From Bacillota bacterium (lineage in GTDB: Bacteria; Sysuimicrobiota; Sysuimicrobiia; Sysuimicrobiales; Segetimicrobiaceae), in the NCBI GenBank assembly GCA_021324975.1, contig JAJPIA010000085.1, positions 58,006 through 122,005 on the forward strand: 64,000 nt of DNA. Direction: 5' to 3'. Numbering within the stretch: the first letter of the stretch is position 1; each line of letters starts with the position of its first letter. Below, one piece after another: positions 1 through 64,000 of the stretch. The notes under the pieces were generated by a model. That model was given only the letters and a program-made list of their open reading frames with translations, was not told the origin of the DNA and did not search any database. The translations under genes were made by a program, and so were the position numbers.

Positions 1-618
1 GTTGCCGAGCGTTAGGTGCGCCACCGCGAGATCGTCGTCCTCCCCATGCACCGCGGCGCCGATCGCGCTCACGCGCGCCACCGACGATCGGAGCAGCGTG
101 AGGATGATATCGAGGTCGTGGATCATCAGGTCGAGAACCACGCCGACGTCCATCACACGCCGGCGGTCCCACGGCCGCACGCGGCGCACTTGCACGAACA
201 ACGGCTCGGTCACCTGGTCCCGAAGCGCCTGGACCGCCGGCTTGAATCGTTCGACGTGCCCTACCAGCAACACGACCCCGCGCCGGTGCGCGAGGTCGAC
301 GAGCTCCGCGGCCTGCTCCACGGTGGTGGTGATCGGTTTCTCCACCAGCACGTGCACGCCACGGTGCAGAAACTCTCGCGCGATCTCATAGTGCAGCGCC
401 GTCGGCACGACCAAGCTGACGGCATCTACCCGGCCGAACAACGCGCGGTAGTCGCGGTGACCCGGGATCTGATAGCGCCGCGAGAACACGCTCGTCTCGC
501 GCGGTGCGGTATCCACGACCCCCACGAGCTCGACGTCCGGCAGGTGGTGGTAGATCCGCACGTGGTGTTGTCCCCATTGCCCGAGCCCGACCACGCCGAC
601 GCGAACCCGGGCGCTCAT
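1..618 (-). CDS. Gfo/Idh/MocA-family NAD(P)-dependent oxidoreductase (C-terminus runs off the window start)
   Basis: Hand translation from ATG at 618 gives MSARVRVGVVGLGQWGQHHVRIY...RGVHVLVEKPITTTVEQAAELV. It has the N-terminal GxGxxG Rossmann motif and the EKP motif of this family, with no stop before position 1. It is missing from the ORF track because it is truncated. Confidence 0.8.
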   Translation of the reverse strand, partial: MSARVRVGVVGLGQWGQHHVRIYHHLPDVELVGVVDTAPRETSVFSRRYQIPGHRDYRALFGRVDAVSLVVPTALHYEIAREFLHRGVHVLVEKPITTTVEQAAELVDLAHRRGVVLLVGHVERFKPAVQALRDQVTEPLFVQVRRVRPWDRRRVMDVGVVLDLMIHDLDIILTLLRSSVARVSAIGAAVHGEDDDLAVAHLTLGN

Positions 619-625
619 CGACGGC

Positions 626-1747
626 TCACGAGGGATGCGGCACGAAGCTGCGAATCGCGCGGATCACCCGCTCGAGCGCCGCGTCGTCGAGGCCCGGATG
701 GACGGGGATGCTGAGGACCTCCTGCGCCGCGCGCTCCGCCTCCGGGCACCGCGCGGTCCCGTAGCCCTCGCGCACATACAGCGGCGTGCGATGGATCGGG
801 ACCGGATAGTACACGCGGCTCCCGACGCCGTGGGCGTTGAGGTGCTCGATCAGGCGGTCGCGCACGCGCGGCACCCGGATGGTGTATTGATGGTAGACGT
901 GCAGGCAGCCCGGCGGCTCGTACGGGAGCACGAGCCAGTCCAGGTCCGCGAGCGCGGCCGTGAGGCGGCGCGCGTGCTCCCGCCGGCGCGCATTCCGCGC
1001 GTCCAGATGCGCAAGCTGGATCGCGCCCAAGGCCCCGGCCATCTCGGTCATGCGGAAATTGTAGCCGAGGATCTCGTAGATGTACGGGGTCCGGCTCCCA
1101 CAGTTCACGAGCAGGCGCGCCGTGTCGGCGACCGTGCCGTCGTTGGTGACGAGCAGGCCCCCTTCCCCGGTCATCAGGTTCTTCGTGGGATACAGGCTGA
1201 AGGCGCCCGCCGTGCCAATGGTCCCGACCCGCCGCCCTCCAAAGGCGGCGCCGTGCGCCTGCGCCGCGTCCTCCAGGAGCACGAGGCCGCGGGCTTTCGC
1301 CATGGCCTCGAAGGCATCCATCTGACACGGGAGCCCGTAGAGGTGCACGAGCAGGAGGCCCTGCACATCGGGCGTTCGGTCGAGCGCCGCGGCCACGGCA
1401 TCGGGGTCAAGATTGTACGTGCGCGGGTCGATATCGACAAAGAGCGGGCGTGCGCCGCGGTGCAGCACCGCGTTGGCCGTGGCGCCGAACGAGAACGGCG
1501 TCGTGATCACCCGCGCGCCCCGGGTGATCCCGGCGGCCTCGACCGCGACCATCAACGCCGTCGTGCCGGACGACGTGGCAACCGCGTGCGCTGCCCCGAC
1601 GTACGCCGCAAAGCCCTCTTCAAACTCGCGCACCCGCCGGCCGGCGACGAGTCGTCCCGACTCAAGCACCTCGAGCACGCGGCGTTTCTCTTCATCCGTG
1701 ATCTGAGGCTGCGCGATCGGCACGGCGTACTGCGACGTCGTGTGCAT
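626..1747 (-). CDS. DegT/DnrJ/EryC1/StrS-family PLP-dependent sugar aminotransferase
   Basis: ORF 626..1927 trimmed to the internal ATG at 1747 (MHTTSQYAVPIAQPQITDEEK...). Family signatures are TSSGTTAL, DAAQAHG and FSLYPTKNLMTGEGG (PLP-lysine region). It ends 7 nt upstream of the oxidoreductase start. Confidence 0.9.
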   Translation of the reverse strand: MHTTSQYAVPIAQPQITDEEKRRVLEVLESGRLVAGRRVREFEEGFAAYVGAAHAVATSSGTTALMVAVEAAGITRGARVITTPFSFGATANAVLHRGARPLFVDIDPRTYNLDPDAVAAALDRTPDVQGLLLVHLYGLPCQMDAFEAMAKARGLVLLEDAAQAHGAAFGGRRVGTIGTAGAFSLYPTKNLMTGEGGLLVTNDGTVADTARLLVNCGSRTPYIYEILGYNFRMTEMAGALGAIQLAHLDARNARRREHARRLTAALADLDWLVLPYEPPGCLHVYHQYTIRVPRVRDRLIEHLNAHGVGSRVYYPVPIHRTPLYVREGYGTARCPEAERAAQEVLSIPVHPGLDDAALERVIRAIRSFVPHPS

Positions 1748-1892
1748 GCAACCGTCCTTCCCGCGGGCGATCCGCGGCAAGATTCTGCACGAGGACCGGT
1801 TTTCCTCTACTTCGGACGCGATTACGGTTGGCGCCCGGCCGCAATCGCGAGGCGTCGCGGCCGCGCGCGGTCTCGCGCCTCGCCGGGGCGCG

Positions 1893-2333
1893 TCACGGCC
1901 GCTCGAGCCTCCCGCGGAGGGCCGCAAGCATGCCGTCGAGGTTTTCCTTCATCTTGACGCGCAGGAGTTGGCTGAGCAGCGCGCCGATGAGCGGGATGCC
2001 GAATTCAAACTCCACGGTAATCGCGGTCCGCGTTCCGCCGTTCTCCGGCTCAAAGGACCACTCGCCTTCGTACCGCTCGAAGTCACCCTCGCGTTGCCGA
2101 AAGCGGCAGAGATGGCGGGCGTCGTCCCACGTGTCGTCCTCGGTCCAGCGAATACGGCGCCCCTCGACCGCCCCTACCCATTCCGTCCGGCTGGGCACGT
2201 CGCCGTCGCGCTCCAGGACGGTCACGCGCTCGAGGTCCGGCATGAACTGCGGGAAGTCTTCCACGCGTTTCGCCACCGCGTAGACTTGATCGAGCGGCGC
2301 TCGGATGAGCATCGACGCCTCGACGCGTGCCAT
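1893..2333 (-). CDS. SRPBCC / polyketide cyclase-dehydrase (START-like) family protein
   Basis: 146-aa ORF. MLIRAPLDQVYAVAKRVEDFPQFMP...YEGEWSFEP is a typical cyclase/dehydrase-fold pattern. Confidence 0.65.
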   Translation of the reverse strand: MARVEASMLIRAPLDQVYAVAKRVEDFPQFMPDLERVTVLERDGDVPSRTEWVGAVEGRRIRWTEDDTWDDARHLCRFRQREGDFERYEGEWSFEPENGGTRTAITVEFEFGIPLIGALLSQLLRVKMKENLDGMLAALRGRLERP

Positions 2334-2430
2334 GTGCCCCCCTTGTTATGATGCCGTCTGACGCCGGCGGCCGCAGACCATCGGGCCGCAGCGCCGCGGC
2401 CGCACCCTCACCCCGCTGCTTCCGCCGGCC

Positions 2431-3402
2431 TCACACGTGCAGTTCGATGACATCGCCGTCTTCGAGGACGTGCTCCCGCTGGACCATTTGGCCCTCGAAT
2501 GCGCGGGCCCCCCAGATGCGCGCATACTTGAGCCGCTCGACGAAGTCCTTGTGGACGGCCGCGCACGCGTCCGCCACGGTCGCGCCGCGCGGCAGGACAA
2601 ACGGAACGGATCGATCGGCGCGGCGGCCGGGGGCCTTGGTGTACACGCGGATCACGCGCAGCAACCCAAACAACTCCCGGCGCAGCGTCTCCAGTCCCGC
2701 GCCGGTCTCCGCGGAAACCGGCAGGATGTCGAAGCGCGCGCCCCACGCCTCGCGTAGGATCTCGAGGCGGACGGCCGCGCCGTCGGCGTCGAGCTTCGAC
2801 GCGACCATCAATGTCGGCACAGCGTCCTCCCCGCCGGTCCTCTCGAGACGCACCCTGGACTGCGCAGCCAGGTCCACGGTCGTGTCGATGCCGCTCAGCA
2901 GATCGTCGTCGGCCAGGTCGGCGACGAGCAGCGCCGCGTCCGCTTGGCGCACGAGGGCCAGCAACCATGGTTCCGCGCTCTCCGGCGCGATCGGCGGTAG
3001 GTCGACGAGCTGCACCTGGATGTCCTCGAACGGGACCATGCCGGGCAACGGGATCCGGGTCGAGAACGGATACGGCGCCACGACCGGCGCGGCGTGGCTC
3101 AATGCCGCCAGCAGGCGTGACTTGCCGGCGTTCGGCGGGCCGCCGAGCATGACCTGCCCGGCTCCCTCGCGCGGGACATGGTGCCAGGTCGGTCCTTTTC
3201 CCCCGGCCGTCTTGCGGCGCGCGGCCTCCGTCCGAGCCTTCGCCATCCGGCGCCGGATATCGGCGCGCATGTGTTCAGTGCCCTTGTGCTTGGGGATGAC
3301 GGCCATCATCGCCTCGAGAGCAGCCAGTTGCTCCTCGGGGTTGGTGGCTTGGCGGTACCGGCGTTCCGCCTCGAGATACTGCGGCGTCAGGTTCGCGGGC
3401 AT
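2431..3402 (-). CDS. Obg/DRG-like GTP-binding protein with C-terminal TGS domain
   Basis: 323-aa ORF with P-loop GGPPNAGKS and a C-terminal TGS-like segment (ATVADACAAVHKDFVERLKYARIWG...GDVIELHV). Confidence 0.75.
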   Translation of the reverse strand: MPANLTPQYLEAERRYRQATNPEEQLAALEAMMAVIPKHKGTEHMRADIRRRMAKARTEAARRKTAGGKGPTWHHVPREGAGQVMLGGPPNAGKSRLLAALSHAAPVVAPYPFSTRIPLPGMVPFEDIQVQLVDLPPIAPESAEPWLLALVRQADAALLVADLADDDLLSGIDTTVDLAAQSRVRLERTGGEDAVPTLMVASKLDADGAAVRLEILREAWGARFDILPVSAETGAGLETLRRELFGLLRVIRVYTKAPGRRADRSVPFVLPRGATVADACAAVHKDFVERLKYARIWGARAFEGQMVQREHVLEDGDVIELHV

Positions 3403-3560
3403 CGTCCAGGCTCAATTGTAGCAGAGGCGGTCCACGCCGCACCACGGCTACGACTTCGCCCTGGGCTGGATCAACGCGCACGGCGGTGTTCGGACAACCC
3501 CAACGCCGCGGCGGCGGTCAGCAGCAAGTACGGGGCCGCCTCGATGTTGGCAACGATAGG

Positions 3561-4526
3561 CTACGGGGCGGCCGGCCGGCCGGCCGCGAGATAGCGCGAC
3601 GGCAGCGCGTGGCCGAGCAAGGCGGCGAGCGGCCGCGAGGCTTCGCAGAGGCGGTCGAGGTCCACGCCCGTCTCGATGTCCATCCCGTCGAGCATGTACA
3701 CGAGATCCTCCGTGGCGAGGTTCCCCGAGGCGCCGGGCGCGTACGGGCATCCCCCGAGCCCGCCCGCGGCCGCATCGATCGTGGTGACGCCGCTCCACAG
3801 CGCGGTCAGGACGTTCGCGAGGGCCGTGCCTCTGGTATCGTGGAAGTGCACGGCGAGCGATCGAACCGGAACGTCCCGAACGAGCCGATCCAGCAGCGCC
3901 CACACCTCGTGCGGTGTGGCGGCGCCGATCGTGTCCCCGAGCGACACCTCGCGGCAGCCCATCTCGAGCAGGCGGCCGGCCACGCGGCGCACGGCATCCG
4001 ACCCAACGCGGCCCTCATACGGACACCACCAGGCGGTCGAGACGTAGGCACGCACGTGGGCGCCGTTCGCGGCGGCGAGGTCCACCACGCCCCGCGCGGC
4101 GCCGAGCGATTCGTCGATGCTCATATTGATGTTGCGCCGCGTAAAGGTCTCGGACGCCGCGGTGAACACCGCCACGTCCCTGAGGCCGCAGGCCATCGCT
4201 CGGACCATGCCGACCTGGTTCGGCACGAGCGCGGACAACTCGACCCCCTCCAGGGCGCCGAGGCGGCGCACCACGGCGTCCGTATCGGCCATCTGCGGCA
4301 CCCGATCCGGCCGTACGAACGCGCCGACCTCGATGGCCCGGAGCCCCGCGGCCGCGAGCCGGGAGATAAAGGCGACCTTGTCGGCGACGGTGAGCGGAGT
4401 GGATTCGTTTTGGAGGCCGTCGCGCGGGCCCACCTCGACGATCCGCACCCGTCCGGGCAGCCCGGCAAACGGCGTCGGCCGGAGCCGCGCGGGGCGCGTG
4501 GCCTCCACGACGGAGCCGACTGCCAT
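3561..4526 (-). CDS. Hydroxymethylglutaryl-CoA lyase
   Basis: ORF 3561..4967 trimmed to the ATG at 4526 (MAVGSVVE...). Motifs are VEVGPRDGLQNE, HFHDTRGTALAN and GLGGCPYAPGASGN. The start overlaps the upstream stop as TGATG. Confidence 0.9.
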   Translation of the reverse strand: MAVGSVVEATRPARLRPTPFAGLPGRVRIVEVGPRDGLQNESTPLTVADKVAFISRLAAAGLRAIEVGAFVRPDRVPQMADTDAVVRRLGALEGVELSALVPNQVGMVRAMACGLRDVAVFTAASETFTRRNINMSIDESLGAARGVVDLAAANGAHVRAYVSTAWWCPYEGRVGSDAVRRVAGRLLEMGCREVSLGDTIGAATPHEVWALLDRLVRDVPVRSLAVHFHDTRGTALANVLTALWSGVTTIDAAAGGLGGCPYAPGASGNLATEDLVYMLDGMDIETGVDLDRLCEASRPLAALLGHALPSRYLAAGRPAAP

Positions 4527-5035
4527 CAGCTCGCCCCGCCGCGCGGCACCGGCTCCAGCTGCGCGACCACCGCGTCCCCCTCGACGGGCTCCCCGACCGC
4601 GGCGCACAGCGCCCGCACCACGCCCGGAAACGGCGCGCGGACGACGTGCTCCATCTTCATCGCCTCCAGGGCCATGATCGGCTGCCCGGTCCTGACGGTC
4701 TCGCCGACCTGCACGTGGATCTTGACCACGAGGCCGGGCATCGGCGCCCGCAGGTCCCCGGACAGGGCCGACGGCGCCGTGGCGCCCGCCTCCGCGCGGG
4801 CCGTCTCCACCTCGATCGTCACGCCGTCGAGGTGCAGGTACGTGCGCCCGCCCCTGGGCGCGAAGTGCACGAGGCGGGCGCGGTCGCGGCATTCCACCAA
4901 CGCGAGGCCGGGCTCGAGGCGCGTGCAGCGGAACCGGTGGGTGCGGCCGCCGACGCGGACGACCCACGTGTCGCCCTCCCGCGAGGAGTCGCAGGCCACC
5001 GTGTCATCCCCCACCCGCAGCGTCCGCTCAGCCAT
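4526..5035 (-). CDS. Biotin carboxyl carrier (BT + BCCP) portion of the acyl-CoA carboxylase alpha subunit, encoded as a separate ORF
   Basis: 169-aa ORF with the biotinylation motif EAMKME in a lipoyl/biotinyl fold (PMPGLVVKIHVQVGETV...). It is in the same frame as the upstream biotin carboxylase ORF, separated by TGA plus 5 codons. Confidence 0.85.
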   Translation of the reverse strand: MAERTLRVGDDTVACDSSREGDTWVVRVGGRTHRFRCTRLEPGLALVECRDRARLVHFAPRGGRTYLHLDGVTIEVETARAEAGATAPSALSGDLRAPMPGLVVKIHVQVGETVRTGQPIMALEAMKMEHVVRAPFPGVVRALCAAVGEPVEGDAVVAQLEPVPRGGAS

Positions 5036-5050
5036 CCGCGCTTCGCGGCG

Positions 5051-6571
5051 TCACGCGCCGATCCGCCATGGGCCGATATGCGCCCACGGATCCCAGCCGA
5101 GCGGCGTCGCGCCGGCCGTTCCTCGATCTCGCGTCTCGTCCGCGTCCGGCTCGCCGCCGGCTTCCGCGAGCACGGCCGCCACCGCCGCCGCGAGCCCGTC
5201 CGCCTCGCCACGCCAGCCGGCGAAATACCGGCCGATGAACTGCGTCGTAGTGTCGCCGGCGCGGAACGCATCGTGCCGCACCACCGCGTGCAGGAACTCC
5301 AAGTTTGTGCGGCAGCCCAGGATGACGTACTGCGCGAGGGCCTCCCGCATCCGCGCGAGCGCATCGTCGCGGCTCTGCGCGTGCACGATCACCTTCGCCA
5401 GCAGCGGGTCGTACTCGGCCGGCACGCGCCAACCCGCGCGCAGGCCGGAGTCCACGCGCACCCCGGGGCCGCCCGGCTCCACAAGCGTCAGGATCGGCCC
5501 CGGCGTGGGCCGGAACCCTGCGGCGGGGTCCTCGGCACAGACGCGGCACTCAATCGCGTGCCCCCGGATCGGCACGGCGCGGGCCGCGCCCCGCGCCGCG
5601 CGGCCCGCCGGCAGCCGCTCCCCCGCCGCGATCCGCAGCTGCGTCGCGACGAGATCCGTCCCGGTCACGAGCTCCGTGACCGGGTGCTCGACCTGCAGCC
5701 GCGCGTTGACCTCGAGAAAGTACCAGTTGCGGTCCGCGTCCACGAGGAACTCCACGGTGCCCGCGTTCCGGTATCCGGCTTCCCGGGCAATCGCCACCGC
5801 CGCCTGCTCCAGACGCGCGCGGAGGCCGGCGGTCATGAACGGCGACGGCGCCTCCTCCACGAGCTTTTGATGCCGGCGCTGCACGCTGCACTCACGCTCG
5901 CCGAGTGCGACCACCGTGCCCGCACGGTCGGCGACGATCTGGACTTCCACATGATGGACGCCTTCGAGATGGTGTTCGAGCAACAGCGCGTCGCGATCAA
6001 AGGCCGCGCGGGCCTCGCGGCGCGCGGACGCGAGCGCGTCCCGCAGCGCCTCCGGCGCGTCCACCCGCCGCATGCCCAGGCCGCCGCCGCCCGCGGCGGC
6101 CTTGATCATCAGCGGAAAGCCGACCTGTGTCGCCGCGGCGACGAGCTCGTCGTCGGATGCGCCATCCCCGTCATAGCCGGGGACCGTGGGGACGCCGGCG
6201 CGCGCGGCAAGACGCCGCGCCTCGACCTTATCCCCGAGGCGCGCGATGACCTCGGCGGGCGGACCCACCCACACGAGGCTCGCCTCGCGTACGGCCGCCG
6301 CGAACGCCGCGGACTCGGCGAGAAAGCCGTACCCAGGATGGACCGCGTCCGCGCCGGCGCGCCGGGCGGCGTCGAGGAGGCGGTCGATGCTGAGATAGGT
6401 CTCGCGGCCCCCGGCCCCGCTGAGGGGCACGCGCACGTCCGCGAGGCGCGGGTGCAGGGCGTCCCGGTCGGGATCGGCGTAGACCGCGACCGAGCGCAGC
6501 CCCAGTTCGCGACACGCGCGGATGATGCGAACGGCGATCTCGCCGCGGTTCGCGACCAGCACGGTCTGCAT
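5051..6571 (-). CDS. Biotin carboxylase (ATP-grasp) portion of methylcrotonyl-CoA/acyl-CoA carboxylase alpha subunit
   Basis: ORF 5051..6913 trimmed to the ATG at 6571 (MQTVLVANRGEIAVRIIRACRELG...). ATP-grasp glycine loop AAAGGGGLGMR; EVNARLQVEHPVTE. Confidence 0.9.
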   Translation of the reverse strand: MQTVLVANRGEIAVRIIRACRELGLRSVAVYADPDRDALHPRLADVRVPLSGAGGRETYLSIDRLLDAARRAGADAVHPGYGFLAESAAFAAAVREASLVWVGPPAEVIARLGDKVEARRLAARAGVPTVPGYDGDGASDDELVAAATQVGFPLMIKAAAGGGGLGMRRVDAPEALRDALASARREARAAFDRDALLLEHHLEGVHHVEVQIVADRAGTVVALGERECSVQRRHQKLVEEAPSPFMTAGLRARLEQAAVAIAREAGYRNAGTVEFLVDADRNWYFLEVNARLQVEHPVTELVTGTDLVATQLRIAAGERLPAGRAARGAARAVPIRGHAIECRVCAEDPAAGFRPTPGPILTLVEPGGPGVRVDSGLRAGWRVPAEYDPLLAKVIVHAQSRDDALARMREALAQYVILGCRTNLEFLHAVVRHDAFRAGDTTTQFIGRYFAGWRGEADGLAAAVAAVLAEAGGEPDADETRDRGTAGATPLGWDPWAHIGPWRIGA

Positions 6572-6576
6572 CGGCG

Positions 6577-8184
6577 CTACATGCGGTACACGCCGGGCCG
6601 CATCTCGGCGATCGGGGCGTTGAGCGCGGCGGAGAGCGCCAGCCCCAGCACGGTGCGGGTGTCGGCAGGGTCGATGACGCCGTCGTCCCACAACCTGGCC
6701 GTGCTGTAGTAGGCGTTGCCCTCGCACTCGTACTTCGCCAGCACGGGCTCCGTGATGGCCGCCTCCTCGGCCTCGGTCAGCGTTCCACCCTCGCGCGCGC
6801 GCTGATCGCGCTTGACCGTCACGAGCACGGTGGCCGCTTGTTCCCCGCCCATCACCGAGATCCGGGCGTTCGGCCACATCCAGAGAAACCGGGGCGCGTA
6901 CGCGCGGCCACACATCGCGTAGTTGCCGGCGCCGTACGAGCTACCCATGATCACCGTGAGGCGGGGTACGCCGCACGTGGCCACGGCGTGGACCATCTTG
7001 GCGCCGGCGCGGGCGATGCCCGCCGCTTCGTACGTGCGACCGACGATGAAGCCGGTGATGTTTTGCAGGAAGACGAGCGGCACGTGCCGCTGGCCGCAGA
7101 GCTCGATGAAGTGCGCCCCCTTCTCCGCGCTCTCCACGAACAGCACACCGTTGTTCGCGAGGATGCCCACGGGGATGCCGTGGATCCGCGCAAACCCCGT
7201 GACGAGGGTCGTGCCGTACAGCGCCTTGAACTCGTGGAACCGGCTCCCGTCGACGATCCGCGCGATGACCTCGCGCGCGTCGAACTGGCGGCGCAGATCT
7301 CGGGGCAGCACGCCGTAGAGCTCGCGGGGTTGGTAGCGCGGCTCCTCCGGCTCCGCGAGGTCGACGGACGGCGTCTTGACGCGATTGAACGCGCCGGCGA
7401 TGTCGCGAACGAGGGCGATCGCGTGGGCGTCGTCCGTCGCCAGGTAATCCGTGACGCCGCTGCGGCGGCAGTGGACGTCCGCGCCGCCGAGCTCCTCCGC
7501 GCTCACGTCCTCCCCGGTCGCGGCGCGCACGAGCGGCGGGCCACCCAGAAACACCGTCCCCGTGCCCCGCACGATCACGGCTTCGTCGGACATCGCGGGC
7601 ACGTACGCCCCGCCGGCCGTACACGAGCCCATCACGGCGGCCACCTGCGGCACGCCCGCGGCCGAGAGCCGGGCCTGATTGAAGAAGATGCGGCCGAAGT
7701 GATCCCGGTCGGGAAACACCTCCGCCTGGAGCGGGAGGAACGCGCCCCCCGAATCCACCAGGTAGATGCACGGCAGCCGGTTCTTGAGCGCGATCTCCTG
7801 AGCCCGCAGGTGCTTTTTGACGGTGATGGGATAGTAGGTGCCGCCCTTGACGGTGGCGTCGTTGGCGACGATCACGCACTCGCGGCCGCGCACGCGCCCG
7901 ATCCCGGTGACCAGGCCCGCGGCCGGGGCCTCGCCGTCATACATGTCCCACGCGGCGAGCGGCGCGATCTCGAGGAACGGCGACCCCGCGTCGAGCAGCC
8001 GGTCGATGCGTTCGCGCGCCGTCCACTTGCCCTGTGCGCGCTGCCGCTCGCGGGCGCGCGGCCCGCCCCCCTCGCGGACGCGCGCCAGGCGCTCTTGGAG
8101 CGCGCGGGCGAGTCCCTCGTGATAGGCTCGGTTGTCGTTGAACTCCTGCGACCGCGTGTCGACGTGAGACTCGAGGACGCTCAT
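6577..8184 (-). CDS. Methylcrotonyl-CoA carboxylase beta subunit (carboxyltransferase)
   Basis: ORF 6577..8217 with probable start at ATG 8184 ([15 protein letters not shown]...). Carboxyltransferase hallmarks are [40 protein letters not shown] and [16 protein letters not shown]. Confidence 0.9.
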
Positions 8185-8263
8185 CACGTGGGTATTCCGT
8201 CCGCGCTCCGAGCACACCTCCGGCGCCCGCCGCCGTCACACGCGGCCCACGGCCGCGGGCGCC

Positions 8264-9160
8264 CTACGACTCCGGTGCCGCGGCCGCGGCGTACTCCAAC
8301 GCGGCGCGGATCTCGTCGCGCGCGTCGCGTCCGAGCGCCGGCACGGGCGCGATCGGGTCACCCACCTCGAACCCCTGCAGCTCGAGCCCGGCTTTGACGC
8401 ACGCCGCGAGCGCGTACCGCTGAAACACCTCGTTGAGCCGCCAGAGCCGCCGTTGCAGGCGCTCGGCCTCATCCCACCGTCCCTGCCGGGCGAGATCGTA
8501 CAGGGCGACGCAGCGCTCGGGTAGGAGGCACGCCGGCCCCGCCATCCAGCCGACCCCGCCGAGCCGGAAGACCAAGAGCGGCACGTGCGCGGACGCGCTG
8601 AACACGCGTAGGCGGTGCCCGGCGTGGTTCAGCACGGTGAGGATCTTGCCGGTCTCGCCCGACGCCTCCTTAAAGTACCGGATGGTGGGGAGTTCGCTCA
8701 GGGCCACGATCAGGTCCGGCGTCAGCTCGGCGCCGAGCAGCTTCGGGTTCGAGTACAGGACGAGCGGGCACGGCAGCTCCCGCGCGACGCTGGAGAAAAA
8801 CTCAAAGACCGCCGTCGGGGTCAGGGCAAAGTACCTTTGTAGAATCAACACGATGCCCTGCGCGCCGAGCTCCACCATGCGGCGTCCCTGCTCGATCGCG
8901 TCATGGGTGGCGTAGGCCGCCACGCCGGGCACCACGGGAACGCGCCCCCGGGCCGCCTCCACGGTGATCCGCACGATCTCCTCCCGCTGGCGGGCGGTCA
9001 GATACGGGACCTCGCCCGTGCTGCCGAGCGGGCTCAGACCGTGGACGCCATCGGCGATGAGGTGGTCGACGAGCCGCCGCAGCGTGTGCTCGCGCACCCG
9101 CCCCGAGGCGTCGACCGGAGACACGAGATACGGAAAAATGCCGTGGAATGGTTGGTCCAT
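8264..9160 (-). CDS. Dihydrodipicolinate synthase/N-acetylneuraminate lyase family class I aldolase
   Basis: 298-aa ORF with GSTGE motif (PLGSTGEVPYLT) and Schiff-base lysine context RYFKEASG. Confidence 0.85.
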   Translation of the reverse strand: MDQPFHGIFPYLVSPVDASGRVREHTLRRLVDHLIADGVHGLSPLGSTGEVPYLTARQREEIVRITVEAARGRVPVVPGVAAYATHDAIEQGRRMVELGAQGIVLILQRYFALTPTAVFEFFSSVARELPCPLVLYSNPKLLGAELTPDLIVALSELPTIRYFKEASGETGKILTVLNHAGHRLRVFSASAHVPLLVFRLGGVGWMAGPACLLPERCVALYDLARQGRWDEAERLQRRLWRLNEVFQRYALAACVKAGLELQGFEVGDPIAPVPALGRDARDEIRAALEYAAAAAPES

Positions 9161-9309
9161 ATCGCTCGGGACCTTCGTCCCGCCCGCGGCGCGATCCTAG
9201 TGTGTTGGTACGCCGGTGACGCGCGTCCCGGCGCGCGCCGGGACCGAACGATAGCGGCCGGCGGGGATCGCCCCGCCGGCCGCCGTGTCACCAAGCCCGC
9301 GGGGCGTCG

Positions 9310-9510
9310 TTACTGGCCGTTGCCGTCTCCCTGACCGTTGCCCTGCAGGTACACCGGCGATTGCAGGTCGGCGGGCGCCAGGTCGGCGCCGTTCTGCTGC
9401 ACGGTCCCGACGGTCGTCGCCTGATCGTCGGCCGATTGCGCCATGGCCGCCGCGGCCGGCCCCAGTGTGGTGACGAGCCCGAGTGCAAGGACAGCAAGAG
9501 TGCGACGCAT
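9310..9510 (-). CDS. Small secreted protein (66 aa), hypothetical
   Basis: Signal-peptide-like N-terminus MRRTLAVLALGLVTTLGPAAAAMA-QS. A strong SD (GAAGGGGGA) lies about 7 nt upstream of the ATG. The mature part is acidic and rich in Gly/Asn/Gln. Confidence 0.5.
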   Translation of the reverse strand: MRRTLAVLALGLVTTLGPAAAAMAQSADDQATTVGTVQQNGADLAPADLQSPVYLQGNGQGDGNGQ

Positions 9511-9591
9511 CAGCAGTTCCCCCTTCTTCGTTGGATGTCGTGTACATGCACGCCGGCGCCCATGTGCTCGACGCCGCGTGCTCGTGCGTCC

Positions 9592-9879
9592 TCAGGCGGC
9601 CGCCGGAGGCGGGAGTGCGATATCCGGGAGCTGCGAGCGAAGCCAGACCCGATTCGGGCCGGAGGTGCGCTCGGAGGCGAGCGCGGTGCGCGGCGCCGCC
9701 GCGCGCGGAGGCCTGTCGGCGTCGCACGCGGGCGCGCTCATGTCGGTTCCGCCGGAGTGGTCCACCGTGACGCTCAGCACCGGAGGGAGCACCCGGCAGG
9801 TATGGTGCGGCACGGCCGCGCCGCGGAGGAACAACACGCCCTGCAGGCAGCAGATCAGCAGCGTAACGTACACGGACAT
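9592..9879 (-). CDS. Possible small Cys-rich membrane protein (about 95 aa), hypothetical
   Basis: Internal ATG of ORF 9592..10059 (MSVYVTLLICCLQGVLFLRG...). It has one hydrophobic helix and very high third-position GC in this frame. The SD is weak and no family was recognised. Confidence 0.3.
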   Translation of the reverse strand: MSVYVTLLICCLQGVLFLRGAAVPHHTCRVLPPVLSVTVDHSGGTDMSAPACDADRPPRAAAPRTALASERTSGPNRVWLRSQLPDIALPPPAAA

Positions 9880-10019
9880 CGTCGTGGCGCTTACTCCGTT
9901 GCGGGGCATCATGTCGGGAGCGTGCCGGCGCGCGCATCGCATGGAGCACACCACTCCCTGTGACACCGTATCGCCCGAAACCGCACGGTCTCGTGACGAA
10001 CCGATGAAGATCGCGTAAC

Positions 10020-11447
10020 CTATGCGCGCCGCGGGGCGCCCTGGACGTGGGTCCGCCATGCCGCGGCGCGCGACCGGTCAACGAGCTGTTCCGCGGCCAA
10101 CGAGCTTCGCGCCGGCAGGGTGACCGCGGTGCCAAGCGCGTGAAGCGCCGCCTGCAACTGCGTGTCCTGTCCGCGCTCCATGTCGTTCGCCGTCAGCGAC
10201 ACGTTGAGATCGGGCGTGATTCCCGCGCCTTCGACCCGCTCGTTCTTCGGCGTGAGAATCGACTCGACGGTCACGGACATGCCGCCCTCGGGCAGCGCCA
10301 CCATGATCGAACCGCCGAGCGCGCCCGCCGTCTTGTCGCCGACGATCGTGGCGCGGCCGTAGTCTTTGAAGGCCCCGGCGAGGATCTCGGAGGCCGACGC
10401 ACTTTGCCCGTCCACGAGCACGACAAGCGGCGTGCCGGGGAGCACCGGCTCCCCCGACGTCTGCAGGAGGCTCGGCGCCTGCCCGCGCTCGTGGATCCGG
10501 GCGAGCACGGTGCCCGCGGGCAAGAACGCCCCGCCGACGCTGGCCGCCTCGGTGATCAAGCCGCCGGGGTTGTCGCGCAGGTCGAGCACCGCGGATCGGA
10601 TCGGCCCCTGCGCCTGCAACGCTTGGATGCCGGCGCGCAGTTGCCGGCCCGCCCCTTGCGAGAACTCGTAGACCTGGAGATAGGCCAGGCCGGGGGCGAT
10701 CAGGCTGGTCTGCACGGGCGGCACCTGGATCGCGGCGCGCGTCACCGACAGCTGCATCGACTGACCACCGCGCTGGACGGTCAGGGTCACCGACGAGCCC
10801 GCCGTCCCGCGGATCAACCGGCTCACGTCGGACGTCGTCTTATTGGCGAGCGACTGGCCGTCCACCGCGACCAGCCGGTCGAACCGCTTCAGCCCGGCCT
10901 GCGCGGCGGGCGAGCCGGGAAAGACGTTGGCGACGAAGATCGACTGCGCCCCGGATGAATCTTTCTGCGAGGTGATCTCGACGCCGATCCCCGTAAAGCT
11001 GGGGTTCCCCGTCACCTGACGCTGTGTCTCGCGGAATGCCTGCGGCGGCAAATAATATGTGTGGCTGTCGTGTAGCGACGCCAGCATGCCCGCGGTCGCC
11101 ACGTACGCGAGTTGCGTCCCGCCCGCCCCCGCCGGGAGCGACTGCGCCGCGCGCGAGAAGTCCGTGGCGAACTGCGAGTCCGCCTCGAACTCCGGCGTGC
11201 CCGGTGGGATGTCCGGCAGCGCGTCCGCGCTCAGCTTGGTGGCCGCGCGCATGGTGGCGATGCCCGCGTTGAGCAACTGGACGGGATCAACCTGCTCGAC
11301 GTACGCCTGCTCGAGGACCCTGAGCGCGGTGACGGTGAGCGACGCGTCCGCCGCCGAGGCCGGCGGGAGGCCGGCGACCGGCGCGAGCAGCAACGCGACG
11401 ACCACGGCCGCAAGCCACGACCGTCTGAGCATGCGCAAGGACCGCAT
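10020..11447 (-). CDS. S41-family C-terminal processing peptidase with PDZ domain
   Basis: The C-terminal 475 aa of the chimeric ORF 10020..13262, starting at ATG 11447 (MRSLRMLRRSWLAAVVVALLLAP...) with a signal/TM segment. A PDZ region (GIGVEI...VFPGSPAAQAGLKRFDRLVAVDG) and S41 catalytic regions (DLRDNPGG, SASASEILAGAFKD) are present. Confidence 0.85.
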   Translation of the reverse strand: MRSLRMLRRSWLAAVVVALLLAPVAGLPPASAADASLTVTALRVLEQAYVEQVDPVQLLNAGIATMRAATKLSADALPDIPPGTPEFEADSQFATDFSRAAQSLPAGAGGTQLAYVATAGMLASLHDSHTYYLPPQAFRETQRQVTGNPSFTGIGVEITSQKDSSGAQSIFVANVFPGSPAAQAGLKRFDRLVAVDGQSLANKTTSDVSRLIRGTAGSSVTLTVQRGGQSMQLSVTRAAIQVPPVQTSLIAPGLAYLQVYEFSQGAGRQLRAGIQALQAQGPIRSAVLDLRDNPGGLITEAASVGGAFLPAGTVLARIHERGQAPSLLQTSGEPVLPGTPLVVLVDGQSASASEILAGAFKDYGRATIVGDKTAGALGGSIMVALPEGGMSVTVESILTPKNERVEGAGITPDLNVSLTANDMERGQDTQLQAALHALGTAVTLPARSSLAAEQLVDRSRAAAWRTHVQGAPRRA

Positions 11448-11581
11448 CGGTGCAGCACCCCCAGGCGCGACCGGCGGAACCGAACGGATGGCACTCCGAA
11501 TCGGCCTACTATAATTGTGCCCGGGTTTCGGCCGGGGATGCATGAAAAACGTGTAACACCTCGCGCGGCCGCTCCGCGCGC

Positions 11582-13891
11582 TCAGCCGCCGGATAGGAGT
11601 CCCAATGCGCGCGCGATCTTCTCCGGCGTGATCGGGAGGTCGGTGATCCGAACCCCCACGGCATCCTCGATAGCGTTGGCGATCGCCGCCGCCGGCGGTC
11701 CGATCGGAGGCTCGCCGATACCGCGCGCGGCAAACGGGCCCTTGCCGTCGCCGGACTCGATGAGGATGGGCTCGACGTCGGGCACGTCGAGCGCGCTCGG
11801 AATGAGGTACGACGCGAAGCTCGTGGTTAGGTTGACGCCGCGGTCCACGACGATCTCCTCCATCAGCCCGTAGCCGAGGCCCATCACCGCGCCGCCCTGT
11901 ACCTGACCTTCCACGCTCTGCGGATTGATCGCCCGGCCGACGTCGTGGCACGCCACAAGGCGGCGCACGGAAGCGGCACCGGTGTCCACGTCGACCTCCA
12001 CCTCCACGGCGTGCGCGCCGAAGGTGTAGTCTGGAAAGACGCGTCCGCCGCCCCGTTCGAGATCTACCGGGTCGCCCGCGGGCGCGTGGTAGACGCCGAG
12101 ATGGCTGCGGGGCACGCCCAGGCGCGCGCACTCCTTGACCACGTCCCCGAGGGGGACGCTCCGGTGCGACGCTGCGACCGCCGCGCCATCGGCGAGCGTC
12201 ACCTGCTCCACCGGCGTCTCGAGTATCTGGGCCGCGACCCTGCGCACCTCGTCGCGGAGGTGAGTTGCGGCCACGAGCACGGCATTCCCCGACATGTACA
12301 GCTGCCGGGTCGCGGTGGTCGTGCCCGCGAGCGGCGTCAGCGCGCTGTCCGCGATGTGCACCGTGACCCGGTCGGGCTCCACCCCAAGGGCCTCGGCGGC
12401 GATCTGGCACAGCGACGAGGCCTGGCCCCCGCCGACGTCCGGGACGCCCGTGCGGACCGCGACGCTGCCGTCGGCTTCCAGCCCCACCCAGGCGCTCGCC
12501 CAGTCCCGGAGCCAGACGAGGCGCCCGTAGGGCTGCAGGTTGCAGGCCAAGCCCCGGCCGACGCGGTGTCTCGGGCTCGAGGGCGGCCGTGGCGGGCCGA
12601 GCGCCGCCCACGCCCGTTCGGCGGCCTCGGCGACCGCGACATGCGTGTCCAACTCCTGCCCCACGGGGAGACGGTCGCCCCGGCCGAGCGCGTTTCTCCG
12701 GCGCACCTCTACGGGATCCAGGCCGAGGCGCCGCGCGATCTGGTCGATCTGCGATTCGTAACCCAGCACCATCTGCATCGCCCCAAACCCGCGCATCGCG
12801 CTCGTCGGCGGATTGTTCGTGTAGACGGCCCGGGCATCCACGGCCACGTGCGGCACCCGATACGGTCCCGCCGCGGTGACCGTTGCATAGAGGAGCACGA
12901 GCGCGCTGAGGTACGCGTAGGCACCGGCGTCGGCCGTGAGCTCGATGCGGTGCGCCACGAGGGTGCCGTCTCGGGCCGCGCCCGTCCGGTACCGGAGCGT
13001 AAACGGATGGCGCTTGGGGCGCGCGAGCAGCGACTCCTGCCTCGACCACACCATGCGCACGGGCCGGCCGGTCCGGTACGCCAGCAGGCCGAGGAACACC
13101 TCGACGGTGACGTCCTCCTTGCCGCCGAAGCCGCCGCCCACGTACGGGCCGATCACGCGGACCTTGTTGTGGGGCAGCCCAAGCACGTCCGCGACGTCGC
13201 GGAAGTGCTCGATGACCTGGGTCGACGCGCGCACGACCACGACGCCGTCCGCGTCGATCCACGCCACGCCGGCTTCCGGCTCAAGGTACGCGTGGTCGAT
13301 GAGCCCGCAGCGGTACGTCTGCTCCACGACCACGTGCGCGCGCGCAAGCGCCTCGTCCGCATCGCCGCACCGCACGCGCCAGGTCGCGAGCAGGTTGCTC
13401 TCCTCGTGCACGCGCGGCGCCTCCGGCCGGAGCGCCTCCTCGGTGGTGAAGACCCCCGGCCGCACCTCGTAGGCGACGTCGATGAGCTCGAGGGCCCGGG
13501 CCGCGATCTCCCTTGTCTCCGCCGCGACGAGCGCGATCGCCTCGCCTTGGTACCGAACGCGGTCGTCCGCCAGCACCTGCACGCGGGCGCGCAGCGGGCC
13601 CACGATGCTCGTCTGCCCCGGCACGTCCGTCCACAGGATGTTGTGCGGGACGTCGCGCGCCGTGAGCACGGCCGCGACGCCCGGGTAGGCCGCCGCCCGG
13701 CTCGTGTCGATCCGGGTGATGCGGGCCGCCGGGTACGACGAGCGCAAGACGGCGCCTTCGAGCATGCCCGGCATCTGCCAATCCGCGGCGTAGAGCGTGC
13801 GGGCCAGGACCTTGTCGCGCGCGTCGTGGCGCGGAAGCCGCCGGCCGACGACGCGGAGGCGCTCTTGTGTTGCGGTGGGGGACTCAGCCAC
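11582..13891 (-). CDS. Xanthine dehydrogenase/aldehyde oxidase family molybdopterin-binding large subunit (CoxL-like, set 1)
   Basis: ORF 11582..14116 with probable GTG start at 13891, overlapping the 2Fe-2S subunit stop by 8 nt. Motifs are GGGFGGKED, AMRGFGAMQ and GIGEPPIGP. Confidence 0.85.
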   Translation of the reverse strand: MAESPTATQERLRVVGRRLPRHDARDKVLARTLYAADWQMPGMLEGAVLRSSYPAARITRIDTSRAAAYPGVAAVLTARDVPHNILWTDVPGQTSIVGPLRARVQVLADDRVRYQGEAIALVAAETREIAARALELIDVAYEVRPGVFTTEEALRPEAPRVHEESNLLATWRVRCGDADEALARAHVVVEQTYRCGLIDHAYLEPEAGVAWIDADGVVVVRASTQVIEHFRDVADVLGLPHNKVRVIGPYVGGGFGGKEDVTVEVFLGLLAYRTGRPVRMVWSRQESLLARPKRHPFTLRYRTGAARDGTLVAHRIELTADAGAYAYLSALVLLYATVTAAGPYRVPHVAVDARAVYTNNPPTSAMRGFGAMQMVLGYESQIDQIARRLGLDPVEVRRRNALGRGDRLPVGQELDTHVAVAEAAERAWAALGPPRPPSSPRHRVGRGLACNLQPYGRLVWLRDWASAWVGLEADGSVAVRTGVPDVGGGQASSLCQIAAEALGVEPDRVTVHIADSALTPLAGTTTATRQLYMSGNAVLVAATHLRDEVRRVAAQILETPVEQVTLADGAAVAASHRSVPLGDVVKECARLGVPRSHLGVYHAPAGDPVDLERGGGRVFPDYTFGAHAVEVEVDVDTGAASVRRLVACHDVGRAINPQSVEGQVQGGAVMGLGYGLMEEIVVDRGVNLTTSFASYLIPSALDVPDVEPILIESGDGKGPFAARGIGEPPIGPPAAAIANAIEDAVGVRITDLPITPEKIARALGLLSGG

Positions 13892-14357
13892 GGGCGGCTC
13901 CGCCCGCGCAGGCCGCGATGGCGTCGATGATCTTCGTGTAGCCGGTGCAGCGGCAGAGGTTGCCCGCGATCGCCCGGCGGATCTCCGCGCGGCTCGCCCG
14001 CGGATGGTCCCGCAGCAACGCATACGCGGCGAGCAGCATGCCGGGCGTGCAGAAGCCGCACTGCGCGGCCCCGTGTGCCACAAACGCGGACTGCAGCGGG
14101 TGCGGTGCCTGGTCATCGCCGAGGCCGCGCACCGTCAGGAGATCGCGCCCGTGCGCGCGCGCGGCGAGCACGAGGCAGCTGCTCACCGGCTCGCCGTCGA
14201 GAAGCACGGTGCACGTGCCGCACACGCCTTCCCCGCACCCTTCCTTGACTTCCACCCCCCCGCGGGCGCGGAGGACCTCGAGCAGCGTGCGGTGCGCCTC
14301 TGTCCGCACCTCGCACGGCTCTCCGTTGAGCGTGAACGCGATCCGAAGCTCGGTCAC
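13884..14357 (-). CDS. (2Fe-2S)-binding small subunit (CoxS-like, set 1)
   Basis: 157-aa ORF with CGEGVCGTCTV and QCGFCTPG...CRCTGY cluster motifs. GTGA overlap with the FAD subunit. Confidence 0.9.
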   Translation of the reverse strand: MTELRIAFTLNGEPCEVRTEAHRTLLEVLRARGGVEVKEGCGEGVCGTCTVLLDGEPVSSCLVLAARAHGRDLLTVRGLGDDQAPHPLQSAFVAHGAAQCGFCTPGMLLAAYALLRDHPRASRAEIRRAIAGNLCRCTGYTKIIDAIAACAGGAARG

Positions 14358-15229
14358 ACGACGGCCCCCCTCGCGGCCTCCGCCGCCCGTTCCAGCGCGC
14401 GGGTGGTCAGCACGGCGGCGAGGTGGCGGCGGTACTCGGCCGAGGCGTGGATGTCGCCGTCCGGCTCGATCCCGAGCGGCCGATCCGCGACGGCGCGACG
14501 GATCGCGTCCGGCCCGGACCGCTCGCCGAGCAGCGCCGCCTCCAGGCGATCGAGCCGCGCCGGCACCGGACCGACGCCCGCCAGGGCGACGCGGGCGCGT
14601 GCCACGGCACCGCCGTCGAGCTCCACCACGGCGACGGCCGCGACCACGGCGAAGTCGCCGGCGCGCCGGCTGAACTCTTCCACGGCGAAGCCGGCCCCTG
14701 GCGACGGCAGCGGCAGCCGCACGGCGGTCAGGAGCTCGTCGGGCGCGAGCGCGGTTGTGAGCATGCCCACGAAGAAGTCGCCGGCGCCCACGACGCGCTC
14801 GCCGCGCGTGCTCCGCAGCACCACCGCGCCGTCGAGCGCCCGCAGGACGGCGGGAAGCTCGGCCGCGGGATCGGCGTGCGCCACGCTGCCGCCGAGGGTC
14901 CCGAGCGTCCGCACGCGCGTGTTGCCGATGAGCGCGGCCGCCTCCTGGAGCAGCGGGCAGAGGGCGAGCGGCCCCTCGCCACGCTCCAGCGCGCGATGCC
15001 GCACGAGCGCGCCGATCTCGAGCGCGTCGGGTGTCCTCCTGACCGCGCGGAGCTCGTGCAGGCGGTCGAGGTCCACGACGAGGCGCGGCCGCGCGAGCCG
15101 CAGCGTGAGCAGCGGCACGAGGCTCTGACCGCCGGCGAGCGGGCGGGCCTCCGGGCCGCGCTCCCCGAGCAGATCCAGGGCCTCGGCGAGCGTCGCGGGC
15201 GCTTCGTAGTCGAACGGCGCGGCGGGCAC
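14354..15229 (-). CDS. FAD-binding medium subunit of molybdopterin dehydrogenase (CoxM-like, set 1)
   Basis: 291-aa ORF with LAGGQSLVPLL and TLGGSVAHADPAAELP, typical of the FAD_binding_5 / CO dehydrogenase flavoprotein fold. Confidence 0.88.
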   Translation of the reverse strand: MPAAPFDYEAPATLAEALDLLGERGPEARPLAGGQSLVPLLTLRLARPRLVVDLDRLHELRAVRRTPDALEIGALVRHRALERGEGPLALCPLLQEAAALIGNTRVRTLGTLGGSVAHADPAAELPAVLRALDGAVVLRSTRGERVVGAGDFFVGMLTTALAPDELLTAVRLPLPSPGAGFAVEEFSRRAGDFAVVAAVAVVELDGGAVARARVALAGVGPVPARLDRLEAALLGERSGPDAIRRAVADRPLGIEPDGDIHASAEYRRHLAAVLTTRALERAAEAARGAVV

Positions 15230-15354
15230 TGTGCTCTCCCTACGGCATCGGCCGGTGGCCGCGTTAGGACGTCATCGGATTACTTCGACAACGGCTGGTA
15301 CCGGGCGGGCCTGGCCCGTCTACCTTCGTCGAACATACGAGATGAGGCACCAAT

Positions 15355-16140
15355 TTAGACGTCCCACCCGCCGTCGACGACGAGATCGTGGCCCGTGATC
15401 TGCCGGCTCTCCTCGGACGCCAGAAACACGACCGCGTGCGCGACGTCCTCGTCGGTGGAAAACCGGCGCAGCGCCATCTCGCCGACGTATTCATCGAACA
15501 CGTCCTGCTCTGTCGTGCCGCGCACCCGGGCCTTTTCCGCGACGATCCCCGTCATGCGGCCGCCTTCCACGACGCCCGGGCAGATCGCGTTGACGTTGAT
15601 GTTGAACGGCCCGACTTCAAGCGCCAGCGTCCGTGTGAGCCCGCGCACGGCCCACTTCGACGCCGAGTACGGTGCGCGATACCGGTACCCCCGCAGCCCG
15701 GACGTCCCCGCGACGTTGATGATCTTGCCGGCGCGCTGCGCGATCATCACCGGCACGACGGCCCGGCAGCAGAGAAACACGCCCTTGAGGTTCACGGCCA
15801 GGACGTGATCCCATGCCGCGGGGTCGACGGCATGGAGCGGCGTTTCCACGGGGCCGGTGACGCCGGCGGCGTTGACGAGCACGTCGATCCGCCCAAACTC
15901 CGCGCGCGTGCGGTCCACCAGGTTCGCGACCTGGGTCTCCTCCGTGACGTCGGTGGGCACGGCGAGGTGCCGGCCGCCGCCCTCGAGCCCGCGCAGCTTG
16001 TCCACGAGCGCTGCCAGCGGCGCCGCGTCGCGCGCCGCCGCCACGACGTGGGCGCCTTCCTGGGCCAGGCGGGCGCAGATCGCGCCTCCCATGCCTTTGG
16101 CCGCGCCCGTCACGATCGCGACCCGGTCACGTAGCTTCAC
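15355..16140 (-). CDS. Short-chain dehydrogenase/reductase (SDR)
   Basis: ORF 15355..16884 trimmed to the GTG at 16140 (VKLRDRVAIVTGAAKGMGGAI...), preceded by GGAGCAGGAGGGAG. It has TGxxxGxG, NAAG and YSASK catalytic motifs. GTGA overlap with hyuB. Confidence 0.88.
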   Translation of the reverse strand: MKLRDRVAIVTGAAKGMGGAICARLAQEGAHVVAAARDAAPLAALVDKLRGLEGGGRHLAVPTDVTEETQVANLVDRTRAEFGRIDVLVNAAGVTGPVETPLHAVDPAAWDHVLAVNLKGVFLCCRAVVPVMIAQRAGKIINVAGTSGLRGYRYRAPYSASKWAVRGLTRTLALEVGPFNINVNAICPGVVEGGRMTGIVAEKARVRGTTEQDVFDEYVGEMALRRFSTDEDVAHAVVFLASEESRQITGHDLVVDGGWDV

Positions 16141-17807
16141 GGCCGCTCCCTCCTGCTCCACGGATCCCGCGCCGGCGGCGCCGCGGTGACGTACCCGTGC
16201 ACCGCGTCGGCTTCGGCGAGCTCGGCGGGCCGGTCCTCCGGCGGGCCGAACCCGCCGCCGCCGCAGCTCTCCACGATCACCAGCGCGCCCTCGTGGAGGT
16301 CGCGGTTCTCCTTTCCCCGCACGGCGACGCGCCGTTCTCCGTCCACGCAGACCACGCGAAACGGCGCCCCGACCTCGCCGCCAAAGACGCCCCACGGTGC
16401 GACCCGCATCCGCTCCACCATCGTCGAGAGCTCCGCGCGCGGGGCCAAGAGGCGGTAGGCGCGCCGAAGCCCCAGCCCGCCTCGGTGGCGGCCGCGGCCT
16501 CCGCTGTCGGGCACGAGCTCGCAGCATTCCACCCGCAGCGGATATTCGCGTTCGATCACCTCGATCGGGGTGTTCATGACGTTGCTCATGTGCACGCGGA
16601 TGCCGTTGAGACCGTCCCGCGCCGCGCTCGCGCCCTCGCCGCCGCCGTGCACCTCGTACAGGATGAACGGACGGCCGTCCTCGCGGGTGCCGCTCAGCAT
16701 CACGAGCCCGGACGTGGTGGGCCCGCCGGCGACGACCCGATCGGGGAGCGCCGGGGCCAGCGCCCGGAACACGGCGTCGACCACGCGCTGGGAGGTCTCG
16801 TGGTTCCCGCCGACGCGCGGCGCCTCCGCGCCGGGATCCAGGACGGACCGCGGGGGGATGTGGAGCGTAATGGGGCGATAGCACCCGGCGTTCGCCGGGA
16901 TATCCGGGCCGAGGAGCGCGCGCGCCGCGTAGAATACCGCGGACGCGGTGACGAACCGCGTGGCATTGAGCGGTCCCGGGACCTCCGGCGCCGTGCCCGT
17001 GAAGTCCGCGTGCAGGGTCCCGGCGCCGGCGCGGACGCGCACGGCGATACGCACCGGCGCCCCGCCGGTGCCGCCGTCGTCCAGCCAGTCCTCGCCCGCG
17101 TAGTCACCCGATGGCAGCTCGGCGATCGCGGCCCGCATCTGCGCCTCGGACTCGTCGAGGAACCGCGCCATGCACCCCTCGACCACCTCGGCGCCGAACC
17201 GCTCGAAAACCTCGTGCAGGCGCGCCGCCGCGACCGCGTTCGCGGCGTACTGCGCGAGCAGGTCGCCGTGCCGTTCCTCGCGCCCGCGGACATTGCTCAG
17301 TACCAGGTCCAGCATCCGCTCGTTCGGCTCGCCCCGCACGAACAACGGCACCGGGGGAATGCACAGCCCTTCCGCGTACCGGTCCCGCGCCCCGGCGACG
17401 TAACTGCCCCGCCGGGCCCCGCCGATGTCCGGCCAGTGCGCGAGGTTGACCGCGAACGCGGCCAGCCGGCCGGCGTGAAAGATCGGCGTGATCGCCTTGA
17501 CGTCGGGGAGGTGGTTGCCCCCAACCTCGGGATCGTTGGTCACGTACACGTCGCCCGGGCGGAGATCGGCCGCGGGCACGCGCTTCAGTAGCTCCTCCAC
17601 GGTGAACGCCATCACACCCAGGTGAATGGGGATGTCGCGGCCCTGCGCGATAAGGCGGCCGTGCGCGTCGGTCAGCGCGCACGAGAGGTCACCGGCTTCC
17701 TTGAGGACCGGGGAGCGTGCCGAGCGCATCAGCACGACGCGCATCTCTTCCGCGATGGACAGCACCGCGTGGCGGACGACTTCCAGCGTCACCGGATCCG
17801 GCGTCAC
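16137..17807 (-). CDS. hyuB: Hydantoinase B / oxoprolinase family protein
   Basis: ORF 16137..17963 trimmed to the GTG at 17807 (VTPDPVTLEVVRHAVLSIAEEM...), which overlaps the hyuA stop as GTGA. The N-terminus and the GGGGFGPP C-terminal region fit the family. Confidence 0.85.
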   Translation of the reverse strand: MTPDPVTLEVVRHAVLSIAEEMRVVLMRSARSPVLKEAGDLSCALTDAHGRLIAQGRDIPIHLGVMAFTVEELLKRVPAADLRPGDVYVTNDPEVGGNHLPDVKAITPIFHAGRLAAFAVNLAHWPDIGGARRGSYVAGARDRYAEGLCIPPVPLFVRGEPNERMLDLVLSNVRGREERHGDLLAQYAANAVAAARLHEVFERFGAEVVEGCMARFLDESEAQMRAAIAELPSGDYAGEDWLDDGGTGGAPVRIAVRVRAGAGTLHADFTGTAPEVPGPLNATRFVTASAVFYAARALLGPDIPANAGCYRPITLHIPPRSVLDPGAEAPRVGGNHETSQRVVDAVFRALAPALPDRVVAGGPTTSGLVMLSGTREDGRPFILYEVHGGGEGASAARDGLNGIRVHMSNVMNTPIEVIEREYPLRVECCELVPDSGGRGRHRGGLGLRRAYRLLAPRAELSTMVERMRVAPWGVFGGEVGAPFRVVCVDGERRVAVRGKENRDLHEGALVIVESCGGGGFGPPEDRPAELAEADAVHGYVTAAPPARDPWSRRERP

Positions 17808-19801
17808 GACGGCTCGATCCACAGGAGCCCCGCCTCGTCTCGCCGCGCGGTCTGCCCGGGATAGACGAGAGCCGTGCACCACGGATCCTCGAGGATCGCC
17901 GGCCCGGGGCACGCCCGGCCGCACGGCACGCCCATCCTCGGGTAGACGGGCGTGTCGATCCACCCCATCCTATGGAAGAAGACCCGGCGCGACCGCGCCG
18001 CGGCCGCCTCGGCCGCAGGCGCGAGGAGCCTCGCCTCCGGCGCGGGGACGATGGCGGCGGCCCGCACCGCGACCCCCTCCACCGGCTCGTCGGTAACGTA
18101 CTGATAACGGAGACGGTGGAGCGTCAAGAATCGGGCCCGCACGGCCGCGGCGTCGAGCCCCGGCGTGACCGGGACCTCGAGCTCGTAGTTTTGTCCGACG
18201 TAGCGCAGGTCGATCGACCGCTGGAGGACGACGCTGCCGGGCGGCGCGCCGTCGTCGAGGCACCGCGCGAGGAGGTCGGCCTCCAGCTCGCGGAGCGGCC
18301 GCTCCCAGGCCTCGGGCCCGTCCTCCCAGAGGCGCACGCGGGCGCTCTGCGCCGCGTCGTAGCGGCGGTCTGCGAGGGCGCAGCCGCAGGCGGAGAAGAC
18401 GCCCGCGTAGACCGGGACGAGCGCCCGCGGCATGCCGGCGAGCGCCGCCAGCCGGCCGGCATGGATCGGCCCGGCCCCGCCGTACGCTACCAGGGTGAGC
18501 GCGCGCGGGTCGACGCCGCGCTCGAGCGACACCATGCGGATCGCCCGGAGCATCGCCGCGCCTGCGATCTCCAGGATCCCCGCGGCCGTATCGGGCACGC
18601 TCATCCCGAACCGCGCGGCGAGTGGCTCGATCGCGCGCCGGGCGAGGTCGGGATCGAGCCGGACGTCGCCGATCGCGTGGGTCTCGCTCAGCACGCCGAG
18701 GACCACGTACGCGTCCGTCACGGTCGCACGCTCGCCGCCGCGCGCGTAGCAGGCCGGTCCCGGCTCCGCTCCGGCGCTCTCCGGACCAACCCTGAGTGCT
18801 CCCGCCCGATCGACCCAGGCGACGGATCCCCCGCCCGCGCCGATGCTCTCGACGGCCACGGACCGCAGCCGGACGGGTTGGCCGAGGACCCGGCGTTCCG
18901 TGACCGATTCCACCTGCCCGCCGCGGATCAGGCACACATCGGTCGAGGTGCCGCCCATGTCGAGCGCCACCGCGTCGCCGATGCCCGCGCCGGCGATCAC
19001 CGCCCGCGCCGCCGCCACGCCGGCCGCCGGTCCCGACATGTAGAGCGCAAGCGGACGATCTACAAGTTGACGCGCGGACGCCACGCCGCCGTTCGATTGC
19101 ATGAGCGCGAGCGGCGCCTGGACGCCGACGGCGCGGAGCCCGGCCGCGAGGTCGTGCAGATGCCGCGCCACGAGCGGCGTCACGCGCGCGTGCACGCACG
19201 TCGTGTGCGCGCGCTCGTACTCACGAAACTCGGGATTGACCGCGGACGACAGGCACACGTGGCGCACATGCGGACCGAGCAGCGCGGCGACCCGGCGTTC
19301 ATGGACGGGATTGGCGTAGGCGTGGAGGAAGCACACGGCGACGGCCTCGACCTCGGCGCGCCGCAACGCATCCGCGAGCGCCGCGACCTCGCCGTCCACG
19401 AGCGGCTGGAGGACGCGCCCCCCGGGGTCGATCCGCTCCGTGACCTCGAACCGCAGCGCCCGGGGCACCGCGGGCGCCGCGCGGCCCGGCGCGTCCAGCC
19501 GGTACAAGTGGTCGCGCTGCTGCCGCCCGATTTCCAGCACGTCGCGGAAGCCGCGCGTGGTGACGAGGGCGACCCGGGCGCCGGCACCCGCCAGGAGCGC
19601 GTTGGTCACGACCGTGGTGCCATACGTCAGCCGGGCCACGCCGGCGTCGTGTCCGACGGCCCGCAGGCCGTCGACGAGCGCGCGGGAGGGATCGCGCGAT
19701 GTCGGCCGCTTGTACACCAGCGGCGGACCGCCGGGCGCGACCACGACGAGGTCGGTGAATGTCCCGCCCGCGTCGATGCCGACGGCCGCGGGCGCCGTCA
19801 C
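17804..19801 (-). CDS. hyuA: Hydantoinase A / oxoprolinase family protein
   Basis: 665-aa ORF starting VGIDAGGTFTDLV (ASKHA/actin-like ATPase motif). DMGGTSTDV is also present. GTGA overlap with the upstream gene. Confidence 0.88.
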   Translation of the reverse strand: MTAPAAVGIDAGGTFTDLVVVAPGGPPLVYKRPTSRDPSRALVDGLRAVGHDAGVARLTYGTTVVTNALLAGAGARVALVTTRGFRDVLEIGRQQRDHLYRLDAPGRAAPAVPRALRFEVTERIDPGGRVLQPLVDGEVAALADALRRAEVEAVAVCFLHAYANPVHERRVAALLGPHVRHVCLSSAVNPEFREYERAHTTCVHARVTPLVARHLHDLAAGLRAVGVQAPLALMQSNGGVASARQLVDRPLALYMSGPAAGVAAARAVIAGAGIGDAVALDMGGTSTDVCLIRGGQVESVTERRVLGQPVRLRSVAVESIGAGGGSVAWVDRAGALRVGPESAGAEPGPACYARGGERATVTDAYVVLGVLSETHAIGDVRLDPDLARRAIEPLAARFGMSVPDTAAGILEIAGAAMLRAIRMVSLERGVDPRALTLVAYGGAGPIHAGRLAALAGMPRALVPVYAGVFSACGCALADRRYDAAQSARVRLWEDGPEAWERPLRELEADLLARCLDDGAPPGSVVLQRSIDLRYVGQNYELEVPVTPGLDAAAVRARFLTLHRLRYQYVTDEPVEGVAVRAAAIVPAPEARLLAPAAEAAAARSRRVFFHRMGWIDTPVYPRMGVPCGRACPGPAILEDPWCTALVYPGQTARRDEAGLLWIEPS

Positions 19802-20862
19802 GACCGTCCGGGATCCCCGGCGCGATCACGCCGGCGCGGCGACGCGCGCCGGGCGGGCTCGGCCTCCTCGGCGGCACGCCCGGGCACGTACCCGCGGCGC
19901 TTGTCGACGACGTTGAGCAGCGGCGCGCCCTGTCGCCACCGCGCGAAGTTGTCCCGAAAGAGCGCCGCGAGCGCCTCAAGCGACCCCACGAAGTCACCGG
20001 ACATGTGCGGCGACACGATGACCCCCGGCACGTCCCACAGCGGATGGTCCGGCGGGAGGGGTTCGCGCGCAAACACGTCGAGCGCCGCGCCGGCGATGCG
20101 CTCGGCCCGCACGGCCTCGAGCAGTGCCCCCTCGTCCACGATTGGACCGCGGCCGACGTTGATCAGCCGCGCGCTCGGCTTCATGCGCGCGAACACGTCC
20201 GCGCCGATCAGGCCGCGCGTCTCGGGCGTGAGCGGCGTGGCGATCACGAGGTAGTCCGCGTCGCCGAGCACGCTCGCGAGCTCGGCGGCCGGGACGATCG
20301 TCCCGAGATCGGGGTCCAGCGGCCGCGCCGTCCGCGCCACCCCGATGACCCGCATCCCGACCGCGTGCGCCAGCCGGCCGATCGCGCGTCCGATGCCGCC
20401 GGCGCCGACGACGACGGCGGTCCGGCGGCCCAGCATCCCGGTCTCGCGGTGCTCCCACGCGTGCCGGTGCTGGCGGACGATTGTGCCGGGCAGATCCTTT
20501 TCGAACGCCAGCATCAGGCCGAGCACGTACTCGCCGATGGCCTGGTCGAAGACGCCCCGTGAGTTCGTCACGATCACGTCGCTCTCCACGAGCTCGGGGA
20601 ATAGGACCGTGTCGACGCCCACGGCCGCGACGTGGATCCACCGGAGGTCGCGGGCGCCGGCCCAGGCCTCGCGGAGCATGGAGGTACGAAAATCCCAGAC
20701 GAACAGGACGTGCGCGTCCCGGAGCGCCGTGCGCAACGCGACGACATCCCCGGCGTACCGGATCACCGCGGTGTCGGCCACGGAGCCGAGCTCCGGTCCG
20801 CCGAGCCGGGCGTCCGCCAGCACCGCGACCACGGGTCGCGACGGCGGGGCCGCGTTCACCAC
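19798..20862 (-). CDS. D-isomer-specific 2-hydroxyacid dehydrogenase family protein (NAD-binding)
   Basis: 354-aa ORF with VVGAGGIGRAIGRLA (GxGxxG), INVGRGPIVDE and the catalytic-His region VIVSPHMSG. Confidence 0.85.
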   Translation of the reverse strand: MVNAAPPSRPVVAVLADARLGGPELGSVADTAVIRYAGDVVALRTALRDAHVLFVWDFRTSMLREAWAGARDLRWIHVAAVGVDTVLFPELVESDVIVTNSRGVFDQAIGEYVLGLMLAFEKDLPGTIVRQHRHAWEHRETGMLGRRTAVVVGAGGIGRAIGRLAHAVGMRVIGVARTARPLDPDLGTIVPAAELASVLGDADYLVIATPLTPETRGLIGADVFARMKPSARLINVGRGPIVDEGALLEAVRAERIAGAALDVFAREPLPPDHPLWDVPGVIVSPHMSGDFVGSLEALAALFRDNFARWRQGAPLLNVVDKRRGYVPGRAAEEAEPARRASPRRRDRAGDPGRS

Positions 20863-21821
20863 CGAGCGAGTCGTACGATCGCCTCGCGGATCCGCTCGGC
20901 GCTCGGCAGGTAGGCGCCCTCGAGCGGGGGCGCGTACGGTACGGGGGTGTCAGGGGCGGCGACGCGCGACACCGGCGCATCGAGCGAAGTAAAGAGATGC
21001 TCGCCGATGTAGGAGGCGATCTCGGCACCGAGGCCGCCACGGAGCCGATCCTCGTGGACCACGAGCAGGCGGCTCGTGCGCGCCACGGACTCCGCGATCG
21101 TCTCGAGGTCGAGCGGCAAGAGCGTGCGCAGGTCGATCACCTCCGCCTCGACGCCTTCCCGCGCCGCGGCCTCGGCGGCTTCCAGCGACCGGTGCGCCAT
21201 CATGCCGTAGGTCGCCACGGTGACGTCGCGGCCGGGCCGCCGCACCGCCGCGCGACCCAGGGGCACGAACGCGAGGCCGCCGTCGACCGGCCCGCGCAGC
21301 GACCGGTACAACGCCTTGTGCTCGAGAAACAGCACCGGGTTCGGGTCCGCGATCGCGGACAGCAGCAGTCCCTTGGCGTCTTCCGGCGTCGACGGCAGCA
21401 CGATCTTGAGCCCCGGCGCGTGAAAGAAGTACGCCTCCACGGACTGCGAGTGAAACGGCCCGCCGTGCGTCCCGGCCCCGCACGGCGCCCGCACGACGAG
21501 CGGCACGCATCCCCCGGCCCGGTACGCCGATGTGGCCGCGACGTTGACGAGCTGGTTGAACGCGTTGGAGATGAAGTCGGCAAACTGCATCTCCGCGACC
21601 GGGCGCAGGCCGACGAGCGCCGCGCCCACGGCCGCGCCGACGATGCCCGCTTCGCTGATCGGCGTATCGATCACGCGGCGGTCCCCAAACTCCTCGAGAA
21701 GGCCCCGGGTCAGCTTGAACGCGCCGCCGTACACGGCGACGTCCTCGCCGAGCACGATCACCGACGGATCGGCGCGCATGGCCTCGCGGAGGCCGTCCGC
21801 AATCGCCTCGAGGTACGTCAT
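20856..21821 (-). CDS. 2-oxoacid dehydrogenase E1 component beta subunit (transketolase-like)
   Basis: The C-terminal 321 aa of the chimeric ORF 20856..22865, from ATG 21821 (MTYLEAIADGLREAMRADPSVIVLGEDV...DTPISEAGIVG...). Confidence 0.88.
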   Translation of the reverse strand: MTYLEAIADGLREAMRADPSVIVLGEDVAVYGGAFKLTRGLLEEFGDRRVIDTPISEAGIVGAAVGAALVGLRPVAEMQFADFISNAFNQLVNVAATSAYRAGGCVPLVVRAPCGAGTHGGPFHSQSVEAYFFHAPGLKIVLPSTPEDAKGLLLSAIADPNPVLFLEHKALYRSLRGPVDGGLAFVPLGRAAVRRPGRDVTVATYGMMAHRSLEAAEAAAREGVEAEVIDLRTLLPLDLETIAESVARTSRLLVVHEDRLRGGLGAEIASYIGEHLFTSLDAPVSRVAAPDTPVPYAPPLEGAYLPSAERIREAIVRLARW

Positions 21822-22888
21822 CACGGCCACGGCCGTGCCTCGCAGTACACGCCGCGCTCGAGCTCGGTTGGATCCGGCGGCGGGCTGGCCTCGGCCCACG
21901 CCTGGGCCGCGTCCACCTCGGCGACGACGCCGGCCCGGAGTGCTTCCGCCTCGCCGGAATCGAGCACGCCGAACTCGCGGAGCCGTGCCTCGAAGCGTGC
22001 GACGGGATCGCGCGGGCGCCACTCGTCGAGCAGCGCCTTGGGGACGTAGGACGCGTCGTCCGCCTCGGAGTGCCCGCGGATCCGCATCGTGCAGCACTCC
22101 ACGAAGCTCGGGCCCTCGCCTCGCCGCGCGCGGTCCACCGCCGTCCGGGCGGCGCGGTAGACGGCGAGGACATCGTTCCCGTCGACCGCGCTGGCCGGCA
22201 TCCCGTACCCGGCCATGCGCTCCACGATCGGACCGCAGATTTCCTGCGCCACCGGCGTGGACAGGGCGAACTGGTTGTTCCAGCAGACGAGCGCAAGCGG
22301 GAGCCGCTGCACCGCCGCCAGGTTGACGCCTTCGTGGTACTCGCCGGTGGCAAGCGCGCCCTCGCCGAAGAACGCCATGGCCACGCGCTCTTCCCGCCGG
22401 ACCGCAAAGGCGAGCGCGGCGCCGGCCGCGACCGCCACGTTTGCGCCGATGAAATCGGTGTGGAGCAGGATGCGCGGGCCGAGCCCGCCGATGTGCAGGT
22501 TGCCTTCGCGCCCCCGTGTCGGCGATCCCGTCCGGCCGAGGAAGTTCGCGAAGTACAGCCGCACCGGCATCCCGAGCACGAGGCGCGCGCCGAGGTCCCG
22601 ATGGAGCGTCGCCGCCACGTCCATCGGCCCCAGCGCGTAGGCCGCGCCGACGGCGATGGCCTCGTGACCATAGCCGGTAAAACAGGCGCCGACGACGGCG
22701 CCCTGCCGGTACAGGTGGATGATGCGCTCCTCCGCGGTGCGCTGGAGGAGCATGTACCGGTACAGCGCGCGCAGATCCTCGGCGCCGATTCCCTCCGGCA
22801 GTTCCTGCGGAGGCGCGGCGCGACCGGGCTCCACCGTCCTGGGCGTGCCGGCTCCCGCGGGCCACGCGGGCGCGTTACCAGCCGCCAT
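21821..22888 (-). CDS. 2-oxoacid dehydrogenase E1 component alpha subunit (TPP-binding)
   Basis: ORF 21821..23041 trimmed to the ATG at 22888 (MAAGNAPAW...). TPP-binding region FFGEGALATGEYHEGVNLAAV...NNQFALS. RIRGHSEADD is typical of the E1 alpha C-terminal region. Confidence 0.85.
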   Translation of the reverse strand: MAAGNAPAWPAGAGTPRTVEPGRAAPPQELPEGIGAEDLRALYRYMLLQRTAEERIIHLYRQGAVVGACFTGYGHEAIAVGAAYALGPMDVAATLHRDLGARLVLGMPVRLYFANFLGRTGSPTRGREGNLHIGGLGPRILLHTDFIGANVAVAAGAALAFAVRREERVAMAFFGEGALATGEYHEGVNLAAVQRLPLALVCWNNQFALSTPVAQEICGPIVERMAGYGMPASAVDGNDVLAVYRAARTAVDRARRGEGPSFVECCTMRIRGHSEADDASYVPKALLDEWRPRDPVARFEARLREFGVLDSGEAEALRAGVVAEVDAAQAWAEASPPPDPTELERGVYCEARPWP

Positions 22889-23636
22889 ACGCGACCCACC
22901 CGCCGTCGACCGTGATGCAGGACCCGGTGATATAGCTGGCATCGTCTGAGGCCAGAAACGTGGCCGCGCGGGCCACCTCGTCGACGGTTCCGAACCGGCC
23001 GAGCGGCGTGCGCCGCTCGATGTCGGCATTGGAGTAGTCACCGGCCACCTGATCGCGCTCGTCCATCGCGGTCTTGATGTACGCCGGGTCGATCGATACC
23101 ACGCGGATGCCCTTGCTCGCCCACTCGGCCGCGAGCACCTTTGTCAGGCCGATCAACCCGTGCTTGCTGGCGCAGTACGCGGCGCGCTTCGGCAGGCCGA
23201 CCTCGCCGAGGATCGACGAGATGTTCAGGATCACGCCGCGCCGCTGCGCCAGCATGAGGCGGGCGGCGGCCTGCGCGCAAAGGAACGCGCCCGTCAGGTT
23301 CGTGTCGATGGTCTGCCGCCATCCATCCTCGGGCAGCGTTTCCGACGGCCCGATCATCGAGGTGCCCGCGTTGTTCACGAGGACGTCGAGGCGCCCCCAC
23401 CGTTCCTCCGCCGCGGCAGCCAACCGGTTCGCGGTCCCGCGATCGGTGACATCCCCGGCGACGGCGACCGCGTCGTGGCCGCCCTCCCGGAGGGCCCGGG
23501 CCACGCGCTCGCCCCGGTCGGGCGACCGCGAATTGACCACCACGCGCGCCCCCTCGCGCGCATAGGCCCACGCGATGGCCTCGCCGATCCCGGCGCTGGA
23601 TCCCGTGATGACCGCCACGCGGTCGCGGAGCCGCAT
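22875..23636 (-). CDS. Short-chain dehydrogenase/reductase (SDR)
   Basis: 253-aa ORF with TGSSAGIGEAI, NNAG and YCASKHG motifs. Confidence 0.88.
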   Translation of the reverse strand: MRLRDRVAVITGSSAGIGEAIAWAYAREGARVVVNSRSPDRGERVARALREGGHDAVAVAGDVTDRGTANRLAAAAEERWGRLDVLVNNAGTSMIGPSETLPEDGWRQTIDTNLTGAFLCAQAAARLMLAQRRGVILNISSILGEVGLPKRAAYCASKHGLIGLTKVLAAEWASKGIRVVSIDPAYIKTAMDERDQVAGDYSNADIERRTPLGRFGTVDEVARAATFLASDDASYITGSCITVDGGWVAYGGW

Positions 23637-23650
23637 CGCTGTCCTCCTTC

Positions 23651-24475
23651 CTACGTCCCCAGGCCGTGCAGACCGTGGTAGCCCGCGGGCGCCGGCGGCG
23701 CCCAGCCCGCGAGCAGCGGGGGCGCCGGGCGATACACCTCAACGCCGAGCGGCCGGCACGTGGTGAGCGGATCGCCGCGCGCGGGACCCCACATCGCCAC
23801 CGAGAGGTCGCCGTGGGGACACGTCGAGATGGCGCAGAGCAGGTCGATCTCGGCGAAAAATTCGAAGAAGTCGCCCCGCCTGGCCGGGCTCGCCTTGGCG
23901 AAGTAGCGCCCGTCCCTCCGCAGCCCCGTTACCATGAAGATGTTGAGAACGTCGTGGACGTCCAGCTCGGTGAGGCGGTAGGGCGCCACCGCGCGGACGA
24001 GATTGGAGTGGCAGGTCCGGTCGAACTCCTCCCCGTTGAGCATGGCGTGGACGTAGGGATCGCACCGCGTCCCGAGCAGATCGTGACAGCCGGCGCCGTC
24101 CTCGTCCACGCCGTACTGCACCGTGTCGTTCGTGATCGTGATCATGGGGCGCAGGTACGGCAGGCACGACCAGAGCCGGTGGAACGTGGTGACGTGCGTG
24201 CCCTGCAGCTGCCGTGTGCGCGCCGCCCAGAAACGCTCCCGCGGATTGTCGCGGTGCCACGCGTTGAAATCGGCGACCTGCGGCCCCTCGACCGCGACGA
24301 TACGGCACAGGTGCCCCGCCGCCACCGGCCAGGCCCGTCCGGACCGCATGGGGACGATGAACCGCTCCACGATCGTGCGCTGCTCCACCTCGCGCGCCAA
24401 CCGCCCGTAGAACTCGCGGTCGACGTCGAGCGGGGTCCCCGGACCGTGGTCGTACAGCGGAGGTGGTTCAGCCAT
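23651..24475 (-). CDS. DUF1989 (urea-carboxylase-associated family) protein
   Basis: 274-aa ORF. Its overall pattern (FIVPMRSGRAW...GHLCRIV...GPQVADFNAW...CPHGD) matches my memory of DUF1989/YcgI-like proteins. The start lies 4 nt after the livF stop. Confidence 0.65.
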   Translation of the reverse strand: MAEPPPLYDHGPGTPLDVDREFYGRLAREVEQRTIVERFIVPMRSGRAWPVAAGHLCRIVAVEGPQVADFNAWHRDNPRERFWAARTRQLQGTHVTTFHRLWSCLPYLRPMITITNDTVQYGVDEDGAGCHDLLGTRCDPYVHAMLNGEEFDRTCHSNLVRAVAPYRLTELDVHDVLNIFMVTGLRRDGRYFAKASPARRGDFFEFFAEIDLLCAISTCPHGDLSVAMWGPARGDPLTTCRPLGVEVYRPAPPLLAGWAPPAPAGYHGLHGLGT

Positions 24476-24478
24476 CGC

Positions 24479-25207
24479 TCACCCCTGCGCGCGCAGTGGC
24501 GCGCCGACCCCCAGATAGGCCTGCCGGACCCGTTCGTTCTTGGCCAGGTCCGCGCTCGGTCCCTCCAGCGCCACGCGCCCATTCTCGAGCACGTAGGCGC
24601 GCCGGGCCAGCCGTAGCGCCGCGCTGGCGTTCTGCTCGACGATCAGGACGGTGGTTCCATCGCGGTTGATCTCGGCGATCGTCTGGATGATGAGGCGCAC
24701 CAGCACCGGCGCGAGCCCCATGGACGGCTCGTCGAGGAGGAGCAGCCGCGGCCTCGTCATGAGCGCCCGGGCGATCGCCAGCATCTGCTGCTCCCCTCCC
24801 GATAGCGTGCCGGCGACCTGTGCCCGCCGCTCTCGCAGCCGGGGAAAGAGCGTGAAGACCCGGTCCAGCGCGGCCTGGGGAACACGCGGTTCGGCGTACG
24901 CCCCGAGGCGCAGGTTTTCGTCGACCGTCATGAGGGAGAAGATCCACCGCCCCTCGGGCACGTGCGTCAGTCCGAGGCGCACGATGTCGTGCGCCGGCCG
25001 CCGGTCAATCCGCGCGCCGGCAAACCACACCTCCCCGGAGCGCGGCCGCAGCAGCCCGGAGATCGTGCGCAGCGCCGTCGTCTTGCCCGCGCCGTTCGCC
25101 CCCAGGAGCGCCACGATCTCGCCGTCCGCGACGTCCAACGAGATCCCGTGGAGCGCCTCGATGCTCCCGTACGCGGTGACGAGGTTGCGGACCTCGAGCA
25201 GGTTCAT
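24479..25207 (-). CDS. livF: Branched-chain amino acid ABC transporter ATP-binding protein (LivF-type)
   Basis: 242-aa ORF with Walker A GANGAGKTT, signature LSGGEQQ and Walker B LLLLDEPS. Confidence 0.88.
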   Translation of the reverse strand: MNLLEVRNLVTAYGSIEALHGISLDVADGEIVALLGANGAGKTTALRTISGLLRPRSGEVWFAGARIDRRPAHDIVRLGLTHVPEGRWIFSLMTVDENLRLGAYAEPRVPQAALDRVFTLFPRLRERRAQVAGTLSGGEQQMLAIARALMTRPRLLLLDEPSMGLAPVLVRLIIQTIAEINRDGTTVLIVEQNASAALRLARRAYVLENGRVALEGPSADLAKNERVRQAYLGVGAPLRAQG

Positions 25208-26019
25208 GCGTCGTCGTCCCGGCCGAGGTACGCCTCGATGACCTGCGGATCTTGCTGGATGGCGGCGGGCGCTCCCTCCGCGATGCGCACCCCGTGGTTC
25301 AACACGACGATGCGGTCGCTGATCCCCATCACGACGCTCATGTCATGCTCGATGAACAGCACCGTGACCCCGGCCTCGCGGATGCGGCCGACGAGCTGGA
25401 CGAGCGCCGCCTTCTCCGCGGGGTTCATGCCGCTTGCGGGTTCGTCCAGGATGAGGAGCCGGGGAGCCGTGGCGAGCGCGCGGGCGATCTCCAGCCGCCT
25501 CTGGTCGCCGTACGCCAGCTCGCGGGCCCGGTAGTGCGCGCGCTCCGCCAGCCCGACAAACGTAAGCCAGCGGTAGGTCTCCTCACGCGCCCAGGTTTCC
25601 TCCCGCCGGTGCCGCCCCGTGTGCAGCAGCGAGTCCAGCGTGCCCGCCCGCGTCCGGCCGTGCAGGCCGATCATCACGTTCTCGTCCACATCGAGGTCGG
25701 GGAACAGCCGGATCATCTGGAACGTGCGGGCGATCCCCCGCCGCACCACGAGGTCCGGACGCATGCCGGTGACGTCCACGCCCTCGAACACGATCCGGCC
25801 GGCGGTGGGGCGAAGAAACCCCGTGATGCAATTGAACACCGTCGTCTTGCCGGCGCCGTTCGGGCCGATGATGCTCAGGATCTCCCGATGGCGCACGTCG
25901 AGCGAGACCGCGGAGACGGCGACGAGGCCGCCGAAGCGGACGGTGAGCGCGTCGACGTCGAGGATGGCCCCGTTGGACGCGGCGACGACATCCGGCGCGG
26001 GGGCGGGCGGCACCGGCAC
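25204..26019 (-). CDS. livG: Branched-chain amino acid ABC transporter ATP-binding protein (LivG-type)
   Basis: The C-terminal part of ORF 25204..27015, with Walker A GPNGAGKTT, LAYGDQRRLEIARAL and LLILDEPASG. The start is uncertain: in-frame GTG at 26019 or 26013, just after the livM stop and a GGGGG SD. Confidence 0.85.
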   Translation of the reverse strand: MPVPPAPAPDVVAASNGAILDVDALTVRFGGLVAVSAVSLDVRHREILSIIGPNGAGKTTVFNCITGFLRPTAGRIVFEGVDVTGMRPDLVVRRGIARTFQMIRLFPDLDVDENVMIGLHGRTRAGTLDSLLHTGRHRREETWAREETYRWLTFVGLAERAHYRARELAYGDQRRLEIARALATAPRLLILDEPASGMNPAEKAALVQLVGRIREAGVTVLFIEHDMSVVMGISDRIVVLNHGVRIAEGAPAAIQQDPQVIEAYLGRDDDA

Positions 26020-26027
26020 CGTGCCCC

Positions 26028-27035
26028 CTACTCCGTTGTGGCGGCCGCGTCGGCCGCGACGCCGGCGGCGGCGCTTGCCTCCGAGACGGCGACGGCCCGC
26101 CGTTCGATCTGGCCGATGCGGCTCGGCCACAGCCCCTGCGGCCGCACGAGCATCAAGATGATGAGGCCGATCCCGAACGCAAACATCCGCACCTGGTCGA
26201 AGGCGCGCAGCACTTCGGGGAGGACGACGATGACCGCGGCGGCCAGGATCACGCCGGGGAGGCTCCCCATCCCGCCCAGGATGATGACCATGAGGATCGT
26301 GACCGACTGGATGAACGTGAAACTGGACGGGTTGATCGCCGTGAGCTTCACGGCGAAGAACGACCCCGCGGCGCCCGCGAACACGGCCCCGAGCACGTAG
26401 GCCATCAGCTTGGAGTGCACCGGGTATATACCGGCCGCCTGCGCCGCCGCCTCGTCCTCCCGGATCGCGAGCCACGCCCGGCCGAGGCGCGACCGGGCCA
26501 GATTGTAGCTGCCGGCGAGGACCACGAGCACGAACGCGAGCCCGAGGAAGTAGAGTGCCTGCGGGGAGCGCAGCACGAACCCGCCGATCGTCGGATGCGC
26601 AATCCCGTACAACCCTTCCGGGCCGCCCGTGAACGTGAGGTTGGTGGCCGCGATCCGGACGATCTCCCCGAAGCCGAGCGTCACGATCGCGAGGTAGTCG
26701 CTCCTGAGGCGCAGCGTCGGCGTGCCGATCACCACGCCCGACAGCGCCGTGAAACACGCCGCCACGGGGAGCGTCCACCAGAACGCGAGGTGGGCGTCGT
26801 CCATCAGGATCCCCGTCGTGTACGCGCCGATGGCGAAGAACGCCGCGTACCCCAGGTCCAAGAGGCCGGCGTAGCCCACGACCACGTTCAGGCCGAGCCC
26901 CAGCATGATGTAGACGAGGACGAGCGTACCGACGTCGATCAGGTACGGCGTGCCGACGATCGGCAGGCCGAGGGCGACAACGATGACCGCGACGACGAGC
27001 GCGCCCCGAACCCACCGGTTGCCCAGCGCGTTCAC
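26028..27035 (-). CDS. livM: Branched-chain amino acid ABC transporter permease (LivM-type)
   Basis: The C-terminal 335 aa of ORF 26028..27983, from the GTG at 27035 (VNALGNRWVRGALVV...), which overlaps the livH stop. It is multi-pass hydrophobic with GYAGLLDLGYAAFFAIGAY. Confidence 0.85.
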   Translation of the reverse strand: MNALGNRWVRGALVVAVIVVALGLPIVGTPYLIDVGTLVLVYIMLGLGLNVVVGYAGLLDLGYAAFFAIGAYTTGILMDDAHLAFWWTLPVAACFTALSGVVIGTPTLRLRSDYLAIVTLGFGEIVRIAATNLTFTGGPEGLYGIAHPTIGGFVLRSPQALYFLGLAFVLVVLAGSYNLARSRLGRAWLAIREDEAAAQAAGIYPVHSKLMAYVLGAVFAGAAGSFFAVKLTAINPSSFTFIQSVTILMVIILGGMGSLPGVILAAAVIVVLPEVLRAFDQVRMFAFGIGLIILMLVRPQGLWPSRIGQIERRAVAVSEASAAAGVAADAAATTE

Positions 27036-27931
27036 ATCCGTTCGACGACGCGCTCGCCGAGGAGGCCGCGCGGGCGGACCACGAGGATGACGATGAGGAT
27101 GCCGAACGCGACCACGTCCTTCCACCGGCTTGAGAAGTAGCCCGCGGCCAACCCCTCCAGCACGCCGAGGAGAAACCCCCCGACGACCGCCCCGGGGATG
27201 TTGCCGATGCCGCCGAGGACGGCCGCGGTAAAGGCCTTGAGGCCGATGAGGAACCCCATCAGGAACGAGATCTGCGAGTAGTAGAGGCCCGTCAGCACGC
27301 CGGCGAACGCCGCCAGCGTCGACCCGAGGAAGAACGTTAGGGCGACCACGCGGTTGACGTCGATGCCCATCAGCCGGGCGGCGTCCTGGTTGATCGCCAG
27401 CGCGCGCATCGCCATCCCGATCTTGGTGCGGTGGACGATCAGGTACAGCGCCGCCATCAGGACGAGGCCGGAGACGAAGATGATGATCTGGAGGCCCGAC
27501 ACGGAAATGTCGCCCAGGGACATGCCGGGAGTGTCGAAGAGGTGCGGGTACACCAGAAACGACGGGCTGTAGATGAGAAACAAGCCGTACTCGAGCGTGA
27601 GCGATGCGCCGATCGCGGAGATGAGGATCGACAGCCGCGCGTGCAGCAGCGGGCGGTACGCCACCCGGTAGACGAGCATCCCGAGGAGTCCCGTGCAGCC
27701 CATGGACACCACGAGGCCGAGCAGCGTCGTCAGGATCGGGTTGTCGACGTGCAGGAGCCGCAGCAGGCCGTACGTGGACAGCCCCAAAAACGCGCCGACC
27801 GCGTAGATGTCGCCGTGCGCGAAGTTGATGAGGCGGATGATGCCGTACACCATGGTGTAGCCGAGCGCGATGAGCGCGTAAAACGACCCCACCGTGAGGC
27901 CGTTCACCAGTTGCTGCAGTGCGACGGTCAT
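27032..27931 (-). CDS. livH: Branched-chain amino acid ABC transporter permease (LivH-type)
   Basis: 299-aa ORF. MTVALQQLVNGLTVGSFYALIALGYTMVYGIIRLINFAHGD is a canonical LivH N-terminus. Confidence 0.9.
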   Translation of the reverse strand: MTVALQQLVNGLTVGSFYALIALGYTMVYGIIRLINFAHGDIYAVGAFLGLSTYGLLRLLHVDNPILTTLLGLVVSMGCTGLLGMLVYRVAYRPLLHARLSILISAIGASLTLEYGLFLIYSPSFLVYPHLFDTPGMSLGDISVSGLQIIIFVSGLVLMAALYLIVHRTKIGMAMRALAINQDAARLMGIDVNRVVALTFFLGSTLAAFAGVLTGLYYSQISFLMGFLIGLKAFTAAVLGGIGNIPGAVVGGFLLGVLEGLAAGYFSSRWKDVVAFGILIVILVVRPRGLLGERVVERM

Positions 27932-28000
27932 GCCGCGCCGGAGGCCGAACCAGGGGACGCCCCGCCCTGCGGGGCGTCCCCAAACGACGCTATGGACGCA

Positions 28001-29131
28001 TCACGAGGAAACGTTGTAGGGCGTGAACTTCCCGCCCTTGATGATGTAGGGGATGTAGAGGATCGTGGTGCGGTCGCCCTTCTTGTCGAACCCGATGCTG
28101 CCGGTCGCGCCTTTGTAGCCCTTGGTCGCCGCGATGGCCTTGATGATCGCGGCGCGGTCGGTGCTGTGCGCCCGCTGGATCGCATTGATCACGATATTGA
28201 CGGCGTCGTACTCCAACGCGGAGTACGGTCCGGGGTCCTGGTTGAAGCGCTTCTTGTACCGGTCCACAAAGGCCTTCGCCGTCCCGAGATCCTGCGGCAG
28301 GGGGGTCGACGTCACAAAGTCACCCTCGGCCGCCGCGCCGGCTTCCGTTACAAAGGTCGGGTCGTTGTTGGCGTCCCCCGCCATGAATTTCCCGGACACG
28401 CCGAGGTCCTTGAACTGTTTGGCCAGCAGGCCGCCTTCCGGATAGTAGCCGGTGAAGTACGTTACGTCGGGCTTGAGGCTCTTGACCTTGGTCAGGACGG
28501 CGGAGAAGTCTTTCTCGCCCGGGGTGATCGCGTCGAAGAACACGACCTGCACGCCGGGCTTGCCGCTGAGCGCCGCCTTCGTCGCATCCGCCAGGCCCTT
28601 GGCGTACACGGTGTTGTCGTGGATGATCGCGACGCGATGCGCCTTGAGGGTCTTCGTCATGAAGCCCGCGGCGTACGGCCCCTGCTGATCGTCGCGGCCG
28701 ATGACCCGAAAGACGTTCTCGAAGCCCTGGTCCGTCAGCTTGGGGTTGCTCGAGGCGTCGGCCACAAACGCCACGCCGCTGTCGTGGTAGACGGCGCTCG
28801 CGGGAATGGCGGCCGACGAACAGTACCCGCCGGCCACGGCGACGACACCGGCGTCGACGAGCTTGTGCGCCGCCGTCACGCTCTGCTGCGCGTCGCACGC
28901 GTCGTCGAACGTCATGATCTCGAGCTTACGCCCGAGGACGCCGCCCTTGGCGTTCCACTCCTCGATGGCCAGCGTCGCGGCCTTGGAGATGTCGTCGCCC
29001 ATCTTGGCGTTGCCGCCGGACAACGGCACCGGGACACCGATCTTGATCGTCGCGCCCTGGGCCCCCGCGCCGAGCGCGGTCAGGGGCACGAGCAGTGCGA
29101 GCACTGCCACTACGGCACACCACTTTCGCAT
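28001..29131 (-). CDS. Liv-type (periplasmic binding protein type I) ABC substrate-binding protein
   Basis: ORF 28001..29341 trimmed to the ATG at 29131 (MRKWCAVVAVLALLVPLTALGAGAQG...), preceded by GGAGGAGGG. IKIGVPVPLSGGNAKMG is typical of Leu/Ile/Val-binding protein family members. Confidence 0.85.
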   Translation of the reverse strand: MRKWCAVVAVLALLVPLTALGAGAQGATIKIGVPVPLSGGNAKMGDDISKAATLAIEEWNAKGGVLGRKLEIMTFDDACDAQQSVTAAHKLVDAGVVAVAGGYCSSAAIPASAVYHDSGVAFVADASSNPKLTDQGFENVFRVIGRDDQQGPYAAGFMTKTLKAHRVAIIHDNTVYAKGLADATKAALSGKPGVQVVFFDAITPGEKDFSAVLTKVKSLKPDVTYFTGYYPEGGLLAKQFKDLGVSGKFMAGDANNDPTFVTEAGAAAEGDFVTSTPLPQDLGTAKAFVDRYKKRFNQDPGPYSALEYDAVNIVINAIQRAHSTDRAAIIKAIAATKGYKGATGSIGFDKKGDRTTILYIPYIIKGGKFTPYNVSS

Positions 29132-29514
29132 GCTGTCCCTCCTCCCCGGATCTCGGGTGTGCAGTGTCGCGGTCGCAGACGAGCGGGTGCGTATGCCGAG
29201 CACGCTTCTCCGCACCGGAGGCAAGTCCTCCTCCGCCCGCGCCGCGCCGCCCGAATCCACTAATGCGTCATTGCATTGCTTCGGCAAGGGCTGGTGCCGG
29301 GCGGACCTATCCTCCGCTCCACGCACCCGACGCCTGACCACGCCGTGCCCTCGCTTAGTCCGCGGCGCAAGTGAAGCGATGCCACGCAGCCGTCAGCATC
29401 GCGGGCGTCGGTCGAGGCCCTCGTTGGATTGGATTTATGAGGGCCGAGACCAACGCCCGCTTCGGCCAGGCCCGCCCGACACCTCTACCCTCGTCGCACA
29501 TACGACATGGAGCA

Positions 29515-30912
29515 CTAGGTTCCCCGGCCTGCGAGCTCGGCCCGCACCGCGTGGAGCACTTCCACGCTCGCGTCGACGACCCGGTCCGCCTCGCCCCGCT
29601 CGAGCGGGGTGTTGCTGATCCCGTACGCCCACCGGTACCGGTCCTGGTCCAAGATCTCGGCGAGCGAGACGTCCGGGAGCCGATCGAACTCCTCGGCGCC
29701 GGGTAGGTAGCCGAGGTAGTCGTTACTGTACCCCAACACGAGCGTCGTCCCGAACGGGCTTCGCTCGCGGATCCGCCGGCCGCCCCCATTGAAGAGCTCG
29801 AAGGGGTTCGCCGCCACCGCGACGTCCCCCACCGCGAGGACCTGCAGCTCCGCGTTCATCGGCTCATCCGCGAGGCGCAGCATCTCCCTGTACATCGCGA
29901 CGGCCCCTTTCTGATACAAGACGGGAAAACGCTGCGCCGAGTTCATTGTGTGGAGGCCCGCCGGCCATGCCTCCGGATAGCGCGGCTCCGGGAGGCCTGC
30001 CAGTTTGGACTCCATCGCCAGGATCTCGTCACGGGTCCACGGCAGCCGTCGCCGCCGGAGGGCGATCGTGTGGCTCAGCCCCGCGACCGGGGCGTGCGGC
30101 CGGGTGCTCAAGCGCGGAAGCAGGTCGAGGACCCGCAGAGCCAGGGCCTTGCCCAGCCGATCCCGGTGCTCGTACGTCTGCGGGAGCGCCTCGGGATTGC
30201 CGAACCAGTAATTCCACGGGCCGACGTCTCCGGCGCATCCCTGCCCAAACATCGCCACGACGCCCGGATGCGCGCCGGCGATCGCAGCGCGGAACGGCGC
30301 CGGGAACTCTGCGTTCCACAAGAGGGTGTGACCGGCCATCAAAATCGGATGGCACGCGAAGGACGTCACGACGGCAATCGGCCGGCCGTCATCACCGTCA
30401 ACCCTGAGCACGGCGACGGTGTCGTCCACCGCCTGCTCGGGCAGGACCCGGTTCACCGTCAGGCCTGGTGCTCGGGTGGTCCCGCCCCCCACGCTCGCCG
30501 GGCGCCGGTGGTAGTGTGCCGCGTAGACGGTTCCCGCGAGCAGGTCGGGGAGCGCGTGCTCGTAGCCCTCGAACCCGCTCTGGTGATCGAGCGCCGCCAG
30601 GCCGGCACCGCGGGACAACCTCGGCGCGCTGTGGTTGTGCGACGCGTTGAGCAGCACCGCCTCGGGCGGGATGCCCGTGCGCGCGTGCACGCGTGCCCGC
30701 ACCGTGCGGGCAAGCGCATGCCCCGCGAACAAGAGGTCGCACGTCAGGAGCGCCACGGTCCGCCGGCCGTCGTCGAGCACGAGGGCCTGGGCGAGGAGCG
30801 GCTCGTGCCGCCCTACGGATACACCGGTACGGAGGCGCCACGCACCGTGCGGCAGTCCGTACGGCGGCGTGATGTCGGCCTCTGCCGCCCCAGCCAGCAG
30901 CGCGCTCACCAT
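29515..30912 (-). CDS. Neutral/alkaline ceramidase-like amidohydrolase family protein (paralog 1)
   Basis: ORF 29515..31050 trimmed to the ATG at 30912 (MVSALLAGAAEADITPPYGLPHGAW...). The conserved SHNHSAP block is present. It is a clear paralog of 35674..37092. Confidence 0.65.
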   Translation of the reverse strand: MVSALLAGAAEADITPPYGLPHGAWRLRTGVSVGRHEPLLAQALVLDDGRRTVALLTCDLLFAGHALARTVRARVHARTGIPPEAVLLNASHNHSAPRLSRGAGLAALDHQSGFEGYEHALPDLLAGTVYAAHYHRRPASVGGGTTRAPGLTVNRVLPEQAVDDTVAVLRVDGDDGRPIAVVTSFACHPILMAGHTLLWNAEFPAPFRAAIAGAHPGVVAMFGQGCAGDVGPWNYWFGNPEALPQTYEHRDRLGKALALRVLDLLPRLSTRPHAPVAGLSHTIALRRRRLPWTRDEILAMESKLAGLPEPRYPEAWPAGLHTMNSAQRFPVLYQKGAVAMYREMLRLADEPMNAELQVLAVGDVAVAANPFELFNGGGRRIRERSPFGTTLVLGYSNDYLGYLPGAEEFDRLPDVSLAEILDQDRYRWAYGISNTPLERGEADRVVDASVEVLHAVRAELAGRGT

Positions 30913-30931
30913 GACCGTGTCATGCTCCTCC

Positions 30932-31957
30932 TCATTCGAGCAGCTCGTCTCGCCCGCACCGTTGTCCGGTGACCACGAGGCAGTCACCCTGCCCGGTGGT
31001 GGCGATGGCCCGGATCGAGCACACCACCCCGGCGGTCTCCGCGTGGACATCCACGGGCGGTCGATCCGGCCGCTCCGGAAAGTGTAGCCGTCCCAGGGGC
31101 TCGCCGGCGCCCACCTCCTGGCCGAGGGTCACCAGCGTCTCGAACAGCCCGCTCTCGGGCGCGAGCACATAGTCGTCCGCGCTCACGGCCCGTAGGATGA
31201 CCGGCGGCGGGAGCCCGCGGGATGCGCGCGTCGCGGCCGTTCCCGCGAGCACGCCCAGATGCCGCAGGAAGTTGCGGAGGCCGTGCTCGGCCAAGCGGTG
31301 GATCGCGGCCGTGGTGTGGCCGCCCCCGCCCAGTTCTGTCCCGATGGTGATCTTGCCCTGGCGCTCGGCCTCGTCCACGAGCAGGCCGCCGCCCGCGATG
31401 TTAATGTAGATGAAGTGGTAGTCCGTGCCCCACGCGAGCATGGCGTCGACCATCGCCCCGCGCTGCGCGCGGTCTGTCACCATGTGCATCTCCGACCACG
31501 GCAGGCACATCATCGAGCGCCCGCCGCTGTGGAGATCGCAGACCGCGTCCGTGAGCGGGAACAGCACGCGTGTCACGTAATCGGCGAGCTGCTGATCCGG
31601 CGCGCCGGTCGCCGACCCCGGGAAACTGCGGTTGAGGTTCGCGCCGTCCGGCCACAGGCGCGAGTATGCGCGGGACGCGTCCGGGGACATGCACGGCAGG
31701 ATGATGAGCCGCCCCCTGACGTGCTCCGGCTCCGTCTCGCGCGCCAGGTTGAGCGCGGCAACCTGTCCCTCCGGCTCGTCCCCGTGCACGCCCGCGGTGA
31801 TGAGCACCGAGGGGCCGCGGCCGTTCTGGATGCAGACGGCGGGGACGAACAGGTTGGACCAGCCGCTCTCGTTCGTTGAGCGGGGCACCTGCAGCCGCCC
31901 TACCTGCTTGCCGGGGCGTTCGAAGTCAACGGTGCTGGTGACGGCCACGTCGCTCAT
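30932..31957 (-). CDS. Succinylglutamate desuccinylase/aspartoacylase (AstE/AspA, M14-like) family deacylase
   Basis: 341-aa ORF with zinc-ligand blocks GVHGDEPEG, LNRSFPG and CDLHSGG. Confidence 0.82.
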   Translation of the reverse strand: MSDVAVTSTVDFERPGKQVGRLQVPRSTNESGWSNLFVPAVCIQNGRGPSVLITAGVHGDEPEGQVAALNLARETEPEHVRGRLIILPCMSPDASRAYSRLWPDGANLNRSFPGSATGAPDQQLADYVTRVLFPLTDAVCDLHSGGRSMMCLPWSEMHMVTDRAQRGAMVDAMLAWGTDYHFIYINIAGGGLLVDEAERQGKITIGTELGGGGHTTAAIHRLAEHGLRNFLRHLGVLAGTAATRASRGLPPPVILRAVSADDYVLAPESGLFETLVTLGQEVGAGEPLGRLHFPERPDRPPVDVHAETAGVVCSIRAIATTGQGDCLVVTGQRCGRDELLE

Positions 31958-31963
31958 CGACGG

Positions 31964-32851
31964 CTAGACCTCGCGGAGCTGGGGGTCCAGCAGATCCCGC
32001 AGCCCGTCCCCCAGAAAGTTGAACCCCAACACGACCAGCATGATCGCGACGCCGGGGTACACCGCAAGCCAGGGCGCCAGCTCCATGTACGACCGCGACG
32101 CGTTGAGCATGCTGCCCCACGACGGCTCAGGCGGCTGGGTGCCCAGGCCGAGGAAGCTCAGCGCGGCTTCGGTCAAGATCGCGGTCGACAGATACGCCGT
32201 GGTCAGGATGAGGACCGGGGCGATCAGATTCGGCACCAGGTGGCGCGCGATGATCCGGGCGTCGGACGCGCCCAGGCTGCGGGCCGCCTCCACGTGCGGC
32301 AGGCTCATGACGCTCAGCGCGGAGCCCCGCACGACGCGGCCGAACGCCGGCGCATACACGATCCCGATCGCGATCATCGCGTTCACGCGGCTCGGCCCCA
32401 GCAGCCCGGAAATGAGGATGGCCAGCACGAGGCCGGGCACGGCAAACATGACGTCGATCGTCCGCATCACCACGGCGTCCGTGCGTCCCCTGTAGAACCC
32501 GGCGAGGATCCCGGCTGCGCCGCCCAGGACGAAGGCGATCACGACGGCGATGATGCCCACCTCGAGCGAGACCCACGCGCCGTGGAGCACGCGCGCCAGC
32601 TCGTCCCGTCCGAGCTCATCGGTCCCCATGGGGTGGGCGGCGCTCGGCGGCAACAGGCGGCGCGCGGCCTCGCTCGCATAGTCGACGCGCCACGCGACGG
32701 GTCCCAGGGCCGCGGCGACCACGGTCGCGAAGATGATCGCGGCGCCGGCGAGACCGATCGGGTTGCTGAGCGCGCGCCGGAGCGGCCGGGAGCGCCGCCG
32801 GGGCCCAACGACGGCCGCGTCGGCGCGCAGGGCGGTCGAGGTCACGCTCAC
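31964..32851 (-). CDS. Dpp/Opp-type ABC transporter permease (DppC-like)
   Basis: The C-terminal 295 aa of ORF 31964..33415, from the GTG at 32851 (GTGA overlap). It has a hydrophobic core and the EAA-loop region (VEAARSLGASDARIIARHLVPN). Confidence 0.85.
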   Translation of the reverse strand: MSVTSTALRADAAVVGPRRRSRPLRRALSNPIGLAGAAIIFATVVAAALGPVAWRVDYASEAARRLLPPSAAHPMGTDELGRDELARVLHGAWVSLEVGIIAVVIAFVLGGAAGILAGFYRGRTDAVVMRTIDVMFAVPGLVLAILISGLLGPSRVNAMIAIGIVYAPAFGRVVRGSALSVMSLPHVEAARSLGASDARIIARHLVPNLIAPVLILTTAYLSTAILTEAALSFLGLGTQPPEPSWGSMLNASRSYMELAPWLAVYPGVAIMLVVLGFNFLGDGLRDLLDPQLREV

Positions 32852-33798
32852 GCCGGCGCGATCCGCGGGTCCACGACCCCGTACAACAGGTCCACCAGCA
32901 GGTTGATGAATACGAACACCGCCGCGAGAAACATGGCCGAGATCTCGATCACCGGATAGTCGCGTCCGAAGATCCCCTGCACAAGCGTGTAGCCCATGCC
33001 CGGCAGCCCGAAGATCACCTCGACGACCGTGGCCCCGCCCATCAAGTTGCCCACTTGGAACCCGATCACGGTGATCACGGGGATCAGCGAGTTGCGGAGC
33101 GCATGGCGGAAGACGACGGAGCGCGCCGATGCTCCTTTTGCCCGGGCCGTCCGGATGTAGTCCAGGCCGAGGACCTCGAGCATGGTGCCCCGCGTCATGC
33201 GCATGACGTTCGCCATCAGATACACCGAGATCGCGACCGCGGGGATCGCCATTTGGCGCAGGTTGCCCCACAGGTCCTGCCACGGGGGGATCCAGGTCAC
33301 CGGCGGAATCCAGTGAAACACGAGCGATCCCACCAGCAGGGCGAGGGTGGCGAACCAGAAGTTCGGCACCGAGAGCCCCGCCAGCCCCGCGATGCGCGCG
33401 ATCAGGTCGGCCCACGTGTTGCGCCGCACCGCGGACAGCACGCCGAGGGGGATCCCGACGGCGGTCGCGAGGACAACGGCCAGCACGGCGAGTTCGCCGG
33501 TAATGGGAATCGCGCGGGCCATGATCCCGCTGATCGGCTCGCCGCTCGTCAACGAGGCGCCAAGGCGGCCGCTGAGGACGCCCTCGATCAACTTCACGTA
33601 CTGGACGGGCAGCGGATCGGCCAGGCCGAGCGCTCGGCGGACCGCCGCCTTCGCGCCGGCGCTCGCGCCCACGTCGCCGGTCAACATCGCGTCCACGACG
33701 TCGCCCGGCAGCAGCCGTACCAGGGCGAAGATCAAGAGGGACATCCCGAGAAGCGTTGGGATGACCAGCAGGAGACGTCCGGCGACGTAGCGGGTCAC
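32848..33798 (-). CDS. Dpp/Opp-type ABC transporter permease (DppB-like)
   Basis: ORF 32848..33900 trimmed to the GTG at 33798 (VTRYVAGRLLLVIPTLLGMSLLIFALVRLLPGD...). DYIRTARAKGASARSVVFRHALRN is present. Confidence 0.85.
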   Translation of the reverse strand: MTRYVAGRLLLVIPTLLGMSLLIFALVRLLPGDVVDAMLTGDVGASAGAKAAVRRALGLADPLPVQYVKLIEGVLSGRLGASLTSGEPISGIMARAIPITGELAVLAVVLATAVGIPLGVLSAVRRNTWADLIARIAGLAGLSVPNFWFATLALLVGSLVFHWIPPVTWIPPWQDLWGNLRQMAIPAVAISVYLMANVMRMTRGTMLEVLGLDYIRTARAKGASARSVVFRHALRNSLIPVITVIGFQVGNLMGGATVVEVIFGLPGMGYTLVQGIFGRDYPVIEISAMFLAAVFVFINLLVDLLYGVVDPRIAPA

Positions 33799-33969
33799 GG
33801 CCCGCTCCCCCGGCGAGCGCGCCACCCCGCGGCGTGCGCCATCAGCCCGCGCGCTCCCCCGTGACCGCGGTGCGGGCACCGCGGCGCCGCACCGCCGCAT
33901 CCGCGGCCGGCGTCGCCGTCACAGGGCAGATTCCCGGGTCCGGGCAGCGAGGCGCGGTGCGAACGCCGC

Positions 33970-35604
33970 TCAGGCGAGCCACGCCGCGATCAGGCCGCGC
34001 TCGGTGCCGTCGTACGCCAGGTACATGCCGTTGAGACGCCTGCGCACTACCTGGTAGTACATGGGGTTCACCAACGGCACGGCCGGCCAGTCCGTGAGCA
34101 CGATCTCCTGCAGGCGGCGGTAGATGGGGAGGCGCTTCACCGGCAATGGCTCGTGCAGCCCCTGGTAATACAGGCTCGTCAGTTCCTGGTTGTGATATCC
34201 GCGGTACCACGCCTTGTCGATCGCACCGGTAGGATCGAAGTCGCTGAAGAACCCGCTCGGGTCGCCGCGCATGCCGCGGCCGGTGGACTGCCACTCAAAC
34301 GCGCCCTCGCCGTTATTCTTGGCGAACGTCCCGATCTCGAGCGGCTGCACCGTCACGTTGATGTTGATCTGTCGCAGCTGCTCCTTGATGACCTCGGCGA
34401 TCTGCGTGTAGTCCTGAGGATGGGCGATCGACTGCAGCGTCACCGAGAACCCGCCCGCGACGCCGGCGTCGGCCATCAACTGCTTGGCCCTGGGCAGGTC
34501 GAATTTCTGGTACGTGCTCTTGAGCGCGCTGTCCGGAATCGGCCAGTCGCCGTACCCCGGCGGGATCTTGCTCGAGTACAGCGCGTCGCCGCCGTAGACT
34601 TTGTCGATGATCTCCTGACGATTGATCGCCGCGCTGACGGCCTGGCGCACCTTGGCGTTGTCCCACAGCTTGCCGTCGCCCCGGATGGTCATCTCCATCT
34701 CGCGGAACACCGCGGTCAGCCCCTTCAGCACGGCGAGCGACGGGTCGCCGCCGAGGATCCTGACCGAGTCCGTGGAGACGGTGGTGCCGTCGATCGCGCC
34801 GGAGCGCAATCCGGCCACGCGGGCCTGCTCATCCTGCAGCACCTTCATCGTGATGCCGTCGAGCCGCGGTAGATCCGGATTCCAGTACGCGGCGTTGCGG
34901 GCGAGCGTGGTGTGATCGTTCGGGACGTACTCCACGAGCTTGAACGGACCGGTCCCGTCGGCGTGGGTGCGCAGGTCCATGCGGTCGTACAGGCCCTTCG
35001 GGATGATCCACGAGTACCGGCCCCACGCCAGGTATCCGAGCACGGTGGCGTCCGGCTCGGACATGTGCAGCCGCACGGTCAGCGGATCCACAACCTCCAC
35101 GCTCGCGATCTTGGGGTAGAATCCTTGGACCACGCCCGGCGGCGGCGGCGTCTTTTGCAGATCGAGCGAGTACTTGACGTCCTCCGCGTCGAACGGCTTC
35201 CCGCTGTGGAACTTGACGCCGCGGCGCAGCTTGAAGACGTAGGTCCTGCTGTCGGGAATCTGCCACGACTCGGCCAGCGCCGGGATCACCTTGAGCGACC
35301 GGTCCCAGGCCAAGAGCGATTCATACACCAGCGACGTGATTTCGAACGCCGATCCGTTGACCCCGCCAAACGGCGCGAGCTGGGCCGGGTCCGACGTCAT
35401 GGCCCACGTCACCGTGCCTCCGCGCTTCGGCGCCGCGGCGGCGGCCTCGGCGACCGCGATGCCGCGCGCGCCACCCACGAGGCGCGCTATCGCGGCGGTG
35501 CCGCCCGCGGCCAACCCCGCGCGCACGAGTTCCCGCCGCGTTAAGGAACGGCCACGTGCCCCCGATTCCACGATCGGGTCGGTCGTGCGGTGTCGTCTCA
35601 TCAC
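33970..35604 (-). CDS. ABC transporter substrate-binding protein, family 5 (peptide/nickel/opine type), Tat signal
   Basis: 544-aa ORF with a twin-arginine leader (SLTRRELVRAGLAAGG...) and an SBP_bac_5-like body (GGTVTWAMTSDPAQLAP...WQIPDSRTYVFKLRRGVKFHSG). Confidence 0.85.
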   Translation of the reverse strand: MMRRHRTTDPIVESGARGRSLTRRELVRAGLAAGGTAAIARLVGGARGIAVAEAAAAAPKRGGTVTWAMTSDPAQLAPFGGVNGSAFEITSLVYESLLAWDRSLKVIPALAESWQIPDSRTYVFKLRRGVKFHSGKPFDAEDVKYSLDLQKTPPPPGVVQGFYPKIASVEVVDPLTVRLHMSEPDATVLGYLAWGRYSWIIPKGLYDRMDLRTHADGTGPFKLVEYVPNDHTTLARNAAYWNPDLPRLDGITMKVLQDEQARVAGLRSGAIDGTTVSTDSVRILGGDPSLAVLKGLTAVFREMEMTIRGDGKLWDNAKVRQAVSAAINRQEIIDKVYGGDALYSSKIPPGYGDWPIPDSALKSTYQKFDLPRAKQLMADAGVAGGFSVTLQSIAHPQDYTQIAEVIKEQLRQININVTVQPLEIGTFAKNNGEGAFEWQSTGRGMRGDPSGFFSDFDPTGAIDKAWYRGYHNQELTSLYYQGLHEPLPVKRLPIYRRLQEIVLTDWPAVPLVNPMYYQVVRRRLNGMYLAYDGTERGLIAAWLA

Positions 35605-35673
35605 GGCATCCCCCTCCCTCGTCTGTAGCGGCCGCGCCCGGCGTCGCCCGGTTGGGCGGCTACGATCGGGACG

Positions 35674-37092
35674 TCACGTCGCACACCCCTCGGCGGCCTG
35701 CCACATTGCCTCCAGGGCCGTCACGGTGCCTTCGATCACGCGCGCGGCGGCGTCCGGCGCGAACGGCGAGGTGTCCACCTCGTACCCGCCCCGCGGGTAC
35801 TCGCTCGCGACCGGGATATATCCGCCCCATCCCCCGACGTATCCGCCGAACCAGGTGTGCGCAAACGGTGAACGCGCCTTGATCGCGAGGCCGATCTCGA
35901 CGAAGGGCTCGCACGAGATCGCCGCCAGCACCGCGGGGCCGACCCGCAGGAGGTGCAGCGGCACCGCGTCCTCGCTTCGCCCGCCGTACGTGCGGGCCCG
36001 CGTCAGCGTCATGTTCGCGCGTTTCGTCACAAACGTCGCCGCCTCGATCTCCGCGGCCGGCGCGCCGCGGTCCACCAGCGCGCGGAGCCTCCGCCGGGCG
36101 CTCGCGAGCGCGGCTTCTGCTTCCGCCACAGGCGGCTGGGGCCGAAGAGGAAGGGGAAGCACGGTCCTCTCCGTCCGCACGACCGGTTCGGGGGCGGCGA
36201 TCGGCCGGGTCGTCCATTTGCCGAGCGGCGCACCGGACTCCCACACACGCTCGTGCACCGCGTCCACCGGCGGCACGCGAAGCGACAAGTGGACGCGCGC
36301 CGCTTCGTACCCCACGAGCGTGCCGAGGCGGCGGATGGCCTGCGCGTCGTCCGTGTAGCTGTCGACCCCGGGGCCGACGTTGCCGGTGGCGCCCTGGGCA
36401 AAGACGCACGTGGCGCCCGTGAGGCGTTCGACCGTCCGCTTCATGTGGCCCGGCCAATCCGCGGTGATGTACCGGAACGCCGGGCCCGCGGTCGTCGGGT
36501 GCATCGTGTACCCGACGACCGCCGCGAGCGGCCCGCCGTCCCGGCCGTCGATCCGGAGCACGAACACCTGCGGGTCGATCGGGCCGGCGAAGTTGACGCC
36601 TGCGACCGTGCGGCCGTCCGGCGCCGTTTCCCGACGGTTCACTGCGACGCGGCTCTCCCCGACTCCGACGCCGATCCGCGCCGGGCGAAGCGTCCCGAGC
36701 GCCATCCGCGCCGCGCCGGCGGCGAACTCCGGCAGCGAGGCGTAATACCGGCGCAGCGCGTCGGCGCCGTCGAGCCAGTCCCACCGGCTGGGCGGCGGCC
36801 CCGTGTGGTTGTGCGTCACCGCTACCCGCACCTGGTCCGGCCGCAGGCCCGCCGCGCCGCCCACGGCCGATGCGATGGCGTCCGTCTCTTCCTGCGTGAT
36901 CACCACCAGGTCGAGGTCGACGAGCGCCGCGCGCTCCGTGCCGTCGTCCAGCAGCAAGACCGTGGCCCAAAGATCGGTCTCGATCCCCTCGGGGAACACG
37001 TGGGTCTGTGCGCCCCACCCGGCGTGCGGCACGGTGAGTGGCGGCGTGATCGTGGCGCGGCCGACCCCGGCGCGAAACATCTGCGGCGTCAT
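35674..37092 (-). CDS. Neutral/alkaline ceramidase-like amidohydrolase family protein (paralog 2)
   Basis: 472-aa ORF. MTPQMFRAGVGRATITPPLTVPHAGWG and THNHTGP are collinear with paralog 1. Confidence 0.65.
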   Translation of the reverse strand: MTPQMFRAGVGRATITPPLTVPHAGWGAQTHVFPEGIETDLWATVLLLDDGTERAALVDLDLVVITQEETDAIASAVGGAAGLRPDQVRVAVTHNHTGPPPSRWDWLDGADALRRYYASLPEFAAGAARMALGTLRPARIGVGVGESRVAVNRRETAPDGRTVAGVNFAGPIDPQVFVLRIDGRDGGPLAAVVGYTMHPTTAGPAFRYITADWPGHMKRTVERLTGATCVFAQGATGNVGPGVDSYTDDAQAIRRLGTLVGYEAARVHLSLRVPPVDAVHERVWESGAPLGKWTTRPIAAPEPVVRTERTVLPLPLRPQPPVAEAEAALASARRRLRALVDRGAPAAEIEAATFVTKRANMTLTRARTYGGRSEDAVPLHLLRVGPAVLAAISCEPFVEIGLAIKARSPFAHTWFGGYVGGWGGYIPVASEYPRGGYEVDTSPFAPDAAARVIEGTVTALEAMWQAAEGCAT

Positions 37093-37108
37093 GCGGCTAC
37101 GCGACGCG

Positions 37109-38230
37109 CTACCCGTCCACGCGGTAGCGCGCCACGATCTCCTCGTTCAGGTCGACCCCGAGCCCCGGTTGCTGGGGAATGCGGGCGACCCCGTTCGTGA
37201 CCTCGACGTCCGTCCGCACCAGGTCCCGGCGCAGCGGCGAGGGCGCGACCGTGTACTCGACGAACGGCACGTCCGGGAGCGTCGCGGCGAAGTGCATCGA
37301 CGCCGCGACCAGAATGCCCGACTTCCACGCGTGCGGCACGAGCATCGCATGGGACGCCGCGGCGAGATCGGCGATGCGACGCCCCTGGGTGAAGCCGCCG
37401 GCCCGGGCCAGGTCGGGCTGAATCACGTCGACGTGTCCGATCTCGAGCAGGTCGCGGAACGCGGCCGCGAGCGTCTCCTGCTCCCCTGTCGCGATGCGGA
37501 TGCCGCGGGACGCCGCGGTCAGGCGCGCCCACCCCGAGAGGTCGTCGCTGGCCAGCGCTTCCTCCAGCCAGTACGGCGCGTACTCTTGAAAGGCGTCCAG
37601 GCGCCGCAGCGCCTCCCGGAGCGTCCACGGCGCGCCCGCGTCAACGAGGAGCGCCGCGTCGCCGATGGCGGCCCGGGCTTCCCGTACCAGCCTCACGTCG
37701 GTGGCCAGGTCTTGGCCCATGGGGCCCCAGCCGAATTTCACGGCGCGGTAGCCCTGCGCCACGTACCGCTGCGCCGTGTCCCGCATCAGGCCGAGGTCCT
37801 GTTCAAACAGCATGCTGGCGTAGACCGGAATCGTGTCGCGACGGGCCCCGCCGAGCAGCGTGTGCACGGGCAGCCCGAGCGCCTTGCCCTTGATGTCCCA
37901 CAGCGCGAGGTCCACTGCGGCAATCGCCTGGACGGCCACGCCGCCCCGCCCCATCCACAGCGTGCCCTCGCACATCTTGTCCCACAAGCGCTCGGTGTGG
38001 AGCGGGTCCTCGCCGACGAGCATCCCGGCCAGCCCGCGGGACCGCATCCACGACTCGGGCGCATCCACGAGCGCCTTGACGACGTGTGGTGAGGAGTCCG
38101 CCTCGCCGACCCCGGTGATTCCCTCGTCCGTGTGGACGCGCACGATCACGTCGTCCTGGATGCCGTCCGCGCGTGTCCAGTCCAGCTCCGGGATCCTGAG
38201 CGGAATCGCCTCGACCTTGGTGATCTTCAT
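37109..38230 (-). CDS. Enolase-superfamily enzyme (mandelate racemase/muconate lactonizing enzyme family; acid-sugar-dehydratase-like)
   Basis: 373-aa ORF with the N-terminal capping domain MKITKVEAIPLRIP..., AVDLALWDIKGKALGLPVHTLLGG, and metal-ligand spacing LLVDAG...EEAL...ATGEQ. Confidence 0.85.
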   Translation of the reverse strand: MKITKVEAIPLRIPELDWTRADGIQDDVIVRVHTDEGITGVGEADSSPHVVKALVDAPESWMRSRGLAGMLVGEDPLHTERLWDKMCEGTLWMGRGGVAVQAIAAVDLALWDIKGKALGLPVHTLLGGARRDTIPVYASMLFEQDLGLMRDTAQRYVAQGYRAVKFGWGPMGQDLATDVRLVREARAAIGDAALLVDAGAPWTLREALRRLDAFQEYAPYWLEEALASDDLSGWARLTAASRGIRIATGEQETLAAAFRDLLEIGHVDVIQPDLARAGGFTQGRRIADLAAASHAMLVPHAWKSGILVAASMHFAATLPDVPFVEYTVAPSPLRRDLVRTDVEVTNGVARIPQQPGLGVDLNEEIVARYRVDG

Positions 38231-38249
38231 GCCGCCTCCCCGGCTACGC

Positions 38250-39125
38250 TCACCCTACGACGAGCTCCAGCACGTGCTCCAACACGCGCCGCCGGAACTC
38301 GCTCAATCCCGCGATCGGGGGCCGTATCTCGTCGGACGCGATCACGCCCCGCCGGCGCAGCGCCCACTTGGTGACGGCGGGGTACTCGTCCGCGCCGATC
38401 ATGAGCTCGCTCACGAACGGCAGGAGCTTGGCGAAACGACGCGTGGAGCCCGGGAGATCCCCTTCGCGCGCGGCGTCGAACCAGGCGCGGCACTCCTGCG
38501 GAAACACCTGGGGTGCCGCCGTCACCGCGCCTTCGCACCCGCGCAGCACCTGCTGGTGCATGACCCCGTCGTCCCCCGACAGCAGGATCATGTCGGTCAC
38601 GGCCTTCGCCGCGTCGACTTTGGCCACCGCGGTGTCCGTGATCTTCACGTGCCGGATGTTGCCGCGCACGTCCCGGATCCGCAGGTAGTCGTTGACGGAC
38701 AAAACGGTCTTCGTCGTGTACGGGTTGTCGTAGACGATGATCTCCCGGTCGGTGTATCCCGAGATCTCCCGGTAGAATCCGGTAATCGTCTCCGGCGTGT
38801 GTTTGAAGTAGAAGGGAAGCGGCACGAGATACCCGGCGGCGCCCGCCGCATCCCCGGCGCGCATCAGCTCCCGGATGTTCTCCAGGCTGGTGTCGGCCAC
38901 GCCGATGACGAGCTCGAGCCGGCCGCGCATCGCGCGGCTAAAGAACTCCACCGTTTGCAGGCGCTCGGCGAGCGTCATGCTCGGCGCCTCGCCCGTGCTC
39001 CCCGCCACGACGAGCCCGTCGAGATGGGGCGCGCACCAGTCGACGAGCCGGGCGATGCTGTCGCCGTCCACTCGGCCGTCGCGAAACGGCGTGATCACCG
39101 GGGGCAAGAGTCCGCGTAGTTTCAT
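38250..39125 (-). CDS. Dihydrodipicolinate synthase family class I aldolase (second copy)
   Basis: 291-aa ORF with PVITPF..., GSTGEAPSMT and lysine context RHVKITD. Confidence 0.75.
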   Translation of the reverse strand: MKLRGLLPPVITPFRDGRVDGDSIARLVDWCAPHLDGLVVAGSTGEAPSMTLAERLQTVEFFSRAMRGRLELVIGVADTSLENIRELMRAGDAAGAAGYLVPLPFYFKHTPETITGFYREISGYTDREIIVYDNPYTTKTVLSVNDYLRIRDVRGNIRHVKITDTAVAKVDAAKAVTDMILLSGDDGVMHQQVLRGCEGAVTAAPQVFPQECRAWFDAAREGDLPGSTRRFAKLLPFVSELMIGADEYPAVTKWALRRRGVIASDEIRPPIAGLSEFRRRVLEHVLELVVG

Positions 39126-39148
39126 CGCGTCACCTCATCGATCCGCCT

Positions 39149-39910
39149 TCAGCCCAAGAACGTCCGCTCGGGGTCCAGCGTGCGCAGGATCGCGAGATCG
39201 CGCTCGCCCGGCGGCGGGAGGTGCGGCACGTCCCCGGTGGCCGGGAGCTCGAAGCCCGTGTGGTCGCGCACGTCGTCGAGCCCGACGCCCGGCTGCAGCG
39301 CGTCGAGCCGCATCCGCTCCGTGGCCGGATCGAAGCTCATGAGCGCGAGGTTGGTGACCACCTTGGTCACCCGCCCGAACAGCAGCCCGGCGCGGCGGCG
39401 GCCCCCCGGACCGTCCAGGTGCCCCGGGCTCGTGACGAAGTCGACCCGTTCCACGAACCGCCGCCGCTCGTGTGTCGTCACGATGAGGATCTCGCGGCAG
39501 TGGGAGATGATGTCGCACGCGCCCCCGCTGCCCGGGAGGCGGACGCGCGGCCGGTCGGGCGGGCCGATGAAGCTGGTGTTGACGTTGCCGTATGGGTCGA
39601 CCTGCGCGCCTCCCAGGAAGCCGTAGTCGTAGAAACCCCGCTGCGCGTACAGGAAGATCTGGGTGATCGACGGGAGCAGCATGCCCCGCCGCGCCGCACG
39701 CATCTCGTTCGTGGAGATCGGCAGGCGCCCCGGCGCCATCTCCGGCCCGATGACGCCGCCCTCCAGCACGATCGTGAGGTTCGGCGCGTGGGTCGTCTGG
39801 GCCAGGACCGACGCCAGCAGCGGGGTGCCGACGCCCGCAAAGACGATCCTGCGATCCTCGAGCAGCCGGCTGGCGCTCACCGCGAGCAGCTCGGAAACGG
39901 TGTACGTCAT
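39149..39910 (-). CDS. CoA-transferase subunit B (glutaconate/3-oxoacid CoA-transferase family)
   Basis: 253-aa ORF. FAGVGTPLLASVLAQ...GPEMAPG...GGAQVDPYGNVN is typical of family I CoA-transferase beta subunits. Confidence 0.8.
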   Translation of the reverse strand: MTYTVSELLAVSASRLLEDRRIVFAGVGTPLLASVLAQTTHAPNLTIVLEGGVIGPEMAPGRLPISTNEMRAARRGMLLPSITQIFLYAQRGFYDYGFLGGAQVDPYGNVNTSFIGPPDRPRVRLPGSGGACDIISHCREILIVTTHERRRFVERVDFVTSPGHLDGPGGRRRAGLLFGRVTKVVTNLALMSFDPATERMRLDALQPGVGLDDVRDHTGFELPATGDVPHLPPPGERDLAILRTLDPERTFLG

Positions 39911-39911
39911 G

Positions 39912-40862
39912 TCAGCGGCTGAGCTCCTGCGCTGCCCGCCGTCGTTCCAGCAGGCGGCTCAGGCCGAACCGCTCCAGGTACGCGTCGAAGGTCTCCGGCC
40001 CGTACACGTAGTCGTCCAGGTAGCGGTGCACGGCGTCCGCGCCGCCCGACGCCACGCCGCGGGCATACGCGTCGATGTGCGCGAGGTCCGCCTCGTACAG
40101 GCCGTAGCACTCGTGCGGGTACGCTCCGTACGGCGCCTCGATCACCGCGTCCACCGCGAAGAACGGAATGATGGTCCGGTCCGCATGCCGGCGCAGATCC
40201 TCCGGGTCCACGATCTCCTCCGCGCTCACGATCACGGTCGCGGCGGCCACGGCGAGGTCGGCGTCCATGTGCGGATAACCGTCGATCTGCGCGTTGCCGA
40301 ACGGGTCCGCCCGGTGCACATGCAGCAGGGCCACGTCGGGAAAGAGCGCGGGGACGAGGCACAGCCGCTCACCGGTAAACGGGCAGATCATCGTGCGGGC
40401 GCCGGCGCGCGCCAGCAGGTCGGAGCCGAGCATGGACAGCGTCGGCAGAAACGGGATGCCCATCGCCGCCGCGCGATAGCGGAGGCCGAGGGCGAGGTGA
40501 CTCCATTCGTCGAAGTGGACCCGGCCCGACTCCACAAACTCCCGCACGATCCGCGAGAGCCCCCACGGGAGCCCGATCCCGGCCCAGCTCGTCACGATGC
40601 CGCGGGCGGCGCCGGCCACCATGAACAACTCTCCTTCGTAGCACAGCAGGTTGCGCGAGAGCGTGAGGTCGCGCCGCCGCTGCCGCAGCAGCTCGCGCAG
40701 CGTCACCCACGGCGTGCGCGAGTACAGGCACCCGCCGATCGCGATGTGATCGCCGTCCCGGACGAGCTCGGCGGCCCGCTCCACCGGCATCCGCTTGTCG
40801 CGCCGCGATCGGTCCTTGGACTCGACGCGCCGGCGCGCCTCGACGAACGACGCGCCGCTCAT
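39912..40862 (-). CDS. CoA-transferase subunit A
   Basis: The C-terminal 316 aa of ORF 39912..41249, from the ATG at 40862 (ATGA overlap with the LLM gene stop). DGDHIAIGGCLYSRTP...HRADPFGNAQIDG. Confidence 0.8.
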   Translation of the reverse strand: MSGASFVEARRRVESKDRSRRDKRMPVERAAELVRDGDHIAIGGCLYSRTPWVTLRELLRQRRRDLTLSRNLLCYEGELFMVAGAARGIVTSWAGIGLPWGLSRIVREFVESGRVHFDEWSHLALGLRYRAAAMGIPFLPTLSMLGSDLLARAGARTMICPFTGERLCLVPALFPDVALLHVHRADPFGNAQIDGYPHMDADLAVAAATVIVSAEEIVDPEDLRRHADRTIIPFFAVDAVIEAPYGAYPHECYGLYEADLAHIDAYARGVASGGADAVHRYLDDYVYGPETFDAYLERFGLSRLLERRRAAQELSR

Positions 40863-41833
40863 CGCCGCGCGTCTCCGGCCGCGAGGCCGAGGCGCGGCAG
40901 CACGTCCTGCGCGACCGCCTCCAGCTGATCGGTCCGGTACTCGTGCGGGACGAGGACCACGTGCTGTACGCCCGCCTCGATGTGCGCCGCGAGCTGCTCG
41001 GCGCACTCGGCGGGCGTGCCCAGAATCGCGCTGTCCATCGTCGACTCGCTCCAGGGCGCCATGTCGAAGTACCGTCCGAGAAACTCGCGCACCCGGCGGT
41101 CCGCCTCCTCGTACGACGCCGCGACGCAGATCGGGAGCTGGCTCACGTTCCGAAGCGTCGCCGCATCTCGGCCGGCCTCGGCCGCGAGCGCGCGGATGCG
41201 CGCCCAGGTCCGGCCGAAGCTCTCCGGGGTGTAGAAGTACGTGAGCCATCCGTCGGCGTGGCGGACGAGGCGCCGCAGGACCGCTTCCACGTAGCCTCCG
41301 AGCAGGATGGGCGGGCGCGGCCGCTGCGCGGGCTTAGGCAGCATCACGGCGTGCGTCAGCACGTGGCCGTCCCAGCGGCCGCTCAGGTCGTCCTCAGTCC
41401 AGAGCCGCGTGATGATCTCCAGATCGCGCGTGACGCGCCTGCCGCGTTCCTTGAACGGGACCGCGCAGGCCTCGAACTCGCGCTCGTACCATCCCCCGGC
41501 GACGCCGAGGACGAGGCGGCCCTTGGAGATCTGGTCCAGGCTCGCGAGCACCTTGGCCAGCACGACCGGGTTACGGAGCGGGAGGACGAGGACGCCGGTG
41601 CCGAGCCGGAGACGCTCCGTCCGCACGGCGACCGCGGTCAGCGTCGACAACGCCTCGAGAAACGGAAACGGCCGCCGCGCCCCGAGCAAGATGTGATCCC
41701 AGGCCCATGCGGACGCGTACCCGAGCGCCTCCGCCCGCGACGCGTACGCCAGGATCTCGTCGATCCGCGGCTCCTCCGGGGCCTGGGTGAAGTTCTTGAG
41801 CGCCACCCCGACCTCGACGCGGGACACGGCCAT
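40859..41833 (-). CDS. LLM-class (luciferase-like) flavin/F420-dependent oxidoreductase
   Basis: The C-terminal 324 aa of ORF 40859..42424, from the ATG at 41833 with strong SD AAAGGAGGGGAGG. AEALGYASAWAWDHIL...GRLVLGVAGGW. Confidence 0.8.
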   Translation of the reverse strand: MAVSRVEVGVALKNFTQAPEEPRIDEILAYASRAEALGYASAWAWDHILLGARRPFPFLEALSTLTAVAVRTERLRLGTGVLVLPLRNPVVLAKVLASLDQISKGRLVLGVAGGWYEREFEACAVPFKERGRRVTRDLEIITRLWTEDDLSGRWDGHVLTHAVMLPKPAQRPRPPILLGGYVEAVLRRLVRHADGWLTYFYTPESFGRTWARIRALAAEAGRDAATLRNVSQLPICVAASYEEADRRVREFLGRYFDMAPWSESTMDSAILGTPAECAEQLAAHIEAGVQHVVLVPHEYRTDQLEAVAQDVLPRLGLAAGDARR

Positions 41834-41834
41834 C

Positions 41835-44162
41835 CTACCTCCCCTCCTTTGTCCCCGCGCGCCCCGCCAGGGCGCGAAACACGCGCTCCGGGGTGATCGG
41901 CAGCTCGAGTGGCCGCACGCCGGTGGCATCCGCGACCGCGGCCGCGATGGTCGCAAGCGGCGGCCCCGTCGGGGGTTCGCCGATGCCGCGCGCACCGAAC
42001 GGTCCTCGTCCCTCGCCGGATTCGAGGACGATGGCCTGGATGTCGGGAAGGTCCGGGGCCGTCGGCATGAGGTAGTTTGCGAACAGCGTCGTGAGGTTGA
42101 CGCCGGCCTCGAGCGCGATCTCCTCGCCGAGCGCCTGGCCGATGCCCATCGCGGCGCCGCCCTGAATCTGTCCGGCCACGCTCTGCGGGTTGATCGCCCG
42201 GCCCACGTCGTGGCACGCGGCATACTTGAGCAGCCGCGTCTCTCCGGTCTCGGTGTCCACCTCAACTTCCGCGGCGTGGCATCCATACGTGTAGTCCGGA
42301 AACGTCCGGCCCTGCCCGGTGTCGAGGTCCGGCGGCGCGGACCGCTCGCCCTGGAACGCCGACAGGCGGGACACGGGGACGCCGCGTCGGGAGCACTCCG
42401 CGACGACGCGGGCCAGCGACACACGGCGGTCGGGAGCCCCGGCGACGCCGACGTGGTCGTCCGCGAACTCCAGGTCCGCCTCGGCGGCTTCCAGGAGCGC
42501 CGCCGCCACGGGAGCGATCTCGGCCCGCAGCTCGCGCGCGCAGCGGAGCGCGGCGTTCCCCGACATGTAGAGCTGTCGGGTTGCGAACGTGCCGCCGGCG
42601 AGCGGGGTGAGCGCGCTGTCCCCGACGTGCACGCGGATGCGCTCGACCGACACGCCCAGCACCTCGGCCGCGATCTGCGCGAGCGACGCCGCCTGTCCGC
42701 CGCCGAGGTCGGGCACCCCCGCGCGGATCACGAGGGAGCCGTCCGCCTCCAACCCGAGCCACGCGCTCGCGCGGTCCTGAAACCATACCGTTCGCCCGTA
42801 GGGTTGCATGTTGCACGCGATGCCCCGGCCCACGCGCGCCGTCGGGCCGGAGGGCCGGCTCCGCTCGCCGAGCGCGTCCTGGGCGCGGCGGAGGAGCTCG
42901 GGCAGCGCCACGTACGTGCCCGCCGCTTCTCCGGTCGGAAGCCGGTCGCCCTTGCGCAGGAAGTTGCGCTCGCGGATGGCCGCGGGCGGCATCCCGAGCG
43001 CGTGCGCGATGAGATCCATCTGCGCTTCGTAGGCAAACGTCATCTGCATGGCCCCGAAGCCGCGCATCGCGCTCGCGGGGACGTTGTTCGTGAACACGGC
43101 CCGGGCGTCGATCCGCACGTGCGGAACCCGGTACGGGCCGCACCCCACGACGAGCGCGGCGAAGAGCACGCGCGGGCTCAAGAGAGGATACGGTCCGGCG
43201 TCGGCGAGCAGGCTGATCTCCTGGGCCAGGAGGCTCCCGTCCCGTGCCGCGCCGGTCTTGTATCGCATCACAAACGCGTGCCGCTTCGGCCGCGCCAGCA
43301 GCGATTCGTCCCGGCCCCACACCATCCGCACCGGGCGCCCCGTGGCCCACGCCAGCGCCGCCACGTACGGCTCCACGGTCATATCTTCCTTGCCGCCGAA
43401 GCCGCCGCCGAGAAACGGCGCGATGACCCGCACGCGGTTGTGCGGCAGGCCCAGGATCTCGGCGAGCGCGCGAAAGTGCTCAATGACCTGCGACGACGCT
43501 CTGACCGTGATCACGCCGTCGGCATCAACCCACGCGACGCCCGCCTCCGGCTCGAGGTAGGCGTGGTCCACGCGTTGCGTGCGATACGTGCGCTCCACGA
43601 CGGCCGCGGCGCCGCGAAAGCCTGTCTCCACGTCGCCCCGGCGCAGCTTCCAATGCACGAACACGTTGTCCCGGCCCTCGTGGACCCGCTCGGCGCCACG
43701 CCGCGCCGCGGCCTCCGCGTCATGGACGCCCGGGAGCGGCTCATACTCGACCTCGATTGCGGCGAGCGCGGCCCGCGCGCTCGCGTCAGACGCCGCCGCC
43801 ACGATCGCCACCGGCTCGCCTTGATAGCGCACCACGCCGTCCGCGAGGATGGGCGTCGTGAACCGGAGCAGCCCGGCCCCTGTGGGATCCTCCTCGACGC
43901 CGCTCCGCGGAAGGTCGCGCGCCGTGAGCACGACCGCGACGCCGGGAAGCGCACGCGCCCTGGCGACGTCGAGGCGCCGGATCCGCGCGCACGGGTAGAT
44001 TGACCTCAGGATACGCCCCACGAGCATCCCGGGCATCTGCCAGTCCGCCGCGTACTGGGTCGCGCCGCGGACCTTGTCCGCGACGTCGAAGCGCGGCAGC
44101 GCCCTGCCGACGACCCGATAGGCTGCCGGGGAGAGGCCGTCGGCCCGTGGCTCGGGGATCAC
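41835..44162 (-). CDS. Xanthine dehydrogenase/aldehyde oxidase family molybdopterin-binding large subunit (CoxL-like, set 2)
   Basis: ORF 41835..44546 trimmed to the GTG at 44162 (GTGA overlap). It has GGGFGGKED, AMRGFGAMQ and GIGEPPTGP, and aligns by eye along its length with set 1 (for example YAADWQMPGML in both). Confidence 0.85.
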   Translation of the reverse strand: MIPEPRADGLSPAAYRVVGRALPRFDVADKVRGATQYAADWQMPGMLVGRILRSIYPCARIRRLDVARARALPGVAVVLTARDLPRSGVEEDPTGAGLLRFTTPILADGVVRYQGEPVAIVAAASDASARAALAAIEVEYEPLPGVHDAEAAARRGAERVHEGRDNVFVHWKLRRGDVETGFRGAAAVVERTYRTQRVDHAYLEPEAGVAWVDADGVITVRASSQVIEHFRALAEILGLPHNRVRVIAPFLGGGFGGKEDMTVEPYVAALAWATGRPVRMVWGRDESLLARPKRHAFVMRYKTGAARDGSLLAQEISLLADAGPYPLLSPRVLFAALVVGCGPYRVPHVRIDARAVFTNNVPASAMRGFGAMQMTFAYEAQMDLIAHALGMPPAAIRERNFLRKGDRLPTGEAAGTYVALPELLRRAQDALGERSRPSGPTARVGRGIACNMQPYGRTVWFQDRASAWLGLEADGSLVIRAGVPDLGGGQAASLAQIAAEVLGVSVERIRVHVGDSALTPLAGGTFATRQLYMSGNAALRCARELRAEIAPVAAALLEAAEADLEFADDHVGVAGAPDRRVSLARVVAECSRRGVPVSRLSAFQGERSAPPDLDTGQGRTFPDYTYGCHAAEVEVDTETGETRLLKYAACHDVGRAINPQSVAGQIQGGAAMGIGQALGEEIALEAGVNLTTLFANYLMPTAPDLPDIQAIVLESGEGRGPFGARGIGEPPTGPPLATIAAAVADATGVRPLELPITPERVFRALAGRAGTKEGR

Positions 44163-44701
44163 GCCCGATCCCCTCCCTGCCGGGCGCGTACGCAGGCCTC
44201 GACCGCGTCCACGATCCTCGTGTAACCTGTGCACCGGCACAGGTTGCCGCCGAGCGCCGTCCGGATCTCGGCGCGCGTCGGATGGGGATGGTCCGCGAGC
44301 AGCGCGTAGGCGGTCAGCAGCATCCCCGGCGTGCAAAAGCCGCACTGCGCGGCCTCGTGGGCCACAAACGCCCGCTGGAGCGGATGCATGTCGCCCGCCG
44401 CCGTGCCGGGGGCTCCCGCCGCCGCGGCCAGCCCGCGGACCGTTGTGATCGTGCGCCCCTGCGCGTGCACGCCGAGCGTCAGGCAGGCGTTGATGGGGGC
44501 TCCATCCAGCAGCACCGTGCACGTCCCGCACACGCCCTCGCCGCAACCGTACTTCACCTCCGTCGCGCCGAGGGTGTCTCGGAGCACCGCGAGCAGGGTG
44601 TCATGTGGGGCGGCCCATGCGTCCACCGCGCGGCCGTTGAGGGCGAACCGCAGCGCCACCCGGTCAGGCCATTCGCGGGGTGCGCCCGCCGCCGCGCTCA
44701 C
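44159..44701 (-). CDS. (2Fe-2S)-binding small subunit (CoxS-like, set 2)
   Basis: 180-aa ORF with CGEGVCGTCTV and QCGFCTPG...CRCTGY. Confidence 0.9.
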   Translation of the reverse strand: MSAAAGAPREWPDRVALRFALNGRAVDAWAAPHDTLLAVLRDTLGATEVKYGCGEGVCGTCTVLLDGAPINACLTLGVHAQGRTITTVRGLAAAAGAPGTAAGDMHPLQRAFVAHEAAQCGFCTPGMLLTAYALLADHPHPTRAEIRTALGGNLCRCTGYTRIVDAVEACVRARQGGDRA

Positions 44702-45603
44702 GACCGCACCGCACCCGGCCCAGCGGCCCGCGACTCGCCGCCGGCCCGCGCCACGGCGGCCCCGAGCGCGCGCCGCGCCATGACACGCGCCATGGCGCGG
44801 CGGTAGTCCGCCGATGCGTGCACGTCCGACTCGGGCGCCACCTCGGCGCGGACGGCATCCGCCGCATCATCGAGCGTGCGGTCACCCGGCAGTTGCCCGA
44901 TCAGGAGGCGCTCCGCGCCCCGCATGCGCAGCGCGGACGGCCCGACGCCGCCGATGGCCACGGCGGCGTGCGTGCAGCGCCCGCCGCCGTCGAGCCCGAG
45001 CACCGCGCATGCGGAGACCGTGGCGAAATCGCCGGACCGCCGGACGAGCTCCGCCAGCCCGTATCCCATCCGCGGGCCGCGCGCCGGCAGCCGGAGGGCC
45101 GTGACAACCTCCGCCGGCCCGAGCGCGGTCTCCAGGTATCCGCGGAAAAACTCATGGACCGGGATGTCCCGGGCTCCGCCCGCGCCCCGGACCTCGACCG
45201 TCGCGCCGAGCGCCGTCGCGACCAACGGCACCTCCGCCGCCGGGTCGGCGTGAGCGAGGCTCCCGCCGACGGTGCCCCGGTGCCGCACCCGGATATTGCC
45301 GATGAGGGGCGCCGCGTCCGCGAGCACCGGGCACGCGGCCCGAAGCCGCGGATCGGTCTCCACCGCGCGATGCCGCACGAGCGCGCCCACGCGGACGGCG
45401 TCGCCGTCGGCTTCGATGCGGTCGAGGCCGGGAATTCCGTTCACGTCGACGAGCACGCCGGGACGGGCCAACCCGAGCATCATGAGCGGCAGGAGGCTCT
45501 GCCCGCCGGCGAGCACCTTGGCGTCGTCCCCGTGCTCGCGGAGCAGCGCGATCGCCTCGTCCAACGTCCGCGGCGCGACGTACCGGAACGGCGGCAGGTA
45601 CAC
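44698..45603 (-). CDS. FAD-binding medium subunit of molybdopterin dehydrogenase (CoxM-like, set 2)
   Basis: 301-aa ORF with LAGGQSLLPLM and TVGGSLAHADPAAEVP. Confidence 0.88.
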   Translation of the reverse strand: MYLPPFRYVAPRTLDEAIALLREHGDDAKVLAGGQSLLPLMMLGLARPGVLVDVNGIPGLDRIEADGDAVRVGALVRHRAVETDPRLRAACPVLADAAPLIGNIRVRHRGTVGGSLAHADPAAEVPLVATALGATVEVRGAGGARDIPVHEFFRGYLETALGPAEVVTALRLPARGPRMGYGLAELVRRSGDFATVSACAVLGLDGGGRCTHAAVAIGGVGPSALRMRGAERLLIGQLPGDRTLDDAADAVRAEVAPESDVHASADYRRAMARVMARRALGAAVARAGGESRAAGPGAVRS

Positions 45604-45621
45604 GCGCGGGCCGTCCTCGGT

Positions 45622-46410
45622 TCAGCGCGCCCGGGCGAATGCTCCGAGCGGCGCGACCTCGATGCCGGCCGCCTCGAGCATGCCGCGGAGCCGCTGCACC
45701 GCGACCTGGGACGGTCCGTGATCGCCGTGGAGACAGATCGTGTCGACCTGCACTTCCACGGTCGCCCCCTCATCGGTCTGAAGCCGGCCGTCGCGTGACG
45801 CGGCGACGGCGCGCCGGCACATCGCCTCCGGATCGGTCAGCATGGCGCCCGCGCGTCGCCGGCTCACGAGGGTCCCGTCCGCGTTGTAGCCGCGGTCCAG
45901 GAAGAACTCGCGGGCGACGGCCATCCCCGCGGTGGTCGCGTGCGCGTAGAGGCGGGAGTGCGGCGTCGCGACGACCGCGAGCTCAGGGTCGACGCGCTTG
46001 ATCGCCGCCACGATGGCCTGGGCCGTGCCGTCGTCGACCTCGGCCACGTTGTACAGCGCGCCGTGCGGCTTGACGTGTTGCAGCCGCCCGCCGAAGGCCT
46101 CCACTATCCCCTTCACCGCGGCCACCTGATAGAGGACCATGTCTTCCACGTCGCGGGGTGCGAGGTCCATCCTCCGGCGGCCGAAGCCGACGAGGTCGGG
46201 GTAGCCCGGGTGCGCGCCGATCGCGACCTTATGCTCGCGCAGCAACTCGATGGTATTGCGGATCGTCGTCGGATCGCTCGCGTGGAACCCGCACGCGATG
46301 TGCGCGGACGTCAGGTATGGAACGATGTCGCGGTCGCGGCCCATGGGCCACGGCCCCAGCGATTCGCCCATGTCGGCCGCGATGTCGACCTGCCGCCGCG
46401 CTCCTGCCAT
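45622..46410 (-). CDS. pxpA: LamB/YcsF family 5-oxoprolinase subunit A
   Basis: 262-aa ORF with VDIAADMGE, SAHIACGFHASDP, GAHPGYPD and VKPHGALYN family blocks. Confidence 0.85.
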   Translation of the reverse strand: MAGARRQVDIAADMGESLGPWPMGRDRDIVPYLTSAHIACGFHASDPTTIRNTIELLREHKVAIGAHPGYPDLVGFGRRRMDLAPRDVEDMVLYQVAAVKGIVEAFGGRLQHVKPHGALYNVAEVDDGTAQAIVAAIKRVDPELAVVATPHSRLYAHATTAGMAVAREFFLDRGYNADGTLVSRRRAGAMLTDPEAMCRRAVAASRDGRLQTDEGATVEVQVDTICLHGDHGPSQVAVQRLRGMLEAAGIEVAPLGAFARAR

Positions 46411-46428
46411 CGTGCGCGCCCCCTTCCG

Positions 46429-47469
46429 CTACTTGATGATCACGAGACGCTTCGCGGCGAGCCGCGCCGCGTCCGCCGGTCTCGGAACGTGCGAGCGCTC
46501 CGGCACGTCGAGCGTGGGCTCCGCGCCGCCAAGCTCGGTCGAGAGGTACCTGAGCCCGTTGTCGTTGATCATCGTGACGATGGTGCGCAGCTCGGGTCGC
46601 GCGCGCGCGAGCTTGACGCACGCCGCGACGTTGCAGCCGGAGGAGATTCCGCAAAAGATGCCCTCATCCCGGGCGAGACGGCGTGCCATGGCGACGGCGT
46701 CGTCCGAGGACACGGTGATGACCCCGTCGACCCATTGGAGGTCCAGCACGTCGGGGATGAAGCCGTCCCCGATGCCCTCGATGCGATGCGGCCCCCAGCC
46801 GCGGCCGGACAGGATCGCGCACTCCTCGGGCTCCACAGCACAGCTCAGCACCTCGGGCCGGCGGCCCTTGAGGTACGAGCACACGCCGGTGAGCGTCCCG
46901 CCCGTGCCCTGCGCGGCCACAAAGGCGTCGAGCCGGCCCTCGGTCTGCTCCCAGATCTCCGGGCCGGTCGTCTCGGCATGCGCCCGCGCGTTGTCGGCGT
47001 TCGAAAACTGGCCGACCTCCCAGATGCGGTCGCCGTGCTCCCTGCGCAGCTCGCGCACCTTGTCGAGCACGAGATCCACGTCGCTTTCGCCGCCGGGCGT
47101 CAGCACGAGCTCCGCGCCGTAGGCTCGGATCGTCTGCTGGCGCTCCCGGCTCATCCCCTCCGGCATGACGATGATGACGCGGTAGCCGTTGGCTGCCCCC
47201 ACCATGGCCGTCGCGATGCCGGTGTTGCCCGTCGTTCCCTCGATGATGATCATGCCCGGGCGGAGCTCGCCGCGCCGCTCCGCCTCACGGACCAGAAACG
47301 GGAGAATGCGATCCTTGACGCTGCCGCTCGGCCCGAAGTACTCGAGCTTGCCGTAGATTGTGGCGGGAAGGTCGGCGACGACGCGCCGGAGGCGCACGAG
47401 CGGGGTCAGGCCTGCGGTGTCGAGGATCGAGCCGGCGGGCCGGCGCCGGCGGTCCCAGTCGATGCCCAT
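46429..47469 (-). CDS. PLP-dependent cysteine synthase / cystathionine beta-synthase family enzyme
   Basis: 346-aa ORF with PLP-lysine context GSVKDR, TTGNTGIA, and the GTGGTLTG phosphate loop. Confidence 0.85.
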   Translation of the reverse strand: MGIDWDRRRRPAGSILDTAGLTPLVRLRRVVADLPATIYGKLEYFGPSGSVKDRILPFLVREAERRGELRPGMIIIEGTTGNTGIATAMVGAANGYRVIIVMPEGMSRERQQTIRAYGAELVLTPGGESDVDLVLDKVRELRREHGDRIWEVGQFSNADNARAHAETTGPEIWEQTEGRLDAFVAAQGTGGTLTGVCSYLKGRRPEVLSCAVEPEECAILSGRGWGPHRIEGIGDGFIPDVLDLQWVDGVITVSSDDAVAMARRLARDEGIFCGISSGCNVAACVKLARARPELRTIVTMINDNGLRYLSTELGGAEPTLDVPERSHVPRPADAARLAAKRLVIIK

Positions 47470-47555
47470 ATCCCCCTCGTTCGCTCAGGCCAGGCCAGGT
47501 CCTCCGCGAGACGAGTCGGGCCCGTCAACCCTCGTCGCACATCCGACGCGAGGCA

Positions 47556-48458
47556 TTAGTGCAGGCGGGGATCCAACGCGTCCCGCAACCCGTCCCCGAA
47601 CATGTTGAACCCCATCACGCTCAAAAAGATCGCCGCGCCGGGGATCGTCGACACCCACCATGCCTGTTCGAGGTAGGTGCGCCCTTCGGCCACCATCGCG
47701 CCCCACTCCGGCGTCGGCGGCTGAACCCCGAGCCCGAGGAAGCTCAGGCCCACGCCCGCCAGGATGGCCGTCCCGAGGCGCAGGGTCAGCAGCACCACGA
47801 CGGGGGCCAGGACGTTCGGCAGCACATGTGCCCGTACGATGTGCGTCGCGGTGCCGCCGACCGCGCGCGCCACCTCCACGTAGGTTTCCTCCTTGACCGC
47901 GAGCACGTTTCCCCGGACGAGACGGCACACGCCCGGCACCCCGGAGATGCCGATCGCCAGCATGACGTTTTGCAGCCCCGTGCCGAGGATGGCGACGATC
48001 CCGATGGCGAGCAGCAACTCGGGAAAGGCCAGCCACACGTCGATGATGCGCATGATCAGGTCGTCGATGCGACCCCCGGCATAGCCGGCGGCGACGCCCA
48101 GCGGCAGCCCGACGACACACGAGACGATCACCGCCACGGCGCCGACGACGAGCGAGATGCGCCCGCCGTAGGCCACGCGGCTCAGGACATCCCGTCCGTA
48201 TGAATCGGTTCCCAGGGGGTACGCGGCCGACGGCGGCACTAACCGGGCGCCAAAGTGCGGTTCGGCCGGATCGTAGTGCGCCACGTACGGCGCGAGGAGC
48301 GCGAGCAGCAGGAGACCCGCAATGAGCATGATCCCGAGCATCGCGCCGCGGTGCCGCGCGACGCGGCGGAGGCCGATGGCCCCGTGCGACAGCGTGCGGG
48401 CCGGACGGGCCGCCGTGCGGTCCTCAGGTGTAGCGGATTCGCGGGTCGACGAGAGCAT
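47556..48458 (-). CDS. Dpp/Opp-type ABC transporter permease (DppC-like, second system)
   Basis: 300-aa ORF that is hydrophobic with the EAA-loop region (YVEVARAVGGTATHIVRAHVLPN). It overlaps the upstream permease by 35 nt, so the true start may be internal. Confidence 0.82.
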   Translation of the reverse strand: MLSSTRESATPEDRTAARPARTLSHGAIGLRRVARHRGAMLGIMLIAGLLLLALLAPYVAHYDPAEPHFGARLVPPSAAYPLGTDSYGRDVLSRVAYGGRISLVVGAVAVIVSCVVGLPLGVAAGYAGGRIDDLIMRIIDVWLAFPELLLAIGIVAILGTGLQNVMLAIGISGVPGVCRLVRGNVLAVKEETYVEVARAVGGTATHIVRAHVLPNVLAPVVVLLTLRLGTAILAGVGLSFLGLGVQPPTPEWGAMVAEGRTYLEQAWWVSTIPGAAIFLSVMGFNMFGDGLRDALDPRLH

Positions 48459-49344
48459 ACAACAGATCGATCGCCAGGTTGACGGCGACGAAGATCGTCG
48501 CGGCGACCAGCACGATGCCCTGGATCATCGGGATGTCCCGGTTGAAGATGGCGTCGACGGCCAAGCGGCCGAGACCCGGCCAGCCGAAGACGGTCTCCAC
48601 GATCACCGCGCCGCCGAGCAACCCCGCGAACTGCAGGCCGATGATGGACAACACGGGAATGAGCGCGTTGCGGAGCCCGTGGCGGTACAGCACCCTCCAC
48701 TCACGCATCCCTTTGGCCCGCGCGGTCCGGATGAATTCCTGCCGCAGCACTTCCAGCAGGCTGCTCCGGCTGAGGCGCGCGATGATCGACGCGGCCGACG
48801 TGCCGAGGGTGACGGCGGGCAGGATGAGACTCCCGGGGGTGTCCGCGCCGGCCGCGGGCAGCCACCGCAGGTAGTACGAGAAAATCAGAATCAGCACCAG
48901 GCCGAACCAGAAGCTCGGCAGCGAGATCCCGGCGAGCGCGGCGACCATCGCGGCGTAGTCCGGCAGCCGCCGGTGCTGAATCGCGGCGATCATGCCGAGG
49001 ACCAGGCCGAGCGCGATCGCCACGAGCATGCTGGCCGCCGTGAGCTGGAGCGTGTACGGCAGCCGCAGGGCGATCTCGCCGGAGACGGGCCGGCCGGATC
49101 TGATCGACCGGCCGAAGTCTCCGTGCAGCGCCCGCCACGCAAAGACGCCGTACTGCACGACGAGCGGCCGGTCCAGGCCGAGCGTGTGGCGCAGCGCCGC
49201 GGCCTGCGCCGGAGTGCCGTAGTCCTGCAGCATGACCTGCACCGGATCCCCCGGCACCAGGTGCACCATGAGAAACACCAGGACCGACACGCTCAGCAGG
49301 ACCGGCGCGAGCTGCAGCAGCCGCTGCGCAGCGTAGCGTTGCAT
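48424..49344 (-). CDS. Dpp/Opp-type ABC transporter permease (DppB-like, second system)
   Basis: 306-aa ORF with MQRYAAQRLLQLAPVLLSVSVLVFLMVHLVPGDP and EFIRTARAKGMREWRVLYRHGLRN. Confidence 0.88.
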   Translation of the reverse strand: MQRYAAQRLLQLAPVLLSVSVLVFLMVHLVPGDPVQVMLQDYGTPAQAAALRHTLGLDRPLVVQYGVFAWRALHGDFGRSIRSGRPVSGEIALRLPYTLQLTAASMLVAIALGLVLGMIAAIQHRRLPDYAAMVAALAGISLPSFWFGLVLILIFSYYLRWLPAAGADTPGSLILPAVTLGTSAASIIARLSRSSLLEVLRQEFIRTARAKGMREWRVLYRHGLRNALIPVLSIIGLQFAGLLGGAVIVETVFGWPGLGRLAVDAIFNRDIPMIQGIVLVAATIFVAVNLAIDLLYALVDPRIRYT

Positions 49345-49353
49345 CCGGTGGCG

Positions 49354-51015
49354 TTATTTCTGAATGTACACGTCGTTCGTCAGCAGATTCCCATACTTGT
49401 CGATGTAGAGATCACGGACCCACGGCTGTGCAAACGTGATCACGTACGGGCTCGCGAGCGGGATCCACGGCGCCTGCTCGAGCAGGGTCTCCTGCAGCTG
49501 GCGGTACACCTCGAGCCGCTTCGTGGGATCGACCGTCACCCGCCCCTCGTCCAACAGCCGGTCCACCGCCGGGTTGGAGAAGTGGACGCGGTTCGTGGTG
49601 GCCATCCGGCTGCTGTGGAAGAAGTAGTACAGGATGTCCGCGTCCGGCCAACCGTAGCTGATCAGGATGGCGTCGTGCTGTCCGCTCGGCGTCCGCGCGA
49701 GGAGCGTCGCCATCTCGATCTGCTCGATGTTCATCTGCACGCCGACCTGCTTGAGCTCGTTCTGCAGGACGACGCCGATCCGGACGTTCGTCTCGAGGGG
49801 AGGGGTCCATGCGCTGAATGCGAGGGGCCGGCCGTCCTTCTGCACGACGCCGTTGGCGCCGGGTTTCCAGCCCGCTTCCGCGAGCAGCCGGCGCGCTCGA
49901 TCCGGATCGTGGTGGTACGCGTTCTTCAGCCCCTTGGCATACCCCCAGATCGTCGGGGCGAGCGGGCTATCCATCGGGACGGCCAGCTTTTCCAGCGCGT
50001 AATCGACAACCTCGTCCCGGTTGACGGCCCACCCGAGAGCCTGCCGCACCCGCACGTCGGCGAAGATCGGCTTGGTCACGTTGAGACCGAGGTAGTAGCC
50101 GCCGTCGTTCGGCGTTCGAAACACCTGGTACTTGTTGGTCTGGATGAGCCGGCCCACGGACTGCGCCGGCGCCTGCCACAGGATGTCGAGGTCGCCCCGC
50201 TCGAACGCGATCACCCGCGTCGATTCATCGGGAATGATGCGCGCTACGGCTCCGTCGACGTACGGGGCGCCGCGGTTTTTGTAGAATTTCGGGGCCCACG
50301 CGTAGTCGGCGTAGCGATCCAACACGATCCGATCTCCGGGGATCCACTGCCGGAACTTGAACGGTCCCGCGCCCACCGGATTCTGTCCGTAGTTGGGCCC
50401 GAGCTTGGCGATCGCCGCCGGCGAGAGCATTGCCAGAAAGATGATGCGTAGGGACGAAAAGATCGGCGCGTACGGCTGCTTGAACACCAACCGTGCGGTC
50501 AAGTCGTCCGGGGTCTCGACGTGGTCGATCGGACCGATCCAGCTGGCGCCGGGCGCGGCGGTCTGCGGATCGACGAGCCGGGCGATCGTCGCCTGCACCG
50601 CGTGCGACGTAAACGGCGTGCCGTCGTGAAACTTGACGCCGGGGTGGAGCTTGAAGGTGATGACCTTGCCCCCCTCGCCGATCGCCCACGAGTCCGCCAG
50701 TTCGGGCAGAAAGGCGTCCGAGCTCCGATCCGCGGACACGAGCATGTTGTACAGGAGAAAATGCGACGGGTCCCCGGACGGCGTCTTCTGCGGGTCGAGC
50801 GACGGCGGATCTTGAGGGAGGGCCAGCGTGAGCGTGCCGCCGCGCCGCGGCGGACCCTGCGCCGCCGCGACAGCCTCCGGGTTTGCGAACCCCGACAGCC
50901 AGCCCGGTGCAGCCGCCCCCGCGCCCGCGACCGCCGCCCGGGTCAGCAGGCGGCGCCGTGTAATCCTTGTGTTGCAGCCGTCCCGGTCGCCCGCCTGGCT
51001 CGTTCGTGCCCTCAT
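49354..51015 (-). CDS. ABC transporter substrate-binding protein, family 5, Tat signal (second system)
   Basis: 553-aa ORF with a twin-arginine leader (ITRRRLLTRAAVAGAGAAA), SBP_bac_5 body and SD GGGGGAGGG upstream. Confidence 0.85.
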   Translation of the reverse strand: MRARTSQAGDRDGCNTRITRRRLLTRAAVAGAGAAAPGWLSGFANPEAVAAAQGPPRRGGTLTLALPQDPPSLDPQKTPSGDPSHFLLYNMLVSADRSSDAFLPELADSWAIGEGGKVITFKLHPGVKFHDGTPFTSHAVQATIARLVDPQTAAPGASWIGPIDHVETPDDLTARLVFKQPYAPIFSSLRIIFLAMLSPAAIAKLGPNYGQNPVGAGPFKFRQWIPGDRIVLDRYADYAWAPKFYKNRGAPYVDGAVARIIPDESTRVIAFERGDLDILWQAPAQSVGRLIQTNKYQVFRTPNDGGYYLGLNVTKPIFADVRVRQALGWAVNRDEVVDYALEKLAVPMDSPLAPTIWGYAKGLKNAYHHDPDRARRLLAEAGWKPGANGVVQKDGRPLAFSAWTPPLETNVRIGVVLQNELKQVGVQMNIEQIEMATLLARTPSGQHDAILISYGWPDADILYYFFHSSRMATTNRVHFSNPAVDRLLDEGRVTVDPTKRLEVYRQLQETLLEQAPWIPLASPYVITFAQPWVRDLYIDKYGNLLTNDVYIQK

Positions 51016-51072
51016 TCCGGTCTACCCTCCCCCGTTTCCGACTAGGCGCGTCCCGCTATACGAATAAATACG

Positions 51073-51267
51073 CTACCGCTTCGGTCTGAGATCCGCGCCA
51101 AACGACCTGCGCAGCATCCGGCCCGACGGCTTCTTGATCGCCGCGAGAGCCGGATCCCAGGGGAACGGGCCTGCCGGGGTGCCGGGACGCAACTGCTGGC
51201 TTACCAGCTCGATCTTCCGGGGTTTCGCGCTCCGCGTGCTTCCGCTCTGCCGTTGGTCCCTGCGCAT
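51073..51267 (-). CDS. Small basic protein (64 aa), hypothetical
   Basis: ATG preceded by a near-perfect SD (AAGGAGG, 5-nt spacer). GC3 is high in this frame. The protein is Arg/Lys-rich (MRRDQRQSGSTRSAKPRKIELV...RRSFGADLRPKR). No family was recognised. Confidence 0.5.
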   Translation of the reverse strand: MRRDQRQSGSTRSAKPRKIELVSQQLRPGTPAGPFPWDPALAAIKKPSGRMLRRSFGADLRPKR

Positions 51268-51410
51268 CTACGCCTCCTTGGGTCTCTGTTCGGGAGATCC
51301 GCGGTCCTTGCGGAGTTTCCCGCCGCGCTCCACGCCGCTCATGCGCACAACATTCTCACAATAGCATAGCGGCCCTCTCCGGCGCTCGGGTGCGAATCAA
51401 CTCGTCTAAG

Positions 51411-51466
51411 ATCTTACCGGGGCCCGGATCGTCAACTCACCGAAAATCTTACCCCCTCAGGGGATC
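51411..51466. repeat. Imperfect direct repeat ATCTTACC-N7/8-GGATC (two copies 35 nt apart), possible operator
   Basis: ATCTTACCGGGGCCCGGATC at 51411-51430 and ATCTTACCCCCTCAGGGGATC at 51446-51466, in the roughly 395-bp non-coding gap upstream of the small basic ORF. Each copy has an internal small palindrome. Confidence 0.3.
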
Positions 51467-51549
51467 ACCGGCCGCGGCACCGCGGCAGGCACGCCCGTTC
51501 ATTCGCATTCAGGCGGCGTGGCTTGGTGGCGCGCCGAGGAGGGAGCCGG

Positions 51550-51576
51550 TGAGCCCCGTCAATCCGACGGGGCTCA
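51550..51576 (-). terminator. Perfect 11-bp GC-rich hairpin downstream of the membrane-protein gene (terminator-like, no U-tract)
   Basis: TGAGCCCCGTC-AATCC-GACGGGGCTCA, about 90 nt downstream of the stop at 51663. No T-run follows on either strand, so terminator function is uncertain. Confidence 0.3.
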
Positions 51577-51662
51577 CGGAGGAGAGGGATGCGACCGTCC
51601 GTGGGCGCGACGTCAAACGCGCCGGCAACGGCCGAGCGGCCGCGCCGGCGGGGGGCGCCCGC

Positions 51663-52301
51663 CTAGATTCGTACGGGCAAGTACCGCAGGGTGACCAGCA
51701 AGGCGAGCCCGTTGACCGGCCAGCCGGCCACGGTGTTCACCACCAAAAACTGTCCCATCGACAGGTGCGTCAGCGCGACGTACAGGCCGGCCGACCTCGC
51801 GAGAAAGAGGACTCCCCAGAGCCACGTGAGCGACCACAAGGCCGCCTGCGCGGCCGGCGCCAACGAGACGCCCTCCCCTGCCAGCATGTGCCATCCCTGC
51901 ACGATCAGCGGCCTGCAGAACGCCACCGAGCCGAGAAGCAGCACAGCCCACATCACGTTTTCCACAATGCCCGCGCCGGCATAGACGAGCGGGTTGTGCG
52001 TGAACAGCGACGCTGCGCCTTGGGCGAGCGTCAAGAGCAGTCCGTAGACGAGAAACGGGTCCAGCATCTTGCGGCGGGCCAACTCGCAGGCCTGAAGCCC
52101 GGCGGTCCACCCGGCGGCGACCATCAGCGCGGGGATCAATCCCGCGGATCGCCAGACGCAGTAGAACAGCACCTGCGGGGCCAGCACGCCCAGGGCAAAC
52201 CGCGCCGGCAGGGACCGCACCGCGATGCGCGGTGACACCAACGCGCGCAAGGTATGACCGCTCCCCTGGTATCCGGCCGGGCGGCACGCTCTCCACATCA
52301 C
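51663..52301 (-). CDS. Multi-pass membrane protein, hypothetical
   Basis: 212-aa ORF with 5-6 hydrophobic helices. SD GGGGAGG lies upstream of the GTG/ATG start pair. No family was recognised. Confidence 0.6.
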   Translation of the reverse strand: MMWRACRPAGYQGSGHTLRALVSPRIAVRSLPARFALGVLAPQVLFYCVWRSAGLIPALMVAAGWTAGLQACELARRKMLDPFLVYGLLLTLAQGAASLFTHNPLVYAGAGIVENVMWAVLLLGSVAFCRPLIVQGWHMLAGEGVSLAPAAQAALWSLTWLWGVLFLARSAGLYVALTHLSMGQFLVVNTVAGWPVNGLALLVTLRYLPVRI

Positions 52302-52511
52302 ACAACGCCTCCCCGTTGCAACTTCAACGGGTAGTCGAACGGCGGCGTCGGAAATCGACGCAGCGGCGCCTCACGTTGCGCCGTGAATGGTTAATCGGTT
52401 TGGCTGAACTGTGCGCCGTGGACTCTCCCCCAACGCGTGAATACCCTGAATGACCGATTCCAGGACCTGACGAGGGGACCGCGCCGGCGGGGCGGAGCGG
52501 CGCTGGGGATC

Positions 52512-53801
52512 TTAGGCTGACAGCGCTTCTCTAAAGAACGCGAGGACTTTCGGCCAGGAATCGGCGGCCGCGGCGGCGTTGTCTCTGGGGTTGCCGCCAA
52601 ACGCCAGCGAACGCCCGGCGAGCGGGTGCAGCGATGCCGTCACCGTGGCGGGCAGCCCGGGCTGGCCGATGATGTGACCGGCGCCGTCGTACGATAGATG
52701 CTCACAGGCGAACCGATGATGGTGCTCCGCGAGCCGCTGCATCGCAATCTCGGCAAGCACGGGCGACGGCCACATCTGATCGTCGCGCCCCGAGATCAGC
52801 AGGACCGGCCCGTTGATCCGCTCGACCGGAATCTCGGCGGCCTGGACCGCGGCCCGATCCTCGAGCGCGCGCAAGAACAACGGCGTGAGTGCGAGCGGCT
52901 CCGGCGACGTCGGCGGTTCTTGCATCCGGCTCGCATCTCGCGAGGCGATGAACGGCACCGCCTGGCCCTTGTACGTCCACGCGGGGCGGCGCCGGGTTTC
53001 CCGGAGGCCGCCTCCCGAGATGCCCGCATGAACCACCCCGCTCGGCACGTAGCCCACGACCGCCCGGAATTCCGCAAACGTCGCGCCGAGCAGCAGCGCG
53101 AGCTCGCCGCCACGAGAAGTGCCCATCACGCCGACCGGCCGTCCCGCCACAGCCGGATGAGCCTGCAGCCAGCGGATCGCGGTTTCGAAATACTCGAGCG
53201 GGATCTCCGCGAGCGCTTCGGGAAGGTGCTCGGCGCGAAAGTACGCGAGCGCGAGACCGACAAACCCGTGGGACGCCAGGAGCGCCGCGCTGCCTTCCGG
53301 CACGCCGCCGCCGGAGCCGGGAACGACGATGATGGCAGGGCGCGGCCCTGCGCCGGCCGGGCGAAAGAGGCTCGCAACGAGGCCGTTGTCGCGGACGACG
53401 GTTCGGGACACTCCCGGCCCGGCGAACCGGCGGGTGATCCCGACCGCGACCGGCCGTGTCGCATCGGATTCTGCGATGAACTCGGTCTCGAGCGGCGAGG
53501 CGTTCTGCCACCCTCCGCCGGGCTGTCCTTCCACCAACCGCATGGACCACAGGAGTCCGCGGGCGTCAGCGGCGTCGTACGTGCCGGCCGTGGGGCGCTG
53601 CGCCGCGGCGTCGATTACACCATCCCGGTCGGCCTCAAACGTCGCGTGCGATTCCCATCGGCGGCTGAGCCCGTCTCGCATCCGCGCGCGGAGCGTAACA
53701 CGCTGGCCGGGGCGCAGCCGGGAGACCACGATGCCGAGCGGCTCGTCGACCAGCGCCGCAGCGGGCGTGACGGCGAGCCGCATTCCGGTGGGGTCGGTCA
53801 C
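52512..53801 (-). CDS. Acyl-CoA thioesterase / BAAT (bile acid-CoA:amino acid N-acyltransferase) family alpha/beta hydrolase
   Basis: 429-aa ORF with an N-terminal beta-sandwich-like region, then the hydrolase domain with nucleophile elbow GTSRGG and C-terminal DDQMWPS...GAGH. The start is uncertain (GTG 53801 or ATG 53783). Confidence 0.7.
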   Translation of the reverse strand: MTDPTGMRLAVTPAAALVDEPLGIVVSRLRPGQRVTLRARMRDGLSRRWESHATFEADRDGVIDAAAQRPTAGTYDAADARGLLWSMRLVEGQPGGGWQNASPLETEFIAESDATRPVAVGITRRFAGPGVSRTVVRDNGLVASLFRPAGAGPRPAIIVVPGSGGGVPEGSAALLASHGFVGLALAYFRAEHLPEALAEIPLEYFETAIRWLQAHPAVAGRPVGVMGTSRGGELALLLGATFAEFRAVVGYVPSGVVHAGISGGGLRETRRRPAWTYKGQAVPFIASRDASRMQEPPTSPEPLALTPLFLRALEDRAAVQAAEIPVERINGPVLLISGRDDQMWPSPVLAEIAMQRLAEHHHRFACEHLSYDGAGHIIGQPGLPATVTASLHPLAGRSLAFGGNPRDNAAAAADSWPKVLAFFREALSA

Positions 53802-53834
53802 GGCTGCGAGTATACCAGGTGTGTGTAACTCGAT

Positions 53835-53992
53835 TTAGGCCCTGGCTGCGTCCTCGGAGAGCACGTGCATGAACGCCTCCACGACGGCCGGGTCGAAATG
53901 CCGCCCCCGTGTTCCGTGAGATGCTTCACGGCGCGATCCGCGGTCCACGCGCTTCGGTACGGACGGTCCGACGTAAGGGCTACTCGAGCCAC
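53835..53992 (-). pseudogene. Remnant of the C-terminal end of an HD-GYP/HD-domain protein (truncated and frameshifted)
   Basis: ORF 53798..53992 encodes ALTSDRPYRSAWTADRAVKHLTEHGG. After a shift at the G/C run near 53901-53908, the adjacent frame reads RHFDPAVVEAFMHVLSEDAARA-stop (TAA 53837..53835). Together these form a typical HD-GYP C-terminus (SxRPYR...FDP.VV.AF). A stop lies immediately upstream, so the catalytic HD part is absent. Confidence 0.6.
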
Positions 53993-54519
53993 TCACCCTG
54001 CCGCATGATGTCGCGGTCCCGGAGCTCGTTGGCCTCGCGCCACGCCTGGATCTCGCGAGGGGTGAGCCGCAGGTAAACGTAGCTTTCCATCAAACGTCTC
54101 GGGTCGAACCCGGTCGCCCGAGCGAACCCGTCCTCGAGCGCCGCATCGGCGCCCATCGCGACGACTTCCACGGCTCCCTCGATGATGACGACATCCCTGG
54201 TCGGTCCAAGCGCCACGCGCGCCCAACGGGCGCGGATGAGGTTCCGGACGGTGCGGCTTGCCTGCGGCGTCGAGAGGATCAGCGCCCGGCCGTCCCAGTA
54301 GTAGGAAAACGGGACGAGGTGTGCGCGTCCGTTCCCATCCGCGGTGGCGACCCAGAGGTCGCCTCCTCCTCGCAACTTCTCGACCACCTCTACCACCTCA
54401 TGAAGGTGGGCGGCAGCCTGTCCAATCGCAGCTCCTGCAACACGGGGTGACCCGATGGTCGCGCGCCCGTCCAGTCCCCCCAAAGAGGACTGGACGCGAT
54501 ATCCAAGACGTGACCACAC
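53980..54519 (-). CDS. Pyridoxamine 5'-phosphate oxidase (PPOX)-fold / F420- or FMN-binding family protein
   Basis: LWVATADGNGRAHLVPFSYYWDGRALILST...VALGPTRDVVIIEG fits the split-barrel PPOX family. The N-terminal 30-40 aa of the ORF look non-native, so the true start is probably internal (for example a GTG in HEVVEVV). Confidence 0.6.
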   Translation of the reverse strand: MWSRLGYRVQSSLGGLDGRATIGSPRVAGAAIGQAAAHLHEVVEVVEKLRGGGDLWVATADGNGRAHLVPFSYYWDGRALILSTPQASRTVRNLIRARWARVALGPTRDVVIIEGAVEVVAMGADAALEDGFARATGFDPRRLMESYVYLRLTPREIQAWREANELRDRDIMRQGEWLE

Positions 54520-54558
54520 ATATCCTTACGCGATGGCAGCAGACCAGCACGCTGCCCG

Positions 54559-56109
54559 CTAATGAGCCGTGAGCCGCACCCGTCGGACGTCGATCTTGCC
54601 GTCCGGCTGTAGGACCGCTCCCGTAATGCTGGTGCGTTCGCCGGCAAGCGACTCCGAGTTGTAGAGGAAGATCGACGGCGCGTCGCGCCAGATGAGATGC
54701 AGGACGTCCCCATAGTCCTTGTTTCGGGCCGCCTGGTTCGCGGTCGCGAGACCCGCGGCGAGGAGCGCATCAACTTGCGGGTCACTATAGAAGCCGATGT
54801 TGAACAATGCCGGCGGCCACGACTCGGTTGCAAAGAGCGGACGCAGTCCCCAGTCGGCATCCAGCGTCGCCGGCGCCCATCCAAACAGGCTCATCTCGGT
54901 CTGGCTCCTGTCGGACGGAGCCGCCCACAGCGCGGAGAGAATCCCCGCCTCCATCGGCTGCAGGCGCACGCTCACGCCGACGCGGGCGAGCATTTGCTGC
55001 ACGGCTTCGCCGACGCGCTGGGTTTCCGTGTCGGTGCCCTCAGCCAAGGTGGCGGCAAAGCCGTTCGGGTAGCCGGCTTCCGCCAAGAGCGCCTTGGCTT
55101 TGGCCACGTCGTACGGCCATCCATGTGCCTGAACCGGCGCGTATCCGACGATCCCCGGCGCAGCCGGTGCGTCGAGCGGCCGGCCGTATCCGCGCAGGAC
55201 CACCTGCACGATCGCGGTCTTGTCCACGGCATAGTTCAGGGCCTGGCGCACGGCCGGCTTGTCGAATGGCGCCCGGTGATTGTTGAGCGCGACGTAGAAT
55301 GCATAGTCGCTCCAGCGCTTGAGCAGCGATACGCCGGGCGCCCTCGAGACCGCATCCGCCTCCACACCGGGGACGGCAAAGGCAAACTGCGCGTCGCCGC
55401 TGAGCAGCATGGCCACACGCGACGCGTCCTCGGTGACCGGCTTGAAGACGATGCGGTCGACCTCGGGTTGGCCGCGCTGCCAGTATCCGCCGCTTCGTTC
55501 GAGCGTGATGTCCTGTCCGGGATTCCACCGGACGAACTTGAACGGGCCCGTGCCGACCGGGTTGCGCGCGATATACTGCTCGCCTTTCGCGATGGCCGCG
55601 GGGCTGATGATGCGGCTTGCGGCGTGGGAAAAGTTGTACATCATTGCGCCGAACGGCTTCGCCAGCATGAACCGGACCGTCCAGTCATCGACAGCGTCGA
55701 TCGAAGCGATGTTCTCATAGAGGTTGCGCCGGATCAGCTTGTTCGCGGGACCCCTGGCGCGGTCGAAATTGATCTTCACGGCCTGGGCGTTGAAGGGCGT
55801 GCCGTCCTGGAACGTCACCCCGCGTCGGAGATGGAATGTATACACGCGAGCGTCCGGTGACACGTCCCATGACGTCGCGAGCTCCGGAACGAACTTCAAG
55901 TCGGGCGAGATCCCGACGAGCCCGTCGTACACCTCGCGCTCGATGGAATACGTGAGGTTGTCGTTTGTGTTCTCGGGATCCAGCGAGATCGCGTCCGCGT
56001 AGAGCGCCACCGTGACCGTCCGCAACTGCTGTGCCGCGGTCGTCTGCCACGGCATGATGCCGATCATCGCCGCTAACGGCCCTGCCACGAGTAGAAGGAC
56101 AGTCCTCAC
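54559..56109 (-). CDS. ABC transporter substrate-binding protein, family 5 (orphan, no adjacent permeases or ATPases)
   Basis: ORF 54559..56136 with the preferred GTG start at 56109 (VRTVLLLVAGPLAAMIG... signal), 7 nt after SD GAGGGAGGG. SBP_bac_5 body (LATSWDVSPDARVYTFHLRRGVTFQDG). Confidence 0.82.
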   Translation of the reverse strand: MRTVLLLVAGPLAAMIGIMPWQTTAAQQLRTVTVALYADAISLDPENTNDNLTYSIEREVYDGLVGISPDLKFVPELATSWDVSPDARVYTFHLRRGVTFQDGTPFNAQAVKINFDRARGPANKLIRRNLYENIASIDAVDDWTVRFMLAKPFGAMMYNFSHAASRIISPAAIAKGEQYIARNPVGTGPFKFVRWNPGQDITLERSGGYWQRGQPEVDRIVFKPVTEDASRVAMLLSGDAQFAFAVPGVEADAVSRAPGVSLLKRWSDYAFYVALNNHRAPFDKPAVRQALNYAVDKTAIVQVVLRGYGRPLDAPAAPGIVGYAPVQAHGWPYDVAKAKALLAEAGYPNGFAATLAEGTDTETQRVGEAVQQMLARVGVSVRLQPMEAGILSALWAAPSDRSQTEMSLFGWAPATLDADWGLRPLFATESWPPALFNIGFYSDPQVDALLAAGLATANQAARNKDYGDVLHLIWRDAPSIFLYNSESLAGERTSITGAVLQPDGKIDVRRVRLTAH

Positions 56110-56224
56110 CGGCGCACCCTCCCTCGCATGGCCCAACCTCGTGCCGCACGGCCCCGTTCTGGTGGGGCGCGGGGTTTTCCTTTTACTAACGCTCTCGGCT
56201 TGAAGACATGGCGCCGATGCCGCT

Positions 56225-56680
56225 TTAACTTGATGATTCCAGTGTCTGCACCAGCTTCACCAGGGCTTGTCGCGCGTCCGGCCATCGCAGCATGCCGACC
56301 GCTTCGTCTATCGGGAACCAGCCATACTGATCGTGCTCATCGTTCAGCTGAGGGTCCCAATTGATGCCCACCCGACCGGCAAATGCGTCGACCGTCACGG
56401 ACGTCACGTCCGGCGCGTACCAGGCGCGATATTCGGGCTCATCGTCGAGCATGTAGGCATAGCGGTGTTTGAGGTCGATAAGGCGATCTCCGAGCATCAG
56501 GCCCGTTTCCTCGCGTGTCTCCCGCACGGCCGCCTGGGCGCTCGTCTCCCCCGGATGCAACGCACCCGCGACGCCATGCCAGTATGCGCCTGCTGTGGGA
56601 GCGCGGTGAAGCAGCAGGACCTCATATCGCTCATTAACGCGCCGGTAGAGAAACACCAAACATTCGTGGGGAAGTCTCAC
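56225..56680 (-). CDS. Nudix hydrolase
   Basis: ORF 56225..56743 trimmed to the GTG at 56680 (SD GAAAGGA 6 nt upstream). Nudix box GALHPGETSAQAAVRETREETGL (GX5EX7REUXEEXGU). Confidence 0.85.
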   Translation of the reverse strand: MRLPHECLVFLYRRVNERYEVLLLHRAPTAGAYWHGVAGALHPGETSAQAAVRETREETGLMLGDRLIDLKHRYAYMLDDEPEYRAWYAPDVTSVTVDAFAGRVGINWDPQLNDEHDQYGWFPIDEAVGMLRWPDARQALVKLVQTLESSS

Positions 56681-56749
56681 GGTGGTCCTTTCGTCGTAGC
56701 GACTAGAGCGCCTTCCTACGCTGGCTTCCCCGGGGCGACACATACTGCA

Positions 56750-58276
56750 CTAATCATTTACAAACGCGCAGCCGCCGCGGGCCTTGCGCCCGAATACTTT
56801 TTTGTAGAGATCCTCGCCGTACGTGGTTTGCAGCGGCTCGCCTGGGACTACCTTGAACGTCCGGGTCCCACCCGGCCGCCGCTCCGCCCTTAGAAAGAGC
56901 GCATCTTCACTCCGCCGAGCGTGGAGGCCGTGCGCGAATGCGTACAAGTGCGTGACAAAAAAGACTTTGATGCCGCGCTCGGCGAGCGCCGAGGTGATCT
57001 GCCGTGCGATCTCCGAGCCCTCCCGCTCGTTCGTCGCCGCGAAGGATTCGTTGAACAGCATGAGCGCGTTGGGGTGGATCCGGTCTGCGATGTCGCTCAT
57101 GCGGCTGAGCTCTTCGTCGAATTTGCCGCTCTTCATGGACGGGTCTTCTTCCCGCTTGTAATGCGTGAAGAGACCGGAACACACATTGGCCCGGAACGAC
57201 GCGGCGGGCACGAACATACCGCACTGCATCATCAGCTGCGCCAGGCCGACACTGCGCAGAAAGGTGGACTTGCCGCCCTGGTTGGCGCCTGTGATGATCA
57301 CCGTGGTCCGGCCGTCGGCGTCCACGTCGTTGCCCACCACCCGCGATCCCACGGTCAGGCTCAAGCACACGTCGTACAGTCCGGCAAACGCATGCCGGCG
57401 TTGGTCCGCCCGCTCGGGAACGGGGAAGCATACCGGCTCGCCCTTGCGCGTGAGGTGCTCGTGGAGGTTCAGGCAGCCGACGTAGAAGGCCAGCTCGGCC
57501 CGCAGCATGGCGAAGAAGCTGAGGACGTGGTCGGCGGACTGCCCGAGCGCGTTCGCAACCAAGGCCACGCCTCGGTCCCGCAAGTCCGACAGGGCTCTCG
57601 CGCCCGCCTCGTCGCGGGGATGCAGGCGGTAGCTGTACGCCGGCGGCTTTTGCGCGAAGATGCGCTCGACCCAGCTCTGCGTGGTGTCGTGCGGCTTTCG
57701 GAGCACGTAGTTTGCGCCTTTGAGCCCCTGCCCCAATTCCGCGCTGACCAGCATGCCCTCGCGGAAGCGAAGCCGTCGCAGATGATCCCGAAGCTTGATG
57801 AAATAGCCGTCGTCGAGCTCGCGCCTGAGCGTTGCGAACAACCGCGTAAACCCCTCCGATTGGAACTCGTTGCCGTGCTCGTCGGCGACCTGTCGGAGGC
57901 GCCTGAGCAGGCCCTCGAATGCACCCAGCAAGTCCAGCGAGCGATGCAGGATGGTCCCTGGAGATCGAAAGACGGTCCAGTACCTCAGCTTCCGCTCTTC
58001 CAAGAACGCCTCGGTTGCGAGGCTATAGAGGCTTCGGACCGCGGCGGCGTTGTGGAGGCCATCCCGCAGCACGTCCTGCCGGTATCGGATCGCGTCCACG
58101 TCCGTCAAGCTGTCCAGCACGGCCGTCTGCACGACGCCGCGCACGAACTCATCGCCTCCTGCCATAGCGCCAAAGAGCGTGGCGAGTTCGAGATCCTGTG
58201 TGAGCGCCGGCGTATTCCACGGCAGCGGAGGTTGTACATCGAAATCACGATTGCGGTGCAGGAGGAATACCTTCAC
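56750..58276 (-). CDS. MutS-related ATPase (MutS domain V only, no mismatch-binding domain), subunit B
   Basis: 508-aa ORF with MutS-type Walker A ITGANQGGKSTFLRSVGLAQLMMQCGMFVPA, followed by MSDIADRIHPNALMLFNESFAATNEREG. There is no GxFxE mismatch-recognition N-domain. GTGA overlap with the upstream paralog. Confidence 0.85.
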   Translation of the reverse strand: MKVFLLHRNRDFDVQPPLPWNTPALTQDLELATLFGAMAGGDEFVRGVVQTAVLDSLTDVDAIRYRQDVLRDGLHNAAAVRSLYSLATEAFLEERKLRYWTVFRSPGTILHRSLDLLGAFEGLLRRLRQVADEHGNEFQSEGFTRLFATLRRELDDGYFIKLRDHLRRLRFREGMLVSAELGQGLKGANYVLRKPHDTTQSWVERIFAQKPPAYSYRLHPRDEAGARALSDLRDRGVALVANALGQSADHVLSFFAMLRAELAFYVGCLNLHEHLTRKGEPVCFPVPERADQRRHAFAGLYDVCLSLTVGSRVVGNDVDADGRTTVIITGANQGGKSTFLRSVGLAQLMMQCGMFVPAASFRANVCSGLFTHYKREEDPSMKSGKFDEELSRMSDIADRIHPNALMLFNESFAATNEREGSEIARQITSALAERGIKVFFVTHLYAFAHGLHARRSEDALFLRAERRPGGTRTFKVVPGEPLQTTYGEDLYKKVFGRKARGGCAFVND

Positions 58277-59844
58277 GATCCGATCCGCCGTTTCAGTTGA
58301 TCATAGGTGACCCGGTATCTCTCGGCAATCGACAGCGCGTAGGCGAGCCCGTCGGCCGCCGTTCTCACGACCTTGTAGGTGCGGACCGCGGGGTTGTCCG
58401 GGACGACGGCACTTACCATGCTGACGGTCTGCTCGCCGAGCGACGCCAGCTCGTCGATGAACGTGACGCACACGCACAGTAGGTCCAAGCGCATGATGGC
58501 GCCCATAATGTTCCGGCTCAGGAGGATGGCGTCGTCCAACACCGTCGACGTGAAGATCTCGTTCAGGATGATGATGCTGTCCGGTGTTGCCTGGTTCAGG
58601 ATCTTACGGATCCTCGCCAGGTCGTCTTCGAGCTTGCCCCGGAGCGTGGTGATGTCTTCTTCGCGCTCAAAGTGCGTGAAGAGCGCGTCGAACAGAAAGG
58701 TTCGCGCCTCCGTCCCGGCGACCGGGCAGCCGAGGCGGGCCAAATAGTGAAGTTGTCCGAACGTGCGGGCAAGCGTGGTCTTGCCGCCCTGGTTCGGACC
58801 GGATACCACGAGGATACGCTCGGGTCCGCGAAGGTAGAAGTCGTTGCAGACCACCGGCGACTTTTCCGGAATCAGCAGCTGGGCCAGGGCGAAGTCGTAG
58901 CCGTCGCGGCACAGCACGGCCTTGCTCTTGGAAACGCGCGGATAACACACGCTCAAGCCCGCGTTCCGGAACCGCGCGACGTACTCGAGGTACGCGATGT
59001 AAAATTGGATCTCCCGGTCAAAGGTGCGGATGACGCCGTCCTGGTATTCGCGGTGCTCGGTCCGGAACTCGTCGAGGCGGCGAAACTCCTCCGGCCACAG
59101 TTGGGCGGCGAACCCGACCACGGCGGCTTCGATGTGGTTCATGTCTCGCGCGCTGGTGAAGGAGACCGCGTAGTCGGTCACCGCGCCCTGCTTGAATCGC
59201 TCGAACGCTTGGACCACGTCGGCGCTGTAGTCGGCTTCGCCTTCGTACCGGCGGACGGTGAAACTGTCGCCCCGGATCAGGATGCAGTAGCGGATCGTGG
59301 CCAACCCTTGCTTGACCGATTGGATGTCCGCGACGAGCGATTGGAAGCGGTCAGACGCCACGTAACCCCGTAGATAGTCGCGGAACGCGACGAGGCCCCT
59401 TGCTCGCAACGGGGCGCCGTCCAAATCATGGGCCAGGGCGGTGGCGGTCTCGCAATAGAGCGCCGCCGCGTCCAGAAACCAGCTGTCCCTTTGCTGCTGA
59501 TAGTAGAACTTCTCGGCCTGCGTCAGGTGCTCGCGCATGGTCCGCATACGCTGCGCGAACGCCCGCAGGCACTCCAACACCGGGACGCGTTCGAGGTCCT
59601 GAAACACGTCGTGCCGGTACTCGATGTCGTCGAGGGTATCGAGCGGAGCGTGGAAGAACGGCCTGAGATTGTACTCGTCCTTGCCGGCCGTGACCGCTTC
59701 AACGATTTGGTCGAGATTGAGATCGGGAAAGCATTCGGGTACCTCGCCCCGCTCGACGCGCCCCTCGACTCTTTGCCATAAGATGCTGCGGAACGACGCC
59801 TCGGTGGCGGCGACGTCGGCCGGATGGATGGGGTTCGTGGCCAT
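58273..59844 (-). CDS. MutS-related ATPase (MutS domain V only), subunit A
   Basis: ORF 58273..59880 trimmed to the ATG at 59844 (MATNPIHPADV...), with SD GGAGG 10 nt upstream. Walker A VSGPNQGGKTTLARTFGQLHYLARLGCPVAG; SIIILNEIFTSTVLDD. The longer TTG start would lie inside the terminator U-tract. Confidence 0.85.
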   Translation of the reverse strand: MATNPIHPADVAATEASFRSILWQRVEGRVERGEVPECFPDLNLDQIVEAVTAGKDEYNLRPFFHAPLDTLDDIEYRHDVFQDLERVPVLECLRAFAQRMRTMREHLTQAEKFYYQQQRDSWFLDAAALYCETATALAHDLDGAPLRARGLVAFRDYLRGYVASDRFQSLVADIQSVKQGLATIRYCILIRGDSFTVRRYEGEADYSADVVQAFERFKQGAVTDYAVSFTSARDMNHIEAAVVGFAAQLWPEEFRRLDEFRTEHREYQDGVIRTFDREIQFYIAYLEYVARFRNAGLSVCYPRVSKSKAVLCRDGYDFALAQLLIPEKSPVVCNDFYLRGPERILVVSGPNQGGKTTLARTFGQLHYLARLGCPVAGTEARTFLFDALFTHFEREEDITTLRGKLEDDLARIRKILNQATPDSIIILNEIFTSTVLDDAILLSRNIMGAIMRLDLLCVCVTFIDELASLGEQTVSMVSAVVPDNPAVRTYKVVRTAADGLAYALSIAERYRVTYDQLKRRIGS

Positions 59845-59873
59845 TAGCAATGAGCCTCCAACCCAGCGAGCGG

Positions 59874-59913
59874 ACAACAAAAAAGCCTCTACGGTCTCGC
59901 GATCCCGTAGAAG
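59874..59913 (-). terminator. Intrinsic terminator acting as expression platform of the minus-strand fluoride riboswitch
   Basis: Minus-strand RNA CUUCUACGG-GAUCGCGAGA-CCGUAGAGG, a 9-bp stem with one G-U pair, followed by CUUUUUUGUUGU. The 5' arm reuses the aptamer pseudoknot strand GCUUCUAC. It ends about 30 nt before the ATG at 59844. Confidence 0.85.
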
Positions 59914-59962
59914 CTATCGGTCGCCGGACACCCCGGCGACGGTTTAGGCGAGCTTCATCGCC
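59907..59962 (-). promoter_or_regulatory. Fluoride riboswitch aptamer (crcB RNA motif), minus strand
   Basis: RNA GGCGA-UGAAGC-UCGCC-UAAAC-C-GUCGCCGG-GGUGU-CCGGCGAC-CGAUA-GCUUC-UAC. It has a P1 hairpin, an AAAC linker, a P3 hairpin and a GAUA...CUAC 3' tail. The tail GCUUC pairs with loop GAAGC as a pseudoknot. This is the architecture and conserved nucleotides I recall for the crcB motif. Confidence 0.88.
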
Positions 59963-59981
59963 TCGGATCTCGTGCGCTCAC

Positions 59982-60011
59982 ATTATAGGGGCGTCGAAAA
60001 GACTCCGTCAA
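59982..60011 (-). promoter_or_regulatory. Sigma-70-type promoter for the riboswitch/MutS-like transcript
   Basis: On the minus strand: TTGACG (60011..60006), 18-nt spacer, TATAAT (59987..59982). The predicted TSS is about 12 nt upstream of aptamer P1. Confidence 0.7.
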
Positions 60012-60176
60012 TCGGCGCCGCCGGACCGCGGACGGCAGGGGTGACCGCCGTACGGCTCCTCCATGCGACGCCATCACCGCGAGGGAACAGTTACCGGACT
60101 GCATCGAATTGAGCGCCCACGCCGAACGCGCCAACGACGGTGCGCTGCGGCGGGATCAAACTCGCCCAGAGCTGCG

Positions 60177-60206
60177 TTGACAGGCTGCTTCGTTTGGAAA
60201 TACCAT
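60177..60206 (+). promoter_or_regulatory. Sigma-70-type promoter for the plus-strand riboswitch/MFS transcript
   Basis: TTGACA (60177..60182), 18-nt spacer, TACCAT (60201..60206). The predicted TSS is a few nt upstream of the plus-strand aptamer. Confidence 0.55.
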
Positions 60207-60217
60207 GAACGCATCAC

Positions 60218-60266
60218 GGTGATGAGGCTCACCGAAACTGCCGGGCGACCGGCTGATAGCCTCTAC
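60218..60266 (+). promoter_or_regulatory. Fluoride riboswitch aptamer (crcB RNA motif), plus strand
   Basis: RNA GGUGA-UGAGGC-UCACC-GAAAC-U-GCCGG-GCGA-CCGGC-UGAUA-GCCUC-UAC. It has the same architecture as the minus-strand copy, with pseudoknot GAGGC/GCCUC and a GNRA-capped P3. The GAUGAGGC...AAACUGCC...GCUGAU.GCCUCUAC string closely matches the well-studied Thermotoga aptamer as I remember it. Confidence 0.88.
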
Positions 60267-60296
60267 CCGGTACGGGCGGGGGCTTCTGCATGTGTG
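60259..60296 (+). terminator. Candidate terminator/expression platform of the plus-strand riboswitch
   Basis: GCCUCUACCCG-GUA-CGGGCGGGGGC, an 11-position stem with one A.C mismatch and two G-U pairs, followed by UUCUGCAUGUGU. The 5' arm again contains the pseudoknot strand. The U-tract is weak. Confidence 0.45.
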
Positions 60297-60486
60297 GCGG
60301 CCTCTCCCCTCGTGCTTCCTCCGATTACGCGCCGACTTGCGATTCACGGATACGCGCGCCGCGTATGCCGCGGGCGCGCCGACCAAGAGAACGTGCCGCC
60401 GTGACGAAGGATCCGTGTATCGCGTTTCTCACGGAGTCGCAGATGTTTACGAGCAATGCCACGAACTCAGGGGGACATTCCCTATC

Positions 60487-61740
60487 ATGGCGGTTCCCGT
60501 AGCCCGGCCGGCAGGCCGGGAAGCGGCCCGCGCCGCGGCGCTCCGGTTCGTGGTGCTGCTGGGCGTCGTGAGCATGTTCTCCGACATGACGCACGAGGGC
60601 GCCCGCGGCATCACGGGGCCGTTTCTGGGCATGCTCGGGGCGAGCGCGCTGATCGTGGCGACCGTCGCGGGCGTCGGGGAGTTCTTGGGGTATGCGCTGC
60701 GCTTTCTGTTCGGTTCCCTGGCCGACCGGACCGGCATGTATTGGCCGATTACCTTGGTTGGATATACGATTCAAATGCTGGCCGTTCCGGCGCTCGCGCT
60801 GGTGGGGCATTGGCCGGCCGCGGCGCTGTTGATCGTGACGGAACGCTCCGGGCGGGCCATGCGAAATCCGCCGCGGGATGCAATGCTCGCACACGCCACT
60901 TGCGGGCTCGGCGCGGGCTGGGTCTTTGGCCTGCGCGAAGCGCTGGACGCGGCCGGCGCGATGATCGGCCCCCTGATCGTGGCGGCAACCGTTTACGTGC
61001 GAGGGGGGTATCGGTTGGGCTTCGCGGTCCTGATCGTCCCCGCGTTGCTCACCCTCATCGTACTCCTGAGCGCCTGGCGGCAGTATCCCCGACCGCACGA
61101 CCTCGGCGCCCCAGAGCGCATCCCGCAGGCCGCGGGTATCCCGCGTGTGTTTTGGATCTACCTGGGGGGCATGGCGCTCGTCGCGGCAGCCTATGTCGAC
61201 TACCCGCTCGCGGCGTATCACTTCGCCAGGAGCGGCGCGGTGCCACCCGCCTGGATCCCGATCTTGTATGCGGTAGCCATGGCAGCCGAAGCGGCCGGGG
61301 CGCTCGCGCTCGGGCGTCTCTTCGACCGCATCGGCCTCGCCACCGTGGTGTGGGCGACGGCGGCCACCGCGTTCTTCGGGCCGTTCATCTTCCTCGGCAA
61401 CACCGTGCTCGTTGTTCTCGGAATGGTCCTGTGGGGACTGGGCATAGCGGCGCAAGAGTCCGTTGTCAAAGCCGCCGTTACCGGCATGGTCGGCGCCGAG
61501 CGGCGAGCGTCTGCCTACGGTCTCTTCGACGCCGGCTTTGGCACGGCATGGATGCTCGGGAGCGTCGCGCTCGGGGTACTCTACAACCTGTCCGTGTACG
61601 CGCTGGTCGCCTTCACGGTGCTGCTGCAGCTCGCCGCGCTCCCTGTCTTCGCGGCGACCAGGCGGGCCATGCCAACGGAGCCTGTCCAAGGGCGGAGCCG
61701 CGGCAACTTCCCTGGGAACCGCGGTGACGGCACACGCTAA
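60487..61740 (+). CDS. Major facilitator superfamily (MFS) transporter
   Basis: ORF 60292..61740 trimmed to the ATG at 60487 (MAVPVARPAGREAARAAALRFVVLLGVVSMFSDMTHEG...), with AGGGGGA upstream. It has about 12 hydrophobic segments with a central loop. It is the only plus-strand gene in the window. Confidence 0.8.
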   Translation: MAVPVARPAGREAARAAALRFVVLLGVVSMFSDMTHEGARGITGPFLGMLGASALIVATVAGVGEFLGYALRFLFGSLADRTGMYWPITLVGYTIQMLAVPALALVGHWPAAALLIVTERSGRAMRNPPRDAMLAHATCGLGAGWVFGLREALDAAGAMIGPLIVAATVYVRGGYRLGFAVLIVPALLTLIVLLSAWRQYPRPHDLGAPERIPQAAGIPRVFWIYLGGMALVAAAYVDYPLAAYHFARSGAVPPAWIPILYAVAMAAEAAGALALGRLFDRIGLATVVWATAATAFFGPFIFLGNTVLVVLGMVLWGLGIAAQESVVKAAVTGMVGAERRASAYGLFDAGFGTAWMLGSVALGVLYNLSVYALVAFTVLLQLAALPVFAATRRAMPTEPVQGRSRGNFPGNRGDGTR

Positions 61741-62147
61741 GCGTGGCGAGGGTTAGGACGTCCACCTCGGGCGCGCGGTCGCTCCGACGCGGCGTCGGGT
61801 AGGATCGCGGCTCGCACCCGCTCCAACGCGTCCTGGACTGCGGCCACGTCGCGTGGCGACGGTGCTTCCAATCCGTACCGCACATGACTGTACAGGTCCG
61901 TGAGCGTCTCGATGGCAACCGAAGCGGCCGGTCGATACGAGCTTACCATGTGCGCTAACTCGGCGGGCGTCTGGCTCTTGGGGCGGCGTGCTCCCAACGT
62001 GTCTGCGAGACCGAGGAACTCGGCGTACGCCCGCCGGACGATGGCGGCCGTACCAGCCCCGAAATCTTGGCCGATACCCGTGGTGTCCCGCGCGCGTCGG
62101 CGGAAGAGATCGTGCCAAGACGCACGGAGATCCGTCCAGGACCACAC
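61737..62147 (-). CDS. DUF4129 domain protein (C-terminal module normally fused to a membrane N-terminus)
   Basis: 136-aa ORF (GTG start). The pattern RRAYAEFLGLADTLGARRPKSQTPAELAHMV...LTDLYSHVRYG matches DUF4129 as I recall it. It is in frame with the upstream membrane ORF across a single TAG. Confidence 0.6.
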   Translation of the reverse strand: MWSWTDLRASWHDLFRRRARDTTGIGQDFGAGTAAIVRRAYAEFLGLADTLGARRPKSQTPAELAHMVSSYRPAASVAIETLTDLYSHVRYGLEAPSPRDVAAVQDALERVRAAILPDAASERPRARGGRPNPRHA

Positions 62148-62150
62148 CGA

Positions 62151-63299
62151 CTAGCGCACGATGTCGGCGGGGTGGCGCCGGCCCACCCGCTCATACCGAA
62201 ATACAGACCGGGCAATCAGCAGCAATACGACTGCCAGCAAGGCCAGCGCCGCCCCCCACCGTAGCGCTGCGGCCGCTTCGGGCGGTAATCCAGCCGTGTG
62301 CCCCTGAGACAATTGTTGCAGCCACGCCGCGGGCGACGGCGAGGGCATCGGCTGCACGGCGTGGGGATGCAGCATACGGCGGATCGCCCAGACAATTCCC
62401 GAGAGAACGAACCCGATCGGCACGGCGATCACATAGAGGAGCGCAAGCAGCACCGCATCCAATGCCGGCGCCACGGCGCGAAAGACAGCCGCGACATCGA
62501 GCCGCAATACGGCGCCTGCGAGCGTGGCGACGACCAGTACGGCGGCCGCGGCCCCTACCACCAGCGCGTACCAGTCCGCCGTCACCGCGGCGTTTTGCTG
62601 TGACGCGCGAGTCTGACGGTGCACGGACTGCAACCGCGCAATCGGTAGCGCGATCAGGCTGACGAGGAAGAACCCAAGCAGATACGGAAAACCGGCCGCC
62701 GCCGCGGCGGTGAGCGGAGGAACCGTGTGCCCGGCCGCCATCACGGCAGCGAACACGCCAAACGCCGCGAGCCCGAGCGTGAAGATGGTCTCGACGTCGT
62801 AGTATTCGAGCGTCGTGCGGCCGATCACGAGCGCACGGCGCCACACCAGCATCGCGAAGACCCACGCCGGCAGCTCCGGGCGTGCCCCGGCCAGGATCGA
62901 GACCAGCCACTCGCGGGCCGGGCCGTGCAGGAGGCGCCAGGCCGGATCAGCGCGGTATTGCCAGACGACGGCCAATGCCCCGGCCGCGGCGCCTCCCACG
63001 ACCAGCGCGACGCGGGCTGGCGCGATGCGCGCCCCGGCAGGGCGCGATAGGCCCGCTCGGCCCACGATTTGCCCGCCGGCAAGCAACACGCAGACGGTCA
63101 CCGGAGCGAGCAGGCTCGACGGGGCGCCGAGCCAGATCGTGCCCGCGAGGATGGCGTACGGGACAATCCACGCAGCGTCCATCGCCGCCACGAGCAACGG
63201 CAGGGTCCATCCCGGCGAGTCGGGCGCGCCGCTCCCCGCCGCAGCCGACCGGGACCTGTTCTCGGAAGGGTCCTCTCGCGTCCGCAGCACCGATCGCAT
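62151..63299 (-). CDS. Multi-pass membrane protein (N-terminal module of a DUF4129-type protein in a MoxR/DUF58 operon)
   Basis: 382-aa ORF with numerous hydrophobic helices. It starts 8 nt after the DUF58 stop and ends at a TAG that is in frame with the DUF4129 ORF. Confidence 0.7.
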   Translation of the reverse strand: MRSVLRTREDPSENRSRSAAAGSGAPDSPGWTLPLLVAAMDAAWIVPYAILAGTIWLGAPSSLLAPVTVCVLLAGGQIVGRAGLSRPAGARIAPARVALVVGGAAAGALAVVWQYRADPAWRLLHGPAREWLVSILAGARPELPAWVFAMLVWRRALVIGRTTLEYYDVETIFTLGLAAFGVFAAVMAAGHTVPPLTAAAAAGFPYLLGFFLVSLIALPIARLQSVHRQTRASQQNAAVTADWYALVVGAAAAVLVVATLAGAVLRLDVAAVFRAVAPALDAVLLALLYVIAVPIGFVLSGIVWAIRRMLHPHAVQPMPSPSPAAWLQQLSQGHTAGLPPEAAAALRWGAALALLAVVLLLIARSVFRYERVGRRHPADIVR

Positions 63300-63306
63300 C
63301 TCGGGC

Positions 63307-64000
63307 CTACGCCAGCGCTACGCGGCGCACGTCACGCCACGCGTCCTCGCCGCGCACCTCGAATACCGGGAGGTCATCGGCGGTGACCGTCCGGGCGTCC
63401 GAGCCAATCACTACGAGACCCGCGGACCTTCCCGTGCGTCTGGCCGCTCGCAGGGCTTCGACGGCTTCCGGTTCCGGCACGGCCGTGATCGCGAGCACGC
63501 TCGTCCCCCAGGGGAGGGCCGGCATCTCCGCCGCGAGCAGTTCCTCCAGCGGCGTCGTCGCCACCGGGGCCACCGTAGCGAGCGCTTCGAGCACGGTCTG
63601 CAGCTGCTGCGGATGGTCGCTCGGGGGAACGGCAATCGTCGCCATGCCCGCGCCACGGAAGCGGGGACCGTTGACGTAGAGGCCAACCGGAAGTTTCTGC
63701 TCCGCACTCCATGCGGCGACCGACGCGGCCACGATGATCGCCACCTCGACGAGCAGCGGATCGTACCCCGCCCACCAGGCGTGCCCCCGCAGCGTGTGCA
63801 TGTCCAGAAAGAGCGCAAGGCGCGGGTGGGTCGTCGGCTCGAAGATCTTGACGTGCAGCCGCCGAAGTCGGGCGGACGCCTTCCAGTGGATACGCCGGAG
63901 CGAGTCGCCGGCCTCATAGGGGCGCACGCCGGCAAGATGCGCGGGGTCCTCCCAAAGCGTGCGCGGCGCGATGAGATCTCCGAACGGGCCCTGCGCGTCC
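63307..64000 (-). CDS. DUF58 (vWA-like) protein, N-terminus beyond the window end
   Basis: The frame of ORF 63307..63927 stays open to position 64000 (DAQGPFGDLIAPRTLWEDPAHLAGVRPYEAGDSLRRIHWKASAR...). The R.Y..GD..R.I.WK block is the DUF58 hallmark. Confidence 0.8.
   Translation of the reverse strand, partial: DAQGPFGDLIAPRTLWEDPAHLAGVRPYEAGDSLRRIHWKASARLRRLHVKIFEPTTHPRLALFLDMHTLRGHAWWAGYDPLLVEVAIIVAASVAAWSAEQKLPVGLYVNGPRFRGAGMATIAVPPSDHPQQLQTVLEALATVAPVATTPLEELLAAEMPALPWGTSVLAITAVPEPEAVEALRAARRTGRSAGLVVIGSDARTVTADDLPVFEVRGEDAWRDVRRVALA

Follow-up and report, generated by a model that had tools for sequence, protein, structure and literature searches.

Why would a fluoride riboswitch precede a pair of genes for MutS-like ATPases? 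The question arises from the 64-kb stretch of Bacillota DNA analyzed here (the window), in which genes for CrcB, CLC-F, enolase, and PPase were sought and none was found. We consider it likely, with a probability of roughly four in five, that the locus is a standard fluoride-regulon module, in which a transcriptional ON riboswitch controls a MutS4A/MutS4B operon and the two proteins form a probable heterodimeric clamp ATPase acting on nucleic acid. The features concerned are collected in Table 1.

Table 1. Features of the MutS4 locus and its divergent neighbor, in window coordinates
Feature	Coordinates	Strand	Remarks
Nudix hydrolase, 151 aa, NudB/dATP-pyrophosphohydrolase-like	56225-56680	-	GTG start at 56680
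MutS4B, 508 aa, GTG start; architecture as MutS4A	56750-58276	-	
MutS4A, 523 aa; helical core/lever, small clamp insert, MutS domain V ATPase	58273-59844	-	
Intrinsic terminator (11-bp stem, 10-nt loop, U5GUUGU)	59874-59915	-	Hairpin dG -17.4 kcal/mol
Fluoride riboswitch aptamer (P1, P3, pseudoknot)	59901-59971	-	Rfam RF01734, 38.6 bits
Sigma-70-type promoter, TTGACG-18-TATAAT	59982-60011	-	11/12 consensus matches; predicted function
Divergent promoter-like site (60177-60206) and second fluoride riboswitch aptamer (60209-60272)	60177-60272	+	
MFS_1 transporter, 417 aa from ATG 60487	60487-61740	+	3' of second riboswitch

The first-pass annotation of this DNA had described a strong promoter, a crcB/fluoride aptamer, a terminator that uses the pseudoknot strand itself as its 5' arm, and a ribosome-binding site and ATG about 30 nt further on. 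All of these are present, the terminator stem having 11 bp rather than the 9 bp given there. On the minus strand, the -35 box (60011-60006) and the -10 box (59987-59982) predict a transcription start at about 59975-59978, some 5 nt 5' of the aptamer; promoter-like sites in the 4.6-kb region number three, against 0.7 expected. A covariance-model search with RF01734, suggested by that annotation along with a survey of homolog neighborhoods, matched the aptamer over the full model (positions 1-64) 4.6 bits above the gathering score of 34 (E = 3.7e-7 for the whole window), and our custom riboswitch model R1 scored it at 52.6 bits. P1 pairs GGCGA with UCGCC (59962-59958/59951-59947), P3 is an 8-bp helix (59940-59933/59927-59920), and the pseudoknot joins GAAGCU to AGCUUC (59956-59951/59915-59910). 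When 16 aptamers were aligned, the helices and pseudoknot covaried, with 96% of cells paired and none of 500 shuffles as high; the pseudoknot was paired in 100% of cases, with compensatory changes at four of its six pairs. The terminator consists of the arms AGCUUCUACGG and CCGUAGAGGCU followed by the U tract UUUUUGUUGU (59915-59874), and its local fold has z = -3.65, with 0/200 shuffles folding equally well. Its 5' arm (59915-59905) opens with the 6-nt 3' strand of the pseudoknot, so that one strand is common to both structures, as had been claimed. The Shine-Dalgarno sequence GGAGG lies at 59859-59855, and the entire leader, from the -35 box through the start codon, is kept in the nearest relative (L081), where the promoter is identical and P3 carries a compensatory U-A to C-G change.

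This arrangement shares with the RF01734 class its P1, P3, pseudoknot, conserved core (apart from one position), and 5'-UTR position, as well as the ON logic of competition between terminator and pseudoknot; terminators overlapping crcB motifs were taken by Weinberg et al. (2010) to indicate ON switches (PMC2864571). From the sequence we infer fluoride binding and antitermination by this leader. In the absence of fluoride, AGCUUCUACGG would pair with CCGUAGAGGCU, and RNA polymerase would be stopped by this hairpin and its U tract some 30 nt short of the ATG. Fluoride binding, mediated by Mg2+, would instead keep the opening six bases of AGCUUCUACGG paired with the P1 loop as the pseudoknot; the terminator could then not form, and the polymerase would read on. 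The element departs from typical RF01734 members in its long 8-bp P3, in a C for the near-invariant U before GAU, and in forming a back-to-back pair with another fluoride riboswitch, which lies on the opposite strand.

The two genes behind the leader overlap as GTGA (58276-58273), as first described, and this translational coupling would fix the ratio of MutS4A to MutS4B. We identify their products as the MutS4A/MutS4B pair of Lin, Nei & Ma (2007), adjacent and overlapping paralogs that form a subfamily of their own (PMC2190696). We found no essential difference from that description: only the MutSac domain (domain V) is recognizable by sequence, the two genes overlap at the A stop and B start codons, and the spread through bacteria and archaea is patchy and shaped by horizontal transfer. 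The window pair is 57% identical to the Thermoanaerobacter pair (L003) and 45% identical to a Mycobacterium plasmid copy, orthology being judged on pairs from genera named in that paper rather than on its own reference sequences. Pfam detects MutS_V alone in both proteins, without MutS-I or MutS-II; a weak MutS_III match appears in 6 of 20 MutS4A homologs. Neither KOW nor Smr was detected in either protein, and both end after the ATPase domain.

The proteins had been called MutS-domain-V-only, which holds for Pfam but not for the fold comparison. Along their whole length, the predicted folds of both match the MutS2 core, MutS, and MSH3, with the matches starting in the core/lever region; although the MutS4A model is of low confidence (pLDDT 63) and the clamp regions are poorly predicted in both, the modeling shows a MutS2-like lever/core besides domain V. 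The ATPase sites are also distinctive. Walker B reads Asn428-Glu429 in MutS4A and Asn409-Glu410 in MutS4B, and it is N-E in 78/78 MutS4A and 70/70 MutS4B sequences. The H-loop His is replaced by Phe462 in MutS4A, as in all 78 A sequences, and kept as His443 in MutS4B, as in all 70 B sequences. The same Walker-B Asp-to-Asn change was engineered in E. coli MutS D693N (PDB 3k0s), where it leaves the Mg2+ site empty with ADP, lowers ATP affinity, and reduces repair (PMC2857095); a defect there, it is the natural, invariant wild-type state in MutS4.

To determine how general the coupling is, we surveyed MutS4 loci, taking the best-scoring 80 of at least 575, which span more than 15 phyla and include one archaeon. 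These 80 contain 129 riboswitch matches. At least one match occurs in 66/80 loci, a riboswitch lies upstream on the same strand in 64/80, and in 46/80 it is within 350 nt of MutS4A; 25 of these 46 proximal riboswitches have the shared-strand terminator design. The remaining 14/80 of this best-scoring set have no riboswitch within 5 kb, and 43 kb of unrelated control loci gave no match above 12 bits. The resulting linkage of about 80% may overestimate the family-wide figure, given that best-scoring sample. B follows A in 79 of the same 80 loci, with a gap of 0-12 nt in 70, and there is one A-B fusion protein. Enolase, PPase, CrcB, and antiporters are found as neighbors, and dynamin-like GTPase genes are frequent. 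Both computational checks put forward in the first-pass annotation, the covariance-model search and this survey, turned out in its favor. Its statement that MutS-related genes stand behind crcB motifs is correct: Weinberg et al. (2010) listed "mutS" genes there (PMC2864571). The pairing is thus published and very widespread, and this locus is an ordinary example of it. The description of an uncharacterized fluoride-responsive system stands insofar as the literature yielded no established function for MutS4A/B, in fluoride stress or otherwise, but its association with crcB motifs was already on record. What our analysis contributes to knowledge of MutS4 is the Asn at Walker B, the asymmetry between the H-loops, the lever/core of MutS2 type, and the figure for riboswitch linkage.

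Does the operon include a third component? The Nudix gene starts 69 nt past the MutS4B stop, at a GTG backed by an identical 151-aa database entry and by the relative L081. Its product scores 63 bits with the NUDIX Pfam model and 78.6 bits with PRK09438 (below the cut-off of 103), and among PDB structures it matches E. coli NudB best (2o1c, E = 5e-8). Because we detected no promoter or terminator signal in the spacer, which has less structure than its shuffled versions (z = +2.0), the gene is probably co-transcribed with MutS4A/B by read-through and expressed along with them. Nudix enzymes are Mg-dependent and fluoride-sensitive, and it would be reasonable for fluoride to induce them in compensation, as it does enolase and PPase. 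The gene also lies on the same strand and directly follows B in L081, with 91% of its amino acids conserved. An integral, functionally linked role is nevertheless unlikely. A homolog is encoded in 0/80 of the best-scoring 80 of at least 575 MutS4 loci, and no NUDIX family member occurs among the genes after B or behind neighboring riboswitches in the surveyed loci; the next closest homologs, at about 48% identity, are found in a conserved histidine-kinase/Nudix/ANTAR context with no riboswitch. The earlier, tentative placement of the gene in the operon therefore survives as to spacing and the missing terminator, not as to conserved membership; judged by its gene neighborhoods, it is a passenger confined to this lineage, outside the conserved MutS4 system.

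A second reading concerns the substrate. MutS4 might act like MutS2 (RqcU), recognizing and splitting ribosomes that stall or collide when translational GTPases are poisoned, or GTP/PEP depleted, by fluoride. The MutS2 core is the best structural match of MutS4A (7vuk/7vuf, E = 4e-11), the MutS2-disome complex 7qv3 ranks high for both proteins, and MutS2 shares with MutS4 the absence of domains I/II and the lever/clamp plus ATPase; it is also a precedent for a MutS paralog without domain I acting on ribosomes. The dynamin-like GTPase genes that often adjoin MutS4 pairs would fit as well. However, MutS, MSH2, and MSH3 fit about as well as MutS2, and we found no ribosome-related neighbors at MutS4 loci. 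MutS2 forms homodimers, carries KOW and Smr endonuclease domains, and has the canonical D-E at Walker B, whereas MutS4 is probably a heterodimer and has neither domain. The sole experiment in the literature, in which a MutS4 operon raised recombination 2- to 3-fold in M. smegmatis, points to DNA recombination (PMC5742357). We regard action on ribosomes as rather improbable. Full MutS2/RqcU identity we reject, given the missing KOW/Smr and TIGR01069 scores of 60.5 and 74.1 bits, far short of the cut-off of 400; the core fold alone is shared.

We also considered whether the aptamer has degenerated, leaving a constitutive attenuator or weak responder. All core nucleotides (GGCGAUG..., AAC, CUGAUG, CUAC) are kept except at alignment column 125, where the MutS4A aptamer has C and 106 of 115 aptamers (92%) have U. 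Columns 14 and 125 covary (A/U, G/C, U/A), which leaves an A-C mismatch here at a tertiary position, and the Rfam score is modest. Yet the A/C combination recurs in three to four further elements, including the second riboswitch of L081, one in L055, and one in L044, and the other core positions, helices, and terminator are intact and kept in L081. Degeneration therefore seems to us a poor account of this leader, at about one chance in ten.

That fluoride simply induces mismatch repair through ordinary MutS proteins is very improbable. Most databases do give the two genes the name "DNA mismatch repair protein MutS" and the MutS_V domain is present, but the proteins lack domains I/II, have about 510 aa rather than about 800-850, reach only 56-67 bits with the NCBIfam MutS equivalogs (cut-offs 480-642), read N-E rather than D-E at Walker B, and belong to a subfamily set apart by Lin et al. 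(PMC2190696). Canonical MutS1 identity is rejected on the same domain, score, and Walker B grounds. That the pair serves anti-phage defense or mobile-element maintenance and lies near riboswitches by chance, as the patchy horizontal spread, plasmid copies, and ABC/AAA-like ATPase pairing might suggest, is scarcely credible against the absence of any PADLOC match for MutS4A or MutS4B, direct riboswitch linkage in 80% of the best 80 of at least 575 loci, and neighbors such as enolase, PPase, CrcB, and antiporters.

We return to the fluoride-regulon module and to what its products might do. Most likely, MutS4A and MutS4B associate as an asymmetric heterodimeric clamp ATPase of the MutS type, in which each subunit combines a core/lever with a reduced clamp and an ABC-like ATPase domain and both nucleotide sites have a remodeled Mg2+ ligand (the Walker-B Asn). 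It would not be a mismatch sensor, because the mismatch-binding and connector domains are absent from both proteins. The complex probably acts on nucleic acid in fluoride stress, with DNA likelier than the ribosome because of the one weak published experiment (PMC5742357). By analogy with D693N, Asn in both subunits would weaken Mg2+ binding in the ADP state; therefore the enzyme could keep cycling under conditions in which ordinary P-loop NTPases are locked by Mg-fluoride species (or AlF4-/BeF3-). Candidate lesions would be repair/replication factors, or GTPases on the ribosome, caught as NDP-metal-fluoride complexes. That MutS4A/B is such a dedicated fluoride-stress clamp ATPase, with the Asn easing its cycling while it clears a fluoride-specific nucleic-acid lesion, is a tentative proposal that we hold to be unlikely as a whole. 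If true, the tighter coupling to riboswitches (about 80% in the best 80 of at least 575 loci, versus roughly 15-30% reported for fluoride exporters) would make MutS4A/B an overlooked core effector of the fluoride response.

MutS4 pairs are also carried, within fluoride islands, by conjugative plasmids of Klebsiella and E. coli. Klebsiella plasmid NZ_CP017986 carries riboswitch/antiporter/USP/MutS4A/MutS4B convergent to ppaC-uspA-eno-gpmA-crcB-ATPase. Like the window locus, the Enterobacter cloacae FRM island and Klebsiella IncF/IncHI1B plasmids have riboswitch-driven operons, there clustered in an island, whereas the window lacks CrcB, CLC-F, enolase, and PPase and its partners are an MFS transporter and the Nudix gene; the paper describing those islands left the MutS genes aside (PMC5533749). 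The plasmid copies are better test systems than the window locus.

The second riboswitch and the MFS transporter had been overlooked in the first-pass annotation. The second aptamer matches RF01734 at 40.6 bits, and elsewhere in the window, over 62 kb, there are no further RF01734 or R1 matches. This divergent element is the putative driver of the transporter gene. MFS homologs about 50% identical to its product occur in seven MutS4 loci, and in three of the seven they stand directly behind a riboswitch.

The leader RNA of the MutS4A/MutS4B operon is a real and ordinary fluoride riboswitch, and its ON-switch logic, predicted from sequence, is likewise ordinary. When the whole window was scanned with Rfam 15 at gathering thresholds, two matches were returned, each to RF01734 (fluoride riboswitch, or crcB motif). 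The first-pass annotation had placed a fluoride aptamer with a terminator switch upstream of the MutS-like pair and proposed an RF01734 search; the minus-strand aptamer scored 38.6 bits, above the gathering score of 34, and the Rfam match, helices and folding confirm the assignment. The aptamer contains P1 (GGCGA/UCGCC), an 8-bp P3 and a GAAGCU/AGCUUC pseudoknot, and directly 3′ of it lies a terminator hairpin, AGCUUCUACGG-(10 nt)-CCGUAGAGGCU, then UUUUUGUUGU. Since the 3′ strand of the pseudoknot is the 5′ arm of the terminator, pseudoknot and terminator are mutually exclusive. By itself the hairpin has a dG of -17.4 kcal/mol, and the 56-nt terminator region has a fold z of -3.65, with 0/200 shuffles equally stable. 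Because of its 10-nt loop, this terminator was missed by a simple terminator scan and was found by folding. Its location on the pseudoknot strand was described correctly from the start, and the stem, given initially as 9 bp, is actually 11 bp, the sole correction to the RNA. Terminators overlapping the crcB motif predict ON switches (Weinberg et al. 2010, PMC2864571). A promoter scan of a 4.6-kb region found 3 promoter-like sites, compared with 0.7 expected.

Features of the MutS4 locus and the adjoining riboswitch-transporter module (window positions)
Feature	Position	Strand	Details
Sigma-70-like promoter (TTGACG, 18-nt spacer, TATAAT)	60011-59982	-	Promoter scan, 11/12 consensus matches
Fluoride riboswitch aptamer, RF01734	59971-59901	-	E = 3.7e-7, full model
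Shine-Dalgarno GGAGG	59859-59855	-	ATG at 59844; about 30 nt past terminator
MutS4A	59844-58273	-	523 aa
MutS4B	58276-56750	-	508 aa
Nudix hydrolase	GTG 56680	-	151 aa; after MutS4B; start supported by an identical database entry (also 151 aa) and by the nearest relative, L081
Second fluoride riboswitch aptamer, RF01734	60209-60272	+	40.6 bits, Rfam 15; divergent from the first
MFS_1 transporter	ATG 60487 to 61740	+	Downstream of second riboswitch; start placed by homology

In the aptamer alignment (A7), the unpaired columns 14 and 125 (window positions 59958 and 59919) covary, being A/U in most sequences, G/C in loci L071 and L044, and U/A in L064 and L065, as a tertiary base pair would. A/C is found at these columns in the window, its nearest relative L081 (twice), L055 and L044, and the A-C mismatch in the window aptamer might result in weaker or pH-dependent binding.

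The two proteins fit the published description of MutS4 in full. Lin, Nei & Ma (2007, PMC2190696) defined MutS4 as proteins with the MutSac domain alone, present as two adjacent copies, MutS4A and MutS4B, and reported a patchy distribution of the pair across bacteria and archaea. By sequence, MutS_V is the only Pfam match in both window proteins, and both score far under each of the NCBIfam equivalog cut-offs for MutS, MutS2 and KamC. The stop and start codons of the two genes overlap as GTGA, and identity to a pair from Thermoanaerobacter is 57%. At E ≤ 1e-10, at least 8000 homologues were retrieved for each protein, with cross-phylum identity of about 55-69%; at the same threshold, the MutS4A-specific N-terminal 300 residues hit 1444 cluster representatives (clustering at 50% identity), almost all of them ~510 aa long. 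A 1026-aa protein (P0262) joins MutS4A and MutS4B in one polypeptide, its B half 54% identical to that of the window; this fusion could be genuine or could be an artefact of a frameshift where stop and start overlap.

Structural comparison did not bear out the first-pass description of these proteins as “domain-V-only”. Confidence in the AlphaFold models is low to moderate, that of MutS4B (pLDDT 78, pTM 0.79, 58 sequences) being better than the weak model of MutS4A (pLDDT 63, 20 sequences). In both models the N-terminal region is long and helical and contains a short insert of low prediction quality; the ATPase domain comes after it. In Foldseek searches, MutS-family structures aligned to both over nearly their full length, the best match of MutS4A being the Thermus MutS2 core (7vuk/7vuf, E = 4e-11) and those of MutS4B being MSH3, MSH2, MutS and MutS2 (E values as low as 2e-16, TM scores reaching 0.61). 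A weak MutS_III match also occurs in 6/20 MutS4A homologues. Based on these alignments and matches, both proteins retain a core/lever and a reduced clamp in addition to domain V. Unlike canonical MutS they have no domains I and II, and unlike MutS2 they have no KOW and Smr domains.

We examined the nucleotide-binding motifs in 78 MutS4A and 70 MutS4B sequences. Walker A is GPNQGGKTT in MutS4A and GANQGGKST in MutS4B. Walker B, at a position confirmed by alignment to MutS2, MSH3 and Taq MutS, is Asn-Glu rather than Asp-Glu in every sequence of both sets (78/78, residues 428-429 in MutS4A; 70/70, residues 409-410 in MutS4B). The H-loop His is replaced by Phe in 78/78 MutS4A sequences (residue 462) and is kept in 70/70 MutS4B sequences (residue 443). 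Across 80 MutS4A-homologue loci, MutS4B follows MutS4A in 79, and the genes are 0-12 nt apart in 70. Based on the motif asymmetry, strict tandem order and translational coupling, we infer that MutS4A and MutS4B probably form a heterodimer with non-equivalent nucleotide sites. The Asp-to-Asn substitution, which is the conserved wild type in MutS4, was engineered in E. coli MutS as D693N; in that mutant the Mg2+ site is empty in the ADP state, ATP binding is ~15-fold weaker and ATPase activity becomes strongly Mg-dependent (PMC2857095). The Foldseek lists of both proteins also include MutS-ADP-BeF3 (PDB 1nne), a metal-fluoride nucleotide complex of canonical MutS. These analogies suggest, speculatively, that the nucleotide switch of MutS4 could be adapted to fluoride. 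If it is true that the pair shields DNA or translation from metal-fluoride poisoning, this would reveal a layer of fluoride toxicity and resistance not recognised before, with a bearing on organofluorine biodegradation and biosynthesis engineering.

Linkage between the riboswitch and MutS4 extends well beyond the window. The 80 loci span Chloroflexota, Desulfobacterota, Firmicutes, Acidobacteriota, Actinomycetota, Verrucomicrobiota, Bacteroidota, Atribacterota, Alpha-, Beta- and Gammaproteobacteria, a Woesearchaeote and others. In the first 13 loci, 14 riboswitches exceeded the Rfam gathering score, and a covariance model built from these 14 and the two window copies gave 129 matches in the 80 loci, no further matches in the window and no credible match in 43 kb of control sequence from unrelated loci. 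A riboswitch is present in 66/80 loci and lies upstream on the MutS4A strand in 64/80, a linkage of 80% that may be biased upward because these loci are the top-scoring ones among at least 575. In this survey, which the first-pass annotation had proposed, most homologous pairs are indeed tied to crcB motifs. For reference, ~15% of Fluc and ~30% of CLC-F genes are riboswitch controlled according to a 2024 fluoride-resistance review (PMC11139923). The riboswitch lies no more than 350 nt from the start of MutS4A in 46/80 loci, and in 25 of these 46 it is accompanied by a terminator that begins at AGCCUCUAC and is followed by a U tract, as in the window. P1, P3 and the pseudoknot covary, with 96% of cells paired and double changes in 10/14 pairs, a level reached in 0/500 shuffles. 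Some MutS4 loci have two successive fluoride riboswitches before one set of genes, in tandem in locus L053 (2198-2511) and on either side of a DUF190 gene in locus L002 (1924-2519).

The association of this riboswitch with MutS was already known: as the first-pass annotation had noted, Weinberg et al. (2010, PMC2864571) reported that crcB motifs precede genes “involved in DNA repair (mutS)”. No mention of mutS, Nudix or MFS was found in the supplements of that study, MutS is unmentioned in the 2024 review (PMC11139923), and our literature search found no paper assigning MutS4A/B a fluoride-related function. MutS4A/B is a published component of the fluoride regulon, and it is puzzling that a MutS-like ATPase pair is among the genes that accompany fluoride riboswitches most consistently. 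The obligate A-B pairing, ~80% riboswitch linkage, “Mg-site-mutant” Walker B and asymmetric H-loop are leads from this locus that give the long-standing question of MutS4 in the fluoride response sharper handles. In the single functional study found, expression of a Mycobacterium yongonense MutS4 operon in M. smegmatis increased recombinants 2-3 fold, and the island carrying this operon also has enolase and hydrogenase/NADH-dehydrogenase genes (PMC5742357), which are typical riboswitch-associated classes.

MutS4 loci are fluoride islands. In a Pfam census, the first genes behind their neighbouring riboswitches belong to Dynamin_N (7), Na_H_Exchanger (6), Enolase (5), MFS_1 (5), NADHdh (5), DUF190 (4), CRCB (3), Metallophos (3), DUF6062 (3) and PPase (1). 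Dynamin-family GTPases (~550-600 aa), the commonest of these, are also the sole recurrent gene directly after MutS4B (loci L017, L025, L038, L046, L058, L066 and L073). A conserved small third gene after MutS4B was rejected, as the ~100-aa ORFs found there form no cluster, and a defence system was rejected with no PADLOC match for either ATPase. The window contains no homologue of the CrcB, CLC-F, enolase or PPase proteins found in the loci.

The nearest relative, L081, has the same order of riboswitch, MutS4A, MutS4B and Nudix, with identities of 89%, 92% and 91% for the three proteins. Its leader is 86-91% identical, and P3 shows a compensatory change (U-A to C-G). L081 also has a third fluoride riboswitch (46.8 bits) before a MoxR-type AAA_3 ATPase/DUF58/DUF4129 operon (together 1872-5748) that adjoins the MutS4 leader upstream; the window keeps the DUF4129 end (61759-62993, minus strand), the rest of the operon lying past position 64000.

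The second riboswitch was absent from the first-pass annotation and emerged from the whole-window Rfam scan. It has its own promoter-like site (60177-60206), and folding predicts a hairpin that uses the pseudoknot strand, with no U tract after it. L081 lacks the 1.7-kb riboswitch-MFS module (60025-61758) and has 79 nt in its place. Homologues of the transporter, ~50% identical, occur in seven other MutS4 loci, in three of them directly behind a riboswitch. These transporters are a candidate new class linked to riboswitches.

The Nudix gene had been included, tentatively, in the controlled set. The 69-nt spacer between MutS4B and Nudix contains no promoter-like or terminator-like site and is less structured than its shuffles (z = +2.0); read-through from MutS4B is therefore plausible on sequence grounds. 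As a conserved partner of MutS4, Nudix was rejected: tblastn found a homologue in 0/80 loci, the Pfam censuses found no NUDIX among the first genes behind 76 neighbouring riboswitches or after MutS4B in 60 loci, and a metagenome scan returned no relative other than L081. Given this absence outside the lineage, we regard the gene as a local passenger, possibly co-induced, rather than a conserved member. The protein is closest to NudB/dATP pyrophosphohydrolase (78.6 bits versus a cut-off of 103; PDB 2o1c, E = 5e-8). Its next homologues (~48% identity) have a GAF histidine kinase on one side and an ANTAR regulator on the other and lack a riboswitch. Loci L087-L091, home to the nearest non-syntenic homologues, share a conserved GAF/HWE histidine kinase/(YCII)/Nudix/ANTAR response-regulator cluster, which hints that the subfamily may have a different, signalling-linked role.

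MutS4 also occurs on mobile DNA. MutS4A was found on 45 plasmids, and MutS4A/B on conjugative plasmids of Klebsiella, Enterobacter and E. coli, copies that offer easy genetics for studying MutS4. Paraburkholderia phenazinium LMG 2247 and Rhodococcus plasmids are further candidates for a tractable carrier. In E. coli, the pair is on plasmid NZ_CP067312, and 1/5426 complete E. coli genomes has it. On NZ_CP017986, a conjugative plasmid of K. pneumoniae (91940-111391; locus L085), a riboswitch drives a cation:proton antiporter, USP, MutS4A and MutS4B. On conjugative Enterobacteriaceae plasmids, MutS4A/B lies within a two-operon fluoride island; the MutS genes were outside the scope of the published E. 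cloacae FRM study, and one of the two operons is the FRM operon characterised experimentally in E. cloacae.

Follow-up and report, generated by a model that had tools for sequence, protein, structure and literature searches.

The fluoride riboswitch regulon is well known for exporters and enolase. Among the genes listed for the crcB motif, 'mutS' was also named (Weinberg 2010, PMC2864571). Within the MutS family, MutS4A and MutS4B were described as products of adjacent genes with a stop/start overlap, which contain the ATPase domain only and are patchily distributed, occurring in Thermoanaerobacter, the Chloroflexus group, and some archaea (Lin, Nei and Ma 2007, NAR 35:7591, PMC2190696). The only functional experiment on MutS4, in which M. 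smegmatis carrying the MutS4 operon gave more homeologous recombinants, was a small heterologous assay without fluoride (Kim 2017, PMC5742357). A full-text literature search on the fluoride riboswitch combined with MutS returned nothing relevant. Here, a pair of MutS-like genes is considered, located in the window, i.e., the whole stretch of 64,000 nucleotides that was analyzed.

A riboswitch-preceded operon of two coupled paralogs

In the window, two paralogs coupled in translation lie behind a promoter, a fluoride riboswitch, and a terminator that overlaps the riboswitch. The features are as follows:

59982..60011, (-) strand: sigma-70-like promoter, TTGACG-18-TATAAT, 11/12 matches, directly 5' of the aptamer
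59901..59971, (-) strand: fluoride riboswitch aptamer (crcB motif, RF01734), full-length model match, 38.6 bits, E 3.7e-7
59879..59913, (-) strand: intrinsic terminator, 9-bp stem CUUCUACGG/CCGUAGAGG, 10-nt loop, U6
58273..59844, (-) strand: upstream MutS-like gene, 523 aa (MutS4A in the gene order of Lin 2007), faint MutS_III-like N-terminal half and MutS_V
58273..58276, (-) strand: GTGA stop/start overlap of the 523-aa and 508-aa genes, translational coupling
56750..58276, (-) strand: downstream MutS-like gene, 508 aa (MutS4B in the gene order of Lin 2007), helical N-terminal half and MutS_V
56225..56743, (-) strand: NUDIX hydrolase gene, 6 nt 3' of the pair; PF00293, E 3.7e-17

The aptamer lies above the RF01734 gathering score of 34, and the fluoride link, which the sequence-only reading had assumed, is real. 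The terminator was read directly from the sequence; a terminator scan missed its 10-nt loop because the loop limit of the scan was 8 nt. The aptamer shares its 3' end with the 5' arm of this terminator, and this arrangement gives an ON switch. The 523-aa gene starts with the ATG at 59844, with GGAGG 10 nt 5' of it, and its protein is identical to the 523-aa product on record (P0123), and the start of the 508-aa gene is confirmed by the N-terminus MK.FL, conserved among homologs. In this lineage alone, the operon probably includes the NUDIX gene as its third member, as no NUDIX gene was found beside the pair in any of the 80 homologous loci; the MFS neighbor, likewise, is not conserved beside the pair at other loci.

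The comparison set consisted of 80 homologous loci from 80 other species, in 77 of which the overlap was scored. The upstream and downstream paralogs follow each other in this order, adjacent and on the same strand, in 80/80 loci, and a lone gene of the pair was not found among them. The GTGA overlap pointed out by the sequence-only reading is present, and a 4-nt overlap of this type (ATGA/GTGA), with AAGGAG within the last codons of the upstream gene, occurs in 71/77 loci. A riboswitch is located up to 500 nt upstream on the same strand in 48/80 loci and farther upstream in the same operon in 16 more, which makes 64/80 with a same-strand upstream riboswitch; at least one fluoride riboswitch is present anywhere in the locus in 66/80, and 14 loci contain none that is detectable. 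Altogether, 126 aptamers were counted in 808 kb (22 aptamers in 13 loci were confirmed with Rfam), and 4/5 further loci of the same phylum also carry the riboswitch. The predicted fluoride induction of the pair gains support from the riboswitch, which is present here and at most of the homologous loci. The pair has at least 571 carrier species in one scan and forms 1706 clusters at 50% identity. It is unusually conserved (57-67% identity across phyla), with a patchy distribution (11/61 genomes of the phylum, 2/4 of the genus). Two apparently fused proteins, P0288 (1026 aa) and P0332 (800 aa), were considered as Rosetta-stone fusions and rejected as frameshifted read-throughs.

The pair shares with other members of the fluoride regulon the 5' UTR aptamer and overlapping terminator, although it is neither an exporter nor a known fluoride-sensitive enzyme. 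In other genomes, the regulon neighbors are CrcB, DUF190, enolase, Na+/H+ exchanger, Usp, and FHL-type complexes; no CrcB was found in this genome. Recurrent neighbors in the homologous loci are transporters, enolase, a dynamin-like GTPase, Usp, and FHL-type complexes, and the GTPase is the commonest of them (28/77 loci), often in the order riboswitch, GTPase, pair. A recurrent nuclease or other DNA enzyme was not found among these neighbors.

Domain content and family assignment

The claim of the sequence-only reading that a mismatch-recognition domain is missing was borne out by profile searches. Only MutS_V was found by Pfam in each protein (E 3e-20 and 2e-14), MutS_I, II, and IV gave no match in either of them even at E<=1, and none of these three domains was detected in 71 N-terminal halves of homologs. 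In both proteins, about 300 helical residues precede the MutS domain V ATPase, and both end shortly after this domain, with no Pfam match to the Smr nuclease or KOW domains. The alignment of the 508-aa and 523-aa families with hhalign (probability 99.8%, residues 17-486 vs 31-502) indicates that the two proteins are clearly full-length paralogs with homologous N-terminal halves. These halves had been called diverged from each other, and diverged they are; unrelated they are not.

The relation of the N-terminal halves to other MutS proteins is more distant. No profile-level similarity to the MutS2 core was detected, since hhalign of both families against 30 MutS2 proteins of the same phylum matched domain V only. 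Sub-threshold MutS_III matches, present in 7/36 homologs of the upstream protein and 1/35 of the downstream protein, are the basis on which the N-terminal half may be considered homologous to the MutS core. With no MutS2-core similarity and MutS_III matches below the threshold, the clamp architecture is a putative one. When the N-terminal half was compared with the PDB as a profile, YacP alone came up, at chance level (E 0.014). The AlphaFold2 monomer models, based on 18-sequence alignments, were poor (pLDDT 46 and 55), and Foldseek with the poor 523-aa model returned MutS, MutS2, and MSH only, at TM 0.2-0.3, which lends weak support.

By description and elimination, the pair can be assigned to the MutS4A/MutS4B subfamily, which it matches, rather than to a new family. 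Both proteins contain the MutS ATPase domain (MutSac / MutS_V) only, they are encoded by adjacent same-strand paralogs with a stop/start overlap, and no structural difference from the MutS4 of Lin 2007 was noted. In a Thermoanaerobacter genome, the MutS_V proteins are MutS1, MutS2, this pair, and a 168-aa fragment with an in-frame stop; the Thermoanaerobacter pair is 57-61% identical to that of the window. The domains of MutS1, i.e., domain I with GxFxE and connector domain II, are absent from the pair, and the genome encodes a separate canonical MutS1. The presence of canonical MutS1 and MutS2 in the same genome argues that the pair does not serve mismatch repair. The best PDB sequence matches of the pair are MutS2 structures. 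The MutS2 core (T. thermophilus 7VUF/7VUK; B. subtilis disome 7QV3), like the pair, lacks domains I and II and consists of about 300 residues followed by a MutS-type ATPase; however, MutS2 has KOW and Smr, which the pair lacks. The relationship to KamC-type reactivase (NF052383) was rejected, with 79 and 34 bits against a cut-off of 300, and it is also disfavored by two other genomes, in which NF052383 scores MutS2 and MutS1 far above the MutS4 pair.

ATP-site motifs and a proposed mechanism

Both open reading frames and the motif strings quoted in the sequence-only reading are exact: the 508-aa protein contains GANQGGKST and LMLFNESFAATN, and the 523-aa protein contains GPNQGGKTT and IIILNEIFTSTV. 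Conservation was counted in 191 homologs of the 508-aa protein and 198 of the 523-aa protein:

58774..58800, (-) strand: Walker A GPNQGGKTT, 523-aa protein, residues 349-357; Lys 198/198
58630..58641, (-) strand: signature region R-G-K-L, 523-aa protein, residues 402-405, aligned to MutS2 S-T-F; Gly 192/198, Lys 196/198
58552..58575, (-) strand: Walker B IIILNEIF, 523-aa protein, Asn428-Glu429; Asn 198/198, Glu 198/198
58459..58464, (-) strand: H-loop position Thr461-Phe462, 523-aa protein, aligned to MutS2 TH; Phe 198/198
57263..57289, (-) strand: Walker A GANQGGKST, 508-aa protein, residues 330-338; Lys 190/191
57119..57130, (-) strand: signature region S-G-K-F, 508-aa protein, residues 383-386; Gly 190/191, Lys 189/191
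57041..57064, (-) strand: Walker B LMLFNESF, 508-aa protein, Asn409-Glu410; Asn 182/191 (6 Ser, 1 Asp), Glu 188/191
56948..56953, (-) strand: H-loop Thr442-His443, 508-aa protein, His kept; His 191/191

The proposed replacement of Walker B Asp by Asn holds in the homolog alignment at the true Walker B position, and when the profiles were aligned with Taq MutS and T. thermophilus MutS2, the Asn coincided precisely with the Walker B Asp. The trans signature is G-K-(L/F) in both proteins instead of S-T-F. As the H-loop of the 523-aa protein reads Thr-Phe, its His is lost; with the His kept in the 508-aa protein, one competent and one degenerate ATP site are predicted. The MutS1 and MutS2 of the same genome have the canonical DE, STF, and TH motifs. 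MutS2 is a homodimer with these motifs, whereas both subunits of the pair have NE and G-K, and TH is found in one of them and TF in its partner. Two paralogous subunits with two non-equivalent composite ATP sites are also known for MSH2-MSH6 and for heterodimeric ABC ATPases with a degenerate site; unlike the pair, these keep the Walker B Asp, and the MSH proteins also keep mismatch-binding domains. A pairing of the two MutS4 proteins is strongly implied by gene order, overlap, and these complementary asymmetric catalytic motifs.

The invariant motif pattern suggests that the two proteins assemble into an asymmetric heterodimer, in which both ATP sites are composite. Site 1 would take Walker A/B and the H-loop His from the 508-aa protein and the trans G-K loop from the 523-aa protein, and it is probably hydrolytic. 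Site 2 would contain Walker A/B of the 523-aa protein, in which the H-loop His is always Phe, and it is probably slow or regulatory. In both sites, the exchange of the Mg-coordinating Asp for Asn and the Lys in the trans signature loop would bring a net charge change of +2. The same Walker B metal ligand was changed from Asp to Asn in E. coli MutS D693N (PDB 3K0S), which was reported to have an empty Mg pocket, to bind ATP with an affinity that does not depend on Mg, and to switch more slowly (Lebbink 2010, PMC2857095). D693N is engineered and impairs mismatch repair, whereas the Asn of MutS4 is natural, invariant, and accompanied by the trans Lys. By analogy with this variant, weakened Mg2+ binding and largely Mg-independent ATP binding may be expected in the pair. 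Asymmetric sites with weakened Mg2+ binding would be likelier to serve a nucleotide-gated switch or clamp than a fast motor, and this is the most likely way in which the pair works. The target is tentatively proposed to be DNA, in recombination or repair processes that have to go on when enzymes dependent on Mg and phosphate are disturbed by fluoride. The best explanation as a whole, a fluoride-induced operon encoding a MutS4A/MutS4B pair, with induction predicted from its riboswitch, carries moderate confidence.

Alternative explanations and significance

The debatable issue is what the Asn and the trans Lys are for. [quoted passage not shown] This is consistent with the pair being among the most constant members of the fluoride riboswitch regulon across phyla, with the invariant substitutions falling exactly on the Mg ligand and the gamma-phosphate-facing loop, with the emptied Mg pocket of D693N, and with the richness of fluoride islands in phosphoryl-transfer enzymes (enolase, His-phosphatase, HAD, metallophosphoesterase, P-type ATPase, NUDIX). 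However, altered Mg ligands were checked as a shared trait of fluoride-regulated NTPases and are not shared. The dynamin-like GTPases linked to fluoride riboswitches keep GxxxxGKS, DTPG, and NKxD, and MoxR of this genome keeps LLVDEINR, which weakens the fluoride rationale for the Asn. The pair retains both the catalytic Glu and the Ser/Thr of Walker A, so Mg-dependent hydrolysis is still expected, and the 14 loci in which no riboswitch is detectable show the Asn just as invariantly. An adaptation of the Asn to fluoride chemistry is plausible, while the complete scenario appears rather unlikely.

MutS2 acts on collided ribosomes, and its KOW and Smr domains recruit it to them. By a similar action, perhaps in concert with the dynamin-like GTPase, the pair might split or remove ribosomes that have stalled, or other trapped nucleotide-dependent complexes, so that its target would not be DNA. 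In layout, the pair and the MutS2 core are collinear, with residue 308 of the 523-aa protein opposite residue 305 of MutS2 in the alignment, MutS2-on-disome structures are among the top fold and sequence matches, and the GTPase is often co-transcribed. Nevertheless, the pair has no KOW and Smr, this genome has no dynamin-like homolog, and no link between the pair and ribosomal genes was found; such a target is therefore unlikely.

Separate homodimers, with an overlap that merely reflects a tandem duplication kept in one operon, would agree with the homodimeric state of MutS1 and MutS2 and with the equal architecture of the two paralogs, although the gene order and 4-nt overlap are kept in nearly all loci of many phyla, no locus has one gene alone, and the His/Phe asymmetry is both reciprocal and invariant, a pattern familiar from those heterodimeric ABC ATPases in which one site is degenerate, which makes separate homodimers very improbable. 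A role of the MutS-like ATPases in an anti-phage or conflict system, suggested by the HGT-like distribution and the lower GC of the pair region (0.63 vs about 0.71 for the window), was rejected as hardly credible, as PADLOC gave no match for either protein, the genes are under riboswitch control, and the neighbors are all fluoride-regulon genes.

A MutS4AB heterodimer, acting as a nucleotide-gated switch or clamp, remains the preferred reading. The pair is widespread and already named, as MutS4 since 2007, and it has been listed in the fluoride regulon since 2010; the Lin 2007 account makes no mention of its fluoride control, of the Asn in Walker B, of the G-K signature, or of the asymmetry between His and Phe. 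Three separate literatures are joined in this way: MutS4 phylogeny, the gene lists for the crcB motif, and work on the 'recombination' island in Mycobacterium yongonense, which by its gene content looks like a fluoride island. The invariant pattern of Walker B Asn, trans Lys, and one His-less site provides hypotheses open to mutational testing. It is also conceivable, though distinctly unlikely, that MutS4AB is a dedicated fluoride-stress NTPase, whose metal site, with the Asn, the trans Lys, and the net +2 change, would allow it to bind and use ATP under the Mg-fluoride poisoning of ordinary ATPases and GTPases, and which would recognize and free proteins that are stuck on DNA or on ribosomes in the form of NDP-metal-fluoride complexes. 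If this were true, the pair would represent a second, repair-type arm of fluoride resistance beside export.

The gene pair and its control region

The two MutS-like genes lie on the minus strand under the control of a fluoride riboswitch and are translationally coupled. The elements of the locus, in window positions, are as follows.

60456-61727: riboswitch-controlled MFS transporter gene, downstream of the plus-strand aptamer
60209..60272, plus: second fluoride aptamer (40.6 bits), in the opposite orientation, towards the MFS gene
60011..59982, minus: promoter TTGACG-18-TATAAT, directly upstream of the pair
59971..59901, minus: fluoride riboswitch aptamer RF01734 (38.6 bits; gathering score 34)
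59913..59879, minus: terminator read from the sequence (9-bp stem, 10-nt loop, U6)
59844..58273, minus: upstream ORF, 523 aa (ATG at 59844, GGAGG 10 nt 5' of the start)
58276..56750, minus: downstream ORF, 508 aa (start set by the homologues' N-terminus MK.FL)
56225-56743, minus: NUDIX hydrolase gene, 6-nt gap after the pair

The terminator's 5' arm and the aptamer's 3' end overlap, so that by sequence the leader has the layout usual for a transcriptional ON switch. A TTG at 59880 was rejected as a longer start of the upstream ORF, as it falls within the terminator U-run; a protein identical to the 523-aa product is already in the database. The GTGA gene overlap proposed in the sequence-only reading is real, because the conserved MK.FL N-terminus of the homologues fixes the downstream start, and every motif string quoted there was exact in both ORFs. 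The absence of a mismatch-binding domain was also borne out: MutS_V is the sole Pfam domain of each protein (E 3e-20 and 2e-14), with no match to MutS_I to MutS_IV in either even at E<=1, and NCBIfam gave MutS1, MutS2, and KamC matches only, all far below threshold.

The gap of 6 nt indicates that the NUDIX gene is probably co-transcribed with the pair; none of the 80 other loci has it as a neighbour of the pair. NUDIX enzymes are Mg-dependent, fluoride-sensitive pyrophosphohydrolases, and the gene may supply an additional copy that compensates, like enolase elsewhere.

The MutS4 subfamily, at that time functionally unstudied, was defined as adjacent MutS4A and MutS4B genes with an ATPase domain only, the MutS4A stop overlapping the MutS4B start, in Thermoanaerobacter tengcongensis, the Chloroflexus group, Thermoplasma, and Ferroplasma (Lin, Nei and Ma, 2007; PMC2190696). 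In a Thermoanaerobacter genome, the full-length MutS_V paralogues are MutS1, MutS2, and this pair, next to a 168-aa fragment with an in-frame stop, so by elimination the pair is most probably MutS4A/MutS4B. The gene mutS was already listed among crcB-motif genes (Weinberg, 2010; PMC2864571).

Conservation and the wider fluoride island

For each protein the databases contain at least 8000 relatives, typically of 57-67% identity, across Chloroflexota, Desulfobacterota, Firmicutes, Acidobacteriota, Proteobacteria, Verrucomicrobiota, Actinomycetota, Bacteroidota, and one archaeal MAG; a profile search of 1.84 billion cluster representatives returned 1706 clusters at E<=1e-30. Two database MutS4A-MutS4B "fusion" proteins, P0288 and P0332, are frameshifted read-throughs and no evidence of natural fusion. 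Among 80 loci from different species the gene order is the same in all, and the 4-nt ATGA/GTGA overlap occurs at 71 of the 77 junctions that could be scored, where the final codons of the first gene contain an AAGGAG Shine-Dalgarno sequence. Rfam detected 22 fluoride aptamers, spread over 13 of the loci, and a covariance model built from them and run on all 80 (808 kb, E<=0.01) gave a total of 126. An aptamer lies on the same strand within 500 nt upstream in 48 of the 80 loci and farther upstream, with other regulon genes intervening, in 16 more; 66 contain at least one.

The commonest neighbour is a dynamin-like GTPase (28/77 loci), and DUF190, enolase, MFS, Na+/H+ exchanger with Usp, CrcB, Mrp/FHL-type complexes, His-phosphatase, HAD, metallophosphoesterase, and P-type ATPase genes also recur. 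The GTPase (~550-610 aa, Pfam Dynamin_N, weak LeoA similarity; loci L011, L018, L033, L040, L058, L078, and 22 others) is often preceded by a fluoride riboswitch of its own or placed between riboswitch and pair; the source genome has no homologue. At seven loci (L004, L005, L007, L013, L018, L019, and L041; e.g., L007:754-1191) a ~145-aa protein without Pfam match is encoded directly 3' of a riboswitch-controlled enolase gene.

Just beyond the window, a second back-to-back riboswitch pair, scoring 32.7 bits, slightly below the cut-off, and 35.4 bits, occupies 123558-123633 (minus) and 123798-123863 (plus) of contig C10, equal to 4059-4134 and 4299-4364 of L089. One heads an operon for a MoxR AAA ATPase, DUF58, a membrane protein, and DUF4129, the first operon of this pair, which re-enters the window at ~61737-63999 (minus); behind the other is encoded an FHL/Mrp-type NADH-dehydrogenase-like complex. 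The genome's four riboswitches all fall within a single ~13-kb island. Since the genome (96% complete) has no CrcB homologue and no riboswitch was detected for its single CLC-family gene, on contig C76, the MFS transporter may be its fluoride exporter.

The pair is patchy in the phylum (11/61 genomes; 2/4 in the genus), with a riboswitch in four of the five same-phylum loci checked. Presence in only half of the genus genomes and a GC content of 0.63-0.66 at 54000-60000, vs ~0.70-0.75 elsewhere (0.63 locally against ~0.71 for the window), suggest a horizontally acquired, moving accessory module.

ATP sites and N-terminal halves

Profile alignments with Taq MutS, human MSH3, and T. thermophilus MutS2 place Asn exactly at the Walker B Asp position of both proteins. 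The substitution claimed from the sequence alone therefore concerns the true Walker B, and it is conserved.

Conservation of ATP-site residues in aligned homologues (downstream protein; upstream protein)
Walker A Lys: 190/191; 198/198
Walker B Asn: 182/191 (6 Ser, 1 Asp); 198/198
Catalytic Glu after the Asn: 188/191; 198/198
Signature Gly: 190/191; 192/198
Signature Lys: 189/191; 196/198
H-loop residue: His 191/191; Phe 198/198

Two features had escaped the sequence-only reading: G-K-(L/F) in both families at the loop where MutS proteins align their trans-acting S-T-F signature, and an H-loop His retained in the downstream protein, with Phe in the upstream one. The genome also encodes canonical MutS1 and MutS2, both with DE, STF, and TH motifs, so the pair adds to mismatch repair and does not replace it.

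The N-terminal halves, described earlier as diverged from each other, are indeed diverged but not unrelated, as hhalign shows homology along the whole length of the two proteins (probability 99.8%, 24% identity). Against 30 same-phylum MutS2 sequences domain V alone aligns, upstream-protein residues 308-513 with MutS2 305-517, in collinear fashion; the length before the ATPase domain therefore equals that of MutS2. Scanned singly, 36 upstream-family N-terminal halves matched MutS_III most commonly (7/36, best E 2.5e-4) and MutS_I, II, and IV not at all, and in the downstream family the MutS_III signal is essentially absent (1/35, E 0.18). AlphaFold2 monomer models of both proteins are poor; the upstream one has long helices and a beta-hairpin at residues 186-199 (local pLDDT 75-95), and its Foldseek matches are exclusively MutS, MutS2, and MSH, with low TM-scores. 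The MutS_III matches, modelled helices, and MutS-only Foldseek matches make a diverged core/lever-type N-terminal half likely.

A proposed mechanism

The sequence-only observation is confirmed and extended, and its interpretation is supported. The two proteins would form a heterodimer with two non-equivalent composite ATP sites: a competent one from the downstream Walker A/B and H-loop His with the upstream G-K loop, and a degenerate one from the upstream Walker A/B, with Phe at the H-loop, and the downstream G-K loop. In E. coli MutS D693N the Mg pocket is empty, ATP affinity is Mg-independent (0.5 uM vs 0.034 uM for wild type with Mg), and basal kcat is unchanged, yet far more Mg-dependent; the mutant switches more slowly and supports less mismatch repair (Lebbink, 2010; PMC2857095). 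In the pair, Asp to Asn would remove one negative charge and the trans Lys add one positive, a sum equal to the Mg2+ charge that D693N fails to hold; it is therefore proposed that ATP-driven dimer closure is largely Mg-independent, with slow, Mg-tunable hydrolysis.

It is also attractive to suppose that, with its metal site rebuilt, the pair might escape trapping by NDP-metal-fluoride species. However, canonical G1, G3, and G4 motifs are kept by the dynamin-like GTPases of the same islands, and a DE Walker B by this genome's riboswitch-linked MoxR ATPase, so altered Mg ligands are no general trait of fluoride-regulated NTPases.

For the proposed heterodimer, DNA would be the default target, as for a MutS-type protein and by the sole experimental hint; a ribosome or protein target is also possible. 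That hint comes from Mycobacterium yongonense, with an island of enolase, NADH-dehydrogenase/hydrogenase complex, and MutS4A/B genes: M. smegmatis carrying the MutS4 operon gave more homeologous rpoB recombinants (55 vs 22 colonies), 75% being confirmed vs 31% without it (Kim, 2017; PMC5742357). The type I "recombination" island of that study, which mentions neither fluoride nor a riboswitch, has the gene content of a fluoride island, as at the MutS4 loci here. The pair belongs to a family, and to a regulon, that had both been described before.

Follow-up and report, generated by a model that had tools for sequence, protein, structure and literature searches.

Introduction

Fluoride riboswitches raise the expression of the genes downstream of them (PMC11139923). 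Genes of the mutS type are listed among the targets of the crcB motif, and overlapping terminators have been reported there (Weinberg et al. 2010, PMC2864571).

Here we consider two such aptamers lying back to back in one window, that is, in the whole 64-kb stretch of DNA analysed. Other loci used for comparison are designated by L numbers. Our main reading, with a probability of roughly 0.85, is that two independent fluoride-responsive ON riboswitches of the crcB-motif class occupy a common divergent intergenic region, each acting in cis. What is observed is the identity of the aptamers, their promoters, the minus-arm terminator and the recurrence in other genomes.

Two aptamers of the crcB motif

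In the cmscan search of the window the only Rfam 15 matches over the gathering score are two matches to RF01734, whose curated gathering score is 34 bits:

60209-60272, plus strand, fluoride riboswitch aptamer, plus copy (RF01734, 40.6 bits, E 8.7e-8, model positions 1-64 of 64)
59971-59901, minus strand, fluoride riboswitch aptamer, minus copy (RF01734, 38.6 bits, E 3.7e-7, model positions 1-64 of 64)

Thus, the two fluoride aptamers of the original prediction are recovered over the full model, and the pairs proposed for them lie in register in the covariance-model alignment. Both scores belong to the low part of the range of the aptamers gathered here (34.5-60.5 bits). No non-canonical pair is flagged in P1 or P3 of either copy in the model register. 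Both aptamers are in 5' leader position, with promoters that end 3-10 nt ahead of each and genes that start 57 nt (minus arm) and 214 nt (plus arm) past them. Judged by sequence and predicted pairing, we consider both copies to be bona fide fluoride riboswitch aptamers.

The differences between the two copies had been read as compensatory base changes. P1 is GGCG/CGCC in the minus copy and GGUG/CACC in the plus copy, a change from C-G to U-A with 4/4 pairs kept; the pseudoknot is GAAGC/GCUUC in the minus copy and GAGGC/GCCUC in the plus copy, a change from A-U to G-C with 5/5 pairs in each. As the covariance model does not score the pseudoknot, it was tallied separately on the 42 aptamers gathered here. 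It is fully paired (5/5) in this register in 40 of them, with more than ten sequence combinations, and registers shifted by 1-2 nt pair much more poorly in the same aptamers. P1 is fully paired in 41/42, with the variants GGCG, GGUG, GGGG, GGCA, GGAG and GGAA. Hence, both proposed changes hold, and the changes in P1 and the pseudoknot are compensatory and in register with covariation across the family. The unpaired GAUG, AAAC, GAUA and CUAC are the same in the plus and minus copies in the cmscan alignments, as had been claimed. P3, said to differ completely while staying paired, is indeed paired in both copies, with 8 bp and a GGUGU loop in the minus copy vs 5 bp and a GCGA loop in the plus copy; its difference is not complete, since the four outer pairs of the Rfam model differ at one only (U-A vs C-G).

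Minus arm

The minus arm comprises the following features:

60006-60011, minus strand, -35 box TTGACG of the MutS-arm promoter (11/12 matches, 18-nt spacer; conserved with L001)
59982-59987, minus strand, -10 box TATAAT of the MutS-arm promoter (identical in L001; predicted start at about 59973-59976)
59879-59915, minus strand, predicted intrinsic terminator (11-bp stem with arms 59915-59905 and 59894-59884, U6 at 59884-59879; conserved in L001)
59855-59859, minus strand, Shine-Dalgarno GGAGG (10 nt ahead of the ATG at 59844-59842; conserved in L001)
58273-59844, minus strand, MutS-like ATPase A, 523 aa, MutS domain V only (PF00488, 2.1e-14)
56750-58276, minus strand, MutS-like ATPase B, 508 aa (4-nt overlap, GTGA, between its start and the stop codon of A)

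The promoter consensus is that of sigma-70, and its use is an assumption, since the host is an uncultured high-G+C bacterium. Under this assumption, two sigma-70-like sites are found vs 0.0 expected in shuffles, in agreement with the claim that each arm is transcribed divergently from its own promoter with the -35 boxes about 165 bp apart.

The 5' arm of the minus-arm terminator holds all five 3' nucleotides of the pseudoknot, GCUUC (59914-59910). The hairpin has an energy of -17.5 kcal/mol (z -4.3), and 0/200 shuffles are equally stable. A terminator scan gave no match on either the minus or the plus arm of the locus; it missed the minus-arm hairpin because the loop is 10 nt long. With a G+C-rich hairpin, a U-tract and a stem predicted to be mutually exclusive with the ligand-bound aptamer, the minus copy has the makings of a terminating platform.

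The closest relative, L001, is about 95% identical from the -35 box to the ATG, vs 89% for the protein, and the homology ends some 10 nt ahead of the -35 box. It carries the MutS-arm riboswitch alone, and the whole MFS arm is absent. Since the MutS arm occurs there by itself, the two arms are separable modules.

Protein A is a member of a large family with about 60% identity. Assignment of the two proteins to MutS or MutS2 is rejected by the NCBIfam equivalogs: A reaches 64.8 vs 480 bits for MutS and 60.5 vs 400 for MutS2, and B 67.5 vs 480 and 74.1 vs 400, respectively. A Pfam search of A and B for the mismatch-binding, connector, core and clamp domains of MutS found only PF00488 (domain V). 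Homologues of the pair are linked to fluoride riboswitches in L001, L023 and L026.

Plus arm

The features of the plus arm are:

60177-60182, plus strand, -35 box TTGACA of the MFS-arm promoter (10/12 matches, 18-nt spacer; conserved with the L088 1520-1621 cassette)
60201-60206, plus strand, -10 box TACCAT of the MFS-arm promoter (conserved with the L088 cassette; predicted start at about 60213)
60259-60297, plus strand, candidate expression platform (hairpin GCCUCU-A-CCCG/GUA/CGGG-C-GGGGGC at 60259-60283; U-poor tail UUCUGCAUGUGUGG)
60487-61740, plus strand, MFS transporter, 417 aa, with a 214-nt leader (PF07690; the gene call on the public contig has the same length)

The 5' arm of the hairpin includes the 3' strand of the pseudoknot, GCCUC. 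Its energy is -16.8 kcal/mol with a z of only -1.5, and the tail UUCUGCAUGUGU is no canonical U-tract, which makes the mechanism of the plus arm less certain. It is possible, though we hold it doubtful, that the plus copy uses no intrinsic termination, and acts through Rho-dependent termination in its long C-rich leader or through control of translation initiation. The hairpin is unexceptional against shuffles, the 214-nt leader holds the C-rich, G-poor stretch CCUCUCCCCUCGUGCUUCCUCC at about 60299-60325, and in L081 the 3' arm of the equivalent hairpin extends as far as the MFS ribosome-binding region, so that this gene family does include translational platforms. However, partition-function folding speaks against a translational relay for the plus arm: the ribosome-binding site of the MFS gene is predicted to have the same low accessibility whether or not the 3' strand of the aptamer is free, with no thermodynamic relay to the Shine-Dalgarno visible. 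Moreover, the aptamer before the MFS gene of L088 is followed at the same position by a perfect 12-bp hairpin (-23.8 kcal/mol, z -5.2), which favours a terminator-like role. Almost all aptamers inspected are followed by a hairpin that begins precisely with the pseudoknot strand, and the hairpins 3' of the aptamers in L088 are analogous to the one here. Comparison of the 214-nt MFS leader with that of L088 for a second conserved element gave only background similarity.

The weak platform of the plus copy could also mean that one copy, likeliest this one, is a decaying duplicate without regulation, the MFS gene being constitutive from its promoter. No part of the MFS arm is present in the closest relative, and the close MFS homologues in L090 and L092 (72% identity) stand without a riboswitch. 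We nevertheless regard such decay as highly improbable. The plus copy is the higher-scoring of the two, with P1 and P3 intact and the pseudoknot 5/5. It differs by 1 base from the L088 1558-1621 aptamer, and the promoter too is nearly identical, while the flanking sequence has diverged. Aptamers at Rfam level stand directly upstream of MFS homologues in L047, L063, L064 and L081, and in L065 a candidate found by descriptor only, below the Rfam gathering score and unreported by that scan, precedes an MFS-MutSA-MutSB operon.

Divergent layout

The -35 boxes are 165 bp apart and the predicted starts about 238 bp. Among the other genomes examined, at least four contain divergent pairs of fluoride riboswitches at Rfam level (L008, L047, L064, L081), L088 holds a pair just sub-threshold for Rfam, and the contig of the window itself carries a second pair some 5.5 kb away, just outside the window (L087, 3987-4052 on the minus strand and 4217-4292 on the plus strand). 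The original prediction called it unusual for a divergent pair to control non-channel genes. This is not supported, either for the arrangement, given these pairs, or for the targets: mutS is a listed target (PMC2864571), and the MFS family recurs in fluoride riboswitch operons. As the layout recurs in other genomes, we regard the locus as a regular and well-formed representative of a system already known.

The region had also been described as one bidirectional control region. This holds as a description only; as to function, the two switches each work in cis, on separate transcripts, and L001 has the MutS arm alone. The search of homologous loci finds the divergent layout in other genomes and only the MutS arm in the closest relative. 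A functional back-to-back layout would have the two promoters coupled, for instance by supercoiling, by the upstream DNA that they share or by a protein binding within the 165-bp spacer. Divergent pairs recur in L008, L047, L081, L087 and L088, their aptamers being separated by 113-237 nt, and this might be due to selection for the arrangement and not to mere clustering. We consider coupling very unlikely, however. The gene on the other arm changes each time (MutS pair, dynamin-like GTPase, NADH-dehydrogenase-like subunit, CBS protein or Pfam-less 486-aa protein); the single sub-gathering candidate of L065 heads an operon of MFS, MutSA and MutSB; and the MutS arm of L001 stands alone with its promoter intact. 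A search of the 165-bp spacer for a regulator site found only weak inverted repeats, 73-83% complementary. Finally, riboswitch regulation acts post-initiation and in cis.

MFS transporter family

The MFS family is found in bacteria and archaea with 45-79% identity and has invariant FSDMTHEGA and FGLREALDA motifs; a homologue search with the transporter gave matches of 55-79% identity. Of 20 unbiased loci, 8 have a homologue near an Rfam-level fluoride riboswitch, and in six of these the riboswitch is upstream on the same strand. A descriptor of sequence plus pairing, which recovered all 10 Rfam matches in 20 calibration loci with no extra strict ones and missed 6 of 24 later Rfam matches carrying AAU for GAU or other variants, gave strict matches in 24 of 80 MFS homologue loci. 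No custom covariance model was used, because the MAFFT alignment of 13 aptamers misplaced the variable linker and P3. Operon partners of the MFS genes under fluoride riboswitches are CrcB, Na_H_Exchanger, Usp, DUF190-CBS and the MutS pair. Homologues of the MFS transporter and of the MutS pair thus recur next to predicted fluoride riboswitches in unrelated genomes.

A sequence-profile search found no PDB relative of the transporter, and NCBIfam holds no equivalog for it, only a generic weak MFS match. That match is also all that NCBIfam offers for an arsenic-transporter identity, which was considered for the transporter in view of the ArsR-methyltransferase-ArsP context of 72% homologues and rejected. 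In structure, the AlphaFold model (pLDDT 87.7) comes closest to OxlT (TM 0.76-0.81) and to SfMCT, MCT1 and MCT8; however, identity to OxlT and the monocarboxylate-transporter-like proteins is only 13-18%. In the open-access literature we found no paper tying fluoride riboswitches to MFS transporters.

There is some chance, although we rate it as low, that this family, uncharacterised and of wide distribution, is an effector in resistance to fluoride. One possibility is that it exports fluoride or HF, as a third type of such exporter; another is that it transports a small anion or a carboxylate whose movement counters fluoride toxicity.

Proposed mechanism

We return to the reading of two independent switches, for which we infer the response to ligand and the ON polarity.

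Minus arm: RNA polymerase would start near 59975 and make the aptamer. In the absence of fluoride, GCUUC would be drawn into the 11-bp terminator followed by U6, and transcription would stop ahead of the MutS-like genes. With Mg2+-fluoride bound, the pseudoknot would keep GCUUC, the terminator would not form, and the two genes of MutS-domain-V ATPases, A and B, presumably coupled in translation, would be transcribed.

Plus arm: Transcription would start near 60213, and the hairpin competing for GCCUC probably follows the same logic as in the minus arm, read-through leading to expression of the MFS transporter. As the U-tail is weak, attenuation here may be inefficient or factor-dependent. The mechanism of this arm is, like the ligand response, a suggestion.

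Significance

The pair itself brings no new principle: these would be textbook fluoride riboswitches, and their divergent layout is a recurrent packing of fluoride-response operons. What the switches flag is a compact gene island that would be turned on by rising fluoride. The pair of this locus is half of it, the fluoride-response island having four riboswitches in two divergent pairs, and under the second pair (L087) stand a hydrogenlyase-like membrane complex and a MoxR-DUF58-DUF4129 operon. Most genes of the island (the MutS-domain-V ATPase pair, the strongly conserved MFS transporter, MoxR-DUF58-DUF4129 and the hydrogenlyase-like complex) have no known role in fluoride tolerance. The genes under the two window switches carry no CRCB or Voltage_CLC domain, having MutS_V and MFS_1 instead. 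A tblastn search of the window and L087 (about 70 kb) gave no match, a weak test in that one CrcB sequence served as query, and by this test no CrcB or CLC-F gene is detected over this window plus public contig extension. If the MFS transporter is a resistance effector, the island would be a channel-independent response to fluoride.

The MFS family is a more interesting lead than the riboswitch pair. Being linked to riboswitches across phyla and in archaea, it is a concrete, testable candidate for missing fluoride physiology. Fluoride toxicity is limiting in the engineering of organofluorine degradation, to which the genes of the island are thus relevant (PMC11139923).

Comparison with known systems

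The locus resembles tandem riboswitches in having two aptamers of the same class within a few hundred bases. However, tandem aptamers are in series on one mRNA, while these lie on opposite strands and in separate transcripts; therefore, cooperative or two-input control within one mRNA does not apply. We note that a true tandem fluoride pair is present in L033 (2146-2212 and 2275-2340).

The closest known system is the crcB motif (RF01734) of the transcriptional ON type, as in Bacillus cereus crcB, with which both copies share P1, P3, the pseudoknot joining the P1 loop (GNNGN) to the 3' tail, and the conserved unpaired nucleotides. Unlike in the Bacillus cereus type, the genes downstream are not those of a fluoride channel or antiporter, and in the plus copy the leader is long and the hairpin lacks a U-tract. 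As in the crcB-motif family, where the terminator extends over the 3' strand of the pseudoknot (PMC2864571), the predicted terminator of the minus copy does likewise. The minus arm is also similar to the 'DNA repair (mutS)' targets given at the discovery of the motif (PMC2864571) in driving proteins annotated as MutS; however, the proteins here have domain V as their only MutS domain and are paired ATPases, not the MutS of mismatch repair.

Two fluoride riboswitches with a promoter each

The locus consists of a pair of standard fluoride riboswitches that lie in one divergent intergenic region and have separate promoters. A Rfam 15 scan of the whole window gave exactly two matches above gathering score, both to the fluoride riboswitch family RF01734 (34 bits), and none to any other family. 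A consensus scan of 59700-60600 found two sigma-70-like promoters, against 0.0 in dinucleotide shuffles, and in both arms 3-10 nt separate the end of the -10 box from the aptamer.

Aptamers and promoters (window coordinates)
60209-60272, plus strand: plus-copy aptamer, RF01734, full model, 40.6 bits, E 8.7e-8
59971-59901, minus strand: minus-copy aptamer, RF01734, full model, 38.6 bits, E 3.7e-7
60177-60206, plus strand: plus-arm promoter, TTGACA, 18-nt spacer, TACCAT, consensus scan
60011-59982, minus strand: minus-arm promoter, TTGACG, 18-nt spacer, TATAAT, consensus scan

The distance between the -35 boxes is 165 bp, as the original prediction had it. Its compensatory changes between the copies also hold in the RF01734 alignment, both in P1 (GGCG/CGCC versus GGUG/CACC) and in the pseudoknot (GAAGC/GCUUC versus GAGGC/GCCUC), with GAUG, AAAC, GAUA and CUAC the same in both. 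P3 indeed has 8 bp in one copy and 5 bp with a GCGA loop in the other, but to say that it differs completely was an overstatement, as only one of the four outer pairs differs.

Because the covariance model gives the pseudoknot no score, it was checked separately on 42 aptamers from related loci. All five pairs form in the same register in 40 of them, with more than 10 sequence combinations, and they are lost when the 3' strand is shifted by 1-2 nt. In 41 of the 42 every P1 pair forms, the third one being C-G, U-A, G-C or A-U. The P1 and pseudoknot changes in the window sit at positions that covary family-wide.

Minus arm: terminator and MutS-like genes

Minus-arm features (window coordinates)
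59915-59905 with 59894-59884, minus strand: 11-bp terminator hairpin AGCUUCUACGG/CCGUAGAGGCU, then U6, from folding
59844, minus strand: ATG after a GGAGG ribosome-binding site, downstream of the terminator
58273-59844, minus strand: MutS-like gene A, 523 aa, MutS domain V only
56750-58276, minus strand: MutS-like gene B, 508 aa, MutS domain V only

The hairpin (-17.5 kcal/mol, z -4.3) is matched in stability by 0 of 200 shuffles; it escaped the terminator scan on account of its 10-nt loop. The 5' arm takes in the whole pseudoknot 3' strand (five nucleotides), so that terminator and ligand-bound fold exclude each other. This establishes the terminator/anti-terminator structure of the arm, which would act by canonical competition between the two folds, and we infer its response to the ligand.

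Genes A and B overlap by GTGA. Both proteins score far below the cut-offs for the MutS/MutS2 equivalog level; they are members of a very large family with about 60% identity conserved. A NUDIX hydrolase gene comes after gene B, at 56225-56743 on the minus strand; the choice of start codon puts the gap between them at 7-70 nt. It may be co-transcribed with gene B, and the closest relative lacks it at the corresponding position.

In that relative (locus L001) the MutS-like protein is 89% identical, and the DUF4129 gene is directly followed by one riboswitch and the MutS pair. From the minus-arm -35 box to the ATG, with aptamer, terminator and ribosome-binding site in between, the alignment shows about 95% identity, P3 carrying a compensatory U-A to C-G change, and homology stops about 10 nt upstream of the -35 box. 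Neither an MFS gene nor a second aptamer is present at this DUF4129-MutS locus. Thus the two arms can be separated as modules, and conservation of the divergent layout already fails at this short distance.

Plus arm: mechanism by analogy

Plus-arm features (window coordinates)
60259-60283, plus strand: candidate platform hairpin after the aptamer, 5' arm beginning at pseudoknot strand GCCUC
60487, plus strand: ATG of the MFS transporter, 417 aa, after a 214-nt leader from the aptamer

The plus-arm hairpin (-16.8 kcal/mol, z -1.5) is no stabler than shuffled sequence, and its tail is UUCUGCAUGUGU. A translational relay is unsupported: the predicted accessibility of the MFS ribosome-binding site is equal with or without the aptamer 3' strand available. 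The leader shows no conservation with the nearest homologous leader. Since the hairpin is weak, the relay lacks support and the leader is unconserved, the mechanism can be drawn by analogy only. Equivalent hairpins follow nearly every aptamer examined, and stronger ones follow the aptamers of L088, a locus with a related MFS gene. By this analogy, we consider it slightly better than an even bet that the plus arm works like the minus arm, through its weak-tailed hairpin; alternatively, it may be under Rho-dependent or other control.

In L088 the MFS protein is 79% identical and its gene is flanked by a divergent aptamer pair just under the cut-off (33.8 and 32.7 bits); a third aptamer scores 43.3 bits. 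Together with its promoter (L088 1520-1621), this third aptamer is almost identical to the plus copy of the window, only 1 of its 64 nt being different, and it drives a 527-aa DUF6062-like protein, not the MFS gene. This suggests that such cassettes move from one fluoride-response gene to another.

Recurrence of the divergent layout

The window is part of a 330-kb metagenomic contig. In the public extension of this contig (L087), past the right end of the window, a second divergent pair lies about 5.5 kb away.

Second aptamer pair (L087 coordinates)
3987-4052, minus strand: aptamer, 35.4 bits, facing a hydrogenlyase-like NADHdh, Proton_antipo_M, Complex1 operon
4217-4292, plus strand: aptamer, 32.7 bits, E 1e-5, facing the MoxR-DUF58-DUF4129 operon

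The pair corresponds to about 65553-65858 in window numbering, so that four aptamers fall within roughly 6 kb. The 3' part of the MoxR-DUF58-DUF4129 operon is inside the window (61740-64000). At 62153 the window has its sole difference in 15.7 kb from two public copies of the same contig (ENA and Logan contigs): the minus-strand codon is TAG, versus GAG (Glu) in both, and breaks the 520-aa DUF4129 protein (61740-63299, minus strand) into two ORFs, of 382 and 136 aa.

Of the loci fetched via MFS homologues, L008, L047, L064 and L081 hold divergent pairs at Rfam level. Together with L087, they contradict the view that such a pair is unusual; the layout recurs in other loci. Each time the other arm carries a different gene (dynamin-like GTPase, NADH-dehydrogenase-like subunit, CBS protein, others), which speaks for clustered fluoride-response operons and against a specific bidirectional device. 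In locus L033, tandem aptamers (2146-2212 and 2275-2340, plus strand; 52.5 and 43.1 bits), 62 nt apart, stand upstream of an MFS homologue.

The MFS family

With a profile built from 16 MFS homologues, 80 bacterial and archaeal loci were collected. The first 20, unselected, hold 10 Rfam fluoride aptamers in 8 loci; in 6 of these, aptamer and MFS gene share a strand, with the aptamer upstream. Fluoride riboswitches are so rare per genome that well under one match would be expected by chance in 147 kb. The calibrated descriptor, a sequence-plus-pairing search, gave strict matches in 24 of the 80. Rfam, run on the 16 positive loci, confirmed descriptor matches and added more, but did not report that of L065. 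The MFS gene directly follows an Rfam-level aptamer in L047, L063 (an archaeon), L064 and L081; elsewhere it stands behind CrcB, Na+/H+ exchanger, Usp, DUF190-CBS, histidine phosphatase or dynamin-like genes. Judged from these sequences, the MFS family can be assigned to the fluoride regulon.

L065 (291-5384, a Dehalococcoidia MAG) has a candidate aptamer, found only by the descriptor and below the Rfam gathering score, before MFS-MutSA-MutSB; there the genes of the window's two arms (MFS, MutS-like A and B) would form one operon. In L090 (3031-7260) and L091, a 72%-identical MFS gene follows ArsR-like, methyltransferase and ArsP_1 genes, and no fluoride aptamer was found near these homologues. 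Hence, given this riboswitch-free, arsenic-type context, the family is not exclusively fluoride-linked.

No PDB relative is detectable by sequence. Closest to the AlphaFold model (pLDDT 87.7) are OxlT and monocarboxylate transporters, at 13-18% identity, and the model gives a weak hint that the substrate may be a small anion.

In three unrelated genomes, a fluoride aptamer has as its first downstream gene a dynamin-family GTPase (465-584 aa); we found no mention of this target class in the reviews consulted.

Dynamin-family GTPase genes (locus coordinates)
L008 1-1827, minus strand: Dynamin_N match
L075 1201-2907, plus strand: Dynamin_N match
L083 1966-3360, plus strand: sequence resemblance only

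Comparison with known fluoride riboswitches

In the open-access literature, excluding the gene table of Baker et al. 2012, no link between fluoride riboswitches and MFS genes was found; because this primary table is outside the comparison, the association cannot be claimed as new. Of more interest is a by-product, the four-riboswitch island with its conserved, uncharacterised MFS family. Frequent targets, according to a 2024 review, are exporters, Na+/H+ antiporters, pyrophosphatase, HAD phosphatases, enolase, formate hydrogen lyase and chorismate mutase (PMC11139923). In 2010 the crcB motif was described upstream of mutS-type, K+ or Cl- transport and formate hydrogen lyase genes (PMC2864571); fluoride was later identified as its ligand, and the gene set was named a 'super-regulon' (PMC7266159). 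Non-channel targets, part of what the original prediction held to be unusual, are thus normal for fluoride riboswitches. The MutS arm is a textbook case of such a target, and its overlap of terminator and pseudoknot is the same arrangement as in the crcB motif family, where overlapping terminators are frequent (PMC2864571).
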